DNA of 64,000 nucleotides from Thermoproteota archaeon (GCA_020832905.1 JAJHRG010000001.1:564940-628939), one strand, 5' to 3'; shown: positions 1 to 64,000, numbered from the stretch's first letter. Numbers and translations: made by a program. The notes: a model not told the origin generated them from the sequence alone.

Positions 1-9
1 TTATTTACT

Positions 10-1296
10 TCACATACTCAATGCTTGAAATACAAGTATAATGAATGGTGGTAGGAATGTAGAAATGGCAAAAGGTAGACTAATTTTTGAGAATTCCTTG
101 AAAGAAACAGAATCTCCTTCTTTTCTACAAAGACCAACTGCTACTATATTTGAAGGTGCTGAAATCATTGTAGCAGTGCTTCCTGCATATCCAGCAAACA
201 TAATTACTAAATAAAGAAATACAGGATCAACACCAATTTTAGTCGCAATTCCTTGCATTACGTAAATCATTGTTATTAAATATGGAATGTTTATGATAAA
301 TGCACAAGTTAAAAATGTAATGAGTGATACTAATATTACTATCATTATTATTTTTTCACCAGCTAATGTAACTATACTATTTGCAATTAGTTGAATTACA
401 CCTGAGACATTTAAACCACTAACCATAATGAACATTCCAGTAAGGAATAATATTGTTGGCCAGTCTACAAAAGAGAATATTTCAATTATATCAGACTTAG
501 CTATTCGACTACATATTACCCCAAGAATAGATGCTATGAACAATGCTACTATAGATTCAGGAATTTTTGTCACAGATCTAAAGCCTATGAGTGTACATAA
601 CAATATAAATCCTATGGTAGCTACTTTTGCTAAGTTTTTATTTTCAAATGAAAAATTACGTGTAACTTCTACTTTTGGTTTCTTTATATTCTTTCCAAAG
701 AAATAATAAAGATAAAGTGTTCCACCGATAGCACTTAATATTGAATAGAAAAAGAATGAAGGTGCACCTTTATAGATAAAAAATTCTGGCATAGTTAAAT
801 GTGCAAAACTACCCAAGAATACTACAGGAGGATCAGATATTAAAGTTGCATATCCAGTTATATTTACAGAAATTGCCATTGGAATTAAAACATAAGCTTT
901 TCGAATACCTGCAAGAATAGCTAATTCCAATGTTAAAGTTGATAAAGCCAACATTGTTGTAGTATTGTCAATGAAACATGATAAGAAGGATCCCATGAAA
1001 CACATAATAGTAAGTATCAATCTTACATTTCCTTTTAGAGCTTTTGTAACTTTTTGAGCAATCCATATTGGAACTCCTGATTTACTAAAATAACCAACAG
1101 TCATCATTAAGCCTGTAAGTAATCCCAAAACATTCCAATCAACTTGTGTAACAACTTCTTCTGGTTTTATGACACCAGTAAGAATCATAAGCATACCACC
1201 AATAATGGCGGCAATGCTTTTTTCAATCTTGTTGGAAACAATCAACGCTAAAGTACCAATAAATATTATAGTAGCAAGAATTTGCTCTATCGTCAT
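10..1296 (-). CDS. ArsB/NhaD-superfamily (citrate-transporter-like) ion permease
   Basis: 428-aa polytopic membrane protein. It has a VDWPTILFLTGMF block and a C-terminal GSTATMISAPSNIV block typical of the ArsB/NhaD permease fold. A decayed paralog fragment lies at 41.4-41.8 kb. Confidence 0.6.
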   Translation of the reverse strand: MTIEQILATIIFIGTLALIVSNKIEKSIAAIIGGMLMILTGVIKPEEVVTQVDWNVLGLLTGLMMTVGYFSKSGVPIWIAQKVTKALKGNVRLILTIMCFMGSFLSCFIDNTTTMLALSTLTLELAILAGIRKAYVLIPMAISVNITGYATLISDPPVVFLGSFAHLTMPEFFIYKGAPSFFFYSILSAIGGTLYLYYFFGKNIKKPKVEVTRNFSFENKNLAKVATIGFILLCTLIGFRSVTKIPESIVALFIASILGVICSRIAKSDIIEIFSFVDWPTILFLTGMFIMVSGLNVSGVIQLIANSIVTLAGEKIIMIVILVSLITFLTCAFIINIPYLITMIYVMQGIATKIGVDPVFLYLVIMFAGYAGSTATMISAPSNIVAVGLCRKEGDSVSFKEFSKISLPFAISTFLPPFIILVFQALSM

Positions 1297-1487
1297 AATA
1301 TTTTCTTTAATGCAAAAAGATAAATATACTTTTTCTTTCTAATAATTCCTTTTATCACTTTATTATAATAATTATACTTTTTACAATTATACTTTTGATC
1401 TATGGATACTTTTGATTATAATGATATCTAAAAATATTAGAACTTTTCCTAAAAACTAATAAGTATTTTTCTATTTTAATAAATAAT

Positions 1488-1958
1488 ATGAAATTCAAAT
1501 TATTTGATATATCAATTGAAACTCCAAAAGATTGGAGAATTAGGATAACTGAAAGTTCAAATTATGAATCTGGTAGAATGGCAGTAATATCTCCAAAAAA
1601 ACTATATATTGCAATTAGATGGCAAAATACTGATATTAAAAAAACTTCTCTTAAAGATTATATAGAAGAAGTATTAACTCAAAGAAAAGACAAGAGAATA
1701 AAAGATTTAAAGATATTAGAAAATACAGGATTTGAAAAAGAAGGTCATGAATATAGATTCATAAGAGTAAGTTTTATTTATAAAAAATTTCTAAATCCTC
1801 CAAAACCACAAGAATATATTGGATATTTGATATTATGTAAAAGAACAAATAGATTAATTGGTGCTTTTACAAATTATCCAATTGAAGCTGTAGATGAAAG
1901 TATTGAATATTTAGAAAAACCTTTAAAAAGTATTAATTGTGAATGTAATAAGCAATAA
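1488..1958 (+). CDS. hypothetical protein
   Basis: Clean 156-aa ORF after an AT-rich promoter-like spacer. No motif recognised. Confidence 0.5.
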   Translation: MKFKLFDISIETPKDWRIRITESSNYESGRMAVISPKKLYIAIRWQNTDIKKTSLKDYIEEVLTQRKDKRIKDLKILENTGFEKEGHEYRFIRVSFIYKKFLNPPKPQEYIGYLILCKRTNRLIGAFTNYPIEAVDESIEYLEKPLKSINCECNKQ

Positions 1959-2061
1959 ATAAAATAAAGTGAATTAATAATAATTTTCTTATAAAACTTA
2001 TTTATAGAAATAAGAAACTTTATAAGTTAAAAAAAGAATAAAAATAGACTAGGGAGTTTTT

Positions 2062-3510
2062 ATGGGGCAAGAGCTTAAAATAGGAAGAGGCCCTCCTTTA
2101 GAACTAAGAGTTCTAAATGATCCAGGACCAGTATCTATAAGAAAAATTATAGGTCCAGGGCTTATTCTTGCAGCATTAGGTGTTGGAATGGGAGAAACAT
2201 TCATGTGGCCAAGACTTGTTATTGTCTTTGGTCCTGAAATTCGTTGGATTGCAACAGTTGGTTTAATAATACAAATATTTGTTACTGCAGAAATTGCTAG
2301 ATGGACATATTTTACTGGAGAAAGTATATTTGCAGCTGCAAGAAGAATTCATCCAATTATAATGTGGTACTTTTATATTTTAGCTATTTTTGTTTATATT
2401 TGGCCAGGTCATGTAGTTACAGGTAGTGGTGCATTAGCCTTACTATTAGGAGTGGATTGGATTCCTATTGCAATAGCAAGTATAATAGCAATAGCAGCAA
2501 TATTAATTTTAGCTCCATATCAAGTCTATAAAACTGTAAAAACAATTCTAGTAATTGCTATAGCAATAATGGTTGGAGTATCATTTATTGTAGCAGTATT
2601 AGTTGGTAGACCAGAACATTGGGCAGGAGCATTATATGGTACTGTTGCATTTGGATATTGGACAGATTTAATGAGCTCAAAAACATGGCTTCCATTAATA
2701 GTTGGTGCTATGGCATTTATTGGTCCTTCAGGTATGCAACAAATGTGGTATACATTATGGGCTAGAGAAGAAAATGCAGGAATGGGTGCTTATATGCCTA
2801 AAATAACTGGATTAATATTTGGAAAGGAAGAAACATGGAGAGAAGCTGGATTTTACTTTGATGTTAATTCAGATGAGGAAATTGCAAAATGGAAGCGTTG
2901 GAGAAGATTAAATATTTATGATGCTGTAATAACCTTTGGTCTTCTCACCTACTTTACAACATTATTCTTTACAGTATTAAGCATGAAGGCTGCTGAATTA
3001 AGTCCTGAAGCTCTTTCAGCAATAAAAGCAGGTAAGACATTAGTAGCAATAAAAGCAATTGCTTCTGCATTTACTTACATTTCTCCAGTATTATATCCAT
3101 TATGGTTTATAGTAATGTTCTTAGTAGGATGGAAGATGAGCTTTGGAATATTTGATGCTTTTGCAAGAGGACAAGCAGATATGACTTTCTATTTATTCAA
3201 AAAAGCACAAAAACTTGGAATGAGAAAATGGTATTATATATGGGTTGCAATAGTTACAATTTTTGGTATAATAACTACATTAGCAGGTGCTGCAAGAGGA
3301 CCTGTATTTCTACTTGATGTATTAGCATTTATGTCACCACTAATTATGGGAAGCTACTGCTTATTACTATTATATGTAAATAATAAAATGGTTCCAAAGA
3401 GAATAAGAATGTCTTGGATTTCAACAATAGTTTTAGCAGGAGGAGCCGCATTTTACTTAGTCTCATTATTCTACTGTACATTTGTTGTAGGTGCAGTACC
3501 AACAGGATAA
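2062..3510 (+). CDS. polytopic membrane transporter, possibly NRAMP/APC-superfamily-like
   Basis: 482 aa with about 11-12 hydrophobic helices. The N-terminal GPGLILAALGVGMGE block resembles the NRAMP-type first-helix motif. The family assignment is tentative. Confidence 0.4.
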   Translation: MGQELKIGRGPPLELRVLNDPGPVSIRKIIGPGLILAALGVGMGETFMWPRLVIVFGPEIRWIATVGLIIQIFVTAEIARWTYFTGESIFAAARRIHPIIMWYFYILAIFVYIWPGHVVTGSGALALLLGVDWIPIAIASIIAIAAILILAPYQVYKTVKTILVIAIAIMVGVSFIVAVLVGRPEHWAGALYGTVAFGYWTDLMSSKTWLPLIVGAMAFIGPSGMQQMWYTLWAREENAGMGAYMPKITGLIFGKEETWREAGFYFDVNSDEEIAKWKRWRRLNIYDAVITFGLLTYFTTLFFTVLSMKAAELSPEALSAIKAGKTLVAIKAIASAFTYISPVLYPLWFIVMFLVGWKMSFGIFDAFARGQADMTFYLFKKAQKLGMRKWYYIWVAIVTIFGIITTLAGAARGPVFLLDVLAFMSPLIMGSYCLLLLYVNNKMVPKRIRMSWISTIVLAGGAAFYLVSLFYCTFVVGAVPTG

Positions 3511-3534
3511 AATAATTCTTTTTTTTTATTTTAG

Positions 3535-3708
3535 GTGTTAATCTTGGAAAGATATGGAGAATGTGAATTTACATATGAAAAATGTAAGAAATGTGGAAGA
3601 AACTTTTATACTAGAGTAGATTCTCCAAAAGAATATTGTCCAGATTGTGAAAAAATAATAGAACTTGAAATTTTAGAAAAAAGAAAAAAATCAAAGACTT
3701 CTCCTTAA
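3535..3708 (+). CDS. small zinc-ribbon protein (CxxC...CxxC), not in ORF track
   Basis: GTG/TTG-initiated 57-codon frame encoding ...CEFTYEKCKKCGRNFYTRVDSPKEYCPDCEK.... It has two CxxC knuckles and a Lys-rich tail. Its 3' end overlaps the stop of the convergent epimerase gene. Confidence 0.4.
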   Translation: MLILERYGECEFTYEKCKKCGRNFYTRVDSPKEYCPDCEKIIELEILEKRKKSKTSP

Positions 3709-4614
3709 CTCTATAGTAGCTTTTAAAGCTTTTTTAAAAGCTTCTTTTGCTTTTTCATTAGGAATAAAACTCAATTCTTTTCTTATTTTTTCATCATTTA
3801 ATATCCAATTACCAGTTAAGAAGCCAGGTCCTTTCCATTCTGAAGGATCTACTTCTATAATATTAGATTTTGATCCTGAAAGTTCAATAATCATTTCTAA
3901 AATTTCCTTCCAAGTAGTATTAAAACTTAAGATATTATATATCTTTCCAAAGGCATTTTTATTTAATAAAGCTAATTCAAATGCTTTTATTAAATCATTT
4001 ATATAAAGAATACTTCCTGCAGAACCTTTAGGTACATATAATACTTCATTTTTTAAAGCACTATCTATTATTTTTCTTAATGTCCCCCCTGGTATTCTTT
4101 CATCACTAAAAGCCCACCAAAATCTAAATATTGTAAATGGAAAACCTCTTTCTTTATAATATATTTCCATGGCTTTTTCTACTGCAAGTTTTGTAAGAGC
4201 ATGAGTTGGAGCTCTTGATTTTTCTACTAATAAAGGATGATCTTCTTTTATTGGAACAATAACAGGCTCTCCATAAATTACTGAGCTACTTGGAAATATT
4301 ATTTGCTTAACACCATACTGACAACATGCCTCAATAACATTTAAAAATCCAATAACATCAATTTTAAATCCATCTAGCATTTTTTCTGAAAATGACCATG
4401 CTGAATAGAATACAACATCACAACCATTTACTACATTTCTAACAGTATTTTCATCTTCTACTCCTCCAATTATGAATTTCATATTTGGATGTTCAAAGCC
4501 TTCTAATTCTCCTTTTGTTTTATCTAATACTATAACTTCATGATTTTTTTGAAGAAGTGCTTTTACTAGTCTACTTCCAACAAATCCTCCTCCACCAGTT
4601 ACTAAAATTCTCAT
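3691..4614 (-). CDS. NAD-dependent epimerase/dehydratase (extended SDR)
   Basis: N-terminal Rossmann motif MRILVTGGGGFVGSRL. 307 aa, typical of UDP-sugar epimerase/dehydratase family members. Confidence 0.85.
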   Translation of the reverse strand: MRILVTGGGGFVGSRLVKALLQKNHEVIVLDKTKGELEGFEHPNMKFIIGGVEDENTVRNVVNGCDVVFYSAWSFSEKMLDGFKIDVIGFLNVIEACCQYGVKQIIFPSSSVIYGEPVIVPIKEDHPLLVEKSRAPTHALTKLAVEKAMEIYYKERGFPFTIFRFWWAFSDERIPGGTLRKIIDSALKNEVLYVPKGSAGSILYINDLIKAFELALLNKNAFGKIYNILSFNTTWKEILEMIIELSGSKSNIIEVDPSEWKGPGFLTGNWILNDEKIRKELSFIPNEKAKEAFKKALKATIELRRSL

Positions 4615-4663
4615 AAATATAAATTTAAATTCTTAACTATTAAAATTTTAATAGGGAAATAAA

Positions 4664-6022
4664 TTGAAAATTTGGCAAGGAGTTGAAGTAGAATACTGTG
4701 TTCCATATATTAATAGAAAAAACTATGTTAATGAATTATTAGAATCACTAAGAAATTATAAAATGCCATTAAAAAATACATCTCCTTTTCTAATGAAAAA
4801 AGATGGAAAATATACACAATTTCTTATTAATGGTGGAAGAGCATATGGAGATATAAGCTTTACACCAGGTGTATATGATATTTTAGAAATAACAACTCCA
4901 GAATGTCCAAATCCATTTTATACTCTTGCATATGAAAAAGCAACAGAAGTTTATGCAAGAATAGCATCAGATGAATTTGAAAGAACATCAGGAATGAGAG
5001 TACATTGTTATAAAATAAGTGTAGTAAAATCTGAATATGAGTATACCACTAGAGGACTTCATGAAAGTTATTTAGTAGAAAGAAAAGCTTTTGAAAATAA
5101 AATTATGGAATTAATTCCTTATTTAGTTATAAGACAAATATTTACAGGAACTGGTGGATATTATTTTGGAAGATTTTTAATATCACCAAGACAAATGTTT
5201 ATAAAATCAGTAGTTGCTGAGAAAATATTTGGAAATTGGCCATTAATTGCAGAAAGAGATGAACCACATGCAGATCCTAAATACAAAAGATTGCAAATTA
5301 CAAATGGAGAAGGAGCAAGAACTGAATGGACAATATTTATGAGACAAGCAATAACATCATATATAATTAAAGCTATTGAACTTGGATTAATAAAAGAATT
5401 ACCAAGAATTAAAGATCCTATTGAAGCTGCAAAATTAATTGCTATATCTCCAGAAGGAGATTGGAGTTTAGAATTAGAAAATGGAAAAGAAATTAAAGCA
5501 TTAGAAATTCTTTCATATTATTTAGAAGGTATAGAAAAATTATTTATGAATGAAGAAATAGATGATTATGATAAATATGCATTAAAAGAATTTAAATTTG
5601 TATTAAATAAATTAGAAGAAGGAGATTTTGAATCATTAAAAAATAGAATAGAATGGATTGTAAAACTTGAAATTTTAGAAAATAATTTTAATAAATATTT
5701 TGAAGGAAATGGAAGCGAAGAAGAAAAAATTATTGCAAATAATCAATTTTGTGCAATAACAGATGGAACTTTTGAAAGAATACAAGAAGAAATGAACTTA
5801 ATTACATTATTAAAAGATGAAGATTTATCAAAAGCAGTTCTATTTCCACCAGAAAATTCTAGAGCATATGCAAGAATAAAAATTGCTCAAATTTTAAAAG
5901 ATAAATTAGATGATATTGGATGGTCTTATATTATTGTAAATAGTAATAGATATCATATGCTAGAATTAGATGGATGGAATGATGAAAAAATTTCAAAATT
6001 TTTAAATGAAATTATTTCTTAA
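4664..6022 (+). CDS. Pup-ligase/deamidase family protein (PafA-like paralog 1)
   Basis: 452 aa with a TTG start. Family blocks present: GVEVEY (GxExE[YF]), RAYGD, GLHESYLV (cf. PafA GCHENYLV), LIPYLVIRQIFTGTGG, ERDEPHADPKYKRLQITNGEG, KDPIEAAK and IEWIVK. Confidence 0.8.
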   Translation: MKIWQGVEVEYCVPYINRKNYVNELLESLRNYKMPLKNTSPFLMKKDGKYTQFLINGGRAYGDISFTPGVYDILEITTPECPNPFYTLAYEKATEVYARIASDEFERTSGMRVHCYKISVVKSEYEYTTRGLHESYLVERKAFENKIMELIPYLVIRQIFTGTGGYYFGRFLISPRQMFIKSVVAEKIFGNWPLIAERDEPHADPKYKRLQITNGEGARTEWTIFMRQAITSYIIKAIELGLIKELPRIKDPIEAAKLIAISPEGDWSLELENGKEIKALEILSYYLEGIEKLFMNEEIDDYDKYALKEFKFVLNKLEEGDFESLKNRIEWIVKLEILENNFNKYFEGNGSEEEKIIANNQFCAITDGTFERIQEEMNLITLLKDEDLSKAVLFPPENSRAYARIKIAQILKDKLDDIGWSYIIVNSNRYHMLELDGWNDEKISKFLNEIIS

Positions 6023-6093
6023 TTTATAACTCTATTTATAAGAAGTTTAAACATTTAAAAAAATTTTTATAATTTTAAGAATAATTTAATATT

Positions 6094-7665
6094 ATGAAAA
6101 TATTAAAAGAAATGGCAAGAGGTTGTGAATACGAATTTAGTGTAAATAGATATCCACCAATTCTTCCTGGTATTCAACTTTCAGATATTATAGGAAGAAC
6201 AATACTTGCATTAAAAAATTTAGGATTTATATCTAAAGTAATGTGGAGTGTAGAAGATGAAATTGGAAATTTAACTTATGAACGTGGTTTATTTGATTCT
6301 TGGTTATTTGCAGAAGGACCTTATGAAATTGCTTTTAATGGAATGAGAATATATGATGATGCTCAACATTTAGAATTTTCTACTCCAGTATTTAGAAGTC
6401 CAATTGATGCAGTAGTTTATGATAAAGTTGCTGAAAGATTAGCTTTTTTAGGAATAGAACAAATAAGAAAAACTCATGGAGAATTATATTGTTATAAAAC
6501 TAATAATAGTCTATTAAAAGGATCTTATGGTTATGAAGCAGTAGCATGGGGGACTCATGGATGTTATTGTGTTAGTAGAAGAATTTTTAATTTTGAAAAT
6601 TGGAAAAATGTAGAAAAAATTCTTATTCCCTTCATTATAAGTAGAATTCCATTAATTGGTAGTGGAGGAGTATTACCTATAAGAAATGAATTTTCATTTG
6701 AACCTCCAACAAGTTCAAGATTATGTGGTGATAAAATAATATATGTAATTTCACCAAGAGCAATTTATATAAAACAATTATCATCTATTGATACTACAGT
6801 AGATCGTGGATTTTTAAATCTAAGAGATGAACCACATGCTAATCCTAATAAGTATTGGAGATTACATGATATAAATTTTGAAGCAATAAGAAGTGATTTT
6901 CAAATATTTATTAGAGATGCATTAGAAGTTTTTACATTAAGAGCAATTGAAGAAGGATTATTACAAAATCCACCAATAATTAAAGATCCAATAGAAGCTA
7001 TAAGAAAAGTTTCAATGAATATAAATGAAATTGATCAATTTATTGAATTAGAAGGAAGTAATAAAGCAAGATTACTATCAGATATACTTTCATATTATAT
7101 TTCTGCAATTGAAAAACTAATAGAATTAAGAGGAGATAATGAAGACCATAAAGTTTTTAAGGTTATAGAAAGTGTAATTCAGAAACTAAAAGAAGGATTA
7201 TTTGAATATTTAAATGGAGCTATTGATTGGATTGCAAAAATGATGCTAATAGAAGAATATAATGCTAAAGATATGGATATGGCTATTATATGTAATCAAT
7301 ATGGATTATTAGATGAAAATACAGGTTTTTATGAAGGAAGAATAGAAAAAGGTGATACTTTATTTGATCCTGAATCTTCCTTAGCTTTTCTTGAAGAAGT
7401 ATTTCCTTTTGTAAAATCAATAAAAGAGAAAATAAAGTATGGTATGAATAATCCTCCTACAGATACTAGAGAATATTTAAGAACAAATATTTTAAAAGAA
7501 CATGAATCAGAAATAATAAAAATGAATTGGTGGAAAATTTACTTTAAAGGAGGTTTAATTACTTTAGATGAGCCATTAAGATATGGAAAAGAAGAAAGTG
7601 AAGAAATTTTAAAGATAAAAGACTTAAAAAAATTATCTGAAGTTATAAGAGGTGAAGCTAAATGA
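6094..7665 (+). CDS. Pup-ligase/deamidase family protein (longer, Dop-like paralog 2)
   Basis: 523 aa. Family blocks present: GCEYEF, RIYDDAQHLEFSTP, LIPFIISRIPLIGSGG, LRDEPHANPNKYWRLH, KDPIEAIRK and IDWIAKM. The H-E-N block is diverged (GTHGCYCV). It carries extra insertions and a longer C-terminus than paralog 1. Confidence 0.75.
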   Translation: MKILKEMARGCEYEFSVNRYPPILPGIQLSDIIGRTILALKNLGFISKVMWSVEDEIGNLTYERGLFDSWLFAEGPYEIAFNGMRIYDDAQHLEFSTPVFRSPIDAVVYDKVAERLAFLGIEQIRKTHGELYCYKTNNSLLKGSYGYEAVAWGTHGCYCVSRRIFNFENWKNVEKILIPFIISRIPLIGSGGVLPIRNEFSFEPPTSSRLCGDKIIYVISPRAIYIKQLSSIDTTVDRGFLNLRDEPHANPNKYWRLHDINFEAIRSDFQIFIRDALEVFTLRAIEEGLLQNPPIIKDPIEAIRKVSMNINEIDQFIELEGSNKARLLSDILSYYISAIEKLIELRGDNEDHKVFKVIESVIQKLKEGLFEYLNGAIDWIAKMMLIEEYNAKDMDMAIICNQYGLLDENTGFYEGRIEKGDTLFDPESSLAFLEEVFPFVKSIKEKIKYGMNNPPTDTREYLRTNILKEHESEIIKMNWWKIYFKGGLITLDEPLRYGKEESEEILKIKDLKKLSEVIRGEAK

Positions 7666-7757
7666 GTGATATTTTACCATCTTTTAAGAAAAAAGAAAAA
7701 GTAGATAAAAAGTTAAAAAAAGAACATGCTGAACTTATTGCTCCACCTGGTGAATAA
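7662..7757 (+). CDS. 31-aa Lys-rich peptide ending Gly-Glu; candidate Pup/UBact-like modifier
   Basis: Sequence MSDILPSFKKKEKVDKKLKKEHAELIAPPGE. The ATG overlaps the TGA of the upstream gene (ATGA). A GAGGTGA SD ends 6 nt upstream, the same motif and spacing as before other genes in the window. It is too short for the ORF track. Confidence 0.55.
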   Translation: MSDILPSFKKKEKVDKKLKKEHAELIAPPGE

Positions 7758-7762
7758 TAAAC

Positions 7763-7796
7763 TTTTTTAATTATTTTTTATAATTAAAAAATTTTT
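7763..7796 (+). terminator. oligo-T tracts flanking an AT hairpin downstream of the small ORF
   Basis: T6 run, then inverted repeat TTAATTAT-ttttt-ATAATTAA (7767-7787), then a T5 run. Archaeal termination typically uses oligo-T. Confidence 0.35.
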
Positions 7797-7893
7797 AATG
7801 AAATTATTTAATTAAGTCAATAATCATTATAAACATGTTTATAACTGATTAATTTTTATAGAAATATTTTTATAGCTTTTTAAAAAATTTAAA

Positions 7894-8193
7894 TTGGGGG
7901 TTCTGGTGCCAGAAATAATACTTCGTATAAAAACATCTGATATTAAAGGCAATATAGGTCTTCTAAATCCACAAGATTTATCAAAACTTGGTGCAAAGGA
8001 AGGAGATGAAATAGAATTGTATTCAACTTCAAGAGCATGGACTATAAAGACAAAATCTGATTCTTCAGTACCTATAGGAGAAGTAAGAGTAAGCACAGAC
8101 GTTCTGAGAAGACTTGATGTAGAAGATGGAAGTGAAGTAAGAGCTTATTGGGCTCCTCCAGTAGTAGAAGAAAAATATGAACCCCCACCATGA
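7894..8193 (+). CDS. stand-alone double-psi-beta-barrel-like protein (Cdc48/VAT N-domain or FwdD-like)
   Basis: 99 aa. The pattern ILRIK..D.....GLLNPQDLSKLGAKEGDEIEL....R.W......D..VP.GEVRVS.DVLRRLDVEDGSEVRA matches the Cdc48_N/VAT-N repeat signature. It has a Pro-rich tail. Its stop lies 9 nt before the OFOR gamma-delta gene. The start may be GTG at 7906. Confidence 0.5.
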   Translation: MGVLVPEIILRIKTSDIKGNIGLLNPQDLSKLGAKEGDEIELYSTSRAWTIKTKSDSSVPIGEVRVSTDVLRRLDVEDGSEVRAYWAPPVVEEKYEPPP

Positions 8194-8202
8194 GGTGAGA
8201 TT

Positions 8203-9264
8203 TTGGCTATATTTGCAGTTGAATTTGATGGAAGAGGTGTAACACAAACTGCATTAATGAGAGCTGCTAGTGAAATCATTTGTACTGCTGCAGATAAGGA
8301 TGGATTTCCATCAATTGGATATGAAAGATACGATGATGCTCCTGATAGAGTTGGTGTACCAATTAAAGGATTTTCAGTAATATCAAGAACAGCTCCCGCT
8401 TCATATGAAAAAGATTTAGAAGATGTTGCAGTTGATGTTGAAAAACTTAGTCCTCCAACACCAGATTACTCATATTATCAAGTATGCTATGATGAATTAG
8501 CACCTGAAGCAATGCTATATGAGCCAAGAGCTGTAGATGCTGTACTAGTACTAGATGATACTTTAGTAAAAGGAGAAGAACCATGGGCTTATATAGGAGT
8601 ACAACCAATACATGAGAAATTAAAAGATGGAGGAGCAATAATAGTAAATAGTAAAAGAGATCCAGAATATCTTTTAGAATTTATTCATCCAACAACTAAA
8701 AGATATAAATTAGCAGTTATTGATGCAGATTCTATGGATAAAATAATTATATTACCATTAATAGGTGCTATGCTAAAAGTAGCTCCTGGTATTGTTTCAT
8801 ATAGATCAGTTATTGCTACTGTAAAGGAAAGATATAAAGCTGAAGGAATAAAGAAAGCACAAGTAATAAAAGATGCTTATAATAAAGTAAGATGGATAGA
8901 AGTTCCACCTGCTAAAGAACCAATACAAATAAAGAGAAAGAGAAAATTCCTTGAAGAATTTCCAAAATGGCATGAAATGCCTATAGGTCTTGTAGTTCCT
9001 GCACCTCCAGTAAATGGTCCAAATCCACACTTCAAAACTGATACATTTAGGACATATAGACCTGTAACAGATACAAGTAAGTGTAATAAAGATGGATTAT
9101 GTTGGTTATATTGTCCTGATTCTGCTAGAAGTCCAGATCCAGAGACATTTTTTGCTGTAAATCTTGAATATTGTAAAGGTTGTGGTATTTGTGCTGAAGT
9201 TTGTCCTGTTAAAGCAATTAAAATGGTTAATGAATTAGATTTTAGAGGTGAGAAATTATGGTAA
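8203..9264 (+). CDS. 2-oxoacid:ferredoxin oxidoreductase, fused gamma-delta subunit
   Basis: 353 aa with a TTG start after a GAGGTGA SD. The C-terminal part has two 4Fe-4S motifs (CNKDGLCWLYCP, CKGCGICAEVCP) typical of the delta subunit. The N-terminal ~250 aa is gamma-sized. Confidence 0.75.
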   Translation: MAIFAVEFDGRGVTQTALMRAASEIICTAADKDGFPSIGYERYDDAPDRVGVPIKGFSVISRTAPASYEKDLEDVAVDVEKLSPPTPDYSYYQVCYDELAPEAMLYEPRAVDAVLVLDDTLVKGEEPWAYIGVQPIHEKLKDGGAIIVNSKRDPEYLLEFIHPTTKRYKLAVIDADSMDKIIILPLIGAMLKVAPGIVSYRSVIATVKERYKAEGIKKAQVIKDAYNKVRWIEVPPAKEPIQIKRKRKFLEEFPKWHEMPIGLVVPAPPVNGPNPHFKTDTFRTYRPVTDTSKCNKDGLCWLYCPDSARSPDPETFFAVNLEYCKGCGICAEVCPVKAIKMVNELDFRGEKLW

Positions 9265-10448
9265 GAGTTATAACAACTGGAACTGTTGCAATTGCAACTG
9301 CTGTTAAACATGCAGATGTTGATGTAATATCTGCATATCCAATTAGACCATATACAGGAGTAATGAATGAATTAGCAAGAATGATTGCTGATGGAGAATT
9401 AGATGCAGAGTTCATTGTATGTGATTCAGAACATACACAATTTGAAATTGCAAAACATGCTGCAGCATGTGGTGCAAGAGTATTTACTGGTAGTGCAGGT
9501 ATTGGATGGGCATATGCTCATGAAGCTATTGTTGTTACACCAACAGATAGAGTTCCAGTAGTTGCAATGGTTGGAAATAGAGCATTAGATGATCCAGGAA
9601 ACTTTGGTGTAGAACATACAGATGTTTTAGTTGCAAGAGATTTAGGATGGATGATGTGCTGGCCTGAAAATCCACAAGAAGCTTATGATTTAACATTAAT
9701 GGGTTATAAGATTGCTGAAAATCCTAATGTGCTATTACCATATATAGTAAATTGTGATGGAAACTTTATTACTCATGTAAGATTTCCAGTAGATCTTCCT
9801 GATGAAGAACTTGCAAGAGAATTCTTACCACCAACTCCACCACCAAGACCAAATATACTACATCCAGATAAACCAATATCTATAGCTCCACATGTAGACT
9901 ATTACTGGGGAACTGAAATAAGAAGACAAATGGATCAAGCAATGAAGAATGCTATTGAAGTAACAAAAAGAGTTCATGAAGAATTTAATAAGATATTTGG
10001 TAGAGGAGGACCTCCATTTATTGAAGAAATTAATACAAAAGATGCTGATGTTGCTATGATAGGAGTAGGCGGAATGACAATGGTAGCAAGAGCAGCAGTA
10101 AGAGAATTAAGACAAAAGGGAATAAATATAGGTTTTGTAAAGCTTAGAAGATTTAGACCATTTGCTACTGAAGAAATAAGAGAAGCTTTAAGGAAATTTA
10201 AAGTAGTTGCTGTATTAGATAATGACTTCTCATTTGGATCTGCACATTGTGGAGGAATATTATTCCAGGAAATTCGATCTGCTTTATATGATCTATCTGA
10301 AAGACCAATTGTTGTTAATTACTTAATTGGACTTGGTGGAAGAGAAATTACTGTTGATGCAATGAAGAGAATTGGTAAGGAGATATATGAAATATCAAAG
10401 ACAAAAGAAGTTAAACATATAGTTAAATGGGTTGATGTTAGGGAGTGA
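9258..10448 (+). CDS. 2-oxoacid:ferredoxin oxidoreductase alpha subunit
   Basis: 396 aa. The opening ...AVKHADVDVISAYPIRPYTG... is typical of POR/VOR/KOR alpha. It overlaps the upstream gene and has a GAGGTGA SD. Confidence 0.88.
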   Translation: MVRVITTGTVAIATAVKHADVDVISAYPIRPYTGVMNELARMIADGELDAEFIVCDSEHTQFEIAKHAAACGARVFTGSAGIGWAYAHEAIVVTPTDRVPVVAMVGNRALDDPGNFGVEHTDVLVARDLGWMMCWPENPQEAYDLTLMGYKIAENPNVLLPYIVNCDGNFITHVRFPVDLPDEELAREFLPPTPPPRPNILHPDKPISIAPHVDYYWGTEIRRQMDQAMKNAIEVTKRVHEEFNKIFGRGGPPFIEEINTKDADVAMIGVGGMTMVARAAVRELRQKGINIGFVKLRRFRPFATEEIREALRKFKVVAVLDNDFSFGSAHCGGILFQEIRSALYDLSERPIVVNYLIGLGGREITVDAMKRIGKEIYEISKTKEVKHIVKWVDVRE

Positions 10449-11382
10449 TAATATGAGTTGGGAGAAGATAGAAATAAGAACACTTAAAGATGTTCCTAAA
10501 GAGGAATATTATGTAGCAGGACATAGAACATGTCAAGGATGTGGTCCTGCTCTTGCATGTAGATTAATAGCAAAAGCTGCAGGTCCAAGAACTGTATGTA
10601 TTGTTGCTACTGGATGTATGTATGTAGCAAATAGTAGTTATAATACAACTCCATGGGCAATACCATGGATGCATGCACAATTAGGAGGAATAGGCTCAGC
10701 AGTAGCTGGTGCAGCAGCTGCATTTAAAGCTATGATGAGAAAAGGAAAAATAAAGAAAGAAGAAATTCATGTTTTAGGAATTGCAGGAGATGGTGGTGCT
10801 GCAGATATAGGTCTTTCAGCTATATCTGGTGCTATGCTATCAGGTGGTGATCACTTAATAATTACATATGATAATGAATCTTATGCAAATACTGGAATTC
10901 AAGCTTCAAGTTTAACTCCATGGGGTGCTTGGACAACATTTACTCCTCCAGGAAAAATGTTAAGACTTGGAAATGTAAGAGTTAAAAAAGATTTACCAAG
11001 AATGATTGCTGCAGGACATCCTAATGTACGCTATGTAGCAACTGCAAGTATATCATTTCCATTTGATTTAATGACAAAAGTAAGAAAAGGATTAGCTGTA
11101 AAAGGTCCAGCTTTTATACAAATTCATACACCATGTCCTAAGGGATGGAAATTCCCACCAGAATTAACCATAAGAATAGGTAGATTAGCTGTAGAAACAG
11201 GAATGTGGACATTATATGAAGTTGAAGATGGACAATTTAGATTAACTTTCAAGCCTCCAAAGAGAAAACCAGTATCAGAATACTTAAAACTTCAAGGAAG
11301 ATTTGCTCACTTAAGAGAACCAGATATTAGATATATACAAGAACAAGTAGATGCTGCTTGTAAGCAATTAGGTATTGACTAA
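10432..11382 (+). CDS. 2-oxoacid:ferredoxin oxidoreductase beta subunit (TPP-binding)
   Basis: Carries CQGCG, the GDGGAADIG TPP motif and YDNESYANTG. The real start is more likely the ATG at 10453 (MSWEK...), which is preceded by AGGGAG. Confidence 0.88.
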   Translation: MMLGSDNMSWEKIEIRTLKDVPKEEYYVAGHRTCQGCGPALACRLIAKAAGPRTVCIVATGCMYVANSSYNTTPWAIPWMHAQLGGIGSAVAGAAAAFKAMMRKGKIKKEEIHVLGIAGDGGAADIGLSAISGAMLSGGDHLIITYDNESYANTGIQASSLTPWGAWTTFTPPGKMLRLGNVRVKKDLPRMIAAGHPNVRYVATASISFPFDLMTKVRKGLAVKGPAFIQIHTPCPKGWKFPPELTIRIGRLAVETGMWTLYEVEDGQFRLTFKPPKRKPVSEYLKLQGRFAHLREPDIRYIQEQVDAACKQLGID

Positions 11383-11805
11383 ATTTTTTTCTTTTTTTAT
11401 TTTTTCTAAAGCTTTAATAACAGTAGGAGATATTTGAATATTTTTTAATTCACTTATATCAAACCATTTAGCATCTAAAACATCATCTCCTGGTTTTAAT
11501 TCACCACCTATTAATTTTCCTATGTAATCTATTATTATATAATGATATTTTATTCTACCATCATTATCTTTAATAATTATATTAAAAACTCCTAATAGTT
11601 TTTCAATAATAGCATTAAGTCCTGTTTCTTCTTTTAATTCTCTAATTGCAGCTTCTTCAGGAAATTCTCCAAGTTTAATCAATCCTCCAGGTATAGACCA
11701 TAATCCCTTATTTGGTTCATTTCCTCTTTTTACAAGTAGTATTTTTCCATTTTCTATGATTAATACTCCTACACCAACTAAAGGATGATCATGATATTCA
11801 CGCAT
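11368..11805 (-). CDS. NUDIX hydrolase
   Basis: Nudix box GGLIKLGEFPEEAAIRELKEETGL. Confidence 0.9.
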   Translation of the reverse strand: MREYHDHPLVGVGVLIIENGKILLVKRGNEPNKGLWSIPGGLIKLGEFPEEAAIRELKEETGLNAIIEKLLGVFNIIIKDNDGRIKYHYIIIDYIGKLIGGELKPGDDVLDAKWFDISELKNIQISPTVIKALEKIKKEKNLVNT

Positions 11806-11874
11806 AATATTAATTTTCTTTCTCTAATATTTAAATAATAATATTTTTAAAGAAAATATAATAAAATATCTAAG

Positions 11875-12501
11875 GTGAGTATTCTGTTATCAATTATTAC
11901 ATACTATGAGTACTTTGGAATTTTCTTAATATCAATACTTGGAAATCTCTTACCTTTTATACCAATACCATATTTAATTCCTATATTTATATCAAGTTAT
12001 TTTTTAAATCCCTTAATTATTAGTCTATGTGTAGGATTTGGAGCGACTATTGGAAAATGTTTTTCTTATTTTATAGGAAGAGGAGGAAGAATATTACTTA
12101 ATGAAAAGAAAAGAAAAGATTTTGAAGTTTTTGGTAGATTATTAGGAAAATATGGAATAATAGCTGTATACATATTTGCTGCTTTTCCCTTACCAGATGA
12201 TATAATTATTATACCACTTGGTATGTGTAAGTATAATTTTAAAAAGTTCTTTTTATCATTACTATTAGGAAAAATTACTTTAGGAGCAATAGTTGCATTT
12301 ACTGGAAAATATTATTTTGAACTATTAAGGATATTTATTGGAGGAGAATCTACTATTCCTATTATTTTAATATCAATAATATTCATGATATTAGTTGTAT
12401 GGATAATATATAAAATAAATTGGATTGAAGCTATAGAATATATAGAAAAACATGGATTAATTGCTTATCTTAAGTACTTACTAAAGATTAATAAGAGATA
12501 A
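11875..12501 (+). CDS. DedA/VTT-domain membrane protein
   Basis: 208 aa with multiple TM helices. LPFIPIPYL and GATIGKCFSYFIGRGG blocks are typical of the DedA/SNARE-associated family. Confidence 0.6.
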   Translation: MSILLSIITYYEYFGIFLISILGNLLPFIPIPYLIPIFISSYFLNPLIISLCVGFGATIGKCFSYFIGRGGRILLNEKKRKDFEVFGRLLGKYGIIAVYIFAAFPLPDDIIIIPLGMCKYNFKKFFLSLLLGKITLGAIVAFTGKYYFELLRIFIGGESTIPIILISIIFMILVVWIIYKINWIEAIEYIEKHGLIAYLKYLLKINKR

Positions 12502-12526
12502 AGAACAGTAGTTTTATGGGATAAAA

Positions 12527-13207
12527 ATGAAAGTCACATTATTAACTTATACACCTAATCCTGAAAAAGTTATAGCAATAGCTGCAAGACAATGTCATTC
12601 TAAATTAAGTGCTACTGAAATAGCAGAAAATATTAAAGATGAAGATATTGAGAGAATAATAAGAATGGTAATAGAAAGAGGACATCTTTCTGTACTTGAA
12701 CATGCATATTTTACTTTTGCTATAGAAGGAGTATCAAGAGCATGTACTCATCAATTAGTAAGACATAGAATTGCATCATATTCTCAGCAAAGTCAAAGAC
12801 ATGTAAGAATTGAAGAAGATTTCATAATACCAGATACTATTAAGAAAAATGAAAAAGCAAAAAAGATATTTAATGATACTTTAGAATTATGTAAAAAATC
12901 CTATAAAGAGTTAATAGAAATGGGAATACCATTAGAAGATGCAAGATATATTTTACCACAAGCATCTCCTACAAAGATTATAGTAACAATGAATGCAAGA
13001 GCACTTTTAAATTTCTTTGAATTAAGATGTTGCTTAATGGCACAATGGGAAATAAGAAGAGTTGCTGAAGAAATGTTATCTTTAGTTAAAAAAGTAGCTC
13101 CTCATGTATTTGAAAAAGCAGGACCATTTTGTGTTACAAAAAACATATGTCCAGAAAAAAAATATGATTGTCCAAAATGGATTGAAATTCATAAATTAAG
13201 TAAATAA
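12527..13207 (+). CDS. thyX: FAD-dependent thymidylate synthase
   Basis: ThyX signature RHRIASYSQQSQR (RHRxxSxxxxSxR), plus the LEHAYFTF block. Confidence 0.92.
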   Translation: MKVTLLTYTPNPEKVIAIAARQCHSKLSATEIAENIKDEDIERIIRMVIERGHLSVLEHAYFTFAIEGVSRACTHQLVRHRIASYSQQSQRHVRIEEDFIIPDTIKKNEKAKKIFNDTLELCKKSYKELIEMGIPLEDARYILPQASPTKIIVTMNARALLNFFELRCCLMAQWEIRRVAEEMLSLVKKVAPHVFEKAGPFCVTKNICPEKKYDCPKWIEIHKLSK

Positions 13208-13849
13208 TGATTTTACAGCATCTATACAACCCTCTCGAACAATCATGTCTAGTACATAATCAGGCTGAATAATAACTGATGGTGAAAATGGAATATATCT
13301 TCCATCTTTATCTCTTATTCTAATTATCATCCAAGATTCTTTAAGAGGAAGATCTTCTATTTTTTTACCAATTACTGGAGCATCTTTTCCTACTTTTATT
13401 TGTATTCTTCTTACACCAACATAAGGAATACGCTCTTCTATCTTTCCAGAATAGCCTCTTATAAGTTTAGAAATTTTTTCTGCTACTGCCTCTTCTGGAC
13501 ATATTATCTCAGAAATACCAAGCTTATGGGCAATTCTTGATAATCTTGGATCACTTACTCTTGCTATTACTTTTTTTACACCCATTTCTTTTGCTAAAAG
13601 ACATCCTAGTATATTCTTTTCATCATCTCCAGTTACACAAATAAAAACATCATATTCCTTAGGATTTATATTTTCAAGATCATCTATACTAGTAACATCA
13701 CCTTTAAAAACAAGAACATCATATTCATTCGAGATTTCTTTACATATATCTTCATCAAGATCCATTACTGCAATATCATGATTGTCTTCTTTTAATTCTC
13801 TAATAAGTGTCTTTCCTACTCTTCCTGCACCAACAATAATTATCCTCAT
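13196..13849 (-). CDS. trkA: Trk-type K+ uptake NAD-binding subunit
   Basis: MRIIIVGAGRVGKTL Rossmann motif, RCK N- and C-domains, 217 aa, divergent from trkH. Confidence 0.85.
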   Translation of the reverse strand: MRIIIVGAGRVGKTLIRELKEDNHDIAVMDLDEDICKEISNEYDVLVFKGDVTSIDDLENINPKEYDVFICVTGDDEKNILGCLLAKEMGVKKVIARVSDPRLSRIAHKLGISEIICPEEAVAEKISKLIRGYSGKIEERIPYVGVRRIQIKVGKDAPVIGKKIEDLPLKESWMIIRIRDKDGRYIPFSPSVIIQPDYVLDMIVREGCIDAVKSLFT

Positions 13850-13895
13850 ACTTAATTTAAGTAAAAAATTAAAAAATTAATATTTTTTACTAATA

Positions 13896-15353
13896 GTGAT
13901 AATAATGATAAAAGAAGAATATAATGAAATTATCTCTGGAATTGTAGGAATATTGATAATTTCAGGTATTATAATGTTAATTCCAATTATTCCCTTAGTG
14001 GTATATAGTGAGTATGCTCAATTGCCTTTCTTTTTATTTTCCTCCATCATCTTATTAATAATAGGAGGATATTTCTATAGAAAATACCCCCTTCCTGAAG
14101 ATATTACAATGAAATCTGCAATTGTTATTGCTAGTATTGCTTGGCTTTTAATATCACTAATTGGAACAATACCATACTTAAGTATAGGTATGAATATTAT
14201 TGATGGATTTTTTGAATCAATGAGTGGATTTACTACAACTGGTATGACATTAATTAGTGTTTTGGAAATATGTCCAAGATCTATATTATTTTGGAGGAGC
14301 TTAAGTGAATGGATTGGAGGAATTGGAATAATCTTTCTTTTTACAATATTATTAAAAGGAAGTATAGGTACATGGAAATTATATAGAATTGAAGGAAGAG
14401 AAAAATTTACAATAAGTGTAAAAGAAAGTATAAGAAATATAATGATTATATATACAACTTTAACTATAGTTTGTACAATTTTATTATATTTAAGTGGATT
14501 AGATGTTTTTGATTCAATAAATCATGCAATGACAACCATTTCTACAGGAGGATTTTCTACAAAAACAGATAGTATAACTAACTTCAGTATCTTGACAAAA
14601 ATAATAATAATTATGTTTATGATAATTGGTGCAATTGATTTTGCATTAATTAATGAAATTATAAAACTTAAGATAAAAAAAGTAATAAGCGATCCTGAAT
14701 TCAAAGCCTTTATATTTATAATCATAATTAGTATTTTATTAGTTTACATATTGAATTCAAAGGAAATGAGCTTTAGCATAAATGAATTATTTAATACAAT
14801 ATCAATAGTAACTACAACTGGCTATACAAGTGGTGATATACTTTTATGGCCTAATTCCACTAAGGTTTTACTATTAATACTTATGACAATAGGTGGATGT
14901 GCAAATTCAACTGCAGGAGGAATAAAAGTATGGAAATTATTAATACTATTCAAACTTTTAAGAAGAGAATTAAAAAGACTATTGTTACCTCCTTCTATAA
15001 TAATGCCTATAAAGATAGGAGATAAAACATTTGATGATGAATATTTAATTAAAATATGTACTTTCTTCTTTAGCTATATAGTACTAATATTCATAATCTT
15101 CTTATTACTAAGTATTAATATTCCTGATACATTTGGAGCGTTATCATTAGCCATTTCTTCTATTAATAATATAGGACCTGCTTACTATCCTATTGATAAG
15201 CTTGATTTATTTTCAAAAATAATATTAATAATTAGTATGTGGATGGGTAGACTTGAATTATTTCCAGTAATGGCTTTTATTTTTGAATTCATTCCAGAAA
15301 CTTTTAAAAATATATTATCAAGAAGATTTAGAAAGGAGTACGAGTATACTTAA
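13896..15353 (+). CDS. trkH: Trk/Ktr-type K+ transporter membrane subunit
   Basis: 485 aa and polytopic. Repeated selectivity-filter-like MSGFTTTGM, STGGFST, TTTGYT and NIGP blocks. Confidence 0.82.
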   Translation: MIIMIKEEYNEIISGIVGILIISGIIMLIPIIPLVVYSEYAQLPFFLFSSIILLIIGGYFYRKYPLPEDITMKSAIVIASIAWLLISLIGTIPYLSIGMNIIDGFFESMSGFTTTGMTLISVLEICPRSILFWRSLSEWIGGIGIIFLFTILLKGSIGTWKLYRIEGREKFTISVKESIRNIMIIYTTLTIVCTILLYLSGLDVFDSINHAMTTISTGGFSTKTDSITNFSILTKIIIIMFMIIGAIDFALINEIIKLKIKKVISDPEFKAFIFIIIISILLVYILNSKEMSFSINELFNTISIVTTTGYTSGDILLWPNSTKVLLLILMTIGGCANSTAGGIKVWKLLILFKLLRRELKRLLLPPSIIMPIKIGDKTFDDEYLIKICTFFFSYIVLIFIIFLLLSINIPDTFGALSLAISSINNIGPAYYPIDKLDLFSKIILIISMWMGRLELFPVMAFIFEFIPETFKNILSRRFRKEYEYT

Positions 15354-16590
15354 AAATTTCACAATATTTTTCATTTAATTTTAAATTTCCTACTTGTATG
15401 AGAGAAATATCATCACTTACTGGTGTTATTATTTTCATTTTTCTTTCTTCATAATTTATTTCTGATATTATTCCAAGTCCTAAGAATTTTCCATTATCTT
15501 TATAAAGACCAACAATTATTCCTTTTTCAGAACCTTTCTTTATAGCAATTAATTCATCACAAATTTTTTCTTTATTTGTTATATTTGGTTCATCTTCAGT
15601 TACTAAAAATAAGAATTTTCCATTAGTTTCTCCATAAAGTATTTTTAAGCATAATTCTTTACTTAGTTTTTCTAATAATTCTTTTGATAATGGATTACCA
15701 TAAGTATAATAAGAACATATAATTTTTGTTGATTTTAAATCTATAATTCTTTCCTTACTATTAGCAAAATATTTACTATATGCATTTTCACGTTTTTCTT
15801 TTCTTTCTTCTCTACTTCTTATTCTTGATGCTGATGAAGATGTTATTCTTATTACATTTTCAAAATTTCTTATTATATGTTCTAATTCATTTCCTTTTTG
15901 AATTGCAATAATAAAATCAGGAGAAATTATTTGAATTAATGAGCATTTATATTCTCTTGCATATATACCATTAACCCATCCACATGTATTTATAATGATT
16001 ATATCAGCATTATTATTTAAAGCATTATCAACAAGCTTTTTAGCACTTACTATCATTTTCATTGGAGCATCAGATGGTGTAGTTGTTCCAATAAATATTG
16101 CATCAGTTAATGGAATTTTATCCATAGAAATAATTGTATTATTTAAAAAGCCATAACCAATAGTTGTTGGTAATGATATTTCAGCTTGTCCTGGATCTAA
16201 ATCAATAACAGCAACTTTCATTCCATACTGAAATGCTATATTTGCTAAATATACTGAAAAAGTTGTTTTACCACTATCTGTATCTCCTATTACCATAACC
16301 TTTATTGGAGGTTTACTTTTAATTATTTTTTCAACAGCATCTTTCCAGCATAAAGGTATAGGATTAGGGATTTCTTTTATACATGCATTACTTCCAAGAT
16401 TAATTTCAATAAGTGAATCTTCTAGTACTTCTACTGGTATAGATTTTCCTTTTGGTATTATTATTTCCTCTCCTAATGTAACAGATTTTCCTAAAGCTAA
16501 AATTTTTCCATTACGTAAGCATAAATATGCAGGACCATATACTACAAAAGAGGACATTTTTGTTAAGTTCATTTGCAACAAATAATACAC
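15328..16590 (-). CDS. Clp1/Grc3-like polynucleotide 5'-hydroxyl kinase (archaeal type)
   Basis: P-loop VMVIGDTDSGKTTF preceded by a beta-rich N-domain, with a Walker B-like IDLDPGQ. The start may be the internal MSSFVVYGP at 16557. Confidence 0.6.
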   Translation of the reverse strand: MYYLLQMNLTKMSSFVVYGPAYLCLRNGKILALGKSVTLGEEIIIPKGKSIPVEVLEDSLIEINLGSNACIKEIPNPIPLCWKDAVEKIIKSKPPIKVMVIGDTDSGKTTFSVYLANIAFQYGMKVAVIDLDPGQAEISLPTTIGYGFLNNTIISMDKIPLTDAIFIGTTTPSDAPMKMIVSAKKLVDNALNNNADIIIINTCGWVNGIYAREYKCSLIQIISPDFIIAIQKGNELEHIIRNFENVIRITSSSASRIRSREERKEKRENAYSKYFANSKERIIDLKSTKIICSYYTYGNPLSKELLEKLSKELCLKILYGETNGKFLFLVTEDEPNITNKEKICDELIAIKKGSEKGIIVGLYKDNGKFLGLGIISEINYEERKMKIITPVSDDISLIQVGNLKLNEKYCEIFKYTRTPF

Positions 16591-16633
16591 CCAAATAATA
16601 GATTAAATATTCTATTTGCTTAAAAAATAAACG

Positions 16634-17065
16634 GTGATTTTTTTGAAAATTGAAGAAATTGAAAATGCTATTTTATCTTTTGTTAAAGAAAGAGGAAAAG
16701 TAAGTTATGAAGAAATTGAAAAATGGGCAGAAAAAAATAATATTGGATCATATACCTTAAGAATTATATTAAATGATTTAATAAAAAGAAAGTCTTTAGA
16801 AGCACCTGATGGTTTTTATGATGAGGAATCTTATATAGAACCACCTAGACCAAAATCAATTGTATTAGCATCATCAGATTATGAAAAATTAAAAGAATAT
16901 TTAAAAGAATATAAAAGTATAGGAATATTGAGATTTTTTGATGATTTAATAAAAATGGGAATAAAAGATGTAAATGAATTATTGAGAAGAGCAATAAAAG
17001 AAGGTTATGCTGAACTTACTCCATCTGGTGTTGTAAATGCTACTGAAAAGCTTTTTAAGAGCTAA
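16634..17065 (+). CDS. hypothetical protein (winged-helix-like N-terminus)
   Basis: 143-aa ORF divergent from the Clp1-like gene. No strong motif. Confidence 0.45.
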   Translation: MIFLKIEEIENAILSFVKERGKVSYEEIEKWAEKNNIGSYTLRIILNDLIKRKSLEAPDGFYDEESYIEPPRPKSIVLASSDYEKLKEYLKEYKSIGILRFFDDLIKMGIKDVNELLRRAIKEGYAELTPSGVVNATEKLFKS

Positions 17066-17109
17066 AAGAATAAGAAATTAAAGATAAGAATAGTGCTATT
17101 GGTGGGAAA

Positions 17110-17445
17110 ATGTCAGAAAGTAAAATAGTTGGAGGAGTATTTAGTGGAACTGCAAAAATTGGAGAAATACTTGATACATTTATGCAATTAACATTAACTC
17201 CTCAAGATATTACTAGTCCAATTGCATTACAAATGGCATTAAGTAGAATTTATGAGACAATGACAAAAGCTTTAACAAAAGGTCCAAAAAAGAAGTATAT
17301 AGCTGAAGTAAGATTTACTGATGCTTTAGGAAATCCTGTAGTTATTGGTTTAGATTTAGGAGAAAAATTACCACCATTTACAAGTAATGAAGTAAAAGCA
17401 AGAATAATAATAGAACTTTTTGAAGAACAACATCAAAATCCTTAA
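17110..17445 (+). CDS. hypothetical protein
   Basis: 111-aa ORF preceded by GGTGGG. No motif recognised. Confidence 0.45.
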   Translation: MSESKIVGGVFSGTAKIGEILDTFMQLTLTPQDITSPIALQMALSRIYETMTKALTKGPKKKYIAEVRFTDALGNPVVIGLDLGEKLPPFTSNEVKARIIIELFEEQHQNP

Positions 17446-17474
17446 TATCTTCCAGTTAAACTGAGAGATATTTT

Positions 17475-18101
17475 TTATAGTTTACTAAGCAATTCCTTAA
17501 GATTACTTATAGTATTACAAGAGCATAATTTTCCACTTCTATCTAAGTGAAATGCAATTACTCCTGCTTTTCTTGCATTAATATAATCAAGTTCATAACT
17601 ATCTCCAATATGAATCATTTCTGAAGGTATTAATGAAAGATAATTACAAATTTTCAAATAAACCCAACTTTCTTTAATACTATGAAAATCAGAAATTGTA
17701 GAAAAAATATAGGAAAAGTATTTCCTTATAGGTTCTGTTGTTATTTCTAAAAATAATCTTGCTGAATTAGATATAATAATTAGCTTATATTTTTTTACTA
17801 ATTCCTCAAGTACTTCAATTACCTCAGGATATAAAGTTACTAAATGTTTATATTTACTTAAAAGTTCTTTTGCATTTATATTAAGTCCATATTTATTTAT
17901 CCAATAATCAATATCATACCATTCTAATCTTTTTGGTCCAATTTCATTATAATCATTATATAGTTTTTCTTTAGCCTCCTTGATAGATATATTATGATGT
18001 TTTGCTACTAATTCAGGTAAAACTTCAAGCCATATAGTATCAGCAAATAAAGGTGTAACTAATGTACCATCTACATCAAATGATATTACTTTAATTTTCA
18101 T
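17475..18101 (-). CDS. HAD-superfamily hydrolase
   Basis: Motif I ISFDVDGTL, motif II IISNS, motif IV GDSYELD. Confidence 0.85.
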   Translation of the reverse strand: MKIKVISFDVDGTLVTPLFADTIWLEVLPELVAKHHNISIKEAKEKLYNDYNEIGPKRLEWYDIDYWINKYGLNINAKELLSKYKHLVTLYPEVIEVLEELVKKYKLIIISNSARLFLEITTEPIRKYFSYIFSTISDFHSIKESWVYLKICNYLSLIPSEMIHIGDSYELDYINARKAGVIAFHLDRSGKLCSCNTISNLKELLSKL

Positions 18102-18125
18102 AAATTCAACAAAAATAAGGAAAAA

Positions 18126-19985
18126 TTAAAGCTTTTCTAATTCCTTAGCAACATCTTCTAATCCTATTTTTATTAATTTTTCTTTTGTTGGAATTCCTGT
18201 TCTTTTATCCCATCCTTTTAAAGTATAGAAATCATCTAGCATTTTATTTAATGTTTGTTCATCTGTATACATACCTTTAGATGGTCCTTCAGGTATAGGC
18301 TCTTCTAAAAATCTTCTTGGTAAAGTATCATCTTTTCTTCTTATTCCTGTTCTTACATTAAATGCTCTTTCTAGATCTAAAATTCTTTCTGCTACTTCTA
18401 CAAGTTCTTCAAATTTATAATTAAAACCTGTAACAATATTTATCATTTCTACATATTTTGGATTTAATGTAAATCCAAGTAGTCTTTCTAAGAAGTGACA
18501 TATAATCATAGAATCACCTATTGTAGTAAATTGCATTGTTCCTATTACCCATGCTGCTTTTCCTTCTACAGCTTTTCTATCTGAAGCTCCTGCATATTCA
18601 CCTGTTGGTCTTGGATCATGATGACTTCCACCTCTAGATGCAACTGCATATCCTAATGCCATTCCTCTTAATGCTCTAGCAGAATGACCAGGTATTTCTA
18701 AGCCTTTAACTTGTATAGCAAATCTTTCAGATCCTTTTCCTATAATTCTAGCTGCTCTTAATGATCCTTCAGCAATTAAATCTCCTATTCCTATTCTTTT
18801 TGCAGTTTTTTCAATTAGATCTATTACTGCATCATCATTACCAAATTTTAATTCAATACCTCCTGTAAAGTTCTTATCTATAAGTCCTTTTTCATAACAT
18901 TCCATTAGGAAAGAAATAGTAACACCACAGGATACTGTATCCATACCATATTCATCACATAAACTATCTGCTTTAATAATAGCTCCTCCATCACTTATAC
19001 CACACATAGAACCAAAAGAATAAAGTGTTTCATAATCTGGTCCTTCTGAAATTGCTCCTTTCCACTTACCTTCTTTTACACTAAATATCTTACTACAAGC
19101 AATTGGACATGCTGGACATGCCATATCCTTATCCCAATATTTCTTTTTTAATGTTTCACCACATATTCCTTCCCATCCTTCAAAATATTCAGTTTGATGA
19201 TTTCTTGTTCCCATAGCTCCAAATATATTATTTATAGAAGAAACTAGTGAAGGTGTTCCATAAGTTGGTAATATTGATGAAATTCCAGGAACTTTCTTTG
19301 ATTCTTCATTATACCATTTTAACCAGTTTTCTAATCCTTCAGGATCTGCTACTTCATTTGTACCTGAACCTCTTACAGCTATTGCTTTAAGTCTTTTAGA
19401 ACCCATTACTGCTCCTAATCCGCCTCTTCCAGCAGCTCTATATTCAGTAATAATACATGCATATCTTACAAGATTTTCTCCAGCAGGACCAATAGCAGAA
19501 ACACTTATTGTTGGATCACCTATTTCTTCTTTAATCATTTCTTGTGTTTCACTTGTTAGTCTACCCCATAATCTTTCTGCACTTCTAAATTCAATTTTAT
19601 CATCATCAATGAAAATGTAAATAGGCTTTTCAGCTCTACCAGTTATTAATATTCCATCATAACCAGCATATTTTATTTGAGCTCCCATATGACCTCCACT
19701 AATACTATCAAAGAAGCCATTTGTAAGAGGAGATTTAGAAGCTACATGATATTTTCCTGATGTTGGTATGTATATTCCTTGAAATGGACCTGTCATTATT
19801 GATATTACATTTGTAGGATCAAAAGCATCAATTCTTGGATCTATCATATCAAATAATAGTCTTGCTGAAAAACCATTTCCTCCTAAGTATTTTCTTGCAA
19901 ATTCATCAGTTATTTCTAAAATAGAAGTTTTCTTTGTTGTTAAATTTATCATTAATATTTTTCCTTTATAACCAAAATATTTCAT
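18126..19985 (-). CDS. aor: tungsten-type aldehyde:ferredoxin oxidoreductase family enzyme
   Basis: 619 aa. AOR N-domain (ILMINLTTKK...YLGGNGF), Cys cluster ACPACPIACSK, and pterin-binding blocks (GLEIPGHSARA, GGSHH). Confidence 0.9.
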   Translation of the reverse strand: MKYFGYKGKILMINLTTKKTSILEITDEFARKYLGGNGFSARLLFDMIDPRIDAFDPTNVISIMTGPFQGIYIPTSGKYHVASKSPLTNGFFDSISGGHMGAQIKYAGYDGILITGRAEKPIYIFIDDDKIEFRSAERLWGRLTSETQEMIKEEIGDPTISVSAIGPAGENLVRYACIITEYRAAGRGGLGAVMGSKRLKAIAVRGSGTNEVADPEGLENWLKWYNEESKKVPGISSILPTYGTPSLVSSINNIFGAMGTRNHQTEYFEGWEGICGETLKKKYWDKDMACPACPIACSKIFSVKEGKWKGAISEGPDYETLYSFGSMCGISDGGAIIKADSLCDEYGMDTVSCGVTISFLMECYEKGLIDKNFTGGIELKFGNDDAVIDLIEKTAKRIGIGDLIAEGSLRAARIIGKGSERFAIQVKGLEIPGHSARALRGMALGYAVASRGGSHHDPRPTGEYAGASDRKAVEGKAAWVIGTMQFTTIGDSMIICHFLERLLGFTLNPKYVEMINIVTGFNYKFEELVEVAERILDLERAFNVRTGIRRKDDTLPRRFLEEPIPEGPSKGMYTDEQTLNKMLDDFYTLKGWDKRTGIPTKEKLIKIGLEDVAKELEKL

Positions 19986-19991
19986 ATTTTA

Positions 19992-20423
19992 TCACCCTGA
20001 TAACCAAACTAATGTTAGTGCATTTTTTGGACAAGATTTAATACATTGAAATTCTCCATTACATGTATCACAAATTATTGGTTTTTTTGTTTCAGGATGA
20101 AGCTTTATTCCATGAAATGGACATGCTTCAATACATTTACCACAAGAATTACAAAGCTTTTCATCTACAACTATATTTCCATTAATATAAGATAATGCTT
20201 TTGTTGGACATGCTTTTATACAAAACTTCTTTTCACATCTTGTACATATGAAGTACTTAAGAGTTTTTATTCCTCTACGAACAATAGTAATTCTTGATAT
20301 AGAGGCACCATACTTACCATAATGGTATTTTGCACATACAAATTCACAAATTTTACAAAAACAGCATTTTTGAGGATCAAATCTTATAAATGGTTTTTTC
20401 TGTTGTGCAATTACTATGCTCAT
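19992..20423 (-). CDS. polyferredoxin (four Cys-cluster motifs)
   Basis: 143 aa with four CxxCxxC(x)nCP-like motifs. It lies immediately upstream of, and is co-oriented with, the AOR gene. Confidence 0.8.
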   Translation of the reverse strand: MSIVIAQQKKPFIRFDPQKCCFCKICEFVCAKYHYGKYGASISRITIVRRGIKTLKYFICTRCEKKFCIKACPTKALSYINGNIVVDEKLCNSCGKCIEACPFHGIKLHPETKKPIICDTCNGEFQCIKSCPKNALTLVWLSG

Positions 20424-20532
20424 TGCTTACACCTTATTTATAAAAAGTAAGAGGTGGTTTTATTTAATTTTTTTGAAAAAAGAAAATATTTATATAATAA
20501 TTCATACTGTCATTAAGTATTGTGGTGATATA

Positions 20533-21768
20533 ATGAGTGAGCCATGGAAGAGCAATATGTGGTTTGTAAGTCCATTTAATTATGATGAAGATCTTAGAAA
20601 AAAATTTTCTTTACCAAAAAGAGTAATATTTCATGATACAACCTTAAGAGATGGAGAACAACAAGCTGGTATTATATTTAGTAAATATGATAAAATAACA
20701 ATAGCAAAAGCTTTGAATAGAATTGGAGTTGATAGAATAGAAGTTGGTATACCTGGAATATCTAATGATGATAGAGAGGTAATTAGAGCATTAGTAGCAG
20801 CATCTTTAGAAGCTAAAATATATTCATGGTGTAGAAATATTAAGTTAGATATATCTATAGCAAAAGAATGTGAAAGCCAAGGTGTTATAATAGAAGTTCC
20901 TGCAAGTAAGCCAATGATAGAAAAAGTATATTCTACAAGTATAGAAGAATTAGAAAGAATATTACCAGAGAATTTACAGTATGCTAAATCAGAAGGAATG
21001 GAAACTTCAGTACTTCTTGTAGATGCTACAAGATCTGATATTGAAACAATTAAGAAAATAATTAGTATTGCTGAGAAGTATTGTGATGGAATTGCTATAT
21101 CTGATACTTTTGGATCAATTACTCCATTTGCTATGTTTTATCTTATAAGTAAAATAAGAGAATTTACAAAGAAACCAATAGAAGTTCATTGTCATAATGA
21201 TTTTGGACTTGCTACTGCTAATACAATTGCAGCAGTAGCAGCTGGAGCTTGTTGTGTTCATACTACTGTTATTGGAATTGGAGAGAGAGCTGGTAATGCA
21301 CCACTTGGAGAAGTTGCATTAGCTTTAAAATTATTAATGGGAGTAGAATCAAATATTAAATTAAAAGAATTATATAGAATATCTGATATAGTAGCTAAAT
21401 ATTCTGGTATATCAATTCCTTCAAATAAGCCAATAGTAGGAGAAAATATATTTAGAATAGAATCTGAACAAGCAGCAATGTGGTTAATTAAAGGAGAACC
21501 TCTATTAGCTTATCCATTTACAAAAGAATTAGTTGGTAATCCTAAATTTGAAATAACATTAAGTAAAAAAAGTGGTATAAACACATTAAAATTAAAGCTT
21601 AATGAACTTAAAATTAATGTTCCAGAAGAAAAATATACAGAAATTCTCAATAGAATATATCAGCATTCATTAGAAAAGAAAAATGCATTAACAGATGAAG
21701 AAATTTTAGAAATTTTAGAAAGTCTTGGAGTTTATAAATATAAAATAGAAGATTATATGAGAGCTTAA
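20533..21768 (+). CDS. HMGL-family synthase (homocitrate / isopropylmalate / citramalate synthase-like, short form)
   Basis: HDTTLRDGEQ and HCHNDFGLATANT motifs. The ATG at 20533 follows GGTGA. The track's 20416 extension overlaps the divergent ferredoxin gene and looks spurious. There is no LeuA-type regulatory domain. Confidence 0.78.
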   Translation: MSEPWKSNMWFVSPFNYDEDLRKKFSLPKRVIFHDTTLRDGEQQAGIIFSKYDKITIAKALNRIGVDRIEVGIPGISNDDREVIRALVAASLEAKIYSWCRNIKLDISIAKECESQGVIIEVPASKPMIEKVYSTSIEELERILPENLQYAKSEGMETSVLLVDATRSDIETIKKIISIAEKYCDGIAISDTFGSITPFAMFYLISKIREFTKKPIEVHCHNDFGLATANTIAAVAAGACCVHTTVIGIGERAGNAPLGEVALALKLLMGVESNIKLKELYRISDIVAKYSGISIPSNKPIVGENIFRIESEQAAMWLIKGEPLLAYPFTKELVGNPKFEITLSKKSGINTLKLKLNELKINVPEEKYTEILNRIYQHSLEKKNALTDEEILEILESLGVYKYKIEDYMRA

Positions 21769-21783
21769 ATCTTTTTTATTTTT

Positions 21784-22527
21784 ATGAGAATATTTAAAAA
21801 TATTTATATTCCACTACCATATCCTGCTTTATTTATTAAAAATCATAATATGTTGGTAATATCTGATATTCATATAGGTTATGAAACATACTTAAGAGAT
21901 AAGGGAATATATATTCCTCATAGAACTTTTTCTCAATTAAAATCTACTATTGATAATATTATAAATAAAATAAATCCAAAATCCTTAGTAATTTTAGGTG
22001 ATGTAAAACATGAATTTGGAAAACCAAATCCACAAGAATGGATTGAAGTAAAGGAGTTACTTTCATATTTATTAAGTAAGGGAATAGAAGTAAGTGTTGT
22101 AAGAGGAAATCATGATAATTATATAATTTCCATATTGAATAAGCTTGGTATTAAACTTTATGATCCTTTTATGATTATTGATAATATTATTATGTTTCAT
22201 GGACATAAGGAAATAGAAATTCCTAAGGAAATAAGAATAATAATAATGGGACATGAACATCCTGCAATAGCATCTAAGGATTTATCTGGCTCAAGATATA
22301 AGTTTAAATGTTTTCTAATTGGTAATATAAGTAAAAATAAAAAAATAATTGTTTTACCAGCATTTTCTCCATTATTTTCTGGTATGGGAATTAATGAAAT
22401 TCCAAAAGAAGAACTTTTATCACCTTTACTTAAATCTATTGATATAGATAAATTAACTCCATTAGTTATTGAAGAAGGTATAGGAGTTTTTAGATTTCCT
22501 CAAATTGGAATTATGAGATCATTTTAA
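21784..22527 (+). CDS. calcineurin-like metallophosphoesterase
   Basis: Motifs ISDIHIG, GDVKHEF, GNHD and GHEHP. Confidence 0.8.
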   Translation: MRIFKNIYIPLPYPALFIKNHNMLVISDIHIGYETYLRDKGIYIPHRTFSQLKSTIDNIINKINPKSLVILGDVKHEFGKPNPQEWIEVKELLSYLLSKGIEVSVVRGNHDNYIISILNKLGIKLYDPFMIIDNIIMFHGHKEIEIPKEIRIIIMGHEHPAIASKDLSGSRYKFKCFLIGNISKNKKIIVLPAFSPLFSGMGINEIPKEELLSPLLKSIDIDKLTPLVIEEGIGVFRFPQIGIMRSF

Positions 22528-22613
22528 AACTAATAAAAAAGTATTTATTAATGAATACAAAATTTAAAGAATAATGTGTGTTTATTTAGAATTAGTAGTA
22601 TTGAGGGCTCATT

Positions 22614-24299
22614 ATGAGAATCTTAGGTGCTAAAGCAATTGTAGAAGCCTTAAAAAGAGAAAAAGTTGAAGTAATCTTTGGAATCCCTGGTGGTGCAACT
22701 ATTCCTTTTTATGATGCTCTTTATGATAGTGATATAAGACATATATTAGCAAGACATGAACAATGTGCTGCTCATATGGCAGATGGATATGCAAGAGTAA
22801 AAGGAGTACCAGGAGTTTGTACTGCTACTAGTGGACCTGGTGCTACAAATCTTGTTACAGGAATAGCTACAGCATATATGGATAGTTCACCTGTTATTGC
22901 TATTACTGGACAAGTTCCAAGATCTATGATAGGAAAAGATGCATTTCAAGAAGCAGATATTGTTGGAATAGTAACTCCAATTACAAAATATGCTTTTCAA
23001 ATTACTTCAGCATCACAAATACCAGATGCAATAAGAACTGCATTTATAATTGCAAATACTAATAGAAAAGGACCTGTTCTAATAGACATACCAAAAGATG
23101 TACAACTTGAAGAAGTAGATTTTGATTATTCTGAAAGAATTATAATAAAAGGATATGTAGTAAGAAGTGGAGAACCACATCCATATTCTATAAAAAGAGC
23201 ACTTGGACTAATAATGAATGCTGAAAGACCTTTAATTATTGCAGGAGGAGGAGTTATTGCATCCAATGCAAGTGAAGAATTAATAAAATTTTCTGAATTA
23301 ATATTAGCACCTGTAGTTACAACATTAATGGGAAAAGGAGCAATTCCTGAAAATCATCCTCTTTGTTTAGGAATGATAGGAATGCATGGAAGAGTAGAAG
23401 CTAATAAGGCTGTAGAAGAAGCTGATGTTATAATAGCTATTGGAACAAGATTTGGTGATAGAACTACAGGAAAACTTGAAGAATTTGCAAAAAATGCAAG
23501 AATTATTCATATTGATATAGATCCTGCAGAAATAGGAAAAAATGTAAAAGTTGATGTACCTATTGTAGCAGATGCAAAAAAAGCTTTATCAGTATTATAC
23601 TCTAAGCTAATTGAAGTTGGATATTCTAAAAAAGAAAGTGAATGGATAAAAAGAGTAAATTATTTGAAGGAATATTATGCTCCAAATTATGAAGAAAAAG
23701 GAGAAGGATTAAAACCATCTAAATTAATGAAAATTTTAAGAAATATAATACCAGGAAAATCTATTATTACTACAGGTGTTGGACAAAATCAAATGTGGGC
23801 TGCATTACATTTTAAAGTTTTAGAACCTAGAACCTTCATAACATCAGGAGGATTAGGAGCAATGGGTTTTGGATTACCAGCAGCAATAGGTGCAAAAGTA
23901 GCAGCACCTGATAGACCTGTATTTGATATTGATGGAGATGGAAGTTTCTTAATGACAGAACAAGATTTAGCTACTGCAGTATCAGAAGCTATACCAATTA
24001 CTGTAATAATTTTAAGAAATAAAGCTTTGGGAATGGTAAGACAGTGGCAATGTCTATTTTGTAATAAGAGATATGCTTATACTGATCTTGGTAATACTCC
24101 AGATTTTGTAAAACTTGCAGAAGCTTATGGAGCTGAAGGAATAAGAGTAGAAAGTTATGAAGAATTTGAAACTGTAATAAGAAGAAGTCTAAATGCAGAA
24201 ATGCCTGTAGTAATTGATATACCAATATCTCCTGATGAAAAAGTATTACCAATGATTCCACCTGGAGGTAGCTATAAGGAGGTAATTTGGTATGGTTAA
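22614..24299 (+). CDS. ilvB: acetolactate synthase large subunit
   Basis: 561-aa TPP enzyme. Blocks GIPGGA, GPGATNLVTG and the TPP motif GDGSFLMT...N. Confidence 0.92.
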   Translation: MRILGAKAIVEALKREKVEVIFGIPGGATIPFYDALYDSDIRHILARHEQCAAHMADGYARVKGVPGVCTATSGPGATNLVTGIATAYMDSSPVIAITGQVPRSMIGKDAFQEADIVGIVTPITKYAFQITSASQIPDAIRTAFIIANTNRKGPVLIDIPKDVQLEEVDFDYSERIIIKGYVVRSGEPHPYSIKRALGLIMNAERPLIIAGGGVIASNASEELIKFSELILAPVVTTLMGKGAIPENHPLCLGMIGMHGRVEANKAVEEADVIIAIGTRFGDRTTGKLEEFAKNARIIHIDIDPAEIGKNVKVDVPIVADAKKALSVLYSKLIEVGYSKKESEWIKRVNYLKEYYAPNYEEKGEGLKPSKLMKILRNIIPGKSIITTGVGQNQMWAALHFKVLEPRTFITSGGLGAMGFGLPAAIGAKVAAPDRPVFDIDGDGSFLMTEQDLATAVSEAIPITVIILRNKALGMVRQWQCLFCNKRYAYTDLGNTPDFVKLAEAYGAEGIRVESYEEFETVIRRSLNAEMPVVIDIPISPDEKVLPMIPPGGSYKEVIWYG

Positions 24300-24789
24300 T
24301 GATTTTCATATAATATCTGCACTTGTTGAAGATAAACCAGGAGTTTTATTCAGAGTAACATCATTAATAAGAAGAAGAAACTTCAATATAAATACTATAA
24401 CTGTAGGTGCAACTGAAAAAGAAGGAATTTCAAGAATTACATTAACAATGAGAGGAGATGAAAAAACTGTTGAGCAACTTATAAAACAATTAAGTAAAAT
24501 TCCTGATGTTATAAAAATAAGTGAAGTTAAGCCAGAGGAATCTGTATATAGAGAATTAGCTATTATTAGAGTTTCAGCAGAAGATCCTTTAAAGAGATCA
24601 GATATAATAAATTATGTTAATGTTTTTAGAGGAAGAATAGTAGATGTATCAAAGGATTCTCTTACTATAGAAATAATAGGAAGACCAACAAAAATTAATG
24701 CTTTTATAGAAATAATAAAAGGATTTGGAATAATAGAAATGGCAAGAACAGGTATTGTAGCATTACCAAGAAAATTAAAGACAGAATAA
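24292..24789 (+). CDS. ilvN: acetolactate synthase small (regulatory, ACT) subunit
   Basis: [31 protein letters not shown] domain. Its start overlaps the ilvB stop. Confidence 0.9.
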
Positions 24790-24820
24790 TTTTTTAAGTA
24801 AGTATGATTTTTATAAAATT

Positions 24821-25804
24821 ATGGTAGAAATATACAGAGATGGAGATTTATCTGTTTTAAAGAATAAAACCATAGGCATTTTAGGCTATGGAAGCCAAGG
24901 AAGACATCAAGCACTTAATATGAGAGATAGTGGACTAAATGTAATAATAGGATTAAGAAAAGGAAGTAAGTCATGGCAAAAAGCAAAAGAAGATGGTTTT
25001 GAAGTATATGAAGTAGCAGAAGTCTCAAAAATATCTGATTTTATAATATTTCTAATACCAGATGTAGAACAACCAGCTGTATATAATAAAGAAGTTGCAC
25101 CATATATGAAAGATGGAAAAATTCTTGGTTTCTCTCATGGATTTAATATACATTTTGGATTAATAAAACCACCAAAAACTGTAGATGTAATTATGGTTGC
25201 TCCAAAAAGTCCAGGAGTTAGAGTACGTGAAGAATTTCTTAAAGGCTCAGGAGTTCCAGCTTTAGTAGCAGTTTATCAAGATGCAACTGGAAAAGCTTGG
25301 GATGAAGTACTTGCATGGGCAAAAGCAATAGGTTCTACAAGAATTGGAGTAATAAAAACAACATTTAAAGAAGAAACAGAAACAGATTTATTTGGAGAAC
25401 AATGTGTACTAGTTGGAGGTTTAATGGAACTTATAAAGAAAGCATTTGAAGTTCTTATTGAAAATGGATATCAACCAGAAATAGCATATTTTGAAGTATT
25501 GAATGAAGCTAAACTCATTATGGATTTAATATATCAAGGAGGATTAGAGAATATGCTAAAAGGTGTAAGTGATACTGCAAAATATGGAGGATTAGTTTAT
25601 GGTCCAAAAGTAATAGATGATCATGTAAAATCAAATATGTATAAAATACTTGAAAATATAACAAGTGGAAGATTTACAAAAGAGTGGATGGGAAATCCTG
25701 AAGAAAGCTATAAGAAATTAAATGAATTAATGAATAAAATTAAAGAACATCCAATAGAAAAAACAGGAAAAGAATTAAGAAAATTAATAGGAATTGAAAA
25801 ATAA
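24821..25804 (+). CDS. ilvC: ketol-acid reductoisomerase
   Basis: [17 protein letters not shown], class I length (327 aa), and the [11 protein letters not shown] block. Confidence 0.93.
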
Positions 25805-25827
25805 GAAAAAAGAGGGAGAGCAAATGG

Positions 25828-27417
25828 GTGGTTATCAAATCCAAAGTAGTTGAAATATATGATACTACATTACGTGATGGTGCTCAATCAAAAGATGTAA
25901 TTTTTTCACTTCAAGATAAATTAAGAATTACATCAAAACTTGATGAATTTGGAGTACATTACATAGAAGGAGGATGGCCTGGTTCAAATCCAAAGGATGA
26001 AGAATATTTTAAAAAAGTAAAAGAGCTTTCATTAGAAAATTCTGAAATTGTTGCTTTTGGAAGTACTAGAAGACCTAATCTAAAAGTTCATGAGGATTCA
26101 AATATTAATGCATTAATAAAAAGTGATGTAAGAACTGTTACAATATTTGGAAAGAGTTGGGATTTACATGTAAAAAGTGTATTAAATACAACATTAGAAG
26201 AAAATCTTAATATGATTTTTGAATCTATTTCTTATCTTAAAGAACATGGATTAAGAGTATTTTTTGATGCTGAACATTTTTATGATGGCTTTAAGAATAA
26301 TAGGAATTATGCTATAGATGTTTTAAAAACAGCAGTTGAAGCTAAAGCTGATGTAATAATATTATGTGATACAAATGGAGGTACATTACCTCATGAATTT
26401 TTTGAAATAACAAAGGAAGTAAAATCTCTTATAAATATACCAATAGGTGTACATTGTCATAATGATTCTGGTGTAGCAGTAGCAAATTCCTTACTTGGTG
26501 TAATTGCTGGAGCAATACAAATACAAGGAACAATAAATGGAATTGGTGAAAGATGTGGTAATGCTGATATATGTCAAATAATACCTGCTTTAGAATTAAA
26601 AATGGGTATTCGTGCATTAAAAACACCAAAAGAAAAATTAAGATATTTAAAGCAACTTTCTCTATATCTATATGAAGTTCTTCATATGAAACCTAATCCA
26701 TATCAACCTTATGTTGGTGAAAATGCTTTTGCACATAAAGGAGGAGTACATGTAGATGCTGTATTAAAGAATAGAATTGCTTATGAACATATTCCACCTG
26801 AAGAAGTAGGAAATATAAGATTATTTTCTGTATCTGAATTATCAGGAAGAGCAAATATTATTGCAAAAGCAAAAGAATTTGGATTTGATATTAAAAAAGA
26901 TGATCCTGTTGTTACTCGTATTTTAAATAAAATAAAAGAATTAGAATATAAAGGCTATCATTTAGAAGGAGCTAATGGAACTTTATACTTAATAATAGCA
27001 AAAGAACTTGGACTATATAAAAAATTATTTCATGTAATAAAATGGCGTACAATAAGTGAATCATATAATGGTAATACATTTGCAGAAAGTTCTATTAAAA
27101 TAAAAGTTGGTGATAAGGAAATATTTGTTATAGCAGAAGGAAATGGACCAGTAAATGCACAAGATAGAGCTATAAGAAAGGCAATGATAGAATTCTTTCC
27201 TGAAATTGAAAAAGTTCAATTAATAAATTACAAAGTATCAATTGCAGATACTGCTCAAGGTACAGCTTCATCTGTTAGAACATTTATAGAATTTACAGAT
27301 GGAAAAACTAATTGGATTACTGTAGGTGTTTCTACAAATATATTAGAAGCAAGTAAAGATGCTCTTATTGATGGATATGATTACTATTTGCAAAGATTAA
27401 GAAGTAATAGTAAATAG
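25828..27417 (+). CDS. cimA: citramalate synthase / 2-isopropylmalate synthase family (long form with C-terminal LeuA-dimer-type domain)
   Basis: GTG start. YDTTLRDGAQ, HCHNDSGVAVANS, 529 aa, with a C-terminal regulatory domain resembling the citramalate-synthase clade. Confidence 0.72.
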   Translation: MVIKSKVVEIYDTTLRDGAQSKDVIFSLQDKLRITSKLDEFGVHYIEGGWPGSNPKDEEYFKKVKELSLENSEIVAFGSTRRPNLKVHEDSNINALIKSDVRTVTIFGKSWDLHVKSVLNTTLEENLNMIFESISYLKEHGLRVFFDAEHFYDGFKNNRNYAIDVLKTAVEAKADVIILCDTNGGTLPHEFFEITKEVKSLINIPIGVHCHNDSGVAVANSLLGVIAGAIQIQGTINGIGERCGNADICQIIPALELKMGIRALKTPKEKLRYLKQLSLYLYEVLHMKPNPYQPYVGENAFAHKGGVHVDAVLKNRIAYEHIPPEEVGNIRLFSVSELSGRANIIAKAKEFGFDIKKDDPVVTRILNKIKELEYKGYHLEGANGTLYLIIAKELGLYKKLFHVIKWRTISESYNGNTFAESSIKIKVGDKEIFVIAEGNGPVNAQDRAIRKAMIEFFPEIEKVQLINYKVSIADTAQGTASSVRTFIEFTDGKTNWITVGVSTNILEASKDALIDGYDYYLQRLRSNSK

Positions 27418-27463
27418 TAACTTTTATAGTTTTTATTTAATCAAATTATTTTGTGAATTAAAG

Positions 27464-27709
27464 ATGAGTGATTTAAAACAATACATAGAAGAGACAATAT
27501 ATAAAATACTAATAGAAAATCTTAAGAAAGGAAATTTTTCTGCAAATCTTAAAATAGAAATAGATATGCCAATAGAAATAAAAGGAGTAAAAGGAAGAAT
27601 AGTAGGTGAAATTACAATTGGAGATACTTTAAAAGAAGTAAAAATAAATAAAACTGAAGAGGTTAATTTAAATGAAATTGAAAATATATTAAAATCTCTT
27701 GGAGTATAA
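27464..27709 (+). CDS. hypothetical protein
   Basis: 81-aa ORF. No motif. Confidence 0.4.
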   Translation: MSDLKQYIEETIYKILIENLKKGNFSANLKIEIDMPIEIKGVKGRIVGEITIGDTLKEVKINKTEEVNLNEIENILKSLGV

Positions 27710-27768
27710 TAAGAGACAAATTTTTAAGATTTACTTCCCTTTATATTATTTGGAGAAAATAATTTGCA

Positions 27769-28578
27769 ATGAAAATCATTAACTTATTATTACTAAGTCT
27801 ATTATTTTCACTTATACTAGCTTATCCTATATTAGCTCAATCTAATAATATGTACATAAAACTTCAAAAATTTACAATTTATGATATTAATCGTGATTTT
27901 ATATACATAGAATATTTAGGAGAAGAAGATATTATAGTTTTAATTGTAAAATCAGATTCTAATTTAGATATAGTAAAACAAAGTATCGGTATTGGTTATG
28001 GTAGTATTACAATACATATTAAAAATACTTCATATAAATTAGGATCATGTATAATTGCTTTATTCTCTACAAAATCCTTTTTACTAAATATATCTATGAG
28101 AATGGGAGAAATACCACTACAAACTCAAACAATTTCTGTACCTGCTAATATTACATTACAAATGGAAATACCAATAGAATATGGTGGTTATCAACAGCCA
28201 ATATATACTATTACTAATGTTTCATATACTCCATATTTTCCAATATGGACTCTTTTAACATATGCTATAATATTACCAATGTTTATTATAACAGGATATT
28301 TAGATAAAAACTCATTGAAAATTATGAGAAAACGTTGGACACAATTAGATACATTTGCCATTATAATAAGATATGCTTTTTATGCTTTTTTAGTAATATT
28401 CATTATAGTAACTATTGAAATTGTAGTAGAATACATATTATCTAGACTTAATATTTATGCAATAAGTTTACATATAGGAGATTGGTTTATCTCATGTATT
28501 TTATTTTCTATATTTACTATAATATATGGAATAGGAAAATGGAGGGGAATATTTGAAAATGTTGATGGAGAAGAGTGA
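27769..28578 (+). CDS. signal-peptide plus C-terminal multi-TM membrane protein
   Basis: N-terminal signal-like MKIINLLLLSLLFSLILAYPILA, an extracytoplasmic ~130-aa domain, then 3-4 TM helices. Its 3' end overlaps the AAA-Lon gene by 26 nt. Confidence 0.6.
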   Translation: MKIINLLLLSLLFSLILAYPILAQSNNMYIKLQKFTIYDINRDFIYIEYLGEEDIIVLIVKSDSNLDIVKQSIGIGYGSITIHIKNTSYKLGSCIIALFSTKSFLLNISMRMGEIPLQTQTISVPANITLQMEIPIEYGGYQQPIYTITNVSYTPYFPIWTLLTYAIILPMFIITGYLDKNSLKIMRKRWTQLDTFAIIIRYAFYAFLVIFIIVTIEIVVEYILSRLNIYAISLHIGDWFISCILFSIFTIIYGIGKWRGIFENVDGEE

Positions 28579-31267
28579 AGATTATTGGTGGTGGATTAAA
28601 AGACCTATTTTAAGAAAATTATTATGTTTACCATTATATTTAGCTAATAGAGAATATAGAAGATGGAGAAATGCAAGATTAAATCCAAGAATTATTAAGA
28701 AAAAATTAGCAGAAATAGATAAAAAATTTCCAAAAAAGAAAGAAGATCTTATTGGAAGAGATAAAGAATATCAATTGATAATGAGTGCAATTGGTTATCA
28801 TGTTATAAGAGATCCTTCACTATTAAATATATTTAAGGGAGCACCTCCACCAAAATTCTTTATACTTAAGGGTACAACAGGTACTGGAAAAACATTACTT
28901 GCAGAAGTTTGTATAAGAGATGCTATAGAATATGGAATAAGTAAGGGAGTAAATGTACAACCAATAGTTGTTATGGGAAGTGATATATTTAATCCATTAT
29001 ATGGACAATCAGTTATTAATTTATCATATATATTTAGAAAAGCAAAGGATACTCCAAGTATAATATTCTTTGATGAATTTCAAAGCATAGGTATACGTGT
29101 AGAAAGACCAATGTATGGTGCAGATAGAGAAGATATGAGAGTACAAGATGCATTTATAGAGCATATTAATAAAATACTAAATACACCTCAAAGAACTATT
29201 GTTATTGCTGCTACAAATAAATTTGAAAGTATTAGAGAAGATATTAGAAGAAGAGCATATGTAATTGATTTAGATCAGAATATTACAAGAGAAATGCTTC
29301 TTGCAGTTCTTAAAGCTGAGTTAGAAAAATATGGATGGACACATTTATCACCTAATGAAGTTTTAACAGTATTAGAAAAAGCTGTAAGTACATATAGACA
29401 AACACAACTTACACCTTTTGATATAATTGATGCATGTAATAGAGTTAGAAGTAAAAAAATAGAACCTTTAAGAGAAAAGTTTTTCAAAAAGATGATATTT
29501 AGTAAAAAAACTACTTCTGATGATTTGAAGTTATTAGTAACAATAGATGATTTTAAGTTAGTTGCAAGAGAGTTAAGAGGATATACAGAACAAGAAAAAA
29601 GCGATGAAGTTATGGCTTCAGTATTAAGAATAAAACCAGCTGTTAGCTATAAAGATATTGGAGGACTTTTTGGAATAAAGGAAAAACTATTTAAAATAAT
29701 ATCTCTAAGTCTTTCTCCTGAATTAGCAAGTAAGTTAAACTGGGTTCCACCAAAAGGCTTTTTACTATGGGGAGAACCTGGTTGTGGAAAAACATATCTT
29801 TCAAAAGCAATTGCAAAAGAAAATAATGCAACATTCTTTTATGTTCCTGCAGCTCAACTTTTAATTAATGCAAAATGGGTTGGAGAACCTGAGAAAAATG
29901 TAAGAGATTTATTTGCACTTGCAAGAAGACATGCACCAAGTATAATATTTTTTGATGAATTTGATGTTATTGCTGGAAAAAGAAGAGGAGATCCTGTAAG
30001 TGATAGATTAACTGCACAAATATTAACAGAACTAGATGGTTTACAGCCATTAGAGAATGTAATAGTAATAGCAGCAACAAATAGATTAGATGCAATTGAT
30101 GAAGCAATAATTAATAGATTTGAACCATATGTAATAGAAATTCCCTTACCAAGAAATGATGCAGAACGTTTAGATATTATAAAGGTTCATTTAAGACATT
30201 ATATTGCTCATCTTCATCCTGAAGTTACTCCTGAGAAAGTATTAAATATACTAAAAAAACATAAAGTAGTTTCTCCAAGAGTAGTTAGTGAAATTATAAG
30301 AGAAGCAAATAGATTAAGATCACAAGAAGTTAATGCAGCAATAGAAATTACTAGAAATAAAGATAGATTAGCAGAAATTTACAATCTTTATAGAGAAGAA
30401 ATTGAAAGATTAAAAGAAGTTTTAGGTGCTTTAGATTATGAAGTACTAAAAGAAGTTAAACCAGAAACCTATAAAATAAGACTTTATCATTTTGAAAAAG
30501 CTGCTGAAGAACTTGAAAGTGAAATTGAAAAAGAAATAATGGATGCTCAGGAAAGTATGATTTATGAGAAACTTAATCCTGGTGTAGCATTAGGTCTTGC
30601 TACAGATCCTCAAGGTAGAAAAGGAGTAATACTAATAGTTGAATGTGCATCAAAACCAAATGGTAGTGGTAAAATTACAGTAACAGGAGCAGCAAAAACT
30701 GCAGTTATAGGTCCTGGTACAACAGTTGAAGATGTAAGTGTTATTGAAAGTGCTACTAATGTCATAGAGTTTATTAAGAGATATATCTATGAAAAACTAG
30801 GAATAGATATTTCAAATTATGATTTTACATTTCAAGTTATAAGTCCACTTGAGGGAGCACCAGGAATGGGAGTAAGTGGTCCAAGTCTTGGTCTTGCTTT
30901 TAGTGTAGCTGCTATATCTGAACTTGCAGGAATAGAAGGAAGAAAAGATGTAGTTATGAGTGGAAAAGGTGATATAAAGGGAAATGTTGGTCCTGTAGGA
31001 GGAATGAGTTGGCGTGGATCAGGAAAAATTTTAGCTGCAATTCAAACAAAAAGAATAAAGATTAAAAAATTTATAATTCCAAAGTGGAATTATGAGCATT
31101 CTCCTGATGAAATAAATATACTTAAAGAAGAAGGTATTGAAGTTATACCTGTTGAAAAGCAAGTAGAAGCATGGCTTAATGTATTCTCAATAACTGAAGA
31201 AGAATTACTAAATAGAATTGCTAAAAATATTGAATTAAAGTCTAATATTAAAGCAATATTAAGGTAA
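28553..31267 (+). CDS. tandem AAA+ ATPase fused to a C-terminal Lon (S16) protease domain
   Basis: TTG start after GGAGGGG. AAA-1 has GTTGTGKT / IIFFDEF. AAA-2 has GEPGCGKT / IIFFDEFD with classical-clade sensor blocks. Lon_C has GVALGLA, ITVTGAA, GVSGPSLGLA (catalytic Ser) and GSGKILAA (catalytic Lys). Confidence 0.8.
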   Translation: MKMLMEKSEDYWWWIKRPILRKLLCLPLYLANREYRRWRNARLNPRIIKKKLAEIDKKFPKKKEDLIGRDKEYQLIMSAIGYHVIRDPSLLNIFKGAPPPKFFILKGTTGTGKTLLAEVCIRDAIEYGISKGVNVQPIVVMGSDIFNPLYGQSVINLSYIFRKAKDTPSIIFFDEFQSIGIRVERPMYGADREDMRVQDAFIEHINKILNTPQRTIVIAATNKFESIREDIRRRAYVIDLDQNITREMLLAVLKAELEKYGWTHLSPNEVLTVLEKAVSTYRQTQLTPFDIIDACNRVRSKKIEPLREKFFKKMIFSKKTTSDDLKLLVTIDDFKLVARELRGYTEQEKSDEVMASVLRIKPAVSYKDIGGLFGIKEKLFKIISLSLSPELASKLNWVPPKGFLLWGEPGCGKTYLSKAIAKENNATFFYVPAAQLLINAKWVGEPEKNVRDLFALARRHAPSIIFFDEFDVIAGKRRGDPVSDRLTAQILTELDGLQPLENVIVIAATNRLDAIDEAIINRFEPYVIEIPLPRNDAERLDIIKVHLRHYIAHLHPEVTPEKVLNILKKHKVVSPRVVSEIIREANRLRSQEVNAAIEITRNKDRLAEIYNLYREEIERLKEVLGALDYEVLKEVKPETYKIRLYHFEKAAEELESEIEKEIMDAQESMIYEKLNPGVALGLATDPQGRKGVILIVECASKPNGSGKITVTGAAKTAVIGPGTTVEDVSVIESATNVIEFIKRYIYEKLGIDISNYDFTFQVISPLEGAPGMGVSGPSLGLAFSVAAISELAGIEGRKDVVMSGKGDIKGNVGPVGGMSWRGSGKILAAIQTKRIKIKKFIIPKWNYEHSPDEINILKEEGIEVIPVEKQVEAWLNVFSITEEELLNRIAKNIELKSNIKAILR

Positions 31268-31317
31268 TTTCTATCATAAAATAATTTTATTAGTTACTTA
31301 ATTACACAAAGAAGTTT

Positions 31318-32988
31318 ATGGAAGAAATTTTAGCACTAGTATTTATACTTCTGATATCTACTATATGTGCTTTAATATTTGGAAAATTGAAAATTCCATC
31401 AATAGCCTCTTATATAATAGCAGGATTATTAGTAGGACCAATATTAAGAATTGTAGAACCATCTTCTGTACAATTTTTAGCTGATTTAGGTATTGCATTA
31501 ATGACATTTCAAATAGGATTAAACTTTAGATTTGAAGTATTACAAAAAAGAAGAATAGAATTTTTCTTATTATTCATATTTGAACTCATATTCATTTCCT
31601 TTTTATGTATAGTTCTCTCTACTTTACTAGGATTTCCACTTTATGTATCATTTGTACTGATACTTATTGCAATTAATTCTAGCACAATAATTTTCTTTAA
31701 ATTAATAGAAAATAAAATAGATAAAAGAAGTGAATTATTTGAAATTATAGTAGGTTTGGGTATTGCTGAAGATATTTTTGTTATGAGTGGAATTTCAATT
31801 CTTCCATCATTAGTTAGTTTAGAAAAATTTAGAATAATGGAAGCATTTGCTTTAATTGGAAATAGTATTTTAATAGCTATGGGGATTTTGGCTTTTAGTC
31901 TTAATATTGTACCTTATATCATAAATTACTTAATAAAAGAAAAAAATGAAGAAATTTTAATATTACTTATATTAAGTATTGCAATAGGCTATGGTATTAT
32001 AGCTAATTGGTTTGGTCTTTCTTTTGCTTTTGGATCTTTTATTGGTGGTATTTTAATATCTAGATTAAATATACCAGAAGAAACACTTGAAAAAATAAAA
32101 TCATTAAGAGACTTATTTGCTATTATTTTCTTTGTATCTATTGGTCTTTCTACCCCCTATCTTAAAAATATTGAAATGCTACCATTAGCAATTATTATTG
32201 CATTTATGTTAATTATGATAAGATTTATTTCAATTATTTTATCAAGTTGGATAATTTTAGGATATGAAAATGCATTTAAAATGGGAATTGATTTAATGAT
32301 ATTAAGTGAATTTGCTTTAATTGTATCAAGAGAATCTTATAGATTTAATTTAATAAATGAAATAATATTCATTGCTTCAGTATTTTCTGTATTATTTTCA
32401 TCAATTATTGGTTCTATTTTTATTGAAAGAGAAGAATACTTAATAAGAAAAATTGATACTATATTACCATTAAGAATAAAGAATTTTATGAATAAATTTT
32501 CATATATTTTTACATTAACATTAAAGAAAGTAAATATTTCATCTGAAGGTTATAAATTACTACTAAGTTTAATTGAAAAAATGATAATATTAATCAGCAT
32601 ATTGATAGTAGGTTCTATATTATTACAAAATATCATAAGTATATATGGAATACAAAGTTTTTCAATTATTATTTCTACAGTAGTTATAATATTACTATTT
32701 ACTTCATCATTTATAATATTATTAAGAATGCGAAAGGATATAGATCTCTTATTGAATTGGTATATAAATACACTAGAAAGGAAAAATACATTTAAAAAAT
32801 CAATTTACAAACTTATCTTTTTCATAATTAATATAACAATAATCCTGAATATATTTATAATAATAACAAGAATTTTAAGTAGTTATTTTGAAATAACAAA
32901 TATTTTTTCATCTTTAATTTTCTTAGTTTTTGCAATAATTGTAATACTTATACTCTATAGGGAGATAAAAATACTCTTAAGAATTTAA
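31318..32988 (+). CDS. cation:proton antiporter (CPA2/Kef-like) with extra C-terminal TM region
   Basis: The N-terminal KIPSIASYIIAGLLVGP...LADLGIALMTFQIGL block is typical of the Na+/H+-exchanger family. 556 aa. Confidence 0.7.
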   Translation: MEEILALVFILLISTICALIFGKLKIPSIASYIIAGLLVGPILRIVEPSSVQFLADLGIALMTFQIGLNFRFEVLQKRRIEFFLLFIFELIFISFLCIVLSTLLGFPLYVSFVLILIAINSSTIIFFKLIENKIDKRSELFEIIVGLGIAEDIFVMSGISILPSLVSLEKFRIMEAFALIGNSILIAMGILAFSLNIVPYIINYLIKEKNEEILILLILSIAIGYGIIANWFGLSFAFGSFIGGILISRLNIPEETLEKIKSLRDLFAIIFFVSIGLSTPYLKNIEMLPLAIIIAFMLIMIRFISIILSSWIILGYENAFKMGIDLMILSEFALIVSRESYRFNLINEIIFIASVFSVLFSSIIGSIFIEREEYLIRKIDTILPLRIKNFMNKFSYIFTLTLKKVNISSEGYKLLLSLIEKMIILISILIVGSILLQNIISIYGIQSFSIIISTVVIILLFTSSFIILLRMRKDIDLLLNWYINTLERKNTFKKSIYKLIFFIINITIILNIFIIITRILSSYFEITNIFSSLIFLVFAIIVILILYREIKILLRI

Positions 32989-33032
32989 TAAATTTTTTAT
33001 ATTAGTCATTTCTAATCATTAATGTGGTTTAA

Positions 33033-34202
33033 ATGGAATATGATGTAGTTGTAGTTGGAGCAGGACCAGCAGGTCTTATGGCTGCAAGAAAAATAGCAGA
33101 AAAAGGATTTTCAGTTTTAATATTAGAAAAAGAAAAAGATTTAGGAGTAAGAGCTTGTGCAGAAGCTGTTTCTGCAAATGCTTTTGATACTGCAGAAATT
33201 TCTCCTTCTCCTTCTCTTATATCAAATAAAATAGATGGAGCTTATGTTTTTCCTCCTGATGAAAGTAAAGTAGTAAAAATTTCAGGAGAAAATTATAAAG
33301 GATATATATTAAATAAATCATTGTTTTTATATGCATTAGCAAGTAAAGCAGTAGCTGCTGGTTGTGATATAAAAATGCAAAGTGAAGTTATTAATGTAGA
33401 ACTTTCAAATAATAAGGCTACTTCTGTAATCTATAAAGAAAAAGGTGAAATTAAAAAAGTAAATCTTAAATATTTAGTAGGTGCTGATGGTACAAATTCC
33501 ATAGTTGCACGTTCATGTGGTTTTGATTTAAGTAACTATGAAATAATTCCAACAATTCAATATGTAATGGTAAATTGTAATATTCCTGAAAAAAATATGA
33601 TAAGAATTTATCTTGGAAATGAAGTTGCTCCTCTTGGATATGCATGGATTTTTGCAAAAAATGAATATATTGCTAATGTTGGAATTGGTGTAAGAGGAAA
33701 AACTGCAAAAGTATATCTTGATAAATTCATAGAAAATCATAAAGAATTTTTCAAAAATGCAAAAATCATAAAGGAAGGTGGTGGTGGCGTACCTATTGGA
33801 GGACAATTAAAAGAAATTGTAAAAGAAAATATTGTATTATGTGGAGATGCAGCTGGACAAGTAATTCCTTTAACAGGAGGAGGAATTAGAAGTAGTATGG
33901 AAGCAGGAAAAATTGCAGGTGAAGTAATTGCAAAAGCATTAGAAGAAAAAGATATAACAATATTAAAAGAATATCCAAAAAGATATGAAGATCCTTGGGG
34001 TATGAGAATTTCAAAAAGCTTAAAGGTATTAAGAATTTTTGAAAAACTTTCAGATGATGATATGAATATGCTTGCAGAAGTTATTAGTGGAGATGATATT
34101 GTTGATCTTGCAAATGGACTTGATATAAAAAGAGTAGCAAAAAAGCTTATGTCACATCCAATTTTTGCTATTAAAATAGCTTCTAAGATTTTATCATCAT
34201 AA
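33033..34202 (+). CDS. geranylgeranyl reductase family flavoprotein
   Basis: YDVVVVGAGPAGL FAD motif, GADG, GDAAGQVIPLTGGGI, 389 aa. Confidence 0.85.
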   Translation: MEYDVVVVGAGPAGLMAARKIAEKGFSVLILEKEKDLGVRACAEAVSANAFDTAEISPSPSLISNKIDGAYVFPPDESKVVKISGENYKGYILNKSLFLYALASKAVAAGCDIKMQSEVINVELSNNKATSVIYKEKGEIKKVNLKYLVGADGTNSIVARSCGFDLSNYEIIPTIQYVMVNCNIPEKNMIRIYLGNEVAPLGYAWIFAKNEYIANVGIGVRGKTAKVYLDKFIENHKEFFKNAKIIKEGGGGVPIGGQLKEIVKENIVLCGDAAGQVIPLTGGGIRSSMEAGKIAGEVIAKALEEKDITILKEYPKRYEDPWGMRISKSLKVLRIFEKLSDDDMNMLAEVISGDDIVDLANGLDIKRVAKKLMSHPIFAIKIASKILSS

Positions 34203-34234
34203 ATTTTTTAATATTTTTTTAATTACTATAATTT

Positions 34235-34774
34235 ATGAAAAAAGCTCTTTTGATAATAGATATGCTAAATGATTTTATATATGGATCATTAGCAAGTCCA
34301 ACAAATAAAGAAATAATTCCTAATGTTAAGAAATTACTTTTATGGGCAAGAAAAATAAAAATTCCAGTTATTTACATATGTGATTCTCATTATCCTGAAA
34401 TAGATTGGGAATTAAAAATTTGGGGGCCTCATGCAATTATTGGAACTAAAGGTGCTGAAATAATAGATGAACTTAAGCCAGAACCTAATGAATATATTGT
34501 TAGAAAAAGAAGATATAGTGGATTTTTCCAAACTGATTTAGGAATTTTATTAAGAGAACTTTCAGTTGATACATTAATACTTACAGGATTGGATACTTCT
34601 ATTTGCATAAGACATACTGCTGCAGATGCATTTTTTAGAGGATATAAATTAATAATTCCAAGAGATGCTGTAATAACATTTAATCCAAAGGATAATGAAG
34701 AAGCATTAGAATATTTAAAAAAAGTATATGGAGCAGAAATTAAAACTACAGATGAAATAATAAGAGAGGAATAA
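34235..34774 (+). CDS. isochorismatase-family cysteine hydrolase (nicotinamidase-like)
   Basis: ALLIIDMLNDF (Asp), K in RKRRYSGF, GLDTSICIRHTA (catalytic Cys). Confidence 0.8.
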   Translation: MKKALLIIDMLNDFIYGSLASPTNKEIIPNVKKLLLWARKIKIPVIYICDSHYPEIDWELKIWGPHAIIGTKGAEIIDELKPEPNEYIVRKRRYSGFFQTDLGILLRELSVDTLILTGLDTSICIRHTAADAFFRGYKLIIPRDAVITFNPKDNEEALEYLKKVYGAEIKTTDEIIREE

Positions 34775-34776
34775 TT

Positions 34777-35313
34777 ATGAAAAAAGATGTTGAGAATTTT
34801 TATTATTTATTACATCCAAGACCTGTAGTTCTTATATGTTCAGGTAATGAAAAAATAAATATAATGGCATGTTCATGGATAACTCCAGTAAGTGAAGAAC
34901 CGCCAATGATTGCTATATCATTATGGAAAGAAGGATATACATGTAAGCTAATAGAATCATGTAAGGAATTTACAGTTAATATTCCATCTATTGATTTAAT
35001 AAAAGCAGTATGGATTGCAGGAACAAAAAGTGGAAAAAATGTAGATAAAATAGCATTAACTGGATTAAAGCTTAGTCCATCAAAAAAGATTAAAGTTCCA
35101 ATAATTGAGGATTGTATAGGTCATTTAGAATGTAAATTATCTAAATCAATAGAAGTTGGAGAATGTAATTTATATATAGGAGAAGTTCTAGCTGCATATG
35201 CAAAAGAAGAATTATTAGAAAAAGGAGTATGGAGTGAAAATGCAAAAGTATTATTACATTCAGGTGGAAAAATATTTACAATACCAGGTAAATTAACTAC
35301 AGTGAGAATATGA
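34777..35313 (+). CDS. flavin reductase-like (FMN-binding split-barrel) protein
   Basis: LHPRPVVLI...MACSWITPVS block, 178 aa. Confidence 0.72.
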   Translation: MKKDVENFYYLLHPRPVVLICSGNEKINIMACSWITPVSEEPPMIAISLWKEGYTCKLIESCKEFTVNIPSIDLIKAVWIAGTKSGKNVDKIALTGLKLSPSKKIKVPIIEDCIGHLECKLSKSIEVGECNLYIGEVLAAYAKEELLEKGVWSENAKVLLHSGGKIFTIPGKLTTVRI

Positions 35314-35690
35314 GAATTGTAATTTTATTTGAATCTGGAATTTCTATAGAGTGTGAATTAAATGAAAAAGAAAATCCAAAAACAATTAAGGCTCTTTTAA
35401 ATTCATTACCTTTTGAATCAAGAGTAAATCTCTGGGGAAAAGAAATTTATTTTGCAGTACCTTTTTCTGCTGAAATTGAAAATCCAAAAGAAATTGTTGA
35501 GATTGGTGATATAGCATACTGGCCTGAAGAACCATCATTATGTTTATTTTTTGGACCAACACCAATAAGTCCATCTCCAGATATAATAAAACCATATAGT
35601 CCAGTAAATGTAATTGGAAAAATTATTAGTGATTTAAAAATCTTAGAGAAAATTAAAGAAGGAGAAAGAGTGAGAGTAATGCTTAAATAA
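35310..35690 (+). CDS. cyclophilin-like superfamily protein (TM1367-like)
   Basis: 126 aa. NPKTIKALLNSLPFESRVNLWGKEIYF and GDIAYWPEEPSLCLFFGPTP are typical of this small family. Confidence 0.65.
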   Translation: MRIVILFESGISIECELNEKENPKTIKALLNSLPFESRVNLWGKEIYFAVPFSAEIENPKEIVEIGDIAYWPEEPSLCLFFGPTPISPSPDIIKPYSPVNVIGKIISDLKILEKIKEGERVRVMLK

Positions 35691-35712
35691 AATACTTATT
35701 TTTGCAATTTTT

Positions 35713-36576
35713 ATGAAATTTGCTACATGTGAATATAAAGGAAGAACATATGCTTGTGTAATTATTGGAAATAATGTAATAAGACTTTCATTATTAGAAT
35801 GTACAAAAGGAATTCCAGATAGAGATCTTTTACCATTTATTGAAATTGCAGATGAAAAATTATTAAATTCTTTAAAAGAAGAAATTGAAAGTAAAAATTA
35901 CAATGATTTAAAATTAGAAGAAGTAAGATTAAGAGCTCCTATATTAAGACCACCTGCAGTATATTGTCTTGGATTTAATTATAAAGCTCATTCAGTAGAA
36001 TTAAAAAGAAAAATACCAGAAGAACCAATTGTATTTTTAAAACCATCAAAAGCTGTTATTGGACCTGATGATTATATAATACTTCCAAAAGTATCAAAAA
36101 GAGTAGATTATGAAGTTGAATTGGCCATAGTTATTGGAAAAGGAGGAAGATATATTAAGAAGAATGAAGTTTATGATAGGATTTTTGGTTATACTATATT
36201 AAATGATATAACAGCAAGAGATATTCAAGAAAAAGATTTTATGGAATCAAAACCATGGTTAAGATCTAAGGGATTTGATACTTTTGCACCAATAGGTCCA
36301 GTAATTGTTACAAAGGATGAAATTGGAATTTATCCAGAACTTGATTTAGAACTTAGAGTAAATGGAGAAATTAGACAAAAATCAAATACTAGAGAAATGA
36401 TTTTTGATATTCCAACAATAGTAGAATACATTTCATCATTTACCACACTAGAACCTGGAACTATAATAGCTACAGGAACACCAGAAAAAGTAGGTCAATT
36501 AAAAGATGGAGATATTGTTGAAGCATATATTGAAAAGATAGGTATATTAAGAAATAAAGCAATTCAAGAATTATGA
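35713..36576 (+). CDS. fumarylacetoacetate hydrolase (FAH) family protein
   Basis: GFNYKAH, DYEVELAIVIG and TGTPEKVG blocks. Confidence 0.88.
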   Translation: MKFATCEYKGRTYACVIIGNNVIRLSLLECTKGIPDRDLLPFIEIADEKLLNSLKEEIESKNYNDLKLEEVRLRAPILRPPAVYCLGFNYKAHSVELKRKIPEEPIVFLKPSKAVIGPDDYIILPKVSKRVDYEVELAIVIGKGGRYIKKNEVYDRIFGYTILNDITARDIQEKDFMESKPWLRSKGFDTFAPIGPVIVTKDEIGIYPELDLELRVNGEIRQKSNTREMIFDIPTIVEYISSFTTLEPGTIIATGTPEKVGQLKDGDIVEAYIEKIGILRNKAIQEL

Positions 36577-37241
36577 ATATAAGAAAATTAACAGTAATTG
36601 TAATATTTTCAGCTATTTATGCAGTAATTAGCTTACTTCCTGGATTTCAAGTAATTGGAATGCCAGGTGTTGATATAAAAATTACTAGAAGCTTAGATAT
36701 AATCTATGGAATAATATTAGGACCATTATTTGGCTCTTTAGCTTCTTTTATAGGAGCAATTATAGGAAGAATAATTACAGGTGGAGGAATTGGTTTATTA
36801 TTTACACCACTTGCAATAGTTTCCTCATTTATCTCTGGAATTACCTATGTAAAAGAAAAAGGATGGATAATATCTTCAATAATTTTCTCTATTATAATAA
36901 CATCTTGGTATATTGGGCTTGGAAAAGAAATTCCATTTTATGCTATTCCACATATTATTGGATTACTAATTTTAATTATTTTAGGATATAGAATAAGGAG
37001 TTTAATTAATTCAAAAAATAATAAAAATACATTATTAGGATTAATCTTAATAAGCTATTCATCAACAATGGCAGGACATATGGTTGGAAATATGATTTTC
37101 CTAGTATTAATTAATCCCCCTCCAATTTTCTTTATGACAATACTTCCATTAACAATTTTTGAAAGAATTACAATAACATTAATAAGTGCTTTAATAGGAT
37201 TACCATTAATAAGAATAATAAATAAACTCATTAAGTTATAA
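36573..37241 (+). CDS. polytopic membrane protein (ECF S-component-like)
   Basis: 222 aa with 6 predicted TM helices. ATGA overlap with the FAH gene. Family uncertain. Confidence 0.4.
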   Translation: MNIRKLTVIVIFSAIYAVISLLPGFQVIGMPGVDIKITRSLDIIYGIILGPLFGSLASFIGAIIGRIITGGGIGLLFTPLAIVSSFISGITYVKEKGWIISSIIFSIIITSWYIGLGKEIPFYAIPHIIGLLILIILGYRIRSLINSKNNKNTLLGLILISYSSTMAGHMVGNMIFLVLINPPPIFFMTILPLTIFERITITLISALIGLPLIRIINKLIKL

Positions 37242-37664
37242 TTTATGTTTTTGCTTTTTATTTTCATCAAAAATATGAATTACTTCATATCCTTTTTTAA
37301 CAAGAATATTAGCAATAAATCTTCTATGACATTTAAACCATAATTTTTCACTACACATTATTGCTAATATTTTTGATTTTGAAAGTTCTTCTATTTTATT
37401 AATACCTTCTTTAAATTTCTCACTTTTAATATAATTTTCATATCCTTCTTTTCTATAACCTCCAAGTTCTTCACCAAGCCATACATAATTTATATTTTCC
37501 TTCATTAATCTTTCAGGTAATTTATTTATTGAAAACCATGGAAATTTTTTACTAGTAGGAAATCTCCTAACATCTACTACTAATTCTATATCATAATATT
37601 TTAATATCTTAATGAATTCTTCTATATTTCTATTTCCATGTCCAATAGTATATATAATCATCAA
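37236..37664 (-). CDS. DUF488-family protein
   Basis: IYTIGHGNRNIEEFIKIL...VVDVRRFP...CSEKLWFKCHRRFIA pattern, characteristic of DUF488. Confidence 0.78.
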   Translation of the reverse strand: MMIIYTIGHGNRNIEEFIKILKYYDIELVVDVRRFPTSKKFPWFSINKLPERLMKENINYVWLGEELGGYRKEGYENYIKSEKFKEGINKIEELSKSKILAIMCSEKLWFKCHRRFIANILVKKGYEVIHIFDENKKQKHKL

Positions 37665-37761
37665 AATTCTAAAAGAAAATAAGTTTTATAAAATTAGAGA
37701 AACATTTTAGAAGAAGTCAATTCCATTAGTTTTTTATTAATCCTCTTTTTTATCATTAATT

Positions 37762-38349
37762 ATGAAAAAGACAATACTAATATCATTTATAATTGCAATA
37801 TTAATAACATTATTTTCTAGTGTATATGCTAAGGATTTATCAAAATCTGAAATAGTACACTTCTGGATAGCTGTACCAGCAGGTAATATAACAGAACCTA
37901 TTACTATTATAAAAGCAGGTTTACCTCCAATAAAAATGGCTCCATTAGTAATTGATTTAGATCAAAGAGGCATACTTAAGAAAATATTAAATCCAAATAC
38001 TGAAGCTATATCTACTCATTGGATTTATAATATTGGTAAAAAACCAATAAGAATTAAACTTGAATTAATTGAAGCTAATTATCCAATTAGATGGGAAGTA
38101 AAAGCAGCATGGCCTTATGATCCTGAAACACATACATTTACAAAACCTTTACCTCCAGGTATGGGAATACCTAAGCTAAGTATTGATTGGATTTTTGAAA
38201 TACCAAATTACTATATGGATGAAAAAGTAATTTATGATGGTGGATTATTAGTAATAGATGCAGATACTAATGAACTTCTTACTTTTATACCAATAAAACT
38301 CATTAGAGGAGGAATTTCTCAAGGAGGAGGAGCAAGTTGTTGTGGTTAA
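37762..38349 (+). CDS. secreted protein with C-terminal GGGASCCG tail
   Basis: Signal peptide MKKTILISFIIAILITLFSSVYA, a 170-aa beta-rich domain, and a terminal Gly-rich Cys-Cys-Gly. It overlaps the next gene. Confidence 0.6.
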   Translation: MKKTILISFIIAILITLFSSVYAKDLSKSEIVHFWIAVPAGNITEPITIIKAGLPPIKMAPLVIDLDQRGILKKILNPNTEAISTHWIYNIGKKPIRIKLELIEANYPIRWEVKAAWPYDPETHTFTKPLPPGMGIPKLSIDWIFEIPNYYMDEKVIYDGGLLVIDADTNELLTFIPIKLIRGGISQGGGASCCG

Positions 38350-39218
38350 AAAGTTTAATGAGAAATAAGTATAGATATATTTCTTGGATAATTGGCTTCA
38401 TATTATTTGTAGGACCATTTGCAATTATAATGCATATTTACTATTACTTAGCAGGAATATTAAGAGAACCAGATTTACATATGACATGTTTTAGAATGCC
38501 AATTGATTGGATATTTTCAGGAAGAATTTACTATATATTTAGCTATCCTGAAATGTTTTTATTTATATTTGTAGTACTAATAACTTCATTAATATTAGGA
38601 CCAGTATTTTGTGGTTGGTTATGTCCAGTTGGTGCTTTTAGTGAAGCTATTAGTAGAATAATTCCCTTACCAAATAAGTATAGAATTCAAATAAAAGATC
38701 CAAAGATAACAAGAGCAATAAGATATGGATTTCTTACTGGATTTATTATGATTTCTATATTGATTCTCTTAGGATTTTCAGAAAGATTTGCAGCAATATG
38801 TTGTTGGTATTGTGCATCATCAGTATTACAGCAAATAATTAATGGAATTATCAATCCAATAGAATTAGAATATTGGTTTAGTGGCTCTATAATTGTTTTA
38901 ATATTTTGGTTAATAATTGGTGGAATATTTACTGTAGGAGGAAGAGGATGGTGTTTATTCTTCTGTCCACTAGGTGCACTATCAGGTATATTTCATAAAA
39001 TTGGTTCTAAACTTGGATTTTATAGAACTATAAGAATAGAAGGTAAATGTATTAACTGTGGTAAATGCATATCAGTATGTCCAATGCAAGCAATTGATTC
39101 TAATTTCTCAATTGAAAGAACACTTTGTATAAATTGTAAGGAATGCATATCAAGATGTCCAAATAAACTTTATAAAATGATTTGGAGGAGTAAAAATGCT
39201 TCTTCAAAAATTAATTAA
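38337..39218 (+). CDS. NapH/MauN-like membrane polyferredoxin
   Basis: TM helices carrying CGWLCPVGA and CLFFCPLGA (CxxCP) motifs, plus two cytoplasmic ferredoxin motifs CINCGKCISVCP and CINCKECISRCP. The start may be the ATG at 38358. Confidence 0.75.
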   Translation: MLWLKSLMRNKYRYISWIIGFILFVGPFAIIMHIYYYLAGILREPDLHMTCFRMPIDWIFSGRIYYIFSYPEMFLFIFVVLITSLILGPVFCGWLCPVGAFSEAISRIIPLPNKYRIQIKDPKITRAIRYGFLTGFIMISILILLGFSERFAAICCWYCASSVLQQIINGIINPIELEYWFSGSIIVLIFWLIIGGIFTVGGRGWCLFFCPLGALSGIFHKIGSKLGFYRTIRIEGKCINCGKCISVCPMQAIDSNFSIERTLCINCKECISRCPNKLYKMIWRSKNASSKIN

Positions 39219-39411
39219 AAGATTTAAACTATTGTGGATTTATATTATAACAGCCTCATCATTACCTTTTTCTTATATTTTATCTCTTAATTGTAATTTT
39301 TTATGTTTTTCATGTCCACTTAGTGGATTATGTATTATTTTTTATCCAATAATTATTTTGGCTATTATTTTTGTAAAATTAATAAGAAAAATTAAAAATT
39401 TTAAAATATAG
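39196..39411 (+). CDS. small Cys-rich two-TM membrane protein
   Basis: 71 aa with CNFLCFSCPLSGLC between hydrophobic helices. It overlaps the upstream gene by 23 nt. Confidence 0.45.
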   Translation: MLLQKLIKRFKLLWIYIITASSLPFSYILSLNCNFLCFSCPLSGLCIIFYPIIILAIIFVKLIRKIKNFKI

Positions 39412-39459
39412 AAAAAAGTTAAATTTAAGTAAAATGTTTATCAATAAGAGGTTGAAAAA

Positions 39460-39993
39460 ATGAATTTCTTACATGATATAGAAACTGGTAATAAAGCACC
39501 AGATATTGTAAATGTTGTTATAGAGAATGTAAAAGGATCTTTGAATAAAATAGAATATAATGAAAAAGAAGGAATTTTTAAATTAGATAGAGTTCTTTAT
39601 TCTGATATTACTTGGCCATTTGATTATGGTTTTATACCAAGAACTTGGCATGAAGATGAAGATCCAGTAGATGTTGTAGTTCTAGTAACTCAATCTACTT
39701 TTCCAGGCTGTATAGTAGAAGTAAGACCAGTAGCTTTATTAATTATGGAGGATGAAAAGGGAAAAGATGATAAAGTAGTTGCAGTTCCTGCAAAAGATCC
39801 AAGATTTTTTGGTATAAAAGATTTAAATGATATTCCAAAAGAAAAAATAAAGGAAATAGAGTACTTCTTTGAAAACTATAAAAAATTAGAACCTGGAAAA
39901 TTTGTTAAAATTAAAGGATGGAAAAATGCAGATGAAGCTAAAAAAGTTATAATAGAAGCAATGAAATCATATGAGAAAAAATTCAAAAAATAA
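39460..39993 (+). CDS. ppa: family I inorganic pyrophosphatase
   Basis: YGFIPRT, EDEDPVDVVVL and DDKVVAVP blocks, 177 aa. Confidence 0.92.
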   Translation: MNFLHDIETGNKAPDIVNVVIENVKGSLNKIEYNEKEGIFKLDRVLYSDITWPFDYGFIPRTWHEDEDPVDVVVLVTQSTFPGCIVEVRPVALLIMEDEKGKDDKVVAVPAKDPRFFGIKDLNDIPKEKIKEIEYFFENYKKLEPGKFVKIKGWKNADEAKKVIIEAMKSYEKKFKK

Positions 39994-39997
39994 TTTT

Positions 39998-40723
39998 TTA
40001 ATATGCAGTTTTATAACCAGTAGGTTTTACAATAATTAATCCTGCTTTCATTGCTTCATGATATACATTAGGCTTATATTCAATTACTAAATAAAAAGCT
40101 ATAATCCATAGTAAAAATAAAACTAATGAATAAAAAATCATAATAGAAAATCCCAATAATATTAACAACTTAATAATTCTTATTCTTCTTATCTTTTCCT
40201 TTAATAGATTAATATCAATATCTTTAGAACTTTCTTCAAAGAAATTTCTTAATATATCTATACTCATGTAATATGCTGAACAAATAATTTCCTTGGGATT
40301 ACTAGAGGATTTTTTAATAATTTTTTCTTTGCATAATTCTAAAATCATATCTGATAATTTTTCTAATTCATTTTCAATTTCTTCATGAGCATCTATTATT
40401 AACATTTTTCTTCTTTTAATAATACTATCATGAATATAATGAAGACATCTTCCTAACATTAAACCTGAGAAATACCACTTATTTCTTCTTACATAATATA
40501 ATGATAGCTCATAATAGTATCTTATGAGATTATTATGAATATCATGATGAGTAATTTCTTTTTCATATTTTCTTTTTTTAGAAATAATAATTTTCTTATC
40601 TTGTTTTATATCAGGATCAATAATTCCATTAAATAATCCATCTAAAAAATCTTTTCTTAAATTTAAATTAAAATTACTTAAAGCTTTTTCAAGAATAATT
40701 CTATGAGTTCTCCATTTTGGCAT
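39998..40723 (-). CDS. hypothetical His-rich protein with C-terminal TM anchor
   Basis: 241 aa. Conserved-looking His/Asp positions (WRTHR, IDPD, HHD, HYIHD) suggest a metal-dependent hydrolase. This is a weak assignment. Confidence 0.35.
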   Translation of the reverse strand: MPKWRTHRIILEKALSNFNLNLRKDFLDGLFNGIIDPDIKQDKKIIISKKRKYEKEITHHDIHNNLIRYYYELSLYYVRRNKWYFSGLMLGRCLHYIHDSIIKRRKMLIIDAHEEIENELEKLSDMILELCKEKIIKKSSSNPKEIICSAYYMSIDILRNFFEESSKDIDINLLKEKIRRIRIIKLLILLGFSIMIFYSLVLFLLWIIAFYLVIEYKPNVYHEAMKAGLIIVKPTGYKTAY

Positions 40724-40791
40724 ACAATATTTTATATGTTTATCATTTATTTAAATAAAGTATTTTTATGAATTTTTCTAAATTTCTTCTT

Positions 40792-41380
40792 ATGAGTGAA
40801 AAATATAAAGCTCTTGGTGTAGATGTTCATAAAACTAGAATTTCACATTTTTAAAAAAAAATTATAAAAAGAAATTTTTCCTGGCTCTTTTTGTACAGTA
40901 ATTAAACATCCTCTAGATTCTTCAAAAGGTATTATACTACATGAGGATGGTGCTAGTAGTAAGCCTATTATTTCATATTTATATTATAAGGAAAATAATG
41001 ATCCAAAATATTTTCAAAGCTTAGTAAAAGATGTTATTGCAATGAATATTGATGATGTAATATGTATTGGAGCAAATCCTTTAGCACTATCTGATTATAT
41101 AGCATTAAATCCTTTAGTAATAGATAAAGAAGTTCTTTTAAGTAATATTGCTAAAGGTTTTTCAAAAGTACTACAAGAAGTTAATTTATGTTTTTGTGGA
41201 GAAGAAACTGCTGAATTACCAGATATAATTAGAACATTTGATATTTCTTGTACAGTTTATTCAGAAATTTCACTTGATTCTGTAATTACTGGCTATCAAA
41301 TCTCTCCTGGTGATATTATTATTGGATTAAGAAGTGGAGGTAAAGCATTAAATGAAGATTTGGTACTTCTATTGGACTAA
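40792..41380 (+). pseudogene. PurM/AIR-synthase-like gene remnant (frameshifted and C-terminally truncated)
   Basis: MSEKYKALGVDVHK... stops after 20 codons at an A-run. Homology continues in another frame (HEDGASSKP, IAMNIDDVICIGANPL, CGEETAELP, GDIIIGLRSGG). The C-terminal domain is absent. Confidence 0.65.
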
Positions 41381-41382
41381 TT

Positions 41383-41810
41383 TGGAAGAGAGAAGAAGCA
41401 CGCTCTATAGTAGAAAAAGGAGTAGATTGGTGGATATTAATTTTCTTTATGTTTCTATTTGCTAAAGCAGGAGCACTTAAGTATACTGGACTAATAAATG
41501 TGCTTGCTTCTGGAATAGCATCTATTGCATCATCTCAGCATCAAATTCAATCTTTTATGCTTTGATTAGTGGATTTGCATCTTTAATTCCTGTAGTCCAA
41601 AGTATTGGTAACTTAGGATTTTCCATGGCCCCTCTTTGGTGGGCACTTCTCTTTGGAGGGACTTATGGAGGTAACATTACTATGATAGGTAGTACAGCCA
41701 ATATTGTTGTATTAGGTATGTTAGAAAAAGAATGTAATTATTATATGAAATTCTTTAAGTGGCTTCCTATTGAGTTGCTTGGTGGAGTTTTACCAATGCT
41801 TGTAGCATAA
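41383..41810 (+). pseudogene. C-terminal fragment of an ArsB/NhaD-family permease (internal stop/frameshift)
   Basis: ...GVDWWILIFFMFLFAKAGALKYTG... ends at a stop, then continues as ...GGNITMIGSTANIVVLG.... This resembles the C-terminal third of the ORF at 10-1296. No N-terminal two thirds are present. Confidence 0.65.
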
Positions 41811-41913
41811 ATATGGCTAATAATGATATTTCATTAGTTTTTTATTGAATATTATCTATTATGCAACATCAATTAGCACTTTTTGTATTTCAAAAATAAT
41901 TTTAAAAATAAAT

Positions 41914-42939
41914 TCAAGTCTGTATTATTTGTTCTATGCTTAGGTTTAAAACTATCTCAGCTATATCACTTGAATAATCGATAATCCTTCTCAGATTTTC
42001 TAAAATAAGTGCTAATTCTGCTGATTGTTTTTTATTTCTTTTGATTATATCTCTAACTATTTTCATTCCTTTTGTTATTGTTTCTCTAATTTTTTGTATA
42101 TTTTCTTCTGCTAATTGATAATCTCTCTTAAAGAAGGCTTCTACTGAAGTTTCAAAAACTGATTTTGAAAAAGAACTTATTTTCATTATTTCATCTAATA
42201 TTGATTTATCAAGTTTAGAATTTAAAGTAGTTGTAATTTCAGCTATTCTAACAGAATGATCAGCTATTCTTTCTACGAATTTTACCAACACTCTATAAGC
42301 TAAACATTCTCTTGGATTAGAAAGTCCAATTTCTTGCATTATCTTACTATTTTGAATAGCAACCTTTAATTGACGAATTATATAAAAGCTTAAACGATCA
42401 ACTTCATCATCTAATTCTATTACATTATTAGCAAGATCTTTATCTAAATTTATTAATGCTTTTATAGCATTTTCATGAAGTGAAGAAGTTATTAAACACA
42501 TACGCCTTAAAGTACTACTAATTGAAAGTTCAGTAGAGTCTACTAAGACCTTTAAAATCATTTCATTGGGCATATCAGATATTATTTCCACTCCTATAAG
42601 CTTTCTTTTAGTTAATCCCCTTATGGTATTTTTATGTGAAGGAGTAATTTGTCCATCAATAGCCATAATCCTAATAGAATCATAACCATTAAGGTATACT
42701 GAAATTATTGCTCTTATTATCTTTTCCAAAGGATAGTCCTTTGATATTTTAATAATTGCCTCTCTAAGATTTACCTTTGGCTTAATTAAATCCTTAGGAG
42801 TTATAATAAGTGATGAGCCTTCTTGTGTTATTACAAGTTGATCACCAACTTTAAGACCCATATCTTTAATCCATTTTTTTGGTAGAGAAATTATAAATGA
42901 TGATCTACCAGTAAGTTGGATTTTTCTAATTTCTTCCAT
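41914..42939 (-). CDS. phosphate-uptake regulator, AbrB/SpoVT domain fused to PhoU repeats
   Basis: N-terminal LTGRSSFIISLPKKWIKDMGLKVGDQL (AbrB-type) and two PhoU-like repeats (ERIADH). It is divergent from pstS. Confidence 0.85.
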   Translation of the reverse strand: MEEIRKIQLTGRSSFIISLPKKWIKDMGLKVGDQLVITQEGSSLIITPKDLIKPKVNLREAIIKISKDYPLEKIIRAIISVYLNGYDSIRIMAIDGQITPSHKNTIRGLTKRKLIGVEIISDMPNEMILKVLVDSTELSISSTLRRMCLITSSLHENAIKALINLDKDLANNVIELDDEVDRLSFYIIRQLKVAIQNSKIMQEIGLSNPRECLAYRVLVKFVERIADHSVRIAEITTTLNSKLDKSILDEIMKISSFSKSVFETSVEAFFKRDYQLAEENIQKIRETITKGMKIVRDIIKRNKKQSAELALILENLRRIIDYSSDIAEIVLNLSIEQIIQT

Positions 42940-42952
42940 AATTTTTCACAAA

Positions 42953-43005
42953 TCTATATATCTATATATAGAGCTATATATTTTATTTCGACAAACTATA
43001 TAGAT
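42953..43005. promoter_or_regulatory. divergent promoter/operator region with four CTATATA repeats
   Basis: TCTATATA at 42953 and 42961, CTATATA at 42974, CTATATAGA at 42997. They are partly palindromic (CTATATATAG) and lie between the AbrB-PhoU gene and pstS. Confidence 0.4.
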
Positions 43006-43036
43006 AACCATTTCTCAAAAAATCTTGGGGATTTAA

Positions 43037-44161
43037 TTGAAGGGAAGAAGTATTGCCATTATTGCCATAATTATAATAGCAGTAATAAGCATAGCAACTT
43101 GGTATTCTCTTAATCCAGCAGGTACAACTCAAGAAACACCTCAAAAAGAGATATCTTTGAATGGTGCTGGTGCAACTTTTCCCTTTCCTTTAATTGATAA
43201 GTGGATATCAGAATACAATAAAATTTATCCTAATATTAAAATAAACTATCAACCTATTGGTAGTGGGGGCGGTCAGAGAGCACATATTGAAAAAACTGTT
43301 CATTTTGCAGCAAGTGATGCTCCATTAAGTGATGAGCAACTTAAGAATGCTACCAATACTCTTCATATACCAATAACTATAGGTGCTGTGGTTCCAGTAT
43401 ATAATATTCCTAATATACCAAAAGGACTTAATTTTACTGGAGAGGTCTTAGCAAAAATATTTCTTGGAGAAATTAAGAAATGGAATGATCCAGCTATATT
43501 AGCATTAAATCCTGGCATTTCATTACCAGATGCTGATATAACAGTAGTTCATAGAGCTGATAGTAGTGGAACTACATATGTATGGACTAACTATTTATCA
43601 GCTATTAGTAGAGAATGGAAAGAAAGAGTAGGAATGGGTGTTGCAGTTAATTGGCCTGTTGGTCTTGGAGCTAAAGGTAATGATGGTGTAGCTGCTTTAG
43701 TTCAACAGACACCATACTCTATAGGTTATGTAGAATTCACATATGCAATGAAAACAGGATTATGTTATGGAAAAGTAAAAAATGCTGCAGGAGAATTCAT
43801 AGAACCAAGTATTGATTCTATTATGAAAGCAGTTGAATATGCTGCCATTACTTTACCTAAGGGTTATGAGAGTTGGTCTAAAGTTTCAATAGTTAATAGT
43901 ATTGTAAATAATACACAAGCTAAAGGAGCTTATCCAATAACTAGCTTTTCCTATATAATAGTTTATAGAGAACTAAATGTCCTGCCTGGCATGGATAGAG
44001 TAACTGCTAAGGCTTTAGTAGATTTCTTATGGTGGTGTATACATGAAGGACAAAATTATTCAGCTGGACTTTATTATGTTCCTTTACCTTCTAATGTAGT
44101 TAAACTAAATGAAGAGACAATTAAAATGATTACATTCAATGGACAAATAATTAAAACCTAA
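43037..44161 (+). CDS. pstS: phosphate ABC transporter substrate-binding protein
   Basis: TTG start, N-terminal TM/signal anchor, GAGATFPFPL, SGGG and ADSSGTT blocks. Confidence 0.9.
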   Translation: MKGRSIAIIAIIIIAVISIATWYSLNPAGTTQETPQKEISLNGAGATFPFPLIDKWISEYNKIYPNIKINYQPIGSGGGQRAHIEKTVHFAASDAPLSDEQLKNATNTLHIPITIGAVVPVYNIPNIPKGLNFTGEVLAKIFLGEIKKWNDPAILALNPGISLPDADITVVHRADSSGTTYVWTNYLSAISREWKERVGMGVAVNWPVGLGAKGNDGVAALVQQTPYSIGYVEFTYAMKTGLCYGKVKNAAGEFIEPSIDSIMKAVEYAAITLPKGYESWSKVSIVNSIVNNTQAKGAYPITSFSYIIVYRELNVLPGMDRVTAKALVDFLWWCIHEGQNYSAGLYYVPLPSNVVKLNEETIKMITFNGQIIKT

Positions 44162-44313
44162 AACTGAGATGAGAATCATGAATACTCATAAAAAATCTTT
44201 TTTTTTCTAAGTTTGAAAATAAGAGAAAAATTAAAACTATCTTAATAGGTGATAATATATTTAAGATAATAACAGCTACTATAGCATCAAGTATAATTTT
44301 AATAATTGGTTTA

Positions 44314-45159
44314 ATGTTTTATGAGCTTTATCTTGGCTCATGGCTTTCTATCAATAAATTTGGCTTAGGGTTTATAATTGGATCAGTATGGGATCCAGTT
44401 AAAGGAATTTTTGGAGCTCTTCCATTGATTTTAGGTACTTTATTTACATCAGCTATTGCTATTTTAATATCCTTTCCTATAAGTCTTGGTATAGCACTAG
44501 CACTTTCAGAATATATGCCTAAACAACTTAGTAATCTCTTCTTTTTCTTTGTTGAATTATTAGCAGCAATTCCTAGTGTTATCTATGGACTTTGGGGAAT
44601 TTATGTCTTAATACCTTTTTTACGTGAGGTAATATATCCATTCATTCAATCAAATTTTGGTTTTATTCCATTATTTTCTGGTCCAATATATGGAGGAGGT
44701 TTTCTAACTACTAGTATATTACTTGCTATAATGCTTATTCCAATTATGTCTACGATTATGAGGGAAATTTTTATTTTAGTACCTTCAGCATTAAAGGAAG
44801 CAGCAATATCATTAGGAGCTACAAAATGGGAGGTTATTAGTGTTATGATAAGTTATGCTCGTCTTGGTATTATAGGTGCTATTATGCTGGGTTTGGGAAG
44901 AGCTATTGGTGAAGCCATGGCTGTAAGTATGGTTATAGGAAATAAGTTTCAACTTTTTCCTTCTTCATTATTTGATGCATGGTATACTATGGCAGCCATA
45001 TTAGCTAATGAATTTATAGAAGCAATTAATCCTCTTCATATAAGTGCTCTTATAAATGTTGGTTTATTACTTTTGGTAATCAATTTAATTGTATCAATAA
45101 TTGCTAAAATTATTGTTCGATATCATTTAAGAATAATTGGAGGGATAATGAGAGAATGA
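44314..45159 (+). CDS. pstC: phosphate ABC transporter permease PstC (5' part displaced by a frameshift in a T9 run; intact gene would start at 44178)
   Basis: PstC-like TM core and the EAAISLGATKWE motif. The in-frame upstream sequence (44200-44313) still encodes the first TM helix but has no start codon. The ATG at 44178 is in the -1 frame. Confidence 0.85.
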   Translation: MFYELYLGSWLSINKFGLGFIIGSVWDPVKGIFGALPLILGTLFTSAIAILISFPISLGIALALSEYMPKQLSNLFFFFVELLAAIPSVIYGLWGIYVLIPFLREVIYPFIQSNFGFIPLFSGPIYGGGFLTTSILLAIMLIPIMSTIMREIFILVPSALKEAAISLGATKWEVISVMISYARLGIIGAIMLGLGRAIGEAMAVSMVIGNKFQLFPSSLFDAWYTMAAILANEFIEAINPLHISALINVGLLLLVINLIVSIIAKIIVRYHLRIIGGIMRE

Positions 45160-45992
45160 ATGAATTATATAGTAAATTCAGATCACTTAAGGATAAGATA
45201 ATGCATATTCTTGTATATTTAGCTCTCATAATTGCATTAATTCCTTTATTTAGTATTCTCTTCGAAGTATTCATAAGAGGTATAAGTGCTATAAATCTTG
45301 ACTTTTTTATTAAGCCAACACCAGCTGTTGGAGAAATTGGCGGTGGTGTTGCAAATGCCATACAAGGAACTCTTATAACCATTGGATTAGCTTCTATTAT
45401 AGGAGTACCAATAGGTATTATTACAGGAATTTTTTTAAGTGAATATAGTGAAAATAAACTATATACAATTATAAGATTATTAAATGAGCTATTAAATGGA
45501 ATGCCCTCAATAGTGATAGGACTTTTTGCATATGTTTTAATAGCTACTGTGGTAGGCTTTTCTGTAATGGCAGCATCTTTTGCTTTAGCTTTAATAATGA
45601 TACCAATAGTGAGTATAACAACTGAAGAAGCTCTTAAACTTGTACCAGCAAGTATAAGAGAAGCAGCAATTGCTTTGGGGACGTCAAGATGGAAGACTGT
45701 AATATTTGTTGCTTTGAGAATCACAAAAAAGGCAATTATAACTGGTATTCTTCAAGCAATAGCTAGAATAGCTGGAGAGTCAGCTCCTATTCTTGTAACT
45801 ATGGGATATTGGAAGTGGTGGTTTGCTGGACTTGATCGACCAGTAGCTAATTTAGCTCTGGATATATTTTTATTTGCAAAATCACCATTTGAGAATTGGA
45901 TAGTATTAGCTTGGGGTTCTGCATTAATTCTTATTATTATTATATTAAGTATAAATATAGTTGCTAGAATAATTATGAAGGAGAGATATTGA
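45156..45992 (+). CDS. pstA: phosphate ABC transporter permease PstA
   Basis: [16 protein letters not shown]-loop, 278 aa, start overlaps the pstC stop. Confidence 0.9.
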
Positions 45993-46756
45993 TTATGTCT
46001 GCCTACAAAATTGAAGTTGAAAATTTAAATGCATGGTATGACTATAAACATGTCTTAATAGATATAAATATGAAGATTAAAGAAAGAACAGTAACAGCTA
46101 TAATGGGCCCATCTGGTTGTGGTAAAACTACTCTTATTCGTTGTTTAAATAGAATGCATGAGCTAGTACCAAAGGCTAAAGTTTCTGGAAAAGTTATCTT
46201 CAATAATTTAAATATATATGATAATAATGTAGATCCAACATGGATTAGAAGAAAAATAGGTATGGTATTTCAGAAACCAAACCCATTTCCTATGATGTCA
46301 ATTTATGATAATGTTGCTTTTGGTCCAAAAATACATGGTATTAAAAAGAGAAGCATTCTTGATAAAATTGTCAAACAAAGTCTTGAAATGGCTGGACTTT
46401 GGGAGGAAGTAAAAGATGATCTTCAAAAGCCTGCATCGGCTCTTTCAGGAGGACAACAACAAAGACTTTGTATTGCTCGTGCACTAGCTCTTGAACCTGA
46501 AGTAATATTAATGGATGAACCAACATCTCACTTAGATCCTATATCTGCAACTAAAATAGAGATGTTAATTAGAAAACTTGCTGAAAATTATACAGTAGTT
46601 ATTGTAACCCATAATATGCAACAAGCAGCTAGAATATCAGATTATGTTGCTTTTCTTTATATGGGTAGATTAGTAGAGTATGGTCCTACTAAGGAAGTTT
46701 TTGAAAGACCAAAGAATGAATTAACTGAAAGATATATAACTGGAAAAATTAGTTGA
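45989..46756 (+). CDS. pstB: phosphate ABC transporter ATP-binding protein
   Basis: Walker [10 protein letters not shown], signature LSGGQQQRL, Walker B ILMDEP. Confidence 0.94.
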
Positions 46757-46767
46757 GGTGATAAATT

Positions 46768-47406
46768 ATGGAAAGAATTATTGATTCAAAATTAAAAGAT
46801 TTAGAAACTACTATTAACAAAATGTGCATATTAGCAAATAGAGTTATCTCAATAGCTATTTATGAATCATTAAATTATGGAGATTCATATAATGAAATAA
46901 AGGAAATCTCTGATTTATTAATGATGTTAGCTGATCAAGTAGAAGATAATGCAGTTGAAATAATATTAAAATTTCAACCTGTAGCCTCAGACTTACGTAC
47001 AGTAAAGACATTCATGAGAATTTCATACGATCTAGCACGATTAGGTAGGTATGCTTTAGATATAGCTTATGTTAATAAGCACTTTGATGGAATTAGAAAT
47101 TGTAAAGAATGGATTCGTAATTATATTGAAAATATGAGCACAAAAGTTCTAAAAATGATAGAATTAACTATAAACTCTATAGAAAATAAAACTTTAAAGG
47201 ACATTAAAGAAATTTCAGAATTAGAGAAAAATATAGATAAACTTTATTTAGAATTCTTAGAAAAAATTACTGAGAATAATGATAATAAAACTATTGTTTC
47301 AAGTGTATTAATTGTAAGATATTTAGAAAGAATAGCAGATCATATGGTATATGCTTTTGAAGCTCTAATATACATGATTACAGGAAGAAGAGAGCTTATA
47401 GAATAA
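46768..47406 (+). CDS. phoU: phosphate transport system regulator PhoU
   Basis: 212 aa, two PhoU repeats, ERIADH. GAGGTGA SD upstream. Confidence 0.85.
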   Translation: MERIIDSKLKDLETTINKMCILANRVISIAIYESLNYGDSYNEIKEISDLLMMLADQVEDNAVEIILKFQPVASDLRTVKTFMRISYDLARLGRYALDIAYVNKHFDGIRNCKEWIRNYIENMSTKVLKMIELTINSIENKTLKDIKEISELEKNIDKLYLEFLEKITENNDNKTIVSSVLIVRYLERIADHMVYAFEALIYMITGRRELIE

Positions 47407-47513
47407 ATACTAAATAGAGTAAATACCATAAAATTCAACACAATTTCAATATTTTTTCCATACTCAGAGATAAAATAAGTCTTTTCTTTCATTTGATCTT
47501 AAAAATAATACCT

Positions 47514-48620
47514 TCAGATGTTTATTTTGTAGATTTTTGCTGGTAAATCTCCATGCTTTACATCTCTAACTTCAATATAATTAATATCTAATTTTTCAAG
47601 GACTTTATATGCAGCTGTTATTAATACAATAGTAGCACCACTTAAAGAATTTTTTAATGCATTAAAAAATTCTCTATAGAGCTTTTCAATTATTTTAATT
47701 CTACTTTGTCTAATTCCATATGGTGGATTTAATACAATATACTTTGCATCAATTCCTTTATAGCTTTCTTTTCTTGTAGCATCTCTTATTGAGAAATTAA
47801 TAGTATCATATACATTAGCTGATTTTGAATTTAATATTGCTCCTTCTATATGCTTTTTTGAAATATCAAAAGCATAAATACTAAAAAAATTACTATTTGA
47901 TTCTTTTAATGCTTTTTCTAATTCATTTTTATATAAATTTTCATCAAAAAATGATAATCTCTTAAATGCAAAATCTTTTCTGAATATGCCAGGAGGAATA
48001 TTTCTTGCCATAAGTGCAGCTTCAATAGGTATTGTTCCACCACCACACATTGGATCTAAAAATACTTCTTTAAAATTCCAATTAGAAATTTTTATCATAC
48101 CACATGCAATTGTTGTTCTTAAAGCAGCTGGATGATCATATACTCTATAATTTCTTTTATGCATTGAATCCCCTGTAGTATTAATACCAATATTTACTTC
48201 ATCATCTTTTACATATGAAAATATTTCAATATCTGGATTTTCCAAATCAACTTTTGGTTTCTCTATACTAAAGCTATCTAGTATTGCTTGACCTATAGTA
48301 GCAGAAATTTGACAGCTATTATAATTATGTGAACCTACTCTTGTTGTTCTTACTGCAAATTTTTTATTTTTTAAAAAATTATAATCAACTGATTTTGCAA
48401 GATTATAAATTTCCTTTAGACTTGTTGCTTTTCCTTCTATTAGTAATAATATTAATTTATGTAGACATCTACATCTTAAATTTAATTTATAAATTAATTC
48501 AATATTTCCTTCAAAAAATACTCTTTCACTTCCTAATCTTATAAAACATCCTCCTAATTCTTCAATTTCCTTTCCAGCAATATCTTCTAAACCTTTAACA
48601 GTAGTTGCCATGAACTTCAT
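47514..48620 (-). CDS. THUMP-domain RNA (tRNA guanine-N2-type) methyltransferase
   Basis: N-terminal ferredoxin-like/THUMP region, SAM motif I DPMCGGGTIPIEAA, motif IV NPPYG. Confidence 0.8.
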   Translation of the reverse strand: MKFMATTVKGLEDIAGKEIEELGGCFIRLGSERVFFEGNIELIYKLNLRCRCLHKLILLLIEGKATSLKEIYNLAKSVDYNFLKNKKFAVRTTRVGSHNYNSCQISATIGQAILDSFSIEKPKVDLENPDIEIFSYVKDDEVNIGINTTGDSMHKRNYRVYDHPAALRTTIACGMIKISNWNFKEVFLDPMCGGGTIPIEAALMARNIPPGIFRKDFAFKRLSFFDENLYKNELEKALKESNSNFFSIYAFDISKKHIEGAILNSKSANVYDTINFSIRDATRKESYKGIDAKYIVLNPPYGIRQSRIKIIEKLYREFFNALKNSLSGATIVLITAAYKVLEKLDINYIEVRDVKHGDLPAKIYKINI

Positions 48621-48675
48621 TTTTACTTCACTAATTTTAAGTATTCACAATTCAATATAGAGATAATAATAAGTT

Positions 48676-48728
48676 ATTGATGAATCTTAGCTACAATTAC
48701 CTCAGCTACCCCAGGTAACATCATCAAT
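48676..48728. other. GC-enriched inverted-repeat element, possible small structured RNA
   Basis: ATTGATGA (48676-48683) and TCATCAAT (48721-48728) flank a 37-nt core containing nested repeats TAGCT/AGCTA and ACCT/AGGT. UGAUGA and CUGA box-like words occur on the minus strand. Confidence 0.25.
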
Positions 48729-48777
48729 CTGTATGCATGACTCTCTTCATTGGCAATAAAAATTTATGAATTTTTAT

Positions 48778-49101
48778 TTATAAAATTTTTTTAAAATATT
48801 TTGAAGCATTCATTAAAATAGCTGATGTTTTAATTTTTTCATTAAATTCTTTTTTAGTTAAAGGAATAACTTCAATATGTGGTCTAATTTTCATTTCCCA
48901 TTGAATTTTTTCCATTATATCTAATCTTTTTATATATGGAATTTCATTAAAATCCTCAGAAATAATTATTAAATCAATATCACTATTTTTTAACCAATCT
49001 CCTCTTACTCTACTTCCAAAAATATAAACTTCATCAATTTTTATTTTCTTAGATAATTCACTTAAAAATAATTTTATTTTTTCTCCAATATCTTCTTGCA
49101 C
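48778..49101 (-). CDS. minimal nucleotidyltransferase (MNT-type antitoxin)
   Basis: GSRVRGDWLKNSDIDLIII (GSxxRG...DxD). Confidence 0.85.
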   Translation of the reverse strand: MQEDIGEKIKLFLSELSKKIKIDEVYIFGSRVRGDWLKNSDIDLIIISEDFNEIPYIKRLDIMEKIQWEMKIRPHIEVIPLTKKEFNEKIKTSAILMNASKYFKKIL

Positions 49102-49469
49102 TCTTCTATCACCATTTCTGCAATTTTAATAGCTCTTTGAGCTTCTTCCATATCTACTGATTGACTTGGTAATCCATTTGCAGCATCTGGATATCTTGTT
49201 ACTGTATAATATTTATTTAAAATATACAAGCTTTCTTCATTTTCAATTTTAAAACCACTTTCCTTTAGTAATAAATATAATTCAGTAACTGAATGAATTT
49301 TTGGAGGTTCTTCTCTTCTTAAAATAAAAAATAATGATTTTAATGCTTTTTCAACACATTGTTGTGAGAAAAAAGCAGCTCTAAACCATCTTCTTCTATT
49401 AAAAGCATCTTTTGCATCTTCTAAATCTTCATATGCTGCTTGAAACCATAGTAATACTTCTCTTCTCAT
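49074..49469 (-). CDS. HEPN-domain protein (toxin partner of MNT)
   Basis: Rx4-6H motif (RREEPPKIH) and the YYTVTRYPD block. It overlaps the MNT gene by 28 nt. Confidence 0.8.
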   Translation of the reverse strand: MRREVLLWFQAAYEDLEDAKDAFNRRRWFRAAFFSQQCVEKALKSLFFILRREEPPKIHSVTELYLLLKESGFKIENEESLYILNKYYTVTRYPDAANGLPSQSVDMEEAQRAIKIAEMVIEECKKILEKK

Positions 49470-49520
49470 TTAATATTAATTATGAAAATACTAATATTTT
49501 AGAGATTCTGTTTAAACTAT

Positions 49521-50372
49521 ATGGAAGATGAACATATAATAGAAGCTTTAGGAAAAACAAGAATTATCATAAGAAATGGAAAAATAGTAGAAATTGGAGA
49601 ACCAATGATAAGATCATGTCCATTAGCAAAAAGATTTTTAAAACCAGTAATAAATTTTACAAAAGATGAAATTAGAGATAATATAGAATTTCGTATTAAA
49701 GAATTTGGAATGTGTACTAAGAATAGAAAAGTAATTCTTAAGGAAGATTTTGTTCCATTTGGTTCTTCTGAATTAATAAGCTTTGGAATTAGAAATTCAT
49801 TAATTGATAGTGCTGTAATAGTATGTGATGGAGCTGGTACAGTTATTACAAATAATCCATGGCTTGTACAGGGAATAGGTGGAAGAATGTCAGGATTAAT
49901 AAAAACAAGTCCAATAAAAGAAGTTATTGAAAGAATAGAAAGAGAAGATGGTATTGTATTAGATAAGGAAAAAGCAATAATTAATCAAATTGCTGGTGTA
50001 GAGTTAGCATATAAAATGGGATTTAAAAATGTAGCAGTTACTGTTATAAATGCAGATGATGCTGAAATTATAAGATCAAAATTTAAAAACACATGGATAT
50101 TTGCAACACATCTTACAGGAATTTCAAAAGAAGAAGCTGAAAGATTAACAAATGTTTGTGATTTTATAACTGCATGTGCATCAAAATGGATTCGTGAAAT
50201 TTCAAGTAAAAAAGCAATAATGCAAGCAGGAATTTCTATACCAGTATTTATAATGAGTAAAAGAGGAAGAGATTTATTATTAGATAAATTAAAAGAATTA
50301 AATCAACAATTTATTGTAAAAATAGGTAATCTTCCATATATTAAAGAAAATCAACCTTATCCTCTTGTATGA
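49521..50372 (+). CDS. conserved archaeal protein, possibly DUF2099 (methanogenesis-marker-8-like) family
   Basis: 283 aa. The CPLAKRF, VCDGAGTVI and VQGIGGRMSGL blocks match my recollection of DUF2099. This is not verified. Confidence 0.4.
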   Translation: MEDEHIIEALGKTRIIIRNGKIVEIGEPMIRSCPLAKRFLKPVINFTKDEIRDNIEFRIKEFGMCTKNRKVILKEDFVPFGSSELISFGIRNSLIDSAVIVCDGAGTVITNNPWLVQGIGGRMSGLIKTSPIKEVIERIEREDGIVLDKEKAIINQIAGVELAYKMGFKNVAVTVINADDAEIIRSKFKNTWIFATHLTGISKEEAERLTNVCDFITACASKWIREISSKKAIMQAGISIPVFIMSKRGRDLLLDKLKELNQQFIVKIGNLPYIKENQPYPLV

Positions 50373-51130
50373 TTAATTAATATCCATTCATTTTTTATTT
50401 TTTTAATTTTACCTTCTTTTTTTAATTCTCTTAAAATAGGAATTATAATACTTTTATCTACTTTTATTATATTTGCAATTTCTGAAGAAGTTAATGATTT
50501 ATTTTCTAATATACTTAAAATAATATTTTTTAAATATTTTGATCTTGATGTTTTGGATATATTTTCTCTTAATGAATATATCTTATTTGGAATTCCAAAA
50601 ACTAACTTACCATTATTAAGTCTATAAAGCTTAATTATTTCTCCTTTTAATAATAATTTTCTAATTTGTGATTTTATAGTCTTCTCATTAAATCTTAATT
50701 TTAATTTATCAATAATTTCATTAGTAGTAAGAGCCTCATCTTTAATTATTTCTAGTATTGAATTTCTACATTCTTTTGCTATTATTTTACTCTTTACATT
50801 CTTTTTAGTATTATTATTTATTTCATATATATCTTCACCATTAATTACTTTAATTACTCCATCATCATCTTTTACTATATAAATTGAAAAACTAGTTGCT
50901 AAATCAATAAGTTCTAAATCAATAGGTTTTTTTAAGAATAATATTGTTTTTGCATATAATGTTTTTTGTAAATCTAATAATTTAACAATTTTTTCATAAA
51001 ATTCTTTTTTCTTATTTAATAATTCTATAACAATAGGTGGAGGACCTTCATAATAATAATCTATAATCCACTTTTTTGCTCCTATTATTTCTATTTTTTC
51101 TTTCCATGGAAGAATTTTCAACCATTCCAT
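50357..51130 (-). CDS. hypothetical protein with two C-terminal winged-helix-like modules
   Basis: LTTNEIIDKL...IRKLLLKGEI and LTSSEIANII...ILRELKKEGKI repeats. Confidence 0.45.
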   Translation of the reverse strand: MEWLKILPWKEKIEIIGAKKWIIDYYYEGPPPIVIELLNKKKEFYEKIVKLLDLQKTLYAKTILFLKKPIDLELIDLATSFSIYIVKDDDGVIKVINGEDIYEINNNTKKNVKSKIIAKECRNSILEIIKDEALTTNEIIDKLKLRFNEKTIKSQIRKLLLKGEIIKLYRLNNGKLVFGIPNKIYSLRENISKTSRSKYLKNIILSILENKSLTSSEIANIIKVDKSIIIPILRELKKEGKIKKIKNEWILINHTRG

Positions 51131-51193
51131 AGAATATTATAAGATCTTAAAATAAAAAAGTTTATTAATTGGATGGATAATCTATCCGTATAG

Positions 51194-51763
51194 ATGACAT
51201 ATTTAGAAAGATTATTACCAACATCAAGAAGAATTGCATACATAGGAATACTTACTTCTCTAGCTATTCTTCTAAGAGTAATAAAACATATGATAATAGG
51301 ACCAATACAATTTATAAATTTTCCAGCAGCTTTTACAATTATAGGTAGTTGTTTACTTGGTCCTATAACTGGTCTTATTATTGGATTTTCATCTTATTTT
51401 ATTTCAGATATAATGATAGGATTACCTGGATTATGGACATTTACAAATGGTTTTCTCATGGGATTTTTTGGTATAATCAATGGATTAATATGGGGAAGAA
51501 ATAAAAATTATAATAAAATTGGAATTGCAATTAGTAGTTACATAATTTTATTTTCATTTGATATCTTAAGCTCATGGATATTATATATTTTAATGGGATT
51601 TGATTGGATTTATGCATTAATAATAAGTATTATTGGATTATTTTTACCAGTTGCTGGTGGATTTTTATATGCAATTGGTCCAATAACAGAATTCATTACT
51701 ATTTTATTAATTATTTCAATAATTCATATAATTAGAAAAAATAATATTTTTAGAATTTTGTAA
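51194..51763 (+). CDS. ECF-transporter S-component-like membrane protein
   Basis: 189 aa with 5-6 TM helices. The convergent partner is a DUF4430-like protein. Confidence 0.45.
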   Translation: MTYLERLLPTSRRIAYIGILTSLAILLRVIKHMIIGPIQFINFPAAFTIIGSCLLGPITGLIIGFSSYFISDIMIGLPGLWTFTNGFLMGFFGIINGLIWGRNKNYNKIGIAISSYIILFSFDILSSWILYILMGFDWIYALIISIIGLFLPVAGGFLYAIGPITEFITILLIISIIHIIRKNNIFRIL

Positions 51764-52199
51764 GCTCCCATTTTATTATTTCATTATTTTTCAAAATGTA
51801 TTGATCTGAACCAATAGGACCAAATTCCCAAGTATTATTAGCATATCTATACCAAATCCAATACTTTCCTTCTTTAGGATTTTCAGATACTCCATTTATT
51901 GATGTTATGTATATACCAAATGGATATACTTTATATTCAATTTTACATAATTTTACTGTTGCATTAAATAAAGACCATCCATTAGGAATATATGTATTAT
52001 TATACCAAATAATTGTTCCATTGCCATAGCTTATAGCAATATTAACTTTAATAGCAACATCAGAAATAATTGATTGAAGATTTTCTATTGTAGTTTGTTG
52101 TTTTTGTGATATTTGATAGTAATTAACAAAACCTGTTGTTGCTATAATTGCCCATATTAAAAATATAATAGATGTAATAGCCCATAGATTTATCTTCAT
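51750..52199 (-). CDS. DUF4430-like (transcobalamin beta-domain-like) membrane-anchored protein
   Basis: N-terminal TM anchor, then GIYITSINGVSENPKEGKYWIWYRYANN...NNEIIKWEL, matching the DUF4430 pattern. Confidence 0.6.
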   Translation of the reverse strand: MKINLWAITSIIFLIWAIIATTGFVNYYQISQKQQTTIENLQSIISDVAIKVNIAISYGNGTIIWYNNTYIPNGWSLFNATVKLCKIEYKVYPFGIYITSINGVSENPKEGKYWIWYRYANNTWEFGPIGSDQYILKNNEIIKWELTKF

Positions 52200-52271
52200 A
52201 ATATCCCCATTTGGATAGTTAATCCATCCTAATATTTAAATTTTTTATATATGTTATTTTTATTTTAAACT

Positions 52272-53447
52272 ATGAATAAAATAATAGTCATACCATTAGC
52301 TTCAAAAATTCATAGTAATTATGAAAATATTTTTAAGATATTTAAAGAAAAACTTGAAAATTATAATATTTTAGATATTATTGATTCTGAAGATAAATTA
52401 AATGATAAAATTGAAATAATAAAAAATTCTTTTCCAATATTTTTAATTCTTACAGGAGGAACAAGTCCATTAGCTTCTATAATAATAAATAAATGTAATA
52501 TTAAAAAAGGATTAATATTAGCACATTCAAAAAATAATAGCTTAGCATCAGCAATTTCAATAAGAAATAAAATTAATTCAAGAATTTATCTTCTTGATAA
52601 TGAAATTAATAAAGCAATTAAAATTATTAAAGCATTAAGTAAATTAATTAATATTAAAATAGGAATAATAAGTGAAAATTTACCTAACGATGTAAATAAA
52701 ATTAAGGAATTATTAGATTGTAATATTGAATTAATTAATTATAATGAAATTAAAATTGAAGAAAAACTTGATTATAATTTAATAAAAAATATTGATATAG
52801 AAAATACTAATGAAGATTTACTTAAAAAAGCTATTGGTATATATAATTCAATTAAAAAAATAGTAGAAGAAAGAAAAATTAATGCTTTAGCAATTGATTG
52901 TTTTCCATTTTTAATTAAATATAAAATAACTCCATGTTTAGCAGTATCTTTACTTAATGATGAGGGTATTATTACTGCATGTGAAGCAGATTTAAGATCT
53001 TTATTCTTAATGCTTATTATAAATTCATTATATAATATTCCTTCATGGATTGCAAATATTGCATTAGTAAAAGAAAATAAAGTTATATTTTCACATTGTA
53101 CTATTGCTACAAAATTGGTAGAAAAATGTAAATTAGTTAATCACTATGAATCTAATTATCCATATTCACTTTCATGTAAATTAAAAAGTGGATTTTATTC
53201 AATATTATCAATAGATAGAAATTTTGAAAAAATTGCAATAATAAAAGCAAATCTTTTAGAAAGTGGAATGATTAGAAATGATATGTGTAGAACTCAAGCA
53301 CTTTTTGAAATAAATTTAAAAGATTTTCATAATATTGCTTTAAGTAATCATCATGTATTAGTTCCTTTTGATATTGAAGATGATTTAAAGGAATTAGCAA
53401 GTATACTTGGAATTAAGCTATTAAATTATGAAAGATTAGTACATTAG
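52272..53447 (+). CDS. hypothetical protein, possibly L-fucose/arabinose isomerase-like
   Basis: 391 aa. The ITACEADLRSL block is reminiscent of the sugar isomerase family. Weak assignment. Confidence 0.3.
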   Translation: MNKIIVIPLASKIHSNYENIFKIFKEKLENYNILDIIDSEDKLNDKIEIIKNSFPIFLILTGGTSPLASIIINKCNIKKGLILAHSKNNSLASAISIRNKINSRIYLLDNEINKAIKIIKALSKLINIKIGIISENLPNDVNKIKELLDCNIELINYNEIKIEEKLDYNLIKNIDIENTNEDLLKKAIGIYNSIKKIVEERKINALAIDCFPFLIKYKITPCLAVSLLNDEGIITACEADLRSLFLMLIINSLYNIPSWIANIALVKENKVIFSHCTIATKLVEKCKLVNHYESNYPYSLSCKLKSGFYSILSIDRNFEKIAIIKANLLESGMIRNDMCRTQALFEINLKDFHNIALSNHHVLVPFDIEDDLKELASILGIKLLNYERLVH

Positions 53448-53710
53448 CTCACTTTTTCTCTTCTGATGGAATATATTCAATTTTTCCAGTTATTCCTATA
53501 CTACCTATTTCTGTACCACCAATTACTATTTTTAAATTTGTTTCAATATTCCATATTCTTTTTTTAGATAGTAAAATCTCAATAAGATCAATAAGAGTCT
53601 TTTGCATCATAATTAAATATTCTATAGCATAGAATTTAAGAATTTTTATAGAATAAAATAAATGTTCATTGTCCATTTTGTCTACTGTAATTAACAAAAT
53701 TTAAATATTT

Positions 53711-55225
53711 TTGTCTGTTAAAATTAACAATATGGTTGAAATTTTAAAAATTATAGAGCAAAATCCATGGTGGAAGGGAAAAGAATTTCCATTTTGGAAA
53801 TATGATGAACAATTAAATAATTATGAAAATGCTAAATTTAAAATTAAAAGAAATTTTATTTCTTCTCAATGTAATAATATATATTCTATTTCAGGTCCTA
53901 GACAATCTGGTAAAACCACATGGATGAAATTAATGATTCTTAATATTTTAAAATCAAAAGAAGTTAATCCTTCTAGTATTTGTTATTTTTCATGTGATAC
54001 TCTTCTTTCAAGATCAAGAAAAGAATTGAGAAAAGTAATAGATTATTTCTTAGAAAAATTAGAAAAATTTAATGAAGGTTATATATTTTTAGATGAAATA
54101 AGTTATGTTCATGATTGGGCTTTTGAAATAAAAAATCTTGTAGATATGGGAAAAATTAGTAAAATTCATTTCTTTATTTCAGGATCACCTTTAGGTATAA
54201 GAGAAATAGAATTTCTTCCAGGTAGACATATAGAAGGCAATAGATATTTCTTAAAACCACTTAGCTTTAGAGAATTTATTTTAAATTTAGATGAAAACTC
54301 TATTCCTTTATTAACTAAAAATGAAAAAATTAAAGGAGGAATGATGATTTTAAAGAAAAAATTAAGAGAGAATTATTTAACATTAGAAGAATCTTTTGAG
54401 TTAATAAAAGAAAAACTTGAATTAATTCTACCATTTAAAGATGTATTAGATTTTTTATTAGGCTTCTATTTAAGAACTGGAGGATTTCCAAATTCAATAG
54501 AAAATTATCTTAGAGAGGGAGTAATAGATAAGAGAAATTATGAAACAATAGTTAATATTATTTTAAGTGATATTTCTAAGCGTAATAAATCAGAAGATAT
54601 AGCAAAGCAAATTTTTTATGCAATAATAAAAAGAATGGGATCATCTTATGATTTTAGAGCATTAACAAAAGATACTGAAGAAGGAATTAATGTTAATACA
54701 ATTATAGATTATTTAAAGATATTTGAAGATTCTTTTTTAATAAAAATTCTTTATTCTTATGATTTTGAGAAAAAACAAAAAAGACCAAAAGGAAATAAAA
54801 AAATTTACTTTACAGATCCATTTTTATTTTATTCAATATTAAGTTGGATAGAAGGAAAAAATGGTTTTGAAGTTACAGAAAATATATTATCTCAAGAAGA
54901 AAAAATCTCTATAATTTTAGAGTCTATTGTATTTTCTTCATTAGAAAGAATAAAAGAAATTCCTTTAATAAGAGATAGCTCAACTTTTCTTTGGTTTTAC
55001 TATGATAAGAGAAGAGAAATTGATTTTATCTTTAAGAGAGAAGATGGAAATTATTTAGGAATTGAAGTAAAATATAAGCCTGAAGTTTCTAAAAGAATAG
55101 AAATTAATAAAGTAAAAAATTATATTATTCTCAGTAAGGATACTTTTGAATTAGAAGATAGAATTGTAATTGTTCCTATTAGTATATTTCTTGCTCTTAT
55201 AAAGAGTTCTGATTTTCATTTATAA
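53711..55225 (+). CDS. AAA-superfamily ATPase with C-terminal DUF4143-type (endonuclease-like) domain
   Basis: NPWW, Walker A GPRQSGKTT, Walker B IFLDEI, C-terminal EIDFI...GIEVK. The start is likelier the ATG at 53741. Confidence 0.82.
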   Translation: MSVKINNMVEILKIIEQNPWWKGKEFPFWKYDEQLNNYENAKFKIKRNFISSQCNNIYSISGPRQSGKTTWMKLMILNILKSKEVNPSSICYFSCDTLLSRSRKELRKVIDYFLEKLEKFNEGYIFLDEISYVHDWAFEIKNLVDMGKISKIHFFISGSPLGIREIEFLPGRHIEGNRYFLKPLSFREFILNLDENSIPLLTKNEKIKGGMMILKKKLRENYLTLEESFELIKEKLELILPFKDVLDFLLGFYLRTGGFPNSIENYLREGVIDKRNYETIVNIILSDISKRNKSEDIAKQIFYAIIKRMGSSYDFRALTKDTEEGINVNTIIDYLKIFEDSFLIKILYSYDFEKKQKRPKGNKKIYFTDPFLFYSILSWIEGKNGFEVTENILSQEEKISIILESIVFSSLERIKEIPLIRDSSTFLWFYYDKRREIDFIFKREDGNYLGIEVKYKPEVSKRIEINKVKNYIILSKDTFELEDRIVIVPISIFLALIKSSDFHL

Positions 55226-55230
55226 AATAA

Positions 55231-56178
55231 TTATTGAAATTTACTTACAACCTGGCTTATTGTACCATTTACAAATAAAGTATAACTACCATCAGTCACA
55301 TTTATTTTATATAGTGCCATATTAGTAATTGCTCCTGCAGTATCTGACCAATAATTTGAATATGCTTGTAACTCTGAAAGAGCTTCTTTTGATGTTATCA
55401 TATCTTCAGATTTTGTTAGATAATGTCCAGCAGGATCTATTATGCAGAGCTTTCCGCCTTGAACTGGTAAAATTACTGAAAGGTGCTCATCACCTTTTGA
55501 AAATTTAATAAGTGCTATGTATAAGTCATGTTCTGTACCATTAATATACCTCATATAATACTTTATCATAGCATAAGCAAGAATTGCTTGATCATCACAA
55601 TCACCTTGTTTTATCTTTAGTGTTAACTCTGAAGTTTGAACATATTGTTCTATAGTTTTTACTTCATCATAGAATTTTGTTACATATTCTTTTCCATCAT
55701 AAGTAACACTCCAATATGTGGAAATGTATGGCATTTCAATATCATAAGCATATTTAATATTTGTAGTAATATAGTCATAGATTTTCTGTATGGATACCCA
55801 TAGATTCGATGGTACAACTCCTGCATTTATTACTGCATTTGAAGTTTTCTTAATAGCATCTTCATTAAGTACGCGAGGAAATGCTTCTGGAATACCAATA
55901 TATGAATAAATAAGATTTTTAAATTTTAATACATCATTACTTAAATTTCCATAATATTCCTTCATTTGTAGAAGTGTAGAATATTCAGATTTTAATGAAG
56001 TATAGTTCATCATCAGATCGTTATACTTTGTACTTAATTCATTATAATTATTATATAGTGTTTTATAATTATCATAAACGACTTGGTAATTGTTATATAG
56101 AGTTATGTTAAAACTTATTGAGAAAACTATTATAATGAGAAATATTATTGCTATGCTTTTGTATTTACTATATAACAT
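55231..56178 (-). CDS. membrane-anchored transglutaminase-like cysteine protease-fold protein
   Basis: N-terminal TM, a Tyr/Asn-rich coiled region (YNNY repeats), then QGDCDDQAILAYAM (Cys), EHLSVILPV (His) and IIDPAG (Asp). Confidence 0.5.
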   Translation of the reverse strand: MLYSKYKSIAIIFLIIIVFSISFNITLYNNYQVVYDNYKTLYNNYNELSTKYNDLMMNYTSLKSEYSTLLQMKEYYGNLSNDVLKFKNLIYSYIGIPEAFPRVLNEDAIKKTSNAVINAGVVPSNLWVSIQKIYDYITTNIKYAYDIEMPYISTYWSVTYDGKEYVTKFYDEVKTIEQYVQTSELTLKIKQGDCDDQAILAYAMIKYYMRYINGTEHDLYIALIKFSKGDEHLSVILPVQGGKLCIIDPAGHYLTKSEDMITSKEALSELQAYSNYWSDTAGAITNMALYKINVTDGSYTLFVNGTISQVVSKFQ

Positions 56179-56562
56179 TTATATCACCTCGATATTCATT
56201 AAGCATTTATTTTTTAGTATTTTTTACTGAACAATAAATATAATTGAAATAATAGAGCTATGAAAATCATTATAGGTAATAAATTTAACATAAAAAACAT
56301 TAAGCAAATTTGAAATGCCATAATGACTTTAATACTTTTTGGAAAATTCTTCAATTTAGTATTTTTCGAATAGAATTTGCTGTTTAGCTGTTAAATCAAT
56401 CATTCTTTTTGGCATTTATTATACCTCTATTTATCTTATTTTTTATTATGTAGATTTTTTATTATTAGATTAACACATAGCTTATTTTACATTTATTTGT
56501 ATTTCTAAATAATTTTTATAAAAACATATAACTAAAAAAAAAAAAAAAACAAATAGATTATT

Positions 56563-58632
56563 ATGCAAGATCATAAAATAAAAATTCCCGGCATGATCTA
56601 TATATTCATTTCCTTTATTCCATGGATTATGTATTGGATATTATGTGGGTTTGAAAATATCCTAGGTATTGTTATTCCTTTTTTATTTTCCTTATTCCTA
56701 ATAATCCTTCAAATCTATGAAAGAGAATTCAATTTAATGGATATTATTTCTATGATTTATTTTAGTATTTCTTTAGTAATTACTTTTATTTTTAAGTTAA
56801 ATATATTCATAGAAAAGAGTGGTCTTTTGGGATATTTTGCTTTATTTTTCATGTCATTATTCTCTCTAATTATTAAAAGACCTTATACCCTACAAGTTTC
56901 TAAAAGAGATTATCCAGAAATATATTGGAAAGATGAAAGATTTTTAAAAATCAATAACATAATAACAGAAGTTTGGACTATTATTTTCCTAATAAATGCC
57001 CTTATATTTTTTATTATGAGTAATTATGTTACAATAATTATTTCAAATACTTTAATAGTCTTTGGTATAATCTTTTCAATATTATTTCCTACAAAGGCAC
57101 CTGCATATTTTGTTTCAAAAGAATTTAAAAAATATGACTGGAATGTTAAAATTGATTCTAAAAAAGATTCTAAAAAAGAAAATGAATATGATGTTATAAT
57201 AATTGGATCTGGAATTGGAGGATTAACATGTGGTGCTTTGCTTTCAAAAAGAGGATATAAAGTATTAGTTTTAGAGCAACACTATCAAGTTGGTGGTTAT
57301 TGTTCTTCTTTTAAGAGAAAGGAATTTGTTTTCAATACTGGAGTGGAAGATGTAAGTGGATTATGGGAGAAAGGACCTATTACATATCTTTTGAAAGAAT
57401 TTGGATTAAAAAAAGATGATTTATTTGTTAGAAATACTATGAGATATATTTTTAAAGGTGAGAAAATTGATATTCCTCATGATTTAAATGAATTTATAAA
57501 ATTACTTTCAGAGAGATTTCCAGAGGAAAAAGAAAACATAATTGCTTTTTTCAATGAGGCTAAAAAAGCTTATGAAGAATGTTATAAAGATAGTGAAATT
57601 TATGGCGTTCCTTTACCTGCTGAGCTTATTGTAAAGGTTTTTGGAGCAAAGAAATTATTGAATTATCCTAAAGAACATCCTCATTTTTATGATTGGATGA
57701 ATAAGACCTTTAAGCAAAAACTTGATGAATTTTTTAAAAATGAAGATTTAAAAAGAATTCTTAGTGCTTTATTAGCCTATACTGGAACAGCACCAGATAA
57801 AACCCTTGCAAGTAGTGCGCTTACAGCAAATATTTCTTATTATATTTATGGAGGTTATTCTATAAAAGGAGGAGCACAAAATTTTGCTAATATATTAAAG
57901 AATATTATTGAAAATAATAATGGAAAAGTTTTATTAAATCATAAAGTAGATGAAATATTAGTTGAAAATGGAAAGGTTAAAGGAGTAAAAGTTAAAGATA
58001 AAATTTTCAAGAGCTCTATTATTGTTGCTAATGTAAATGCTAAGACTACATTTTTAGAGCTTATTAAAGAGAAAAATTTGGATAAGAATTTTATTAACTA
58101 TATAAAAAGCTTGAAAATGTCTCCTTCTTGCTTTATGGTATTTTTAGGAGTTGACATGGATTTATCTGAATATCCCATACTCATTAAAAATTTAGATGAT
58201 GGTTATGGAATTATTATTAATTCTAATGCGGATTCAAATCTAGCACCAAGAGGTAAATCAAGTATTACAATAATTACTTTTGCTAATTATTATGATTTTC
58301 CAGAGAGAGAAACAAAAGAATATTTGAAAAAGAAAAAAGAATATGCTGAGGAATTAATTAAAAAAGCTGAGAATATCATTCCTAATTTAAGTAAGCATAT
58401 AATTATTCAAGATGCTGCAACACCAAAAACTTTTGAGAGGTATACATCAATGCCAGAGGGTGCAATTTATGCTTTTGATCAATCAATTGAAACCAAAAGA
58501 CCTTACTTTAAAACACCAATAAAAGGTCTATATTTAGCAAGTGCCTCAACTTTTCCAGGTGGAGGAATAGAAGCAGTTGTAATATCGGGAATTATTTGTG
58601 CAAATGATATTTGTAATTGGAAATTGAAATAA
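56563..58632 (+). CDS. N-terminal multi-TM domain fused to a phytoene-desaturase (CrtI)-like FAD oxidoreductase
   Basis: About 190 aa of TM helices, then YDVIIIGSGIGGLTCGALLSKRGYKVLVLEQHYQVGG and a C-terminal GLYLASASTFPGGG block. Confidence 0.78.
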   Translation: MQDHKIKIPGMIYIFISFIPWIMYWILCGFENILGIVIPFLFSLFLIILQIYEREFNLMDIISMIYFSISLVITFIFKLNIFIEKSGLLGYFALFFMSLFSLIIKRPYTLQVSKRDYPEIYWKDERFLKINNIITEVWTIIFLINALIFFIMSNYVTIIISNTLIVFGIIFSILFPTKAPAYFVSKEFKKYDWNVKIDSKKDSKKENEYDVIIIGSGIGGLTCGALLSKRGYKVLVLEQHYQVGGYCSSFKRKEFVFNTGVEDVSGLWEKGPITYLLKEFGLKKDDLFVRNTMRYIFKGEKIDIPHDLNEFIKLLSERFPEEKENIIAFFNEAKKAYEECYKDSEIYGVPLPAELIVKVFGAKKLLNYPKEHPHFYDWMNKTFKQKLDEFFKNEDLKRILSALLAYTGTAPDKTLASSALTANISYYIYGGYSIKGGAQNFANILKNIIENNNGKVLLNHKVDEILVENGKVKGVKVKDKIFKSSIIVANVNAKTTFLELIKEKNLDKNFINYIKSLKMSPSCFMVFLGVDMDLSEYPILIKNLDDGYGIIINSNADSNLAPRGKSSITIITFANYYDFPERETKEYLKKKKEYAEELIKKAENIIPNLSKHIIIQDAATPKTFERYTSMPEGAIYAFDQSIETKRPYFKTPIKGLYLASASTFPGGGIEAVVISGIICANDICNWKLK

Positions 58633-58703
58633 TTAAAATATTCATTTACTGGGATAGTTATGTTATAAGTGAATGTTGAATGATTTTAAAATTATCTTAA
58701 TTG

Positions 58704-59366
58704 CTACGTGAAGAATACCAAGGAGAAACCTATAGCATCAATAAGCCAGTGAGCCATCATTAAAGGTATTAACTTTCTAGTTTTAACATATATAAAACCT
58801 GTTATGAGTCCAAAGATTAATGTGTATATTATGCCAGGTCCATGATAAAGGCCAAACAGTATTGCTTGAATAATAACTGCTATTACTGAATTATTTGCAA
58901 GTCTTTCAAATCTTGTTAGTAAATATCCCCTCCAGATGAACTCCTCACAAATACCAGCGATTATGGAGCCAATAGTAGCTAAATAGAGTGATGTATGTAG
59001 TGGTAATTTCTTAAGAATATTATTACCATCAAACATTAGTGATGTTACGTAACTTAAGAAGAAGGATATTATTACTAATCCAATAATTATAGATATTGTG
59101 AGTAGTAGTTTATCTTGCACACTACCAACTAATGCTTTAATATTCTCATTCTCATGCTTAAGGAATACATATGTTAAGTAAGTAAATAAAACATCGTAAA
59201 TACTCCATAGATACGGCCCATAAAGGAATACATAGTATGTTGGATTAGTAATGAACTCTTTAAAACCAACTAAAATTATTACAATGGCTGGAGTTAAGAT
59301 AGTATTAAATATTATAGGTAATACACTAAGGATTAAGACATGTGAGCAAATTGATTTCAAATTCAA
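58704..59366 (-). CDS. CPBP-family (CAAX-type) intramembrane metalloprotease
   Basis: EEFIWRGYL, FGLYH and AHWLID motifs. Confidence 0.85.
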   Translation of the reverse strand: MNLKSICSHVLILSVLPIIFNTILTPAIVIILVGFKEFITNPTYYVFLYGPYLWSIYDVLFTYLTYVFLKHENENIKALVGSVQDKLLLTISIIIGLVIISFFLSYVTSLMFDGNNILKKLPLHTSLYLATIGSIIAGICEEFIWRGYLLTRFERLANNSVIAVIIQAILFGLYHGPGIIYTLIFGLITGFIYVKTRKLIPLMMAHWLIDAIGFSLVFFT

Positions 59367-59493
59367 CCAAACCTCTAATGATGAGATTTATATAATATAT
59401 AAATTTTATAATTGTGATTAATTTATTTTTCTTATTAATGAAAAAATATTATAAAATAACTATATTATATTAATTATAATTAGGTGAAAAATA

Positions 59494-60126
59494 TTGAGTT
59501 GGAAAGCATTTGATACCTATGCAAAAGAATATGATGTATGGTATAAAGAAAATAAAGAAATTTTAGAATCAGAATGTAAGCTTATTAAATCATTAGATCT
59601 AAAAGGATTTGGTATAGATATTGGTGTAGGAACTGGTATATTTGCACCTTTTTCAAATGTATCAATTGGTATTGATCCTGCAATTAATATGCTTAAAATA
59701 GCAAAAAGTAAGGGAATAGAAGTTATTAGAGCAAGTGGAGAATTTATACCATTTAGAGAAAAAGTATTTGATTTTGCAATAATGATTGCTACTCTTTGCT
59801 TCCTTGAAAGACCAAGAGAAGTTTTAAAAGAAATTCATAGAATTTTAAAAGATAATGGTATTTTTGTAGCATGTATATTACCAAGAAATTCAAAATGGGG
59901 AAAACTTTATGAGAAAAAGAAGTTAGAAGGTCATAGATTATATAAGTTTGCTCATTTCTATACTGTTGAAGAAGCATGCTCTCTTATAAATGAGATGGGA
60001 TTCAAGGTTGTAATGATAAGATCTACTTTACGTCAACCTCCAGGAGCCTTTCTTCATGTAGAAGAACCAGAAGATGGTTTTAAAGATCATGGATTTTCAT
60101 GTATAAAAGCTATTAAATCTAAATGA
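59494..60126 (+). CDS. class I SAM-dependent methyltransferase
   Basis: Motif I GIDIGVGTGIF, motif post-II FDFAIM, 210 aa. Confidence 0.8.
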   Translation: MSWKAFDTYAKEYDVWYKENKEILESECKLIKSLDLKGFGIDIGVGTGIFAPFSNVSIGIDPAINMLKIAKSKGIEVIRASGEFIPFREKVFDFAIMIATLCFLERPREVLKEIHRILKDNGIFVACILPRNSKWGKLYEKKKLEGHRLYKFAHFYTVEEACSLINEMGFKVVMIRSTLRQPPGAFLHVEEPEDGFKDHGFSCIKAIKSK

Positions 60127-60172
60127 CAAAATTCTTATTTTTATATTAATTATTAGCTTTTTATTTTTTAAG

Positions 60173-60514
60173 TCATTTTACTTCTACTATTTTCTTCATT
60201 TTTCCTTCTTCTTCAGCTATTTTTAAAGATAACTTCATTTCAAATTCAATGAGCATTTTAACCATTGGATTTTCTAAGTTTATTTTATATAATGTAGCTC
60301 TTCCTATCTTCCTAGATGGGATTACTAAGCCTAAATCGATAAGATCTTTAAAATTTTTATAAAAAGTAACCTTGCTCATACCTAATGCTTCAATTATTTC
60401 TTTCTTTGTAAAATCATTTAATTTATAATCTAGTAAAAAATCTAAAATTCTAAGCTTAGGAGATTTTCCAAAGGCCTTAATTAACATTGAATCATATTCA
60501 TTAGTCATATTCAT
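60173..60514 (-). CDS. winged-helix transcriptional regulator
   Basis: PKLRILDFLL...FTKKEIIEALGMSKVTFYKNFKDLIDLGLV. The start is taken at MNMTNEYD, because the track's longer N-terminus runs into TATA-like sequence. Confidence 0.6.
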   Translation of the reverse strand: MNMTNEYDSMLIKAFGKSPKLRILDFLLDYKLNDFTKKEIIEALGMSKVTFYKNFKDLIDLGLVIPSRKIGRATLYKINLENPMVKMLIEFEMKLSLKIAEEEGKMKKIVEVK

Positions 60515-60617
60515 TATCAATCTATCTCGCTCTATATATACATATATACACAAACAAATATATCTACAAAAGGTATATATATATATTTAACCGTCTAGAG
60601 GTATTATAAGTGTACTT

Positions 60618-60893
60618 ATGAAAAAAGAATATGAAGATTTTGAACTTAAAGCTTTAATCCTAGACTGGTTACATAGACGTGGAAGATGGGGATCACATTA
60701 CTTTCCTATTGATAGTCTAGTGAATAGACTTTCACACGTCGTTAAGAATGATGGAAAGAAAATAAAAAAGATTATAAAGGAGCTTATAGGGGATGGCTAT
60801 TTACTAGTGCATAAAAAGGGAGAAGTCATATCACTTAATCCCACAAAATCAAGAGAAATAATAGAGTATATCAAAAATAGTTTTAAAATTTAA
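60618..60893 (+). CDS. hypothetical small protein (wHTH-like)
   Basis: 91-aa ORF divergent from the regulator. Confidence 0.4.
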   Translation: MKKEYEDFELKALILDWLHRRGRWGSHYFPIDSLVNRLSHVVKNDGKKIKKIIKELIGDGYLLVHKKGEVISLNPTKSREIIEYIKNSFKI

Positions 60894-61009
60894 GAATTGG
60901 ATACCTTTAATCAAGGGTAAAATTAACACTTAATAGTATATTAAATAATTAGAAGTTAATGAATATCATAAGAACTATAAGTAATTAAAACAATATTTCT
61001 TATAAGATA

Positions 61010-61729
61010 TTAAATCTTTGAAAGAATTTTTGAATATTTCTCTATTCTCATTGCTTTTCCCTCATATTGGATAAACCATGTCATAAAACAAAGCTCAATT
61101 GGTCTATAGCCGCATGATAATGCTATTTCTTCAGTTTTTCTAATAAACTCTATATCATTATTTATTGGTTTTAATCCTGCTTTAATTAAAATTTCATTTA
61201 TTACTCTTTTGACAATTTTATCTGGCATAATAGTATCAATACCACCCATCATTCTCAAGTACTGAAAAGTTACTAATCCAACACCTTTAATTCTTCCAAT
61301 AGGATCTTCTTCCCAATTTTCAATCTTAGCATTTTTAGCCCATGTTCTTAGTGCTATTTTATCATTTTCATTTATTGATGAAAGATAAGAAGAAATTTCC
61401 TTAGCAATAATCCATGATCTTTTATTTTTCCATACTTTTCTTAATTCATCAATATTAGCATTTGCAAGATCCTTTAAATTTCTTATTTTTCCACTTTCAA
61501 TAAATTTCTTATTAAATTCTTCAACTTTTGGAATAATAACTGTAAAGTAATTTAATCCAATTGATGTAAATGCAGCATCAACAATCATTAAGACAACATT
61601 TCCTCCATATCTTTCAGTTCTAAGACATTTTTCACAATATTCTTTTAATCTAGGAACTTTTTTCATATAATTATCAATAATTTCTTTTAATGATATCACT
61701 TTCATCATTGGAAATATCCTAAGACCCAA
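61010..61729 (-). CDS. hypothetical protein with helix-hairpin-helix-like motif
   Basis: The IKGVGLVTFQYLRMMGG block resembles an HhH-GPD-type hairpin. 239 aa. Family not established. Confidence 0.35.
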   Translation of the reverse strand: MGLRIFPMMKVISLKEIIDNYMKKVPRLKEYCEKCLRTERYGGNVVLMIVDAAFTSIGLNYFTVIIPKVEEFNKKFIESGKIRNLKDLANANIDELRKVWKNKRSWIIAKEISSYLSSINENDKIALRTWAKNAKIENWEEDPIGRIKGVGLVTFQYLRMMGGIDTIMPDKIVKRVINEILIKAGLKPINNDIEFIRKTEEIALSCGYRPIELCFMTWFIQYEGKAMRIEKYSKILSKI

Positions 61730-61841
61730 AGGTCTTCATCACATATCAGACTAATAATAAAATTAGGAAGGTCATTTATAAATCTTAATTTTTACTATTT
61801 TCGAAGAATTTTAATACTTGCTCTACTTTATAATAATTGCA

Positions 61842-61896
61842 ATGATTGAACCGGGGAAAATGTGATTGATGAGCAAAGCGCTTGCCCCCAACTGAG
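61842..61896 (+). ncRNA. candidate C/D-box-like sRNA in a GC-rich intergenic island
   Basis: AUGAUUGA (C-like), a 12-nt spacer ACCGGGGAAAAU, GUGA (D'-like), UGAUGA (C'), GC-rich spacer, then CUGA (D). The second spacer is ~18 nt rather than 12, so the fit is imperfect. Confidence 0.3.
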
Positions 61897-61962
61897 CATT
61901 TTTAAAGCTTTTACTAATCTTTAAATATCCTTAATACATAGAAATCCTATTGGGGATATTCT

Positions 61963-62151
61963 ATGTCTGAAGTAGAAAAAGTAAAAGAAGTTTTAAAACA
62001 AAATCCTCAAGGACTTTCTTCAACTAAAATAGCAGAACTAGCAGGTATAAGCAGAGGAAAAGTAACTAAAGTATTACAGGAATTAGAAAGTAGTGGAGAA
62101 GTAATAGTTGAAACAAAAGGATGTAGAAAAATCTATAAGCCAAAAGCTTAA
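61963..62151 (+). CDS. small winged-helix DNA-binding protein
   Basis: 62 aa. LSSTKIAELAGISRGKVTKVLQELESSGEV is an HTH. Confidence 0.6.
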   Translation: MSEVEKVKEVLKQNPQGLSSTKIAELAGISRGKVTKVLQELESSGEVIVETKGCRKIYKPKA

Positions 62152-62182
62152 CTTTTTATTATTATTTTTTTATTAAGCAATT

Positions 62183-62899
62183 TTATTTTTGATGTTTAAA
62201 AACACATACTTTTATTTCATTTTTAATAGAATATTGTAGTAGAATTAATGTAGTAATTAATAATAGTATTGGAGCAATTAAAAATGCAACATGATAACTA
62301 TTAAATCTTTCAATTATGGCTCCAAATATTATAGGACCACTTAGATTTCCTATATCCATGCCCATTATGTATATACTTAAAAGAAAACCTCTGTTATGAG
62401 CTGGTGCTTTAGCTAAAGCAAGAGTTTGAGATGCAGGAATATATATTCCAACACCTATGCCAAATATTAATGATGCTATATAAAGAAGTTGTGGTACTTC
62501 AAAAATATATATGGCAAAGAAAGATATTGATATAATAAAGAGACCGATAGTTGTTGTTAAATATGGTCTAATATCTGATAATCTTCCAGCGAATACTCTA
62601 ATAATTATGCTTACTATAGCTTGAATTGCAATGAACATTCCTATTTCTAAATCTCCATAATTTTTAATTTTTAAATAAGCTGATAAAAATGTTAATAATC
62701 TCATCCATGCAGTTGAGTATATTATAAGAGTTATTAGAGCTAAGAGAAAATGTTGTTCTTTTAATCCCATTAAATAATTACTAGACTTAGGAGTTTGTTG
62801 ATGTGGGCATTCTTTACATGAGATTATAATTGGTATTATAGAAGGTAATAATAATGATGTAATCATAAATGTATTATTATATCCTAAAACTTCAGCCAT
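62183..62899 (-). CDS. MFS transporter, N-terminally truncated (about 8 TM; possible pseudogene)
   Basis: Contains the MFS C-terminal half, including GRLSDR-like AGRLSDIRP. The in-frame sequence upstream (to 62950) encodes GVGFSLGPSLGG (TM5/6-like) and then hits a stop. TM1-4 are absent. Confidence 0.55.
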   Translation of the reverse strand: MAEVLGYNNTFMITSLLLPSIIPIIISCKECPHQQTPKSSNYLMGLKEQHFLLALITLIIYSTAWMRLLTFLSAYLKIKNYGDLEIGMFIAIQAIVSIIIRVFAGRLSDIRPYLTTTIGLFIISISFFAIYIFEVPQLLYIASLIFGIGVGIYIPASQTLALAKAPAHNRGFLLSIYIMGMDIGNLSGPIIFGAIIERFNSYHVAFLIAPILLLITTLILLQYSIKNEIKVCVFKHQK

Positions 62900-63014
62900 A
62901 AATCCTCCTAGACTAGGTCCTAATGAAAATCCAACTCCTATTGTTAAAAATCATTTTTTCTCATTTGAAAATCTTTTATAAACTATATTTTCTGATTAAA
63001 TAATAGAGATTATT

Positions 63015-63650
63015 ATGAGTAATGAATTAGAAAATAAACTTAAAGCTTTTGGTATAGGAAGATTTCAAGTTATGGCTTTATTACAAGCTGCTAGATATTA
63101 TAAAATTCATAAGGATTTAGAAAAAGCAAAAAGTTTTGGACTTAATAGAGCTATTTTCTATGCATGGGCTAAACATTATGGACCTAGAAAATCAAAAATA
63201 CCAAATAATATATTAAAAGAACTTGAAGAAATAAAAAAATTAGATGAAATTAAACAAAGTGAAAAACTTAAGGATTATAAAGAAGTTCTTGGTGAATATG
63301 TTAAAATTTCTCCAAGTGGATTATTTATATTTGGAGGTATTGAGCAATCTCCAAGTGATTATGATCATCAAGTTACAATGAAAATTGATAAGCTAATTAA
63401 TGCTGAAAAAGCATGGCAAGTAGCATTAAATTATATTTCAAAATTTCCTGAGTGGATTTTAAAAGATGCTAGTAAATTCTATAAATATGTTTATGAGCCA
63501 ATAAGAGATATATTTTTCATGGAGCTTTTAAATAAAGGGACTGTAGAACCAAAAAAGGATATAATTGAGCGAATAAAATCATTAGAGATTATGCTTGAAA
63601 GAGCTAAGAAAACACAGAGGACTTTAATGGATTTTACACAAAATAAATAA
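63015..63650 (+). CDS. hypothetical protein
   Basis: 211-aa ORF. No motif recognised. Confidence 0.45.
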   Translation: MSNELENKLKAFGIGRFQVMALLQAARYYKIHKDLEKAKSFGLNRAIFYAWAKHYGPRKSKIPNNILKELEEIKKLDEIKQSEKLKDYKEVLGEYVKISPSGLFIFGGIEQSPSDYDHQVTMKIDKLINAEKAWQVALNYISKFPEWILKDASKFYKYVYEPIRDIFFMELLNKGTVEPKKDIIERIKSLEIMLERAKKTQRTLMDFTQNK

Positions 63651-63682
63651 TGATTTAAGTTTTGTAACTCTTACTGAAGTGA

Positions 63683-64000
63683 TTAATGTATTATATCATT
63701 AAGGCTTATTACTTGAATTAAATCTCTTGATTTCTTCATAAGTTCTTTATCTTCAGTTACTAGTATTAGCTTGTACTTTATTGCTAAAGCTATATATGAT
63801 GCATCATAGACCGTCATTTTTCTGCTTATTGCTAACTGAATAATATCATGTTCAAGTCCTTTTATATCAAGTATTATCATTTCATGAATTAAATCTAAGA
63901 AACTATTGACTAATGATAATACTTCATCAACTGTTAGTAAATGTAATAAAGTAAATTCCTTCCAAATAGCATTAAGAACTTCGTAGATTGTTAAATACTG
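63683..64000 (-). CDS. PIN-domain (VapC-like) protein, 5' end beyond window
   Basis: VYDASYIALAIKYKLILVTEDKEL is the C-terminal PIN block. The reading frame stays open upstream of the tracked ATG (63880) all the way to position 64000. Confidence 0.7.
   Translation of the reverse strand, partial: QYLTIYEVLNAIWKEFTLLHLLTVDEVLSLVNSFLDLIHEMIILDIKGLEHDIIQLAISRKMTVYDASYIALAIKYKLILVTEDKELMKKSRDLIQVISLNDIIH

What the first reader, a model, noticed from the sequence alone, without database searches (positions are those of the whole stretch)
27769..31267. Tandem-AAA (Cdc48-like) ATPase fused to a Lon protease domain, coupled to a membrane protein
The 904-aa ORF contains two complete classical AAA modules (GTTGTGKT/IIFFDEF and GEPGCGKT/IIFFDEFD). 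These are followed by a coiled linker and a Lon_C domain with the Ser (GPSLG) and Lys (GKILAA) dyad in place.

Canonical LonA and LonB each have a single AAA+ module, and archaeal LonB carries a TM insert. Here the membrane element is instead a separate upstream protein (signal peptide plus 3-4 TM) whose gene overlaps the protease gene by 26 nt.

A two-ring unfoldase hard-wired to a protease is an unusual architecture. It could be the degradation arm for tagged proteins, although it lies 20 kb from the Pup-like cassette, so any link is pure inference.
Basis: partly seen in the sequence, partly recalled or inferred. Interest (0 to 1): 0.65.

Follow-up and report, generated by a model that had tools for sequence, protein, structure and literature searches.

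The report
Membrane-tethered double-AAA Lon protease of archaea
This archaeal gene pair appears to encode an undescribed type of ATP-driven protein shredder: two stacked Cdc48-type motor rings fused to a Lon protease and held at the membrane by a small three-helix partner. It is conserved from TACK to Asgard archaea, where only the proteasome and LonB were thought to do this job.

Summary
ORF 28553..31267 (904 aa) has two classical AAA modules, with Walker A/B, aromatic pore loops, sensor-1 and Arg fingers invariant in 69 homologues. They are followed by a Lon S16 domain whose Ser778/Lys825 align to the catalytic dyad of A. fulgidus LonB.

The upstream ORF 27769..28578 overlaps it by 26 nt. 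It encodes a signal peptide, a glycosylation-sequon-bearing beta-sandwich ectodomain and 3 TM helices.

The main new result is a Rosetta-stone link. The 3-TM module lies immediately upstream of the protease gene in 45 related loci, and is fused to the protease N-terminus in 4 Asgard loci (Odin, Hod, Prometh). The two proteins are therefore parts of one membrane-anchored machine.

It is not LonA, LonB, LonC, LonBA, Cdc48 or FtsH, because defining features of each fail. All members come from uncultured archaea (Methanomethylicia, Nezha, Sulfolobales MAGs, Bathyarchaeia, Nitrososphaerales, Asgard) and are named only 'AAA family ATPase'. Eight literature searches found no description.

The best reading is an FtsH-like, membrane-facing, processive ATP-dependent protease. 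The suggested link to the Pup-ligase genes 20 kb away has no support.

The parts
27740..27747 (+). TATA-box-like TTTATATT about 25 nt upstream of the partner gene's ATG. It is a possible archaeal promoter for a (near-)leaderless two-gene transcript.
   Evidence: Read directly from the sequence. Not tested: the promoter scanner covers only the bacterial sigma-70 type. Inference only.
27769..28578 (+). Membrane partner gene (269 aa): signal peptide, ectodomain and 3-TM anchor module.
   Evidence: ORF found. No Pfam, NCBIfam or PADLOC family matches. AF2 model has pLDDT 68. Homologues sit upstream of the protease gene in 45 loci.
27769..27840 (+). Signal peptide (aa 1-24, MKIINLLLLSLLFSLILAYPILAQ).
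   Evidence: Sequence. The AF2 model has an N-terminal helix at aa 3-22. No signal-peptide predictor was run.
27841..28233 (+). Extracellular all-beta (Ig-like sandwich) ectodomain, aa 25-155. It carries four N-x-S/T sequons (N86, N107, N127, N150). N127 is invariant in the wider partner alignment, and N86 is invariant among close homologues.
   Evidence: AF2 predicts about 10 strands. Foldseek gives only weak matches to generic beta-sandwich folds (chagasin-like inhibitors, cohesin, PapD-like, S-layer domains). Sequons; invariance. The domain is absent in Bathyarchaeia subfamily-1 partners and in the Asgard fusions.
28234..28575 (+). Conserved 3-TM anchor module with an acidic cytoplasmic tail (aa 156-269). 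Conserved motifs are W-x-x-x-D-[ST]-x-A-L-x-x-R-Y-x-F-Y and Y-G-I-[AG]-K-W-R-G-x-[YF]-[ED]-x-[IV]-D-E-E.
   Evidence: BLASTP of the window partner against the Odin fused protein N-terminus gives E 9e-6; the Bathyarchaeia 124-aa partner against the Promethearchaeota N-terminus gives E 6e-15. An HMM of the module hits 49 of 50 loci whose 5' region is present, at E 1e-18 to 1e-45, and hits nothing else in those loci.
28541..28547 (+). Shine-Dalgarno-like GGAGGGG inside the partner gene, encoded by the conserved W-R-G. It lies 5-11 nt upstream of the TTG/ATG starts of the protease gene, which suggests translational coupling.
   Evidence: Sequence. The equivalent GGAGAGG / AGAGGGA / GGAGGGGG occurs at the same place in Nezha, Bathyarchaeia and Sulfolobales loci.
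28553..31267 (+). AAA-AAA-Lon protease gene (904 aa).
28580..28732 (+). Family-specific N-terminal Trp-rich, basic helical region (aa 10-60, DYWWWIKRPILRKLL...EYRRWRNARL). In the Asgard fusions it directly follows TM3. It is the presumed docking or interfacial element.
   Evidence: W13, W38 and neighbouring residues are invariant or nearly invariant. The motif persists in divergent clusters. AF2 predicts helices at pLDDT about 80. The docking role is inferred.
28745..29542 (+). D1, a classical-clade AAA module (aa about 65-330). Features: Walker A G107-T114, pore-loop Y150-G151, Walker B D174-E175, sensor-1 N222, R232-R234.
   Evidence: Pfam AAA stretch. PDB Cdc48/VAT/p97 at E 7e-20. CDC48 profile D1 region. 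Residues invariant in 69 sequences.
29615..30232 (+). D2, a classical-clade AAA module (aa about 355-560). Features: Walker A G407-T414, pore-loop W442-V-G444, Walker B D468-E469, sensor-1 N510, Arg R522.
   Evidence: PAN model 176 bits and CDC48 D2 region 169 bits. VAT/p97 D2 at E 5e-80 for the whole protein. Residues invariant.
30233..30559 (+). Helical region (aa about 561-669): the D2 lid helices plus an extra helical linker leading to the protease.
   Evidence: AF2 secondary structure shows helices H560-570, 575-601, 603-612, 614-624, 629-633, 644-653 and 657-669.
30560..31162 (+). Lon (MEROPS S16) proteolytic domain, aa 670-870. The catalytic Ser778 codon is at 30884-30886 and the Lys825 codon at 31025-31027.
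   Evidence: Pfam Lon_C at E 5e-14. Best solved relative is the A. fulgidus LonB P-domain at E 3.5e-11, with Ser and Lys aligned. G776-P777-S778-x-G780 is invariant and G824-K825 nearly invariant.

Best explanation
The two overlapping genes encode one machine: a membrane-tethered, ATP-dependent, processive protease.

Proposed assembly and mechanism:
- The 904-aa subunit is expected to form a hexamer of three stacked rings: D1 AAA, D2 AAA and a Lon Ser-Lys protease chamber.
- Its Trp-rich, basic N-terminus sits directly under the membrane. It is held there by the 3-TM partner, whose acidic C-terminal tail ends exactly where the protease N-terminus begins. In Asgard archaea the two are one polypeptide.
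- Substrates are most plausibly misassembled or damaged membrane proteins, and perhaps membrane-proximal cytosolic proteins.
- They would be engaged at the membrane-facing D1 pore, pulled through both rings by the aromatic pore loops using ATP hydrolysis in both rings, and delivered into the Lon chamber for cleavage.
- Functionally this would make it an archaeal counterpart of bacterial FtsH: membrane anchor, then classical AAA, then protease. It has an extra motor ring and a serine rather than a zinc protease, and it would be a second membrane AAA protease beside LonB.
- The optional glycosylated beta-sandwich ectodomain, present in some lineages only, would be an accessory on the outer face, comparable in position to FtsH's periplasmic domain.

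What is shown:
- Domain composition and intact catalytic motifs across the family.
- Obligate gene adjacency or fusion with the 3-TM module.
- Topology-consistent features.
- Wide conservation.

What is inferred:
- Hexameric stacking.
- Physical contact of the partner tail with the N-terminal region.
- Direction of threading.
- Substrate class.
For: Domain composition:
- Two classical AAA modules plus Lon_C.
- Every ATPase and protease catalytic motif is invariant or nearly so in 69 homologues spanning 37-92% identity. This includes aromatic pore loops in both rings.
- The Ser/Lys dyad aligns to LonB's.
- The AF2 model has pLDDT 82.5, and its D1-D2 region matches p97/Cdc48 over about 610 columns at E 1e-29.

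Membrane link:
- The 3-TM module lies directly upstream, as a separate gene, in 45 loci. In subfamily 1 it is always offset +1 with a 20-26 nt overlap and a conserved internal SD-like GGAGG.
- It is fused N-terminally in 4 Asgard loci.
- The one remaining locus (Heimdall, L054) has an analogous gene encoding signal peptide + ectodomain + TM.

Topology:
- A signal peptide, and an ectodomain with conserved N-x-S/T sequons.
- A K/R-rich TM1-TM2 loop.
- Together these place the C-terminal tail in the cytoplasm, next to the AAA N-terminus.

Housekeeping character:
- 60-63% identity between Methanomethylicia and Asgard.
- Other neighbours vary between loci.
- One homologue carries an intein in D2.

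Context: archaea lack FtsH and are described as having only the proteasome and LonB as ATP-dependent proteases (PMC4343526).
Against: - No experimental data exist for any member, and all members come from uncultured organisms.
- Inter-domain geometry in the monomer model is uncertain (pTM 0.53). No oligomer or complex could be modelled.
- The substrate class is pure inference by analogy with FtsH and LonB.
- Some divergent clusters (P0139, P0140, P0147, P0156, P0160) lack the Trp-rich N-terminal motif and have long soluble-looking N-terminal extensions. Not all family members need be membrane-tethered.
- I could not test whether these genomes also keep canonical LonB, that is, whether this protease is redundant with LonB or replaces it.
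- D2 has only one conserved Arg in the second-region-of-homology position.
Confidence: 0.65

Rival explanations
1. A regulatory rather than quality-control device. The ectodomain and TM partner would sense an envelope or membrane state and gate the AAA-Lon. The protease would then degrade one or a few specific regulators or enzymes, as FtsH does with sigma32 and LpxC, or as H. volcanii LonB does with phytoene synthase.
For: - The partner has a conserved extracellular domain in several lineages.
- The partner evolves much faster than the protease: 49-52% against 83-85% identity at the same phylogenetic distance. This is as expected for an adaptor or sensor.
- LonB and FtsH are known to combine both roles (PMC4343526, PMC9263693).
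Against: - The ectodomain is dispensable. It is missing in Bathyarchaeia subfamily-1 partners (124-127 aa) and in the Asgard fusions.
- No regulator gene is conserved nearby.
- This reading is not exclusive of the main explanation.
Confidence: 0.15
2. One reading: a Cdc48-like unfoldase-protease that degrades proteins tagged by the Pup-ligase-like system encoded 20 kb upstream.
For: - Two Pup_ligase-family genes lie in the same window.
- In actinobacteria a classical AAA (Mpa/ARC) feeds pupylated proteins to a protease. The pup_AAA model scores 142 bits on D2.
Against: - There is no coiled-coil/OB or any other tag-binding N-domain.
- The N-terminus is the membrane-tether region.
- No Pup-ligase homologue lies within +-5 kb in about 55 other loci.
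- The pup_AAA score is lower than the PAN, CDC48 and FtsH scores, so the similarity is generic.
- The family is found in lineages where nothing suggests pupylation.
Confidence: 0.04
3. An anti-virus or abortive-infection module of the AAA-ATPase + protease type, like IetAS.
For: PADLOC IetA models hit the AAA modules (E 5.5e-40), as does the NCBIfam anti-phage ATPase IteA model.
Against: - The hits are weaker than those to PAN and CDC48, and cover only generic AAA cores.
- No defence genes are nearby.
- Sequence conservation across phyla is very high, and the identity gradient looks vertical.
- The neighbours are housekeeping genes: ilv/leu genes and a Na+/H+ antiporter here.
Confidence: 0.03
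4. In TACK archaea the two ORFs are joined by programmed +1 ribosomal frameshifting at the overlap. This would yield a single Asgard-like polypeptide, possibly alongside the separate products.
For: - In subfamily 1 the offset is always +1.
- Skipping one base at the partner's stop codon (GAG-U-GAA-GAU-UAU-UGG) would give ...NVDGEE-EDYWWW. This matches the junction of the fused Asgard proteins (...DEEVYGFKPWW).
Against: - No conserved slippery sequence.
- A conserved SD-like element and in-frame start codons sit at the right distance, which fits ordinary translational coupling.
- In subfamily 2 the two genes are in frames 0, +1 or +2, separated by a stop codon and a gap, so they are clearly separate there.
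Confidence: 0.05

Closest known systems
Archaeal LonB (MEROPS S16; e.g. A. fulgidus, T. onnurineus, H. volcanii LonB)
   Same: - Membrane-bound ATP-dependent Ser-Lys protease of archaea.
- Its protease domain is the closest solved relative (AfLonB P-domain, E 3.5e-11, catalytic residues aligned).
- The LonB family models are the best NCBIfam hits to the C-terminal third.
   Different: - LonB has one AAA+ module of the Lon/HCLR type. Here there are two classical-clade AAA modules, which score 176 bits to PAN, while the Lon models do not cover them convincingly.
- The LonB membrane anchor is inserted between Walker A and Walker B. Here it is a separate or N-terminally fused 3-TM module.
- LonB has Asp before the catalytic Ser and 42 residues between Ser and Lys (PMC9569914). 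Here it is Pro, with 46 residues (48 in subfamily 2).
- The LonB model scores 61 bits against a cut-off of 517.
FtsH (bacterial/organellar membrane AAA protease)
   Same: - Same order of parts along the membrane normal: TM anchor with an extracytoplasmic domain, then classical-clade AAA, then a protease chamber in the same polypeptide.
- It is absent from archaea (PMC4343526), so the niche is open.
- The FtsH model scores 127 bits on D2.
   Different: - FtsH has one AAA ring and an M41 zinc-metalloprotease.
- Here there are two rings and an S16 serine protease.
- The anchor is a separate subunit in most lineages.
- No Peptidase_M41 hit.
Cdc48/VAT/p97, and the archaeal Cdc48-20S proteasome pairing
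   Same: - Tandem classical AAA D1-D2.
- Best structural match over about 610 columns, and best sequence match in the PDB.
- D1 aligns to the D1 region of the CDC48 profile and D2 to its D2 region.
   Different: - No N-domain: the profile alignment starts at position 169-179.
- No C-terminal HbYX-type tail; the protein ends ...KAILR.
- The protease is covalently attached rather than docked.
- It is membrane-tethered.
- It scores 214 bits against a cut-off of 803.
ClpA/ClpC-ClpP and other two-ring unfoldase + protease machines
   Same: Two stacked ATPase rings feed a self-compartmentalised serine protease.
   Different: - Clp ATPases belong to a different AAA+ clade.
- Their protease is a separate heptameric-ring protein.
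- They are soluble.
- This comparison rests on general knowledge and was not tested here.
LonA / LonC / LonBA
   Same: The S16 protease domain. As in LonA, Pro precedes the catalytic Ser (GPS).
   Different: - No LON N-domain or HI(CC) domain.
- There are two AAA modules instead of one, and they belong to a different clade.
- The endopeptidase La model scores 63 bits against a cut-off of 608.

Membership tests
Lon protease superfamily (MEROPS S16) | Lon_C proteolytic domain recognised by the family profile | tested here: met
   Pfam PF05362 scores 52.8 bits against a gathering score of 21.1, over aa 670-869. All 9 divergent cluster representatives tested also have Lon_C.
Lon protease superfamily (MEROPS S16) | Catalytic Ser-Lys dyad in place | tested here: met
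   S778 and K825 align to the catalytic Ser and Lys of the AfLonB P-domain. They are invariant or nearly invariant in 69 sequences.
Lon protease superfamily (MEROPS S16) | Exactly 42 residues between catalytic Ser and Lys (stated for LonA and LonB in PMC9569914) | tested here: not met
   46 residues in 51 sequences and 48 in 17 sequences.
Lon protease superfamily (MEROPS S16) | [quoted passage not shown] | tested here: not met
   There are two AAA modules, both closest to PAN, CDC48 and FtsH. D2 scores 176 bits to PAN and D1 47 bits to CDC48. When D2 is scanned alone, no Lon model appears among its hits.
LonB (archaeal) | Membrane-anchoring insertion between Walker A and Walker B of the AAA+ module | tested here: not met
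   Walker A to Walker B is about 60 residues in both D1 (113 to 174) and D2 (413 to 468), with no hydrophobic insert. The TM helices are in the upstream protein.
LonB (archaeal) | Asp immediately before the catalytic Ser | tested here: not met
   G-P-S is invariant. The criterion comes from PMC9569914.
LonB (archaeal) | Score above the curated cut-off of the LonB family model | tested here: not met
   TIGR00764 scores 60.9 bits against a cut-off of 516.6.
LonA | N-terminal LON substrate-binding domain plus an inserted coiled-coil domain; Pro before the catalytic Ser | tested here: not met
   No LON-domain hit in Pfam. TIGR00763 scores 62.9 bits against a cut-off of 608. Only the Pro-Ser feature is shared.
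Cdc48/VAT/p97 | Tandem classical AAA D1-D2 | tested here: met
   Pfam AAA x2. Foldseek against p97 gives E 1e-29 over about 610 columns.
Cdc48/VAT/p97 | N-terminal double-psi-barrel / beta-clam N-domain | tested here: not met
   Only about 60 helical residues precede D1. The CDC48 profile is matched from position 169 onward.
Cdc48/VAT/p97 | Score above the curated family cut-off | tested here: not met
   TIGR01243 scores 214 bits against a cut-off of 802.65.
Cdc48/PAN proteasome activators | C-terminal HbYX-type proteasome-docking tail (criterion from general knowledge) | tested here: not met
   The AAA part is followed by about 345 more residues, and the protein ends ...NIKAILR.
FtsH | Single AAA module followed by an M41 zinc-metalloprotease with HEXXH | tested here: not met
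   No Peptidase_M41 hit. The FtsH model scores 154 bits against a cut-off of 600 and covers only D2.
FtsH | N-terminal transmembrane anchor with an extracytoplasmic domain | tested here: inconclusive
   An analogous anchor exists, but with 3 TM helices. It is in a separate subunit, or fused in Asgard, and the ectodomain precedes TM1 rather than lying between TM1 and TM2. It is analogous, not homologous.
Hexameric ring-stack AAA protease (functional class) | Assembly into a hexamer with a continuous axial channel, and ATP-dependent proteolysis | not testable with these tools
   Only a monomer model could be made. Biochemistry or cryo-EM is needed.

The most novel reading that the evidence does not exclude
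This may be a third, previously unrecognised class of archaeal ATP-dependent protease. It would act as a dedicated dislocase-protease that extracts proteins from the membrane with a Cdc48-type double ring and destroys them on the spot. It is ancestral to TACK + Asgard archaea, and in Asgard it is a single membrane-anchored polypeptide.

If so, membrane-coupled Cdc48-type extraction (the logic of eukaryotic ERAD and mitochondria-associated degradation) would predate eukaryotes in the archaeal lineage, there hard-wired to a Lon protease rather than handed to the proteasome.
Probability: 0.3. Interest if true: 0.85.

Novelty: new variant of a known kind. Interest (0 to 1): 0.72.

Why it matters
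[quoted passage not shown] Current Lon classifications (A, B, C, BA) all assume one Lon-type AAA+ module per chain (PMC9569914).

This family breaks both statements:
- It joins a classical-clade, Cdc48-like double motor to a Lon protease.
- It is tethered to the membrane by a dedicated 3-TM subunit.
- It is conserved at 60-70% identity from Methanomethylicia, Nezha and Sulfolobales-like MAGs through Bathyarchaeia to Odin-, Hod-, Prometh- and Heimdallarchaeia.

What it offers:
- A natural, single-chain 'unfoldase x2 + protease' for mechanistic and structural work.
- A candidate for membrane-protein quality control in major uncultured archaeal lineages.
- A clear fusion/fission example for inferring protein complexes.
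- A data point on how Cdc48-type motors were coupled to membranes before eukaryotes.

Tried and rejected
- Profile search for more partner homologues with a 12-sequence alignment. It returned only 6 proteins, because the candidate list was saturated by hydrophobic words. The partner MSA for AF2 therefore stayed shallow (8 sequences, pLDDT 68).
- Foldseek search of the partner. It gave only weak, generic beta-sandwich matches, so the ectodomain gets no functional assignment.
- The afdb50 library was unavailable.
- The bacterial sigma-70 promoter and terminator scan is not applicable to an archaeon. It found fewer promoter-like sites than the shuffles and no terminators.
- PADLOC gave only generic AAA similarity to IetA and TRIP13, so the defence reading was rejected.
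- Eight full-text literature searches and checks inside candidate papers found no description of an AAA-AAA-Lon architecture. A 2008 survey of Lon_C architectures lists LON-AAA-Lon_C, Sigma54_activat-AAA-Lon_C, Mg_chelatase-Lon_C and others, but not this one.
- Pup-ligase linkage was tested by phmmer against all ORFs of the fetched loci. There were no hits outside the window.
- Origin of D1 and D2. They are 33% identical to each other, and each aligns to the corresponding Cdc48 domain. The data do not decide between an internal duplication and a common origin with the Cdc48 tandem.
- Programmed +1 frameshifting was considered and judged unlikely (see rival explanations).

Full report

Yes. The window has a 904-aa ORF at 28553..31267 (+, TTG start). 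A 269-aa ORF at 27769..28578 (+) overlaps it by exactly 26 nt.

- Pfam finds the classical AAA domain PF00004 in two separate stretches (E 1.5e-55). It also finds the Lon proteolytic domain PF05362 at aa 670-869 (52.8 bits against a gathering score of 21.1).
D1 has GTTGTGKT and IIFFDEF. D2 has GEPGCGKT and IIFFDEF. The Lon domain has SGPSLG and GSGKILA.
- The weaker first module, scanned alone, is still recognised as classical AAA. It matches the D1 region of the CDC48 profile at E 1e-12 and Cdc48/p97/VAT chains in the PDB at E about 7e-20. Its Tyr150-Gly151 lies on the aromatic pore-loop position of Cdc48 D2.
- The C-terminal third is most similar to the crystallised protease domain of A. fulgidus LonB (E 3.5e-11). 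Ser778 and Lys825 sit on the catalytic Ser and Lys of that enzyme.
- An AlphaFold2 model built on 69 homologues has mean pLDDT 82.5. It shows two alpha/beta + lid AAA modules, a helical connector (aa about 560-669) and a Lon-type alpha/beta domain. Its D1-D2 part matches p97/Cdc48 structures over about 610 columns (Foldseek E 1e-29).

**2. What organism, and how widespread is it?**

- The window is about 27% G+C. Its closest relatives are MAGs of Methanomethylicia ('Verstraetearchaeota'): 92% identity for the protein, and 91% for locus L007 from isolate WYZ-LMO11.
- Full-length homologues at 60-85% identity occur in several lineages. These are Methanomethylicia, Nezhaarchaeota, Sulfolobales-labelled MAGs, Bathyarchaeia, and the Asgard lineages Odin-, Hod- and Promethearchaeota.
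- A second subfamily (about 38% identity, about 930 aa) is common in soil Bathyarchaeia. A third occurs in a Heimdallarchaeota MAG.
- An exhaustive HMMER search with only the C-terminal 349 residues found 31 clusters (50%-identity level) at E <= 1e-10. Many of these were fragments. Nine more-divergent full-length representatives, taken from the listed hits (two of them just above that threshold), all have AAA x2 + Lon_C.
- One of these carries an intein in D2. Another, from marine Nitrososphaerales, has an extra C-terminal BSP-peptidase-like domain.
- Every source name is just 'AAA family ATPase', 'SpoVK/Ycf46/Vps4 family' or 'hypothetical'. No member comes from a cultured, studied organism.

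**3. Are the catalytic elements conserved?**

In the 69-sequence alignment (37-92% identity to the window protein), these residues are invariant or nearly so:

- D1: Walker A (G107, G110, G112, K113), pore loop (Y150, G151, S153), Walker B (D174, E175), and the triple Arg R232-R234.
- D2: Walker A (G407...K413-T414), pore loop ([WY]-x-G444), Walker B (D468, E469), sensor-1 N510, and R522.
- Lon: G776-P777-S778-x-G780 and G824-K825.

Both rings therefore look hydrolysis-competent and both carry aromatic pore loops. This fits a processive translocase rather than a degenerate scaffold ring.

**4. The membrane partner: the main new result**

- The upstream protein has no Pfam, NCBIfam or PADLOC family. 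AF2 (pLDDT 68) predicts a signal-peptide helix, an all-beta ectodomain (aa about 27-151) and three long helices at 159-187, 192-226 and 236-258.
- The ectodomain has four N-x-S/T sequons. N127 is invariant in the wider partner alignment and N86 among close homologues. The TM1-TM2 loop is K/R-rich. The N-terminal domain is therefore outside and the acidic C-terminal tail (...KWRGIFENVDGEE) is inside.
- The Asgard homologues are about 100 residues longer at the N-terminus, and that extension is homologous to the partner's 3-TM module. BLASTP of the Bathyarchaeia partner against the Promethearchaeota N-terminus gives E 6e-15. The window partner against Odin gives E 9e-6. In both cases the alignment ends at the shared ...Y-[ED]-x-[IVA]-D-E-[EQ] tail, just before the P-W-W motif that opens the protease in the split forms.
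- An HMM of the module was searched against all ORFs of all fetched loci.
  - It hit an ORF ending at the protease start in 45 loci.
  - It hit the protease's own N-terminus in 4 Asgard loci.
  - It hit nothing else.
  - Hits in loci not used for training had E 1e-18 to 1e-43.
- The one complete locus without a hit (Heimdall, L054) has an overlapping upstream gene of 309 aa with the same plan of signal peptide + ectodomain + TM helices.
- The ectodomain is optional. Bathyarchaeia subfamily-1 partners are 124-127 aa, consisting of the 3-TM module only.
- In subfamily 1 the two genes are always offset by +1 and overlap by 20-26 nt. The conserved W-R-G codons spell a Shine-Dalgarno-like GGAGG 5-11 nt before the protease start. 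This is the pattern of translational coupling of two subunits.
- In subfamily 2 the frames vary (0, +1, +2) with an intervening stop codon, so the genes are truly separate there.

This fusion/fission pattern plus near-universal adjacency is strong genomic evidence that the two products form one complex.

**5. How it most likely works**

*Shown:* composition, intact motifs, topology-consistent features, and obligate linkage to a TM module whose cytoplasmic tail abuts the protease N-terminus.

*Inferred from established knowledge of classical AAA proteins and Lon proteases (hexameric rings, hand-over-hand threading by pore loops, Ser-Lys chamber):*

- A hexamer with three tiers (D1, D2, Lon) hangs from 18 TM helices.
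- The family-specific Trp-rich, basic N-terminal helices (aa 10-60, pLDDT about 80) lie at the membrane interface.
- The D1 pore faces the membrane.
- Substrates, most plausibly membrane proteins, are pulled out, unfolded through two rings and cleaved in the Lon chamber.

This is the FtsH layout with an extra motor ring and a different protease. FtsH is absent from archaea, whose only known ATP-dependent proteases are the proteasome and LonB (PMC4343526). I put this explanation at about 0.65. A more regulatory role for the same machine is the main rival, at about 0.15.

**6.

Two Pup_ligase-family genes are indeed present at 4664..6022 and 6094..7665. That is interesting in its own right for an archaeon. 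But nothing connects them to this protease:

- There is no tag-binding N-domain.
- No Pup-ligase homologue lies within +-5 kb in about 55 other loci.
- The pup_AAA model scores below the PAN, CDC48 and FtsH models.

**7. Comparison with known families**

- **Lon.** Criteria from PMC9569914: all Lons (A, B, C, BA) have one ATPase domain. LonB has its membrane anchor between Walker A and B, and Asp before the catalytic Ser. LonA and LonB have 42 residues between Ser and Lys.
  - Here there are two ATPase modules of the classical clade. D2 scores 176 bits to PAN, and no Lon model covers the ATPase part when D2 is scanned alone.
  - The anchor is outside the AAA modules.
  - Pro precedes the Ser, and the Ser-Lys spacing is 46 or 48 residues.
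- **Cdc48/VAT.** The N-domain and a C-terminal proteasome-docking tail are missing. The family model scores 214 bits against a cut-off of 803.
- **FtsH.** There is no M41 domain.

So the protein works like a membrane AAA protease but is not a member of LonA/B/C/BA, Cdc48 or FtsH. No solved structure has this architecture. No NCBIfam model reaches its cut-off. A 2008 survey of Lon_C architectures does not list it. Eight full-text searches found no description. The literature library is incomplete, because subscription journals are missing, so prior mention elsewhere cannot be excluded.

**8. Verdict**

The finding is a new variant of a known kind: a new AAA-protease architecture built from known modules with a dedicated, previously unannotated membrane subunit. 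It is widely and strongly conserved in TACK and Asgard archaea and entirely uncharacterised. Interest is 0.72. The main caveats are that function is inferred from sequence and genomic context only, and that the relation to LonB in the same genomes could not be tested.

Noticed in passing
window 4664..6022 (+) and 6094..7665 (+): Two tandem paralogous genes (452 and 523 aa) both match Pfam Pup_ligase PF03136 (E 1e-59 and 6e-54) in what is evidently a Methanomethylicia archaeon. They match each other at about E 1e-35. PafA/Dop-like enzymes in an archaeon deserve separate study. No link to the AAA-Lon gene was found.
   Followed up: partly
P0158 (1261 aa, from the representative library): A divergent family member carries an intein (Intein_splicing + LAGLIDADG_3 hits, aa about 569-876) inserted after the D2 Walker region. 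Inteins usually sit in conserved sites of important proteins.
   Followed up: no
P0153 cluster (1120 aa; marine Nitrososphaerales MAGs, Tara): This subfamily has an additional C-terminal domain that matches PF04450 (BSP, 'peptidase of plants and bacteria') after the Lon domain. That would be a second putative peptidase on the same chain.
   Followed up: no
P0139, P0140, P0147, P0156, P0160: Some divergent AAA-AAA-Lon clusters lack the Trp-rich N-terminal motif. Instead they have 140-250-residue, charged, apparently soluble N-terminal extensions. P0140 also has a degenerate D1 Walker A. These may be non-membrane variants. Their taxonomy is unknown.
   Followed up: no
L032 (DATKOK010000097.1, 'Methylomirabilota bacterium'), L041 ('bacterium' Centralia_MAG_577), P0148 ('Nealsonbacteria'): A few family members sit in MAGs labelled bacterial. 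L032 and L041 have archaeal-type partners (125-aa and 267-aa) and are close to Bathyarchaeia sequences. Contig mis-binning seems more likely than bacterial occurrence.
   Followed up: partly
window 27464..27709 (+): An 81-aa ORF with no Pfam or PADLOC match lies between the leuA/cimA-like gene and the partner gene. Whether it is a real gene or part of the module is unknown.
   Followed up: partly
[not shown]
   Followed up: no
window 53711..55225 (+) and 49521..50372 (+): A 504-aa AAA_14 + DUF4143 ATPase and a DUF2099 protein ('conserved in archaea'). These are unrelated to the finding.
   Followed up: no
window 22614..27417 (+): Directly upstream lies a run of genes whose translations read like branched-chain amino-acid biosynthesis enzymes: acetolactate synthase large and small subunits, ketol-acid reductoisomerase, and an isopropylmalate/citramalate synthase-like protein. 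This is judged from the translations only; no profile search was run. The neighbourhood is housekeeping and is not conserved in other loci.
   Followed up: no

Follow-up and report, generated by a model that had tools for sequence, protein, structure and literature searches.

The window analysed here, a stretch of 64,000 nucleotides, derives from a methanogen-related archaeon (Thermoproteota archaeon, GCA_020832905.1 JAJHRG010000001.1:564940-628939). It contains three co-oriented genes on the + strand, which we call P1, P2 and P3 (Table 1). The three overlapping reading frames described in the initial annotation are present at the same coordinates, with overlaps of 13 nt between P1 and P2 and of 23 nt between P2 and P3. 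The first of these overlaps depends on a TTG start codon for P2, which is supported by the Shine-Dalgarno-like run upstream of it and by the N-terminal length of the homologues. Within the window the trio is flanked by genes for GGR, isochorismatase, flavin reductase, FAH, an ECF-S component, DUF488, pyrophosphatase and PhoU.

Table 1. Features of the P1-P2-P3 locus, with positions counted from the first nucleotide of the window.
Feature	Position	Strand	Basis and remarks
P1, extracytoplasmic Ig-like β-sandwich, 195 aa	37762-38349	+	ORF; starts MKKTILISFIIAILITLFSSVYA, terminates ...RGGISQGGGASCCG
P1 N-terminal helix MKKTILISFIIAILITLFSSVYA	37762-37830	+	Kyte-Doolittle TM segment 5-23, 2 K at the N-terminus
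P1 Gly-rich tail GGISQGGGASCCG	38308-38346	+	Sequence; disordered in AF2 model
Shine-Dalgarno-like run GGAGGAGGAG for P2	38323-38332	+	Read from sequence; formed by Gly codons of the P1 tail, 5 nt upstream of TTG 38337
P2, NapH-type polyferredoxin, 293 aa, TTG start, four membrane helices	38337-39218	+	ORF, Pfam, TM prediction
P2 outer loop 1 motif TCFRMP, Cys-51	38484-38501	+	Invariant in P2 alignments; loop 33-73 predicted outside
P2 first C-x3-C-P motif CGWLCPVG	38610-38633	+	Cytoplasmic end of TM2
P2 outer loop 3 motif CCWYC	38799-38813	+	CxxC invariant in P1-associated P2 proteins
P2 second C-x3-C-P motif CLFFCPLG	38952-38975	+	Cytoplasmic end of TM4
P2 ferredoxin domain, two [4Fe-4S] CxxCxxCxxxCP motifs	39048-39161	+	CINCGKCISVCP at 39048-39083, CINCKECISRCP at 39126-39161; Pfam Fer4
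Shine-Dalgarno-like site GGAGGAG for P3	39184-39190	+	Read from sequence; inside the 3' end of P2, before the P3 ATG
P3, two-helix membrane hairpin, 71 aa	39196-39411	+	ORF; two hydrophobic segments flank the Cys motif
P3 Cys motif CNFLCFSCPLSGLC, C-x3-C-x2-C-x5-C (Cys-33, Cys-37, Cys-40, Cys-46)	39292-39333	+	Conserved; predicted to face outward

The AF2 model of P1 (pLDDT 92) consists of a β-sandwich from residue 32 to 181 and a disordered tail from residue 188 to 195. The tail reads GGGASCCG, and its vicinal Cys-193 and Cys-194, the latter being the penultimate residue, are encoded at 38338-38343. The N-terminal helix is either a signal peptide or a retained signal-anchor. Among the P1 homologues its Tyr-22 is invariant and its Thr-16 nearly so, and the G-x-G-x-Y motif is retained in distant homologues, a degree of conservation that would be unusual for a cleaved signal peptide. 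We collected 58 close homologues, nearly all of them from Methanomethylicia; clustering at 50% gave 98 representatives. P1 matched no Pfam or NCBIfam family, and its resemblance to FixG_C is weak: 2r39 is the top Foldseek match, and the Pfam domain FixG_C was detected in 4 of 64 members. A search of PDB sequences with the P1 profile returned only a spurious WD40 match, and a profile search of a set of 5.8 billion proteins with a broad P1 alignment added almost no new members.

P2 contains Fer4_5 twice (3.7e-16) in addition to 4Fe-4S ferredoxin (Fer4) families. Its best HMM matches are NapH/MauN (TIGR02163, 62 bits against a cut-off of 213.05) and NapH (NF007013, 57 against 234), and a bacterial orthologue reaches 73-74 bits against the NapH/MauN family. 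The protein has the NapH/MauN architecture, with four TM helices, two C-x3-C-P motifs and two C-terminal 4Fe-4S motifs, in agreement with the original assignment to NapH-type proteins that pass electrons across the membrane; the spacing of the membrane motifs, given there as CxxCP, is corrected here to C-x3-C-P. Both termini are predicted to lie inside by the positive-inside rule. The ferredoxin domain is predicted to be cytoplasmic on account of 15 Lys/Arg residues in the C-terminal segment, while the loop 146-182 is predicted to lie outside, having one Lys/Arg versus three Asp/Glu. Export of the ferredoxin domain by the Tat pathway, as for NapH-NapG fusions (PMC5449189), was considered and rejected, since P2 lacks a twin-arginine motif and the domain is cytoplasmic by the positive-inside rule. 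In the AF2 model of a homologous P2-P3 fusion protein the pLDDT is about 90 across the P2 part; Foldseek matched only the ferredoxin domain of this model, and the P2 membrane domain matched no solved structure.

As the initial annotation had noted, the cysteine motif of P3 lies between two hydrophobic segments. The pair Cys-37-Phe-Ser-Cys-40 (39304-39315) is predicted from the sequence to be a redox-active CxxC, and the fourth cysteine is replaced by tyrosine in relatives that are 98% identical to the window. Both termini of P3 lie inside according to the positive-inside rule. Natural P2-P3 fusion proteins of the Methanomassiliicoccus type and of the Bathyarchaeia type indicate that P3 is a real subunit of P2 and fix its topology. 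Together with the positive-inside rule, these fusions place the cysteines of P1 and P3 on the outer face of the membrane. P3, too, matched no Pfam or NCBIfam family. P1 and P3 thus represent families that are absent from both collections and covered by no described family, in line with the early impression that the locus matches no described system. We found no description of the trio in the literature on NapH-like proteins of archaea, on NapH together with selenoproteins, on DUF4418 or on Methanosuratincola.

Related loci were sought with a degenerate DNA pattern for the P2 motif GP-x-FC-x3-C-x2-G-x3-E-x-[LI]-S-R, and the survey covered 82 clusters of P2 proteins, drawn from genomes as well as metagenomes. 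P1 lies directly upstream of P2 in 56 of 64 testable clusters (25 of 26 clusters of archaeal type, 31 of 38 of bacterial type), and a P3-type hairpin lies downstream of P2 or is fused to it in 70 of 71 (24 of 24 archaeal-type and 46 of 47 bacterial-type). All sampled Methanomethylicia possess the trio, including two genomes recorded as complete chromosomes, those of the Methanosuratincola isolates LCB70 and LWZ-6. Wherever the sequence of a Methanomethylicia locus extends far enough, the three genes are colinear and mostly overlapping, although the flanks differ; they are also colinear in the cultured Methanolinea mesophila. Variants occur in Methanomassiliicoccales-type archaea and in many uncultured anaerobic bacteria. 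The same three genes, mostly overlapping, recur in the same order in dozens of independent loci whose flanks differ, which is more than chance would give. The proposal that they form one conserved unit is borne out, and a lack of conserved neighbourhood elsewhere, which would have refuted it, is clearly not what we find.

In the loci L101/L111 P1 is replaced by a Tat/lipoprotein flavodoxin-like protein and in L162/L105 by a Big_7 Ig-like protein; judging from these gene neighbourhoods, the outside partner of P2-P3 is interchangeable. L162/L105 also encode a CcmF-like cytochrome c maturation protein directly downstream of their P2-P3 fusion, and DUF4418, a membrane protein with four cysteines, adjoins the trio in 11 loci. 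Several bacterial loci lie beside metal genes, namely CopZ, a P1B-ATPase and NosZ in one locus, a CPC-type CopA, and YHS together with TonB-dependent receptors; DUF4198 and CobN are further neighbours. Metal-related neighbours are found in a minority of the bacterial loci only, and the flanks in Methanomethylicia are housekeeping genes, save for a divergent PadR regulator.

The initial annotation had asked whether the Cys-Cys-Gly terminus of P1 is conserved. In most Methanomethylicia homologues the tail indeed ends in CC-x or x-C-H, as in SCCG, DCCS and GSCH near the carboxyl end. Family-wide, however, only 56 of 177 tails carry CC; another 25 carry CH, 6 have other cysteines and 13 are His-rich, which brings the tails bearing Cys or His to 100, and the remaining 77 have neither. 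Since the systems with a tail-less P1 keep both P2 and P3, the tail is not essential to the core reaction, and the machinery cannot exist only to mature or modify a di-cysteine tail, as had been supposed. A role as an accessory swinging arm or as a ligand suits the tail better. The conservation of the tail is not a by-product of the overlap with the P2 start, because the N-terminus of P2 is not conserved. Attachment of a lipid or cofactor had been suggested as well, and nothing pointed to either: C-terminal prenylation or a lipid anchor found no support, and flavinylation of the tail at ‘GGAS’ by ApbE was rejected, as the residue after Gly-Ala varies (Ser, Asp or Asn) and the cluster contains no FMN-binding domain or ApbE. 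We also considered selenocysteine beyond the apparent stop codon of tail-less P1 genes, and found no conserved extension.

In nine bacterial loci an in-frame UGA stands at the second cysteine of P3, equivalent to Cys-37 of CFSC in the window, so that the motif becomes C-x5-U-x2-C-x2-C; Cys homologues with the same motif occur in L133, L043, L085, L081 and L070. Conservation of the protein, including the second membrane helix, continues past the UGA. A SECIS-like hairpin with a stem of 6-8 bp and a CGUGYC loop follows 14 nt 3' of it. The synonymous sites of this hairpin are invariant, a rare AGG codon included, and the hairpin is absent in a Cys homologue; it shows no covariation, its folding z-scores are not significant and it matched no Rfam family. 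An alternative genetic code was rejected, as no internal TGA occurs in the P1 and P2 genes of these high-GC loci. From these features the UGA looks like a selenocysteine codon. Selenocysteine is typical of redox-active sites in selenoproteins, and its presence at the second P3 cysteine would make the motif probably redox-active and not only structural.

How does the trio relate to known systems? NapH has four TMDs and carries its FeS clusters at the cytoplasmic side (PMC5449189), and NapH-like proteins have been described as modular transmembrane electron-transfer devices (Meheust et al. 2021, PMC8238504). P2 resembles the NapH-like proteins (NapGH, NosR, PceC) in its four helices, its C-x3-C-P pair, its two cytoplasmic [4Fe-4S] motifs and its modular outside partner. 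It differs from them in the extra invariant cysteines of the outer loops (Cys-51 and the CxxC), in its obligatory CxxC/UxxC micro-subunit P3, and in pairing usually with a Cys/His-tailed Ig-like protein rather than with a flavinylated domain. By Pfam, neither an FMN-binding domain nor ApbE is encoded by P1-P3 and ten flanking genes, and the trio has no NapG. The window flanks contain none of the NapG, NapAB or mau partners, and the archaeal neighbourhoods contain no nap genes. With respect to NosR, P2 scores 23.9 bits against NF046105 (cut-off 1000) and lacks FMN_bind, and there are no nos genes in the window.

CcoG, a cupric reductase that belongs to the superfamily of P2, has an Ig-like periplasmic domain of no known role (PMC7558416). 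The trio shares with CcoG/FixG the Fer4_5 membrane part, two [4Fe-4S] motifs and a helix-held Ig-like periplasmic domain, which P1 weakly resembles, and some bacterial trio loci adjoin CopZ/CopA-type genes. In the trio, however, a gene of its own, upstream of P2, encodes the Ig-like part together with an N-terminal helix; P2 itself has no Ig-like domain, and no cco genes lie nearby. The match of P2 to CcoG (TIGR02745, 26.3 bits against a cut-off of 316.7) covers the ferredoxin part only. The copper that CcoG reduces is believed to feed the cytoplasmic CopZ/CcoI route, whereas the candidate site of the trio faces outward. To our knowledge, CcoG has neither a P3-like subunit nor a Cys-Cys tail.

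The tail of P1 has its closest likenesses among C-terminal redox or metal arms. The arm of MerA ends in ...Cys-Cys-Ala-Gly and DsrC has a penultimate cysteine, while variants of the thioredoxin reductase arm read Ser-Cys-Cys-Ser and Gly-Cys-Cys-Gly. Like these, P1 has a flexible tail in which vicinal cysteines, or a penultimate cysteine, stand one or two residues before the C-terminus. The known arms are parts of cytoplasmic flavoenzymes or sulfur carriers, whereas P1 is extracytoplasmic, Ig-like and unrelated to them in sequence, and many of its members differ in having a His-rich tail or none. Another comparison is offered by the SAO locus (Haft and Gwadz, bioRxiv 10.1101/2022.07.06.499078) and its secreted ‘CC-COOH’ protein, SaoC. 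SaoC, like P1, is a small secreted ‘dark-matter’ protein of strict anaerobes that ends in Cys-Cys (sometimes Cys-Sec), and it is encoded together with membrane transport and redox proteins with repeated CC/CU/Sec motifs, a locus read as serving heavy-metal handling. P1, by contrast, ends in CC-G instead of CC-COOH, is Ig-like and usually has a NapH-like partner, and its neighbourhood lacks the ABC transporter and the MerB-like gene of the nine-gene SAO locus.

Reasoning from the sequences, we consider it most likely that the trio constitutes an undescribed membrane complex that would carry electrons from the cytoplasm to an outward-facing centre of cysteines, with a probable selenocysteine in some bacteria. 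The cytoplasmic [4Fe-4S] motifs of P2 would take up electrons, probably from a donor at the level of ferredoxin, and the two C-x3-C-P motifs at the membrane edge would relay them to the outward centre, made up of the outer-loop cysteines of P2 (Cys-51 and CCxxC) and the CxxC hairpin of P3. The Ig-like domain of P1 would be held outside by its N-terminal helix, so that the Gly-rich ...SCCG tail could swing into this centre. The most likely job of such a complex would be to reduce a thiophilic transition-metal ion carried by the P1 tail, or to pass it on; the tail would then act like the C-terminal Cys-Cys arm of MerA. Copper is our best single guess for the metal, though a tentative one in strictly anaerobic methanogens, which may or may not require it. 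The disorder of the tail in the model, the 100 tails with Cys or His, the metal genes beside several bacterial loci and the weak likeness of P1 to the Ig-like domain of CcoG speak for a metal or redox arm. That P1, P2 and P3 form one complex of the cytoplasmic membrane which exports reducing power, and that the tail arm of P1 hands on or reduces a thiophilic metal, is a reading to which we give slightly less than an even chance.

Disulfide exchange would suit the CxxC/UxxC motif no less well than metal reduction, and the trio could instead be a ferredoxin-driven functional analogue of DsbD/CcdA. P2-P3 would then deliver reducing equivalents, as dithiols, to the outer face and P1 serve as the Ig-like hub, its Cys-Cys tail cycling between disulfide and dithiol while reducing disulfides of envelope proteins or of small molecules. 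We judge this unlikely, although it is the most probable of the alternatives. DsbD/CcdA and the trio both concern the export of reducing power to outward Cys pairs, and the apparent exchange of Cys for Sec inside the P3 CxxC is as expected for such an activity. The outer hub domain of DsbD, the periplasmic DsbD-α, is Ig-like as P1 is. The CcmF-like neighbour in L162/L105, one trio variant, fits as well, since cytochrome c maturation needs thiol reduction outside the membrane, and so do the four cysteines of the adjacent DUF4418. The x-C-C-x end of P1 on its flexible arm also matches the Gly-Cys-Sec-Gly arm of thioredoxin reductase (PMC10298544). On the other hand, a dithiol arm agrees neither with the 38 of 177 tails that are His-rich or of the C-H type nor with the tail-less P1 proteins (77 of 177), the operon has no thioredoxin-fold partner, and the archaeal neighbourhoods contain no evident client protein. 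The DsbD-type domain PF02683 was not matched in P1, P2 or P3 by Pfam (E up to 1), nor was another DsbD/CcdA family or any sequence relationship detected; furthermore, the input of the trio is of the iron-sulfur/ferredoxin type rather than thioredoxin, and its outer motif resides on a separate 71-aa hairpin.

It is improbable, in our view, that the cysteines are only Fe-S ligands. The counts would fit, with four cysteines in P3 for one [4Fe-4S] cluster and, for another, three outer ones in P2 plus one Cys or His in the P1 tail, and the trio would be a metallic wire to an external acceptor for extracellular electron transfer or respiration. We know of no case of Sec as a ligand of an Fe-S cluster, and the nine loci with putative Sec in place of a P3 cysteine therefore argue against this explanation, as do the replacement of the fourth P3 cysteine by tyrosine in very close relatives and the frequent absence of the P1 tail. 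No Tat motif or other known route of cluster insertion at the outer face was recognised, and P2 is without an RR motif. There are precedents in NapG/NapH and NosR, which wire electrons to periplasmic enzymes (PMC5449189, PMC8238504), and the exported flavodoxin-like protein that replaces P1 in some loci would suit a wire.

Still less probable is an ordinary NapH/NosH-type quinol dehydrogenase between the quinone pool and a periplasmic respiratory reductase, with P1 and P3 as incidental genes. NapH/MauN and NapH are the best HMM matches of P2, and nosZ lies about 4 kb from one bacterial locus, but both scores fall far short of the cut-offs of these families (62 versus 213 and 57 versus 234), and neither the window flanks nor the archaeal loci contain napG, napA or nos genes. 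P1 and P3 are linked to P2 far too tightly for incidental genes. The hosts include methanogens and Dehalococcoidia, which are not known to have quinone-based respiration. The least probable explanation, a dedicated maturation machine of P2 and P3 that would modify the C-terminus of P1 with a lipid, a cofactor or a cross-link, accords with the tight translational coupling of the three genes and with the penultimate cysteine kept in most Methanomethylicia P1 proteins, but it is contradicted by the persistence of P2-P3 beside a tail-less P1 (77 of 177) or an unrelated Ig-like or flavodoxin-like partner, by the absence of transferase and lyase domains from the trio in Pfam and NCBIfam, and by P1 tails without an in-frame Sec extension.

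Could P2-P3, within the electron-exporting complex that we favour, be the core of a more general machine? We put forward, as a tentative and on balance doubtful extension, that P2-P3 may be the core of an unrecognised, widespread machine leading from ferredoxin-type clusters to an outward CxxC/UxxC, with P3 as a new selenoprotein family and P1 as a new Ig-like surface family with a Cys-Cys tail in the style of thioredoxin reductase and MerA. Such a machine would be a counterpart of DsbD/CcdA or of the eukaryotic surface metalloreductases that is independent of quinones, haem and thioredoxin.

Electrons are needed at the cell surface for metal uptake and detoxification, for disulfide reduction and for the handling of cofactors. 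How they are supplied in anaerobes without quinones, cytochromes or DsbD is poorly understood, and the trio is a compact, self-contained candidate for this task. It also gives the NapH/NosR/CcoG superfamily a proposed concrete outward redox site, the CxxC of P3, which apparently carries Sec in some bacteria. The family catalogues may gain both P1 and P3, the latter apparently a selenoprotein family that has been overlooked. With only three small genes the system is tractable, by point mutants of P3 Cys-37/Cys-40 and P2 Cys-51/Cys-155-159 and by deletion of the P1 tail. If P2-P3 is indeed the core of the more general machine put forward above, it could be the main surface route for the reduction of metals or disulfides in methanogens that have neither cytochromes nor quinones.

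The initial annotation had read the three overlapping genes, which encode an Ig-like outer protein (P1), a NapH-type polyferredoxin (P2) and a two-helix cysteine hairpin (P3), as a redox or maturation system acting on the di-cysteine tail of P1, and a survey of gene neighbourhoods bore out that they belong together. A genome scan gave 27 loci, including Methanosuratincola verstraetei LCB70 and M. petrocarbonis LWZ-6, whose records are both titled complete chromosomes; in all those with enough sequence P1, P2 and P3 are colinear, and the flanks vary. Methanolinea mesophila has all three genes, with P3 uncalled in its annotation. A metagenome scan for a P2 motif, written as a degenerate DNA pattern, retrieved 120 loci, and high-scoring P2 sequences (local HMMs) amounted to 134 loci in total, or 82 clusters at 85% identity. 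Of the clusters with sequence 5' of P2, 25 of 26 of archaeal type and 31 of 38 of bacterial type have P1 directly upstream. A P3-type cysteine hairpin is directly 3' of P2 or fused to it in 24 of 24 archaeal-type and 46 of 47 bacterial-type clusters. The sole recurrent neighbour in the genome-scan loci is a divergently transcribed PadR-family regulator just upstream of P1, found in L003 and at the equivalent place in 18 other Methanomethylicia loci (19 loci, Methanomethylicus/Methanosuratincola-type); the window has a DUF488 gene there instead.

Coordinates of the trio, its variants and its neighbours (L, loci from the genome and metagenome scans; P followed by four digits, P2 homologues)
Feature	Locus or protein	Position	Strand	Remark
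P1	window	37762-38349	+	ORF, 195 aa
P2	window	38337-39218	+	ORF, 293 aa, TTG start
P3	window	39196-39411	+	ORF, 71 aa, ATG start
DUF488 gene	window	37236-37664	-	PadR position of relatives
Short ORF	window	41042-41380		112 aa, PurM/AIR-synthase-like by eye
Short ORF	window	41562-41810		82 aa, C-terminal end of ion permease by eye
PadR regulator	L003	4337-4882	-	
P3, Tyr variant	L006	6435-6647		
TGA-type P3	L072	807-881		
TGA-type P3	L089	3158-3232		
TGA-type P3	L092	2557-2631		
TGA-type P3	L095	1947-2021		listed as pair with L134
TGA-type P3	L100	75-149	-	
TGA-type P3	L102	1090-1164		
TGA-type P3	L114	3107-3181	-	
TGA-type P3	L134	835-909	-	
TGA-type P3	L149	2897-2971		
P2-P3 fusions	P0199, P0195, P0200-P0205			345-368 aa
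P2-P3 fusions	P0235, P0238, P0252, P0256, P0257, P0262, P0263, P0267, P0269, P0273			400-428 aa
P2-P3 fusion	L028			
P2-P3 fusion	L162	7001-8284		
Big_7 operon	L162	6237-10244		
Flavodoxin_4	L101	5882-6511		
Flavodoxin_4	L111	124-747		
DUF4418	L039	1541-1981		
DUF4418	L089	1063-1494		
DUF4418	L149	566-994		
DUF4418	L114	4864-5319		
DUF4418	L077	334-753		
DUF4418	L081	339-755		
DUF4418	L048	4798-5268		
nosZ/trio region	L036	1-11276		high-GC bacterial

Recomputed ORFs overlap by 13 nt (P1/P2) and 23 nt (P2/P3), in agreement with the earlier figures. The TTG start of P2 is backed by the N-terminal length of homologues and lies 5 bases downstream of a Shine-Dalgarno-like run, GGAGGAGGAG (38323-38332), which doubles as three GGA Gly codons of the P1 tail; the composition of the P1 linker may be under this dual constraint. 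GGAGGAG precedes the ATG of P3. The ten genes flanking the trio in the window are unrelated to it; among them are geranylgeranyl reductase, isochorismatase, flavin reductase, FAH, an ECF S-component, DUF488, inorganic pyrophosphatase and a PhoU-type regulator. At ~98% protein-level identity, the window matches a contig of 'Candidatus Methanomethylicota archaeon WYZ-LMO11'. By eye, two short ORFs at 41042-41810 resemble pieces of longer genes and may be pseudogene remnants.

P2 belongs to a known superfamily. It has two Pfam Fer4_5 matches as well as matches to 4Fe-4S ferredoxin families, and its top curated family is NapH/MauN, scoring 62 bits where the cut-off is 213; the CcoG and NosR models match only marginally. 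P2 has four hydrophobic segments; its charge distribution predicts outer loops at 33-73 and 146-182, with the N-terminus, the loop at 93-126 and the ferredoxin domain on the inside. TM2 and TM4 each carry one C-x3-C-P motif at their cytoplasmic end, the placement described for NapH (PMC5449189). The outer-loop cysteines C51 (TCFRMP) and a CxxC (CCWYC) are invariant among P2 orthologues.

P3 is a hairpin of two helices; its termini are basic and its motif is C33-x3-C37-x2-C40-x5-C46. Natural P2-P3 fusions, P2 homologues of 345-428 aa that are of Methanomassiliicoccus type or from a Bathyarchaeia-type contig, show P3 to be translated and to act together with P2; they also show that its first helix crosses the membrane in the outward direction, so that the Cys motif is on the outer face. 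In L006 and L156, the window's two closest relatives (~98% identity), Tyr replaces the fourth cysteine (C46), and therefore strict conservation within this lineage is limited to the first three.

In nine bacterial loci of high GC content an in-frame TGA occupies precisely the second-Cys position of P3, giving C-x5-U-x2-C-x2-C, and close Cys homologues (L133, L043, L085, L081, L070) have C-x5-C-x2-C-x2-C. Past the TGA, protein similarity persists through the second membrane helix. Beginning 14 bases 3' of it, a hairpin AGCCUG-CGUGYC-CAGGCU is invariant across six otherwise divergent sequences, synonymous sites included, and it uses A-ending Gly and Ala codons and the rare AGG for Arg. The Cys homologue L133 has identical amino acids, different codons and no hairpin. 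For the hairpin, covariation is absent, folding z-scores are unremarkable and there is no Rfam match. A variant genetic code is unlikely, since P1 and P2 of these loci have no internal TGA. The TGA-type orthologues are probably selenoproteins; if they are, C37-F-S-C40 of the window would, by homology, be a redox-active CxxC. They make a probable new selenoprotein family, cut or missed by gene callers. NCBIfam has no model for it, and a 2026 review of prokaryotic selenoproteomes mentions none of NapH, polyferredoxin, transmembrane or DUF4418.

P1, which starts with the hydrophobic helix MKKTILISFIIAILITLFSSVYA and ends in ...RGGISQGGGASCCG, has no Pfam or NCBIfam match. Its AlphaFold2 model (31 homologues, pLDDT 92) comprises an N-terminal helix and a β-sandwich, with the last eight residues disordered. 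The top Foldseek match in the PDB is 2r39, the Ig-like C-terminal domain of a FixG-related protein (E 1.5e-3), and Pfam FixG_C is the commonest weak match in the family (4 of 64 members, best E 4.9e-4). An exhaustive profile search yielded no more than 98 representatives after clustering at 50%; the 58 close homologues are nearly all from Methanomethylicia. These end in CC-[GSDE] or [SG]-C-H, which makes the penultimate Cys the shared element of the tail. The CCG terminus stressed in the initial annotation is kept only in part of the family: that Cys is common in close homologues, but among 177 non-redundant C-termini family-wide 77 have neither Cys nor His, the others being CC (56), CH (25), other Cys (6) and His-rich or His-ending (13). 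Dual coding as the source of tail conservation is ruled out, because the overlapping P2 start is not conserved. A selenocysteine extension hidden in P1 genes was looked for and none was found.

The outside partner varies. In two low-GC loci, L101 and L111 (the latter from a human gut metagenome), the gene 5' of P2-P3 encodes a Flavodoxin_4 protein, not P1, with a Tat/lipoprotein or lipoprotein signal and hence an exported partner. In L162 and L105 a P2-P3 fusion has, on its 5' side, a Big_7 Ig-like protein with a C-terminal anchor and, on its 3' side, a CcmF-like protein of 651 aa that bears a WWD motif, in a lineage that is not known for c-type cytochromes; Big_7-like proteins are also 5' of P2 in L057 and L074. 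DUF4418, a small membrane protein (~140 aa, four conserved Cys), adjoins P1/P2 in 11 loci, often with a MacB/FtsX-type ABC transporter. L039 has, in order, PadR, a NifX-like gene, DUF4418, a MacB ABC transporter and a CC-tailed P1 homologue, with no P2. Metal-related genes adjoin the trio in a minority of bacterial loci. In L036, nosZ, two response regulators, a sensor kinase and DUF2231 precede the trio, whose P1 tail is ...HGGHHH, and a Crp-family regulator, a CopZ-like HMA and a P1B-type ATPase with CPG in place of CPC follow it; in L037 the HMA and ATPase genes are separated by that of a His-rich DUF6448 protein. Elsewhere we found CPC-type CopA with an HMA domain, YHS together with a TonB-dependent receptor, further TonB-dependent receptors, DUF4198 and CobN.

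The disordered Gly-rich tail, with its penultimate Cys, resembles known swinging arms: MerA ends in Cys-Cys, and in DsrC a Cys is the penultimate residue. Thioredoxin reductase, with its Gly-Cys-Sec-Gly terminus, is a further example (PMC10298544). The SaoC protein of strict anaerobes, which is secreted and ends in CC-COOH, parallels P1 in concept but is not a detectable relative. NapH-like proteins are modular devices for extracytoplasmic electron transfer (PMC8238504), and P2-P3 with an exchangeable outside partner fits this modularity, except that the acceptor outside would be a thiol/selenol motif here and is a flavinylated domain there. Pfam, NCBIfam, the PDB and the searchable literature yielded no description of P1, P3, their obligatory association or the Sec form of P3.

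A thiophilic metal ion, with copper as first choice, is the favoured cargo of the tail, because tails of CC, CH and His-rich type alternate within a single family, some loci adjoin copper or other metal genes and the same parts recur in the cupric reductase CcoG (PMC7558416). The serious rival to this reading is a disulfide relay of the DsbD kind. A pure Fe-S wire and an ordinary quinol dehydrogenase are less likely. So is a machine for maturing the tail, as the initial annotation had also envisaged; loci with a tail-less P1 keep P3 as well as P2, outer cysteines included. We infer the direction of electron flow, P1 in the complex and the substrate. The constant element of the system is P2-P3, a NapH-like unit that receives electrons through [4Fe-4S] motifs on the cytoplasmic side and has a Cys/Sec centre facing outward; its outside partner is usually P1, alternatively a flavodoxin-like or other Ig-like protein, and the metal ion carried by the P1 tail would be reduced or passed on at the P2/P3 centre.
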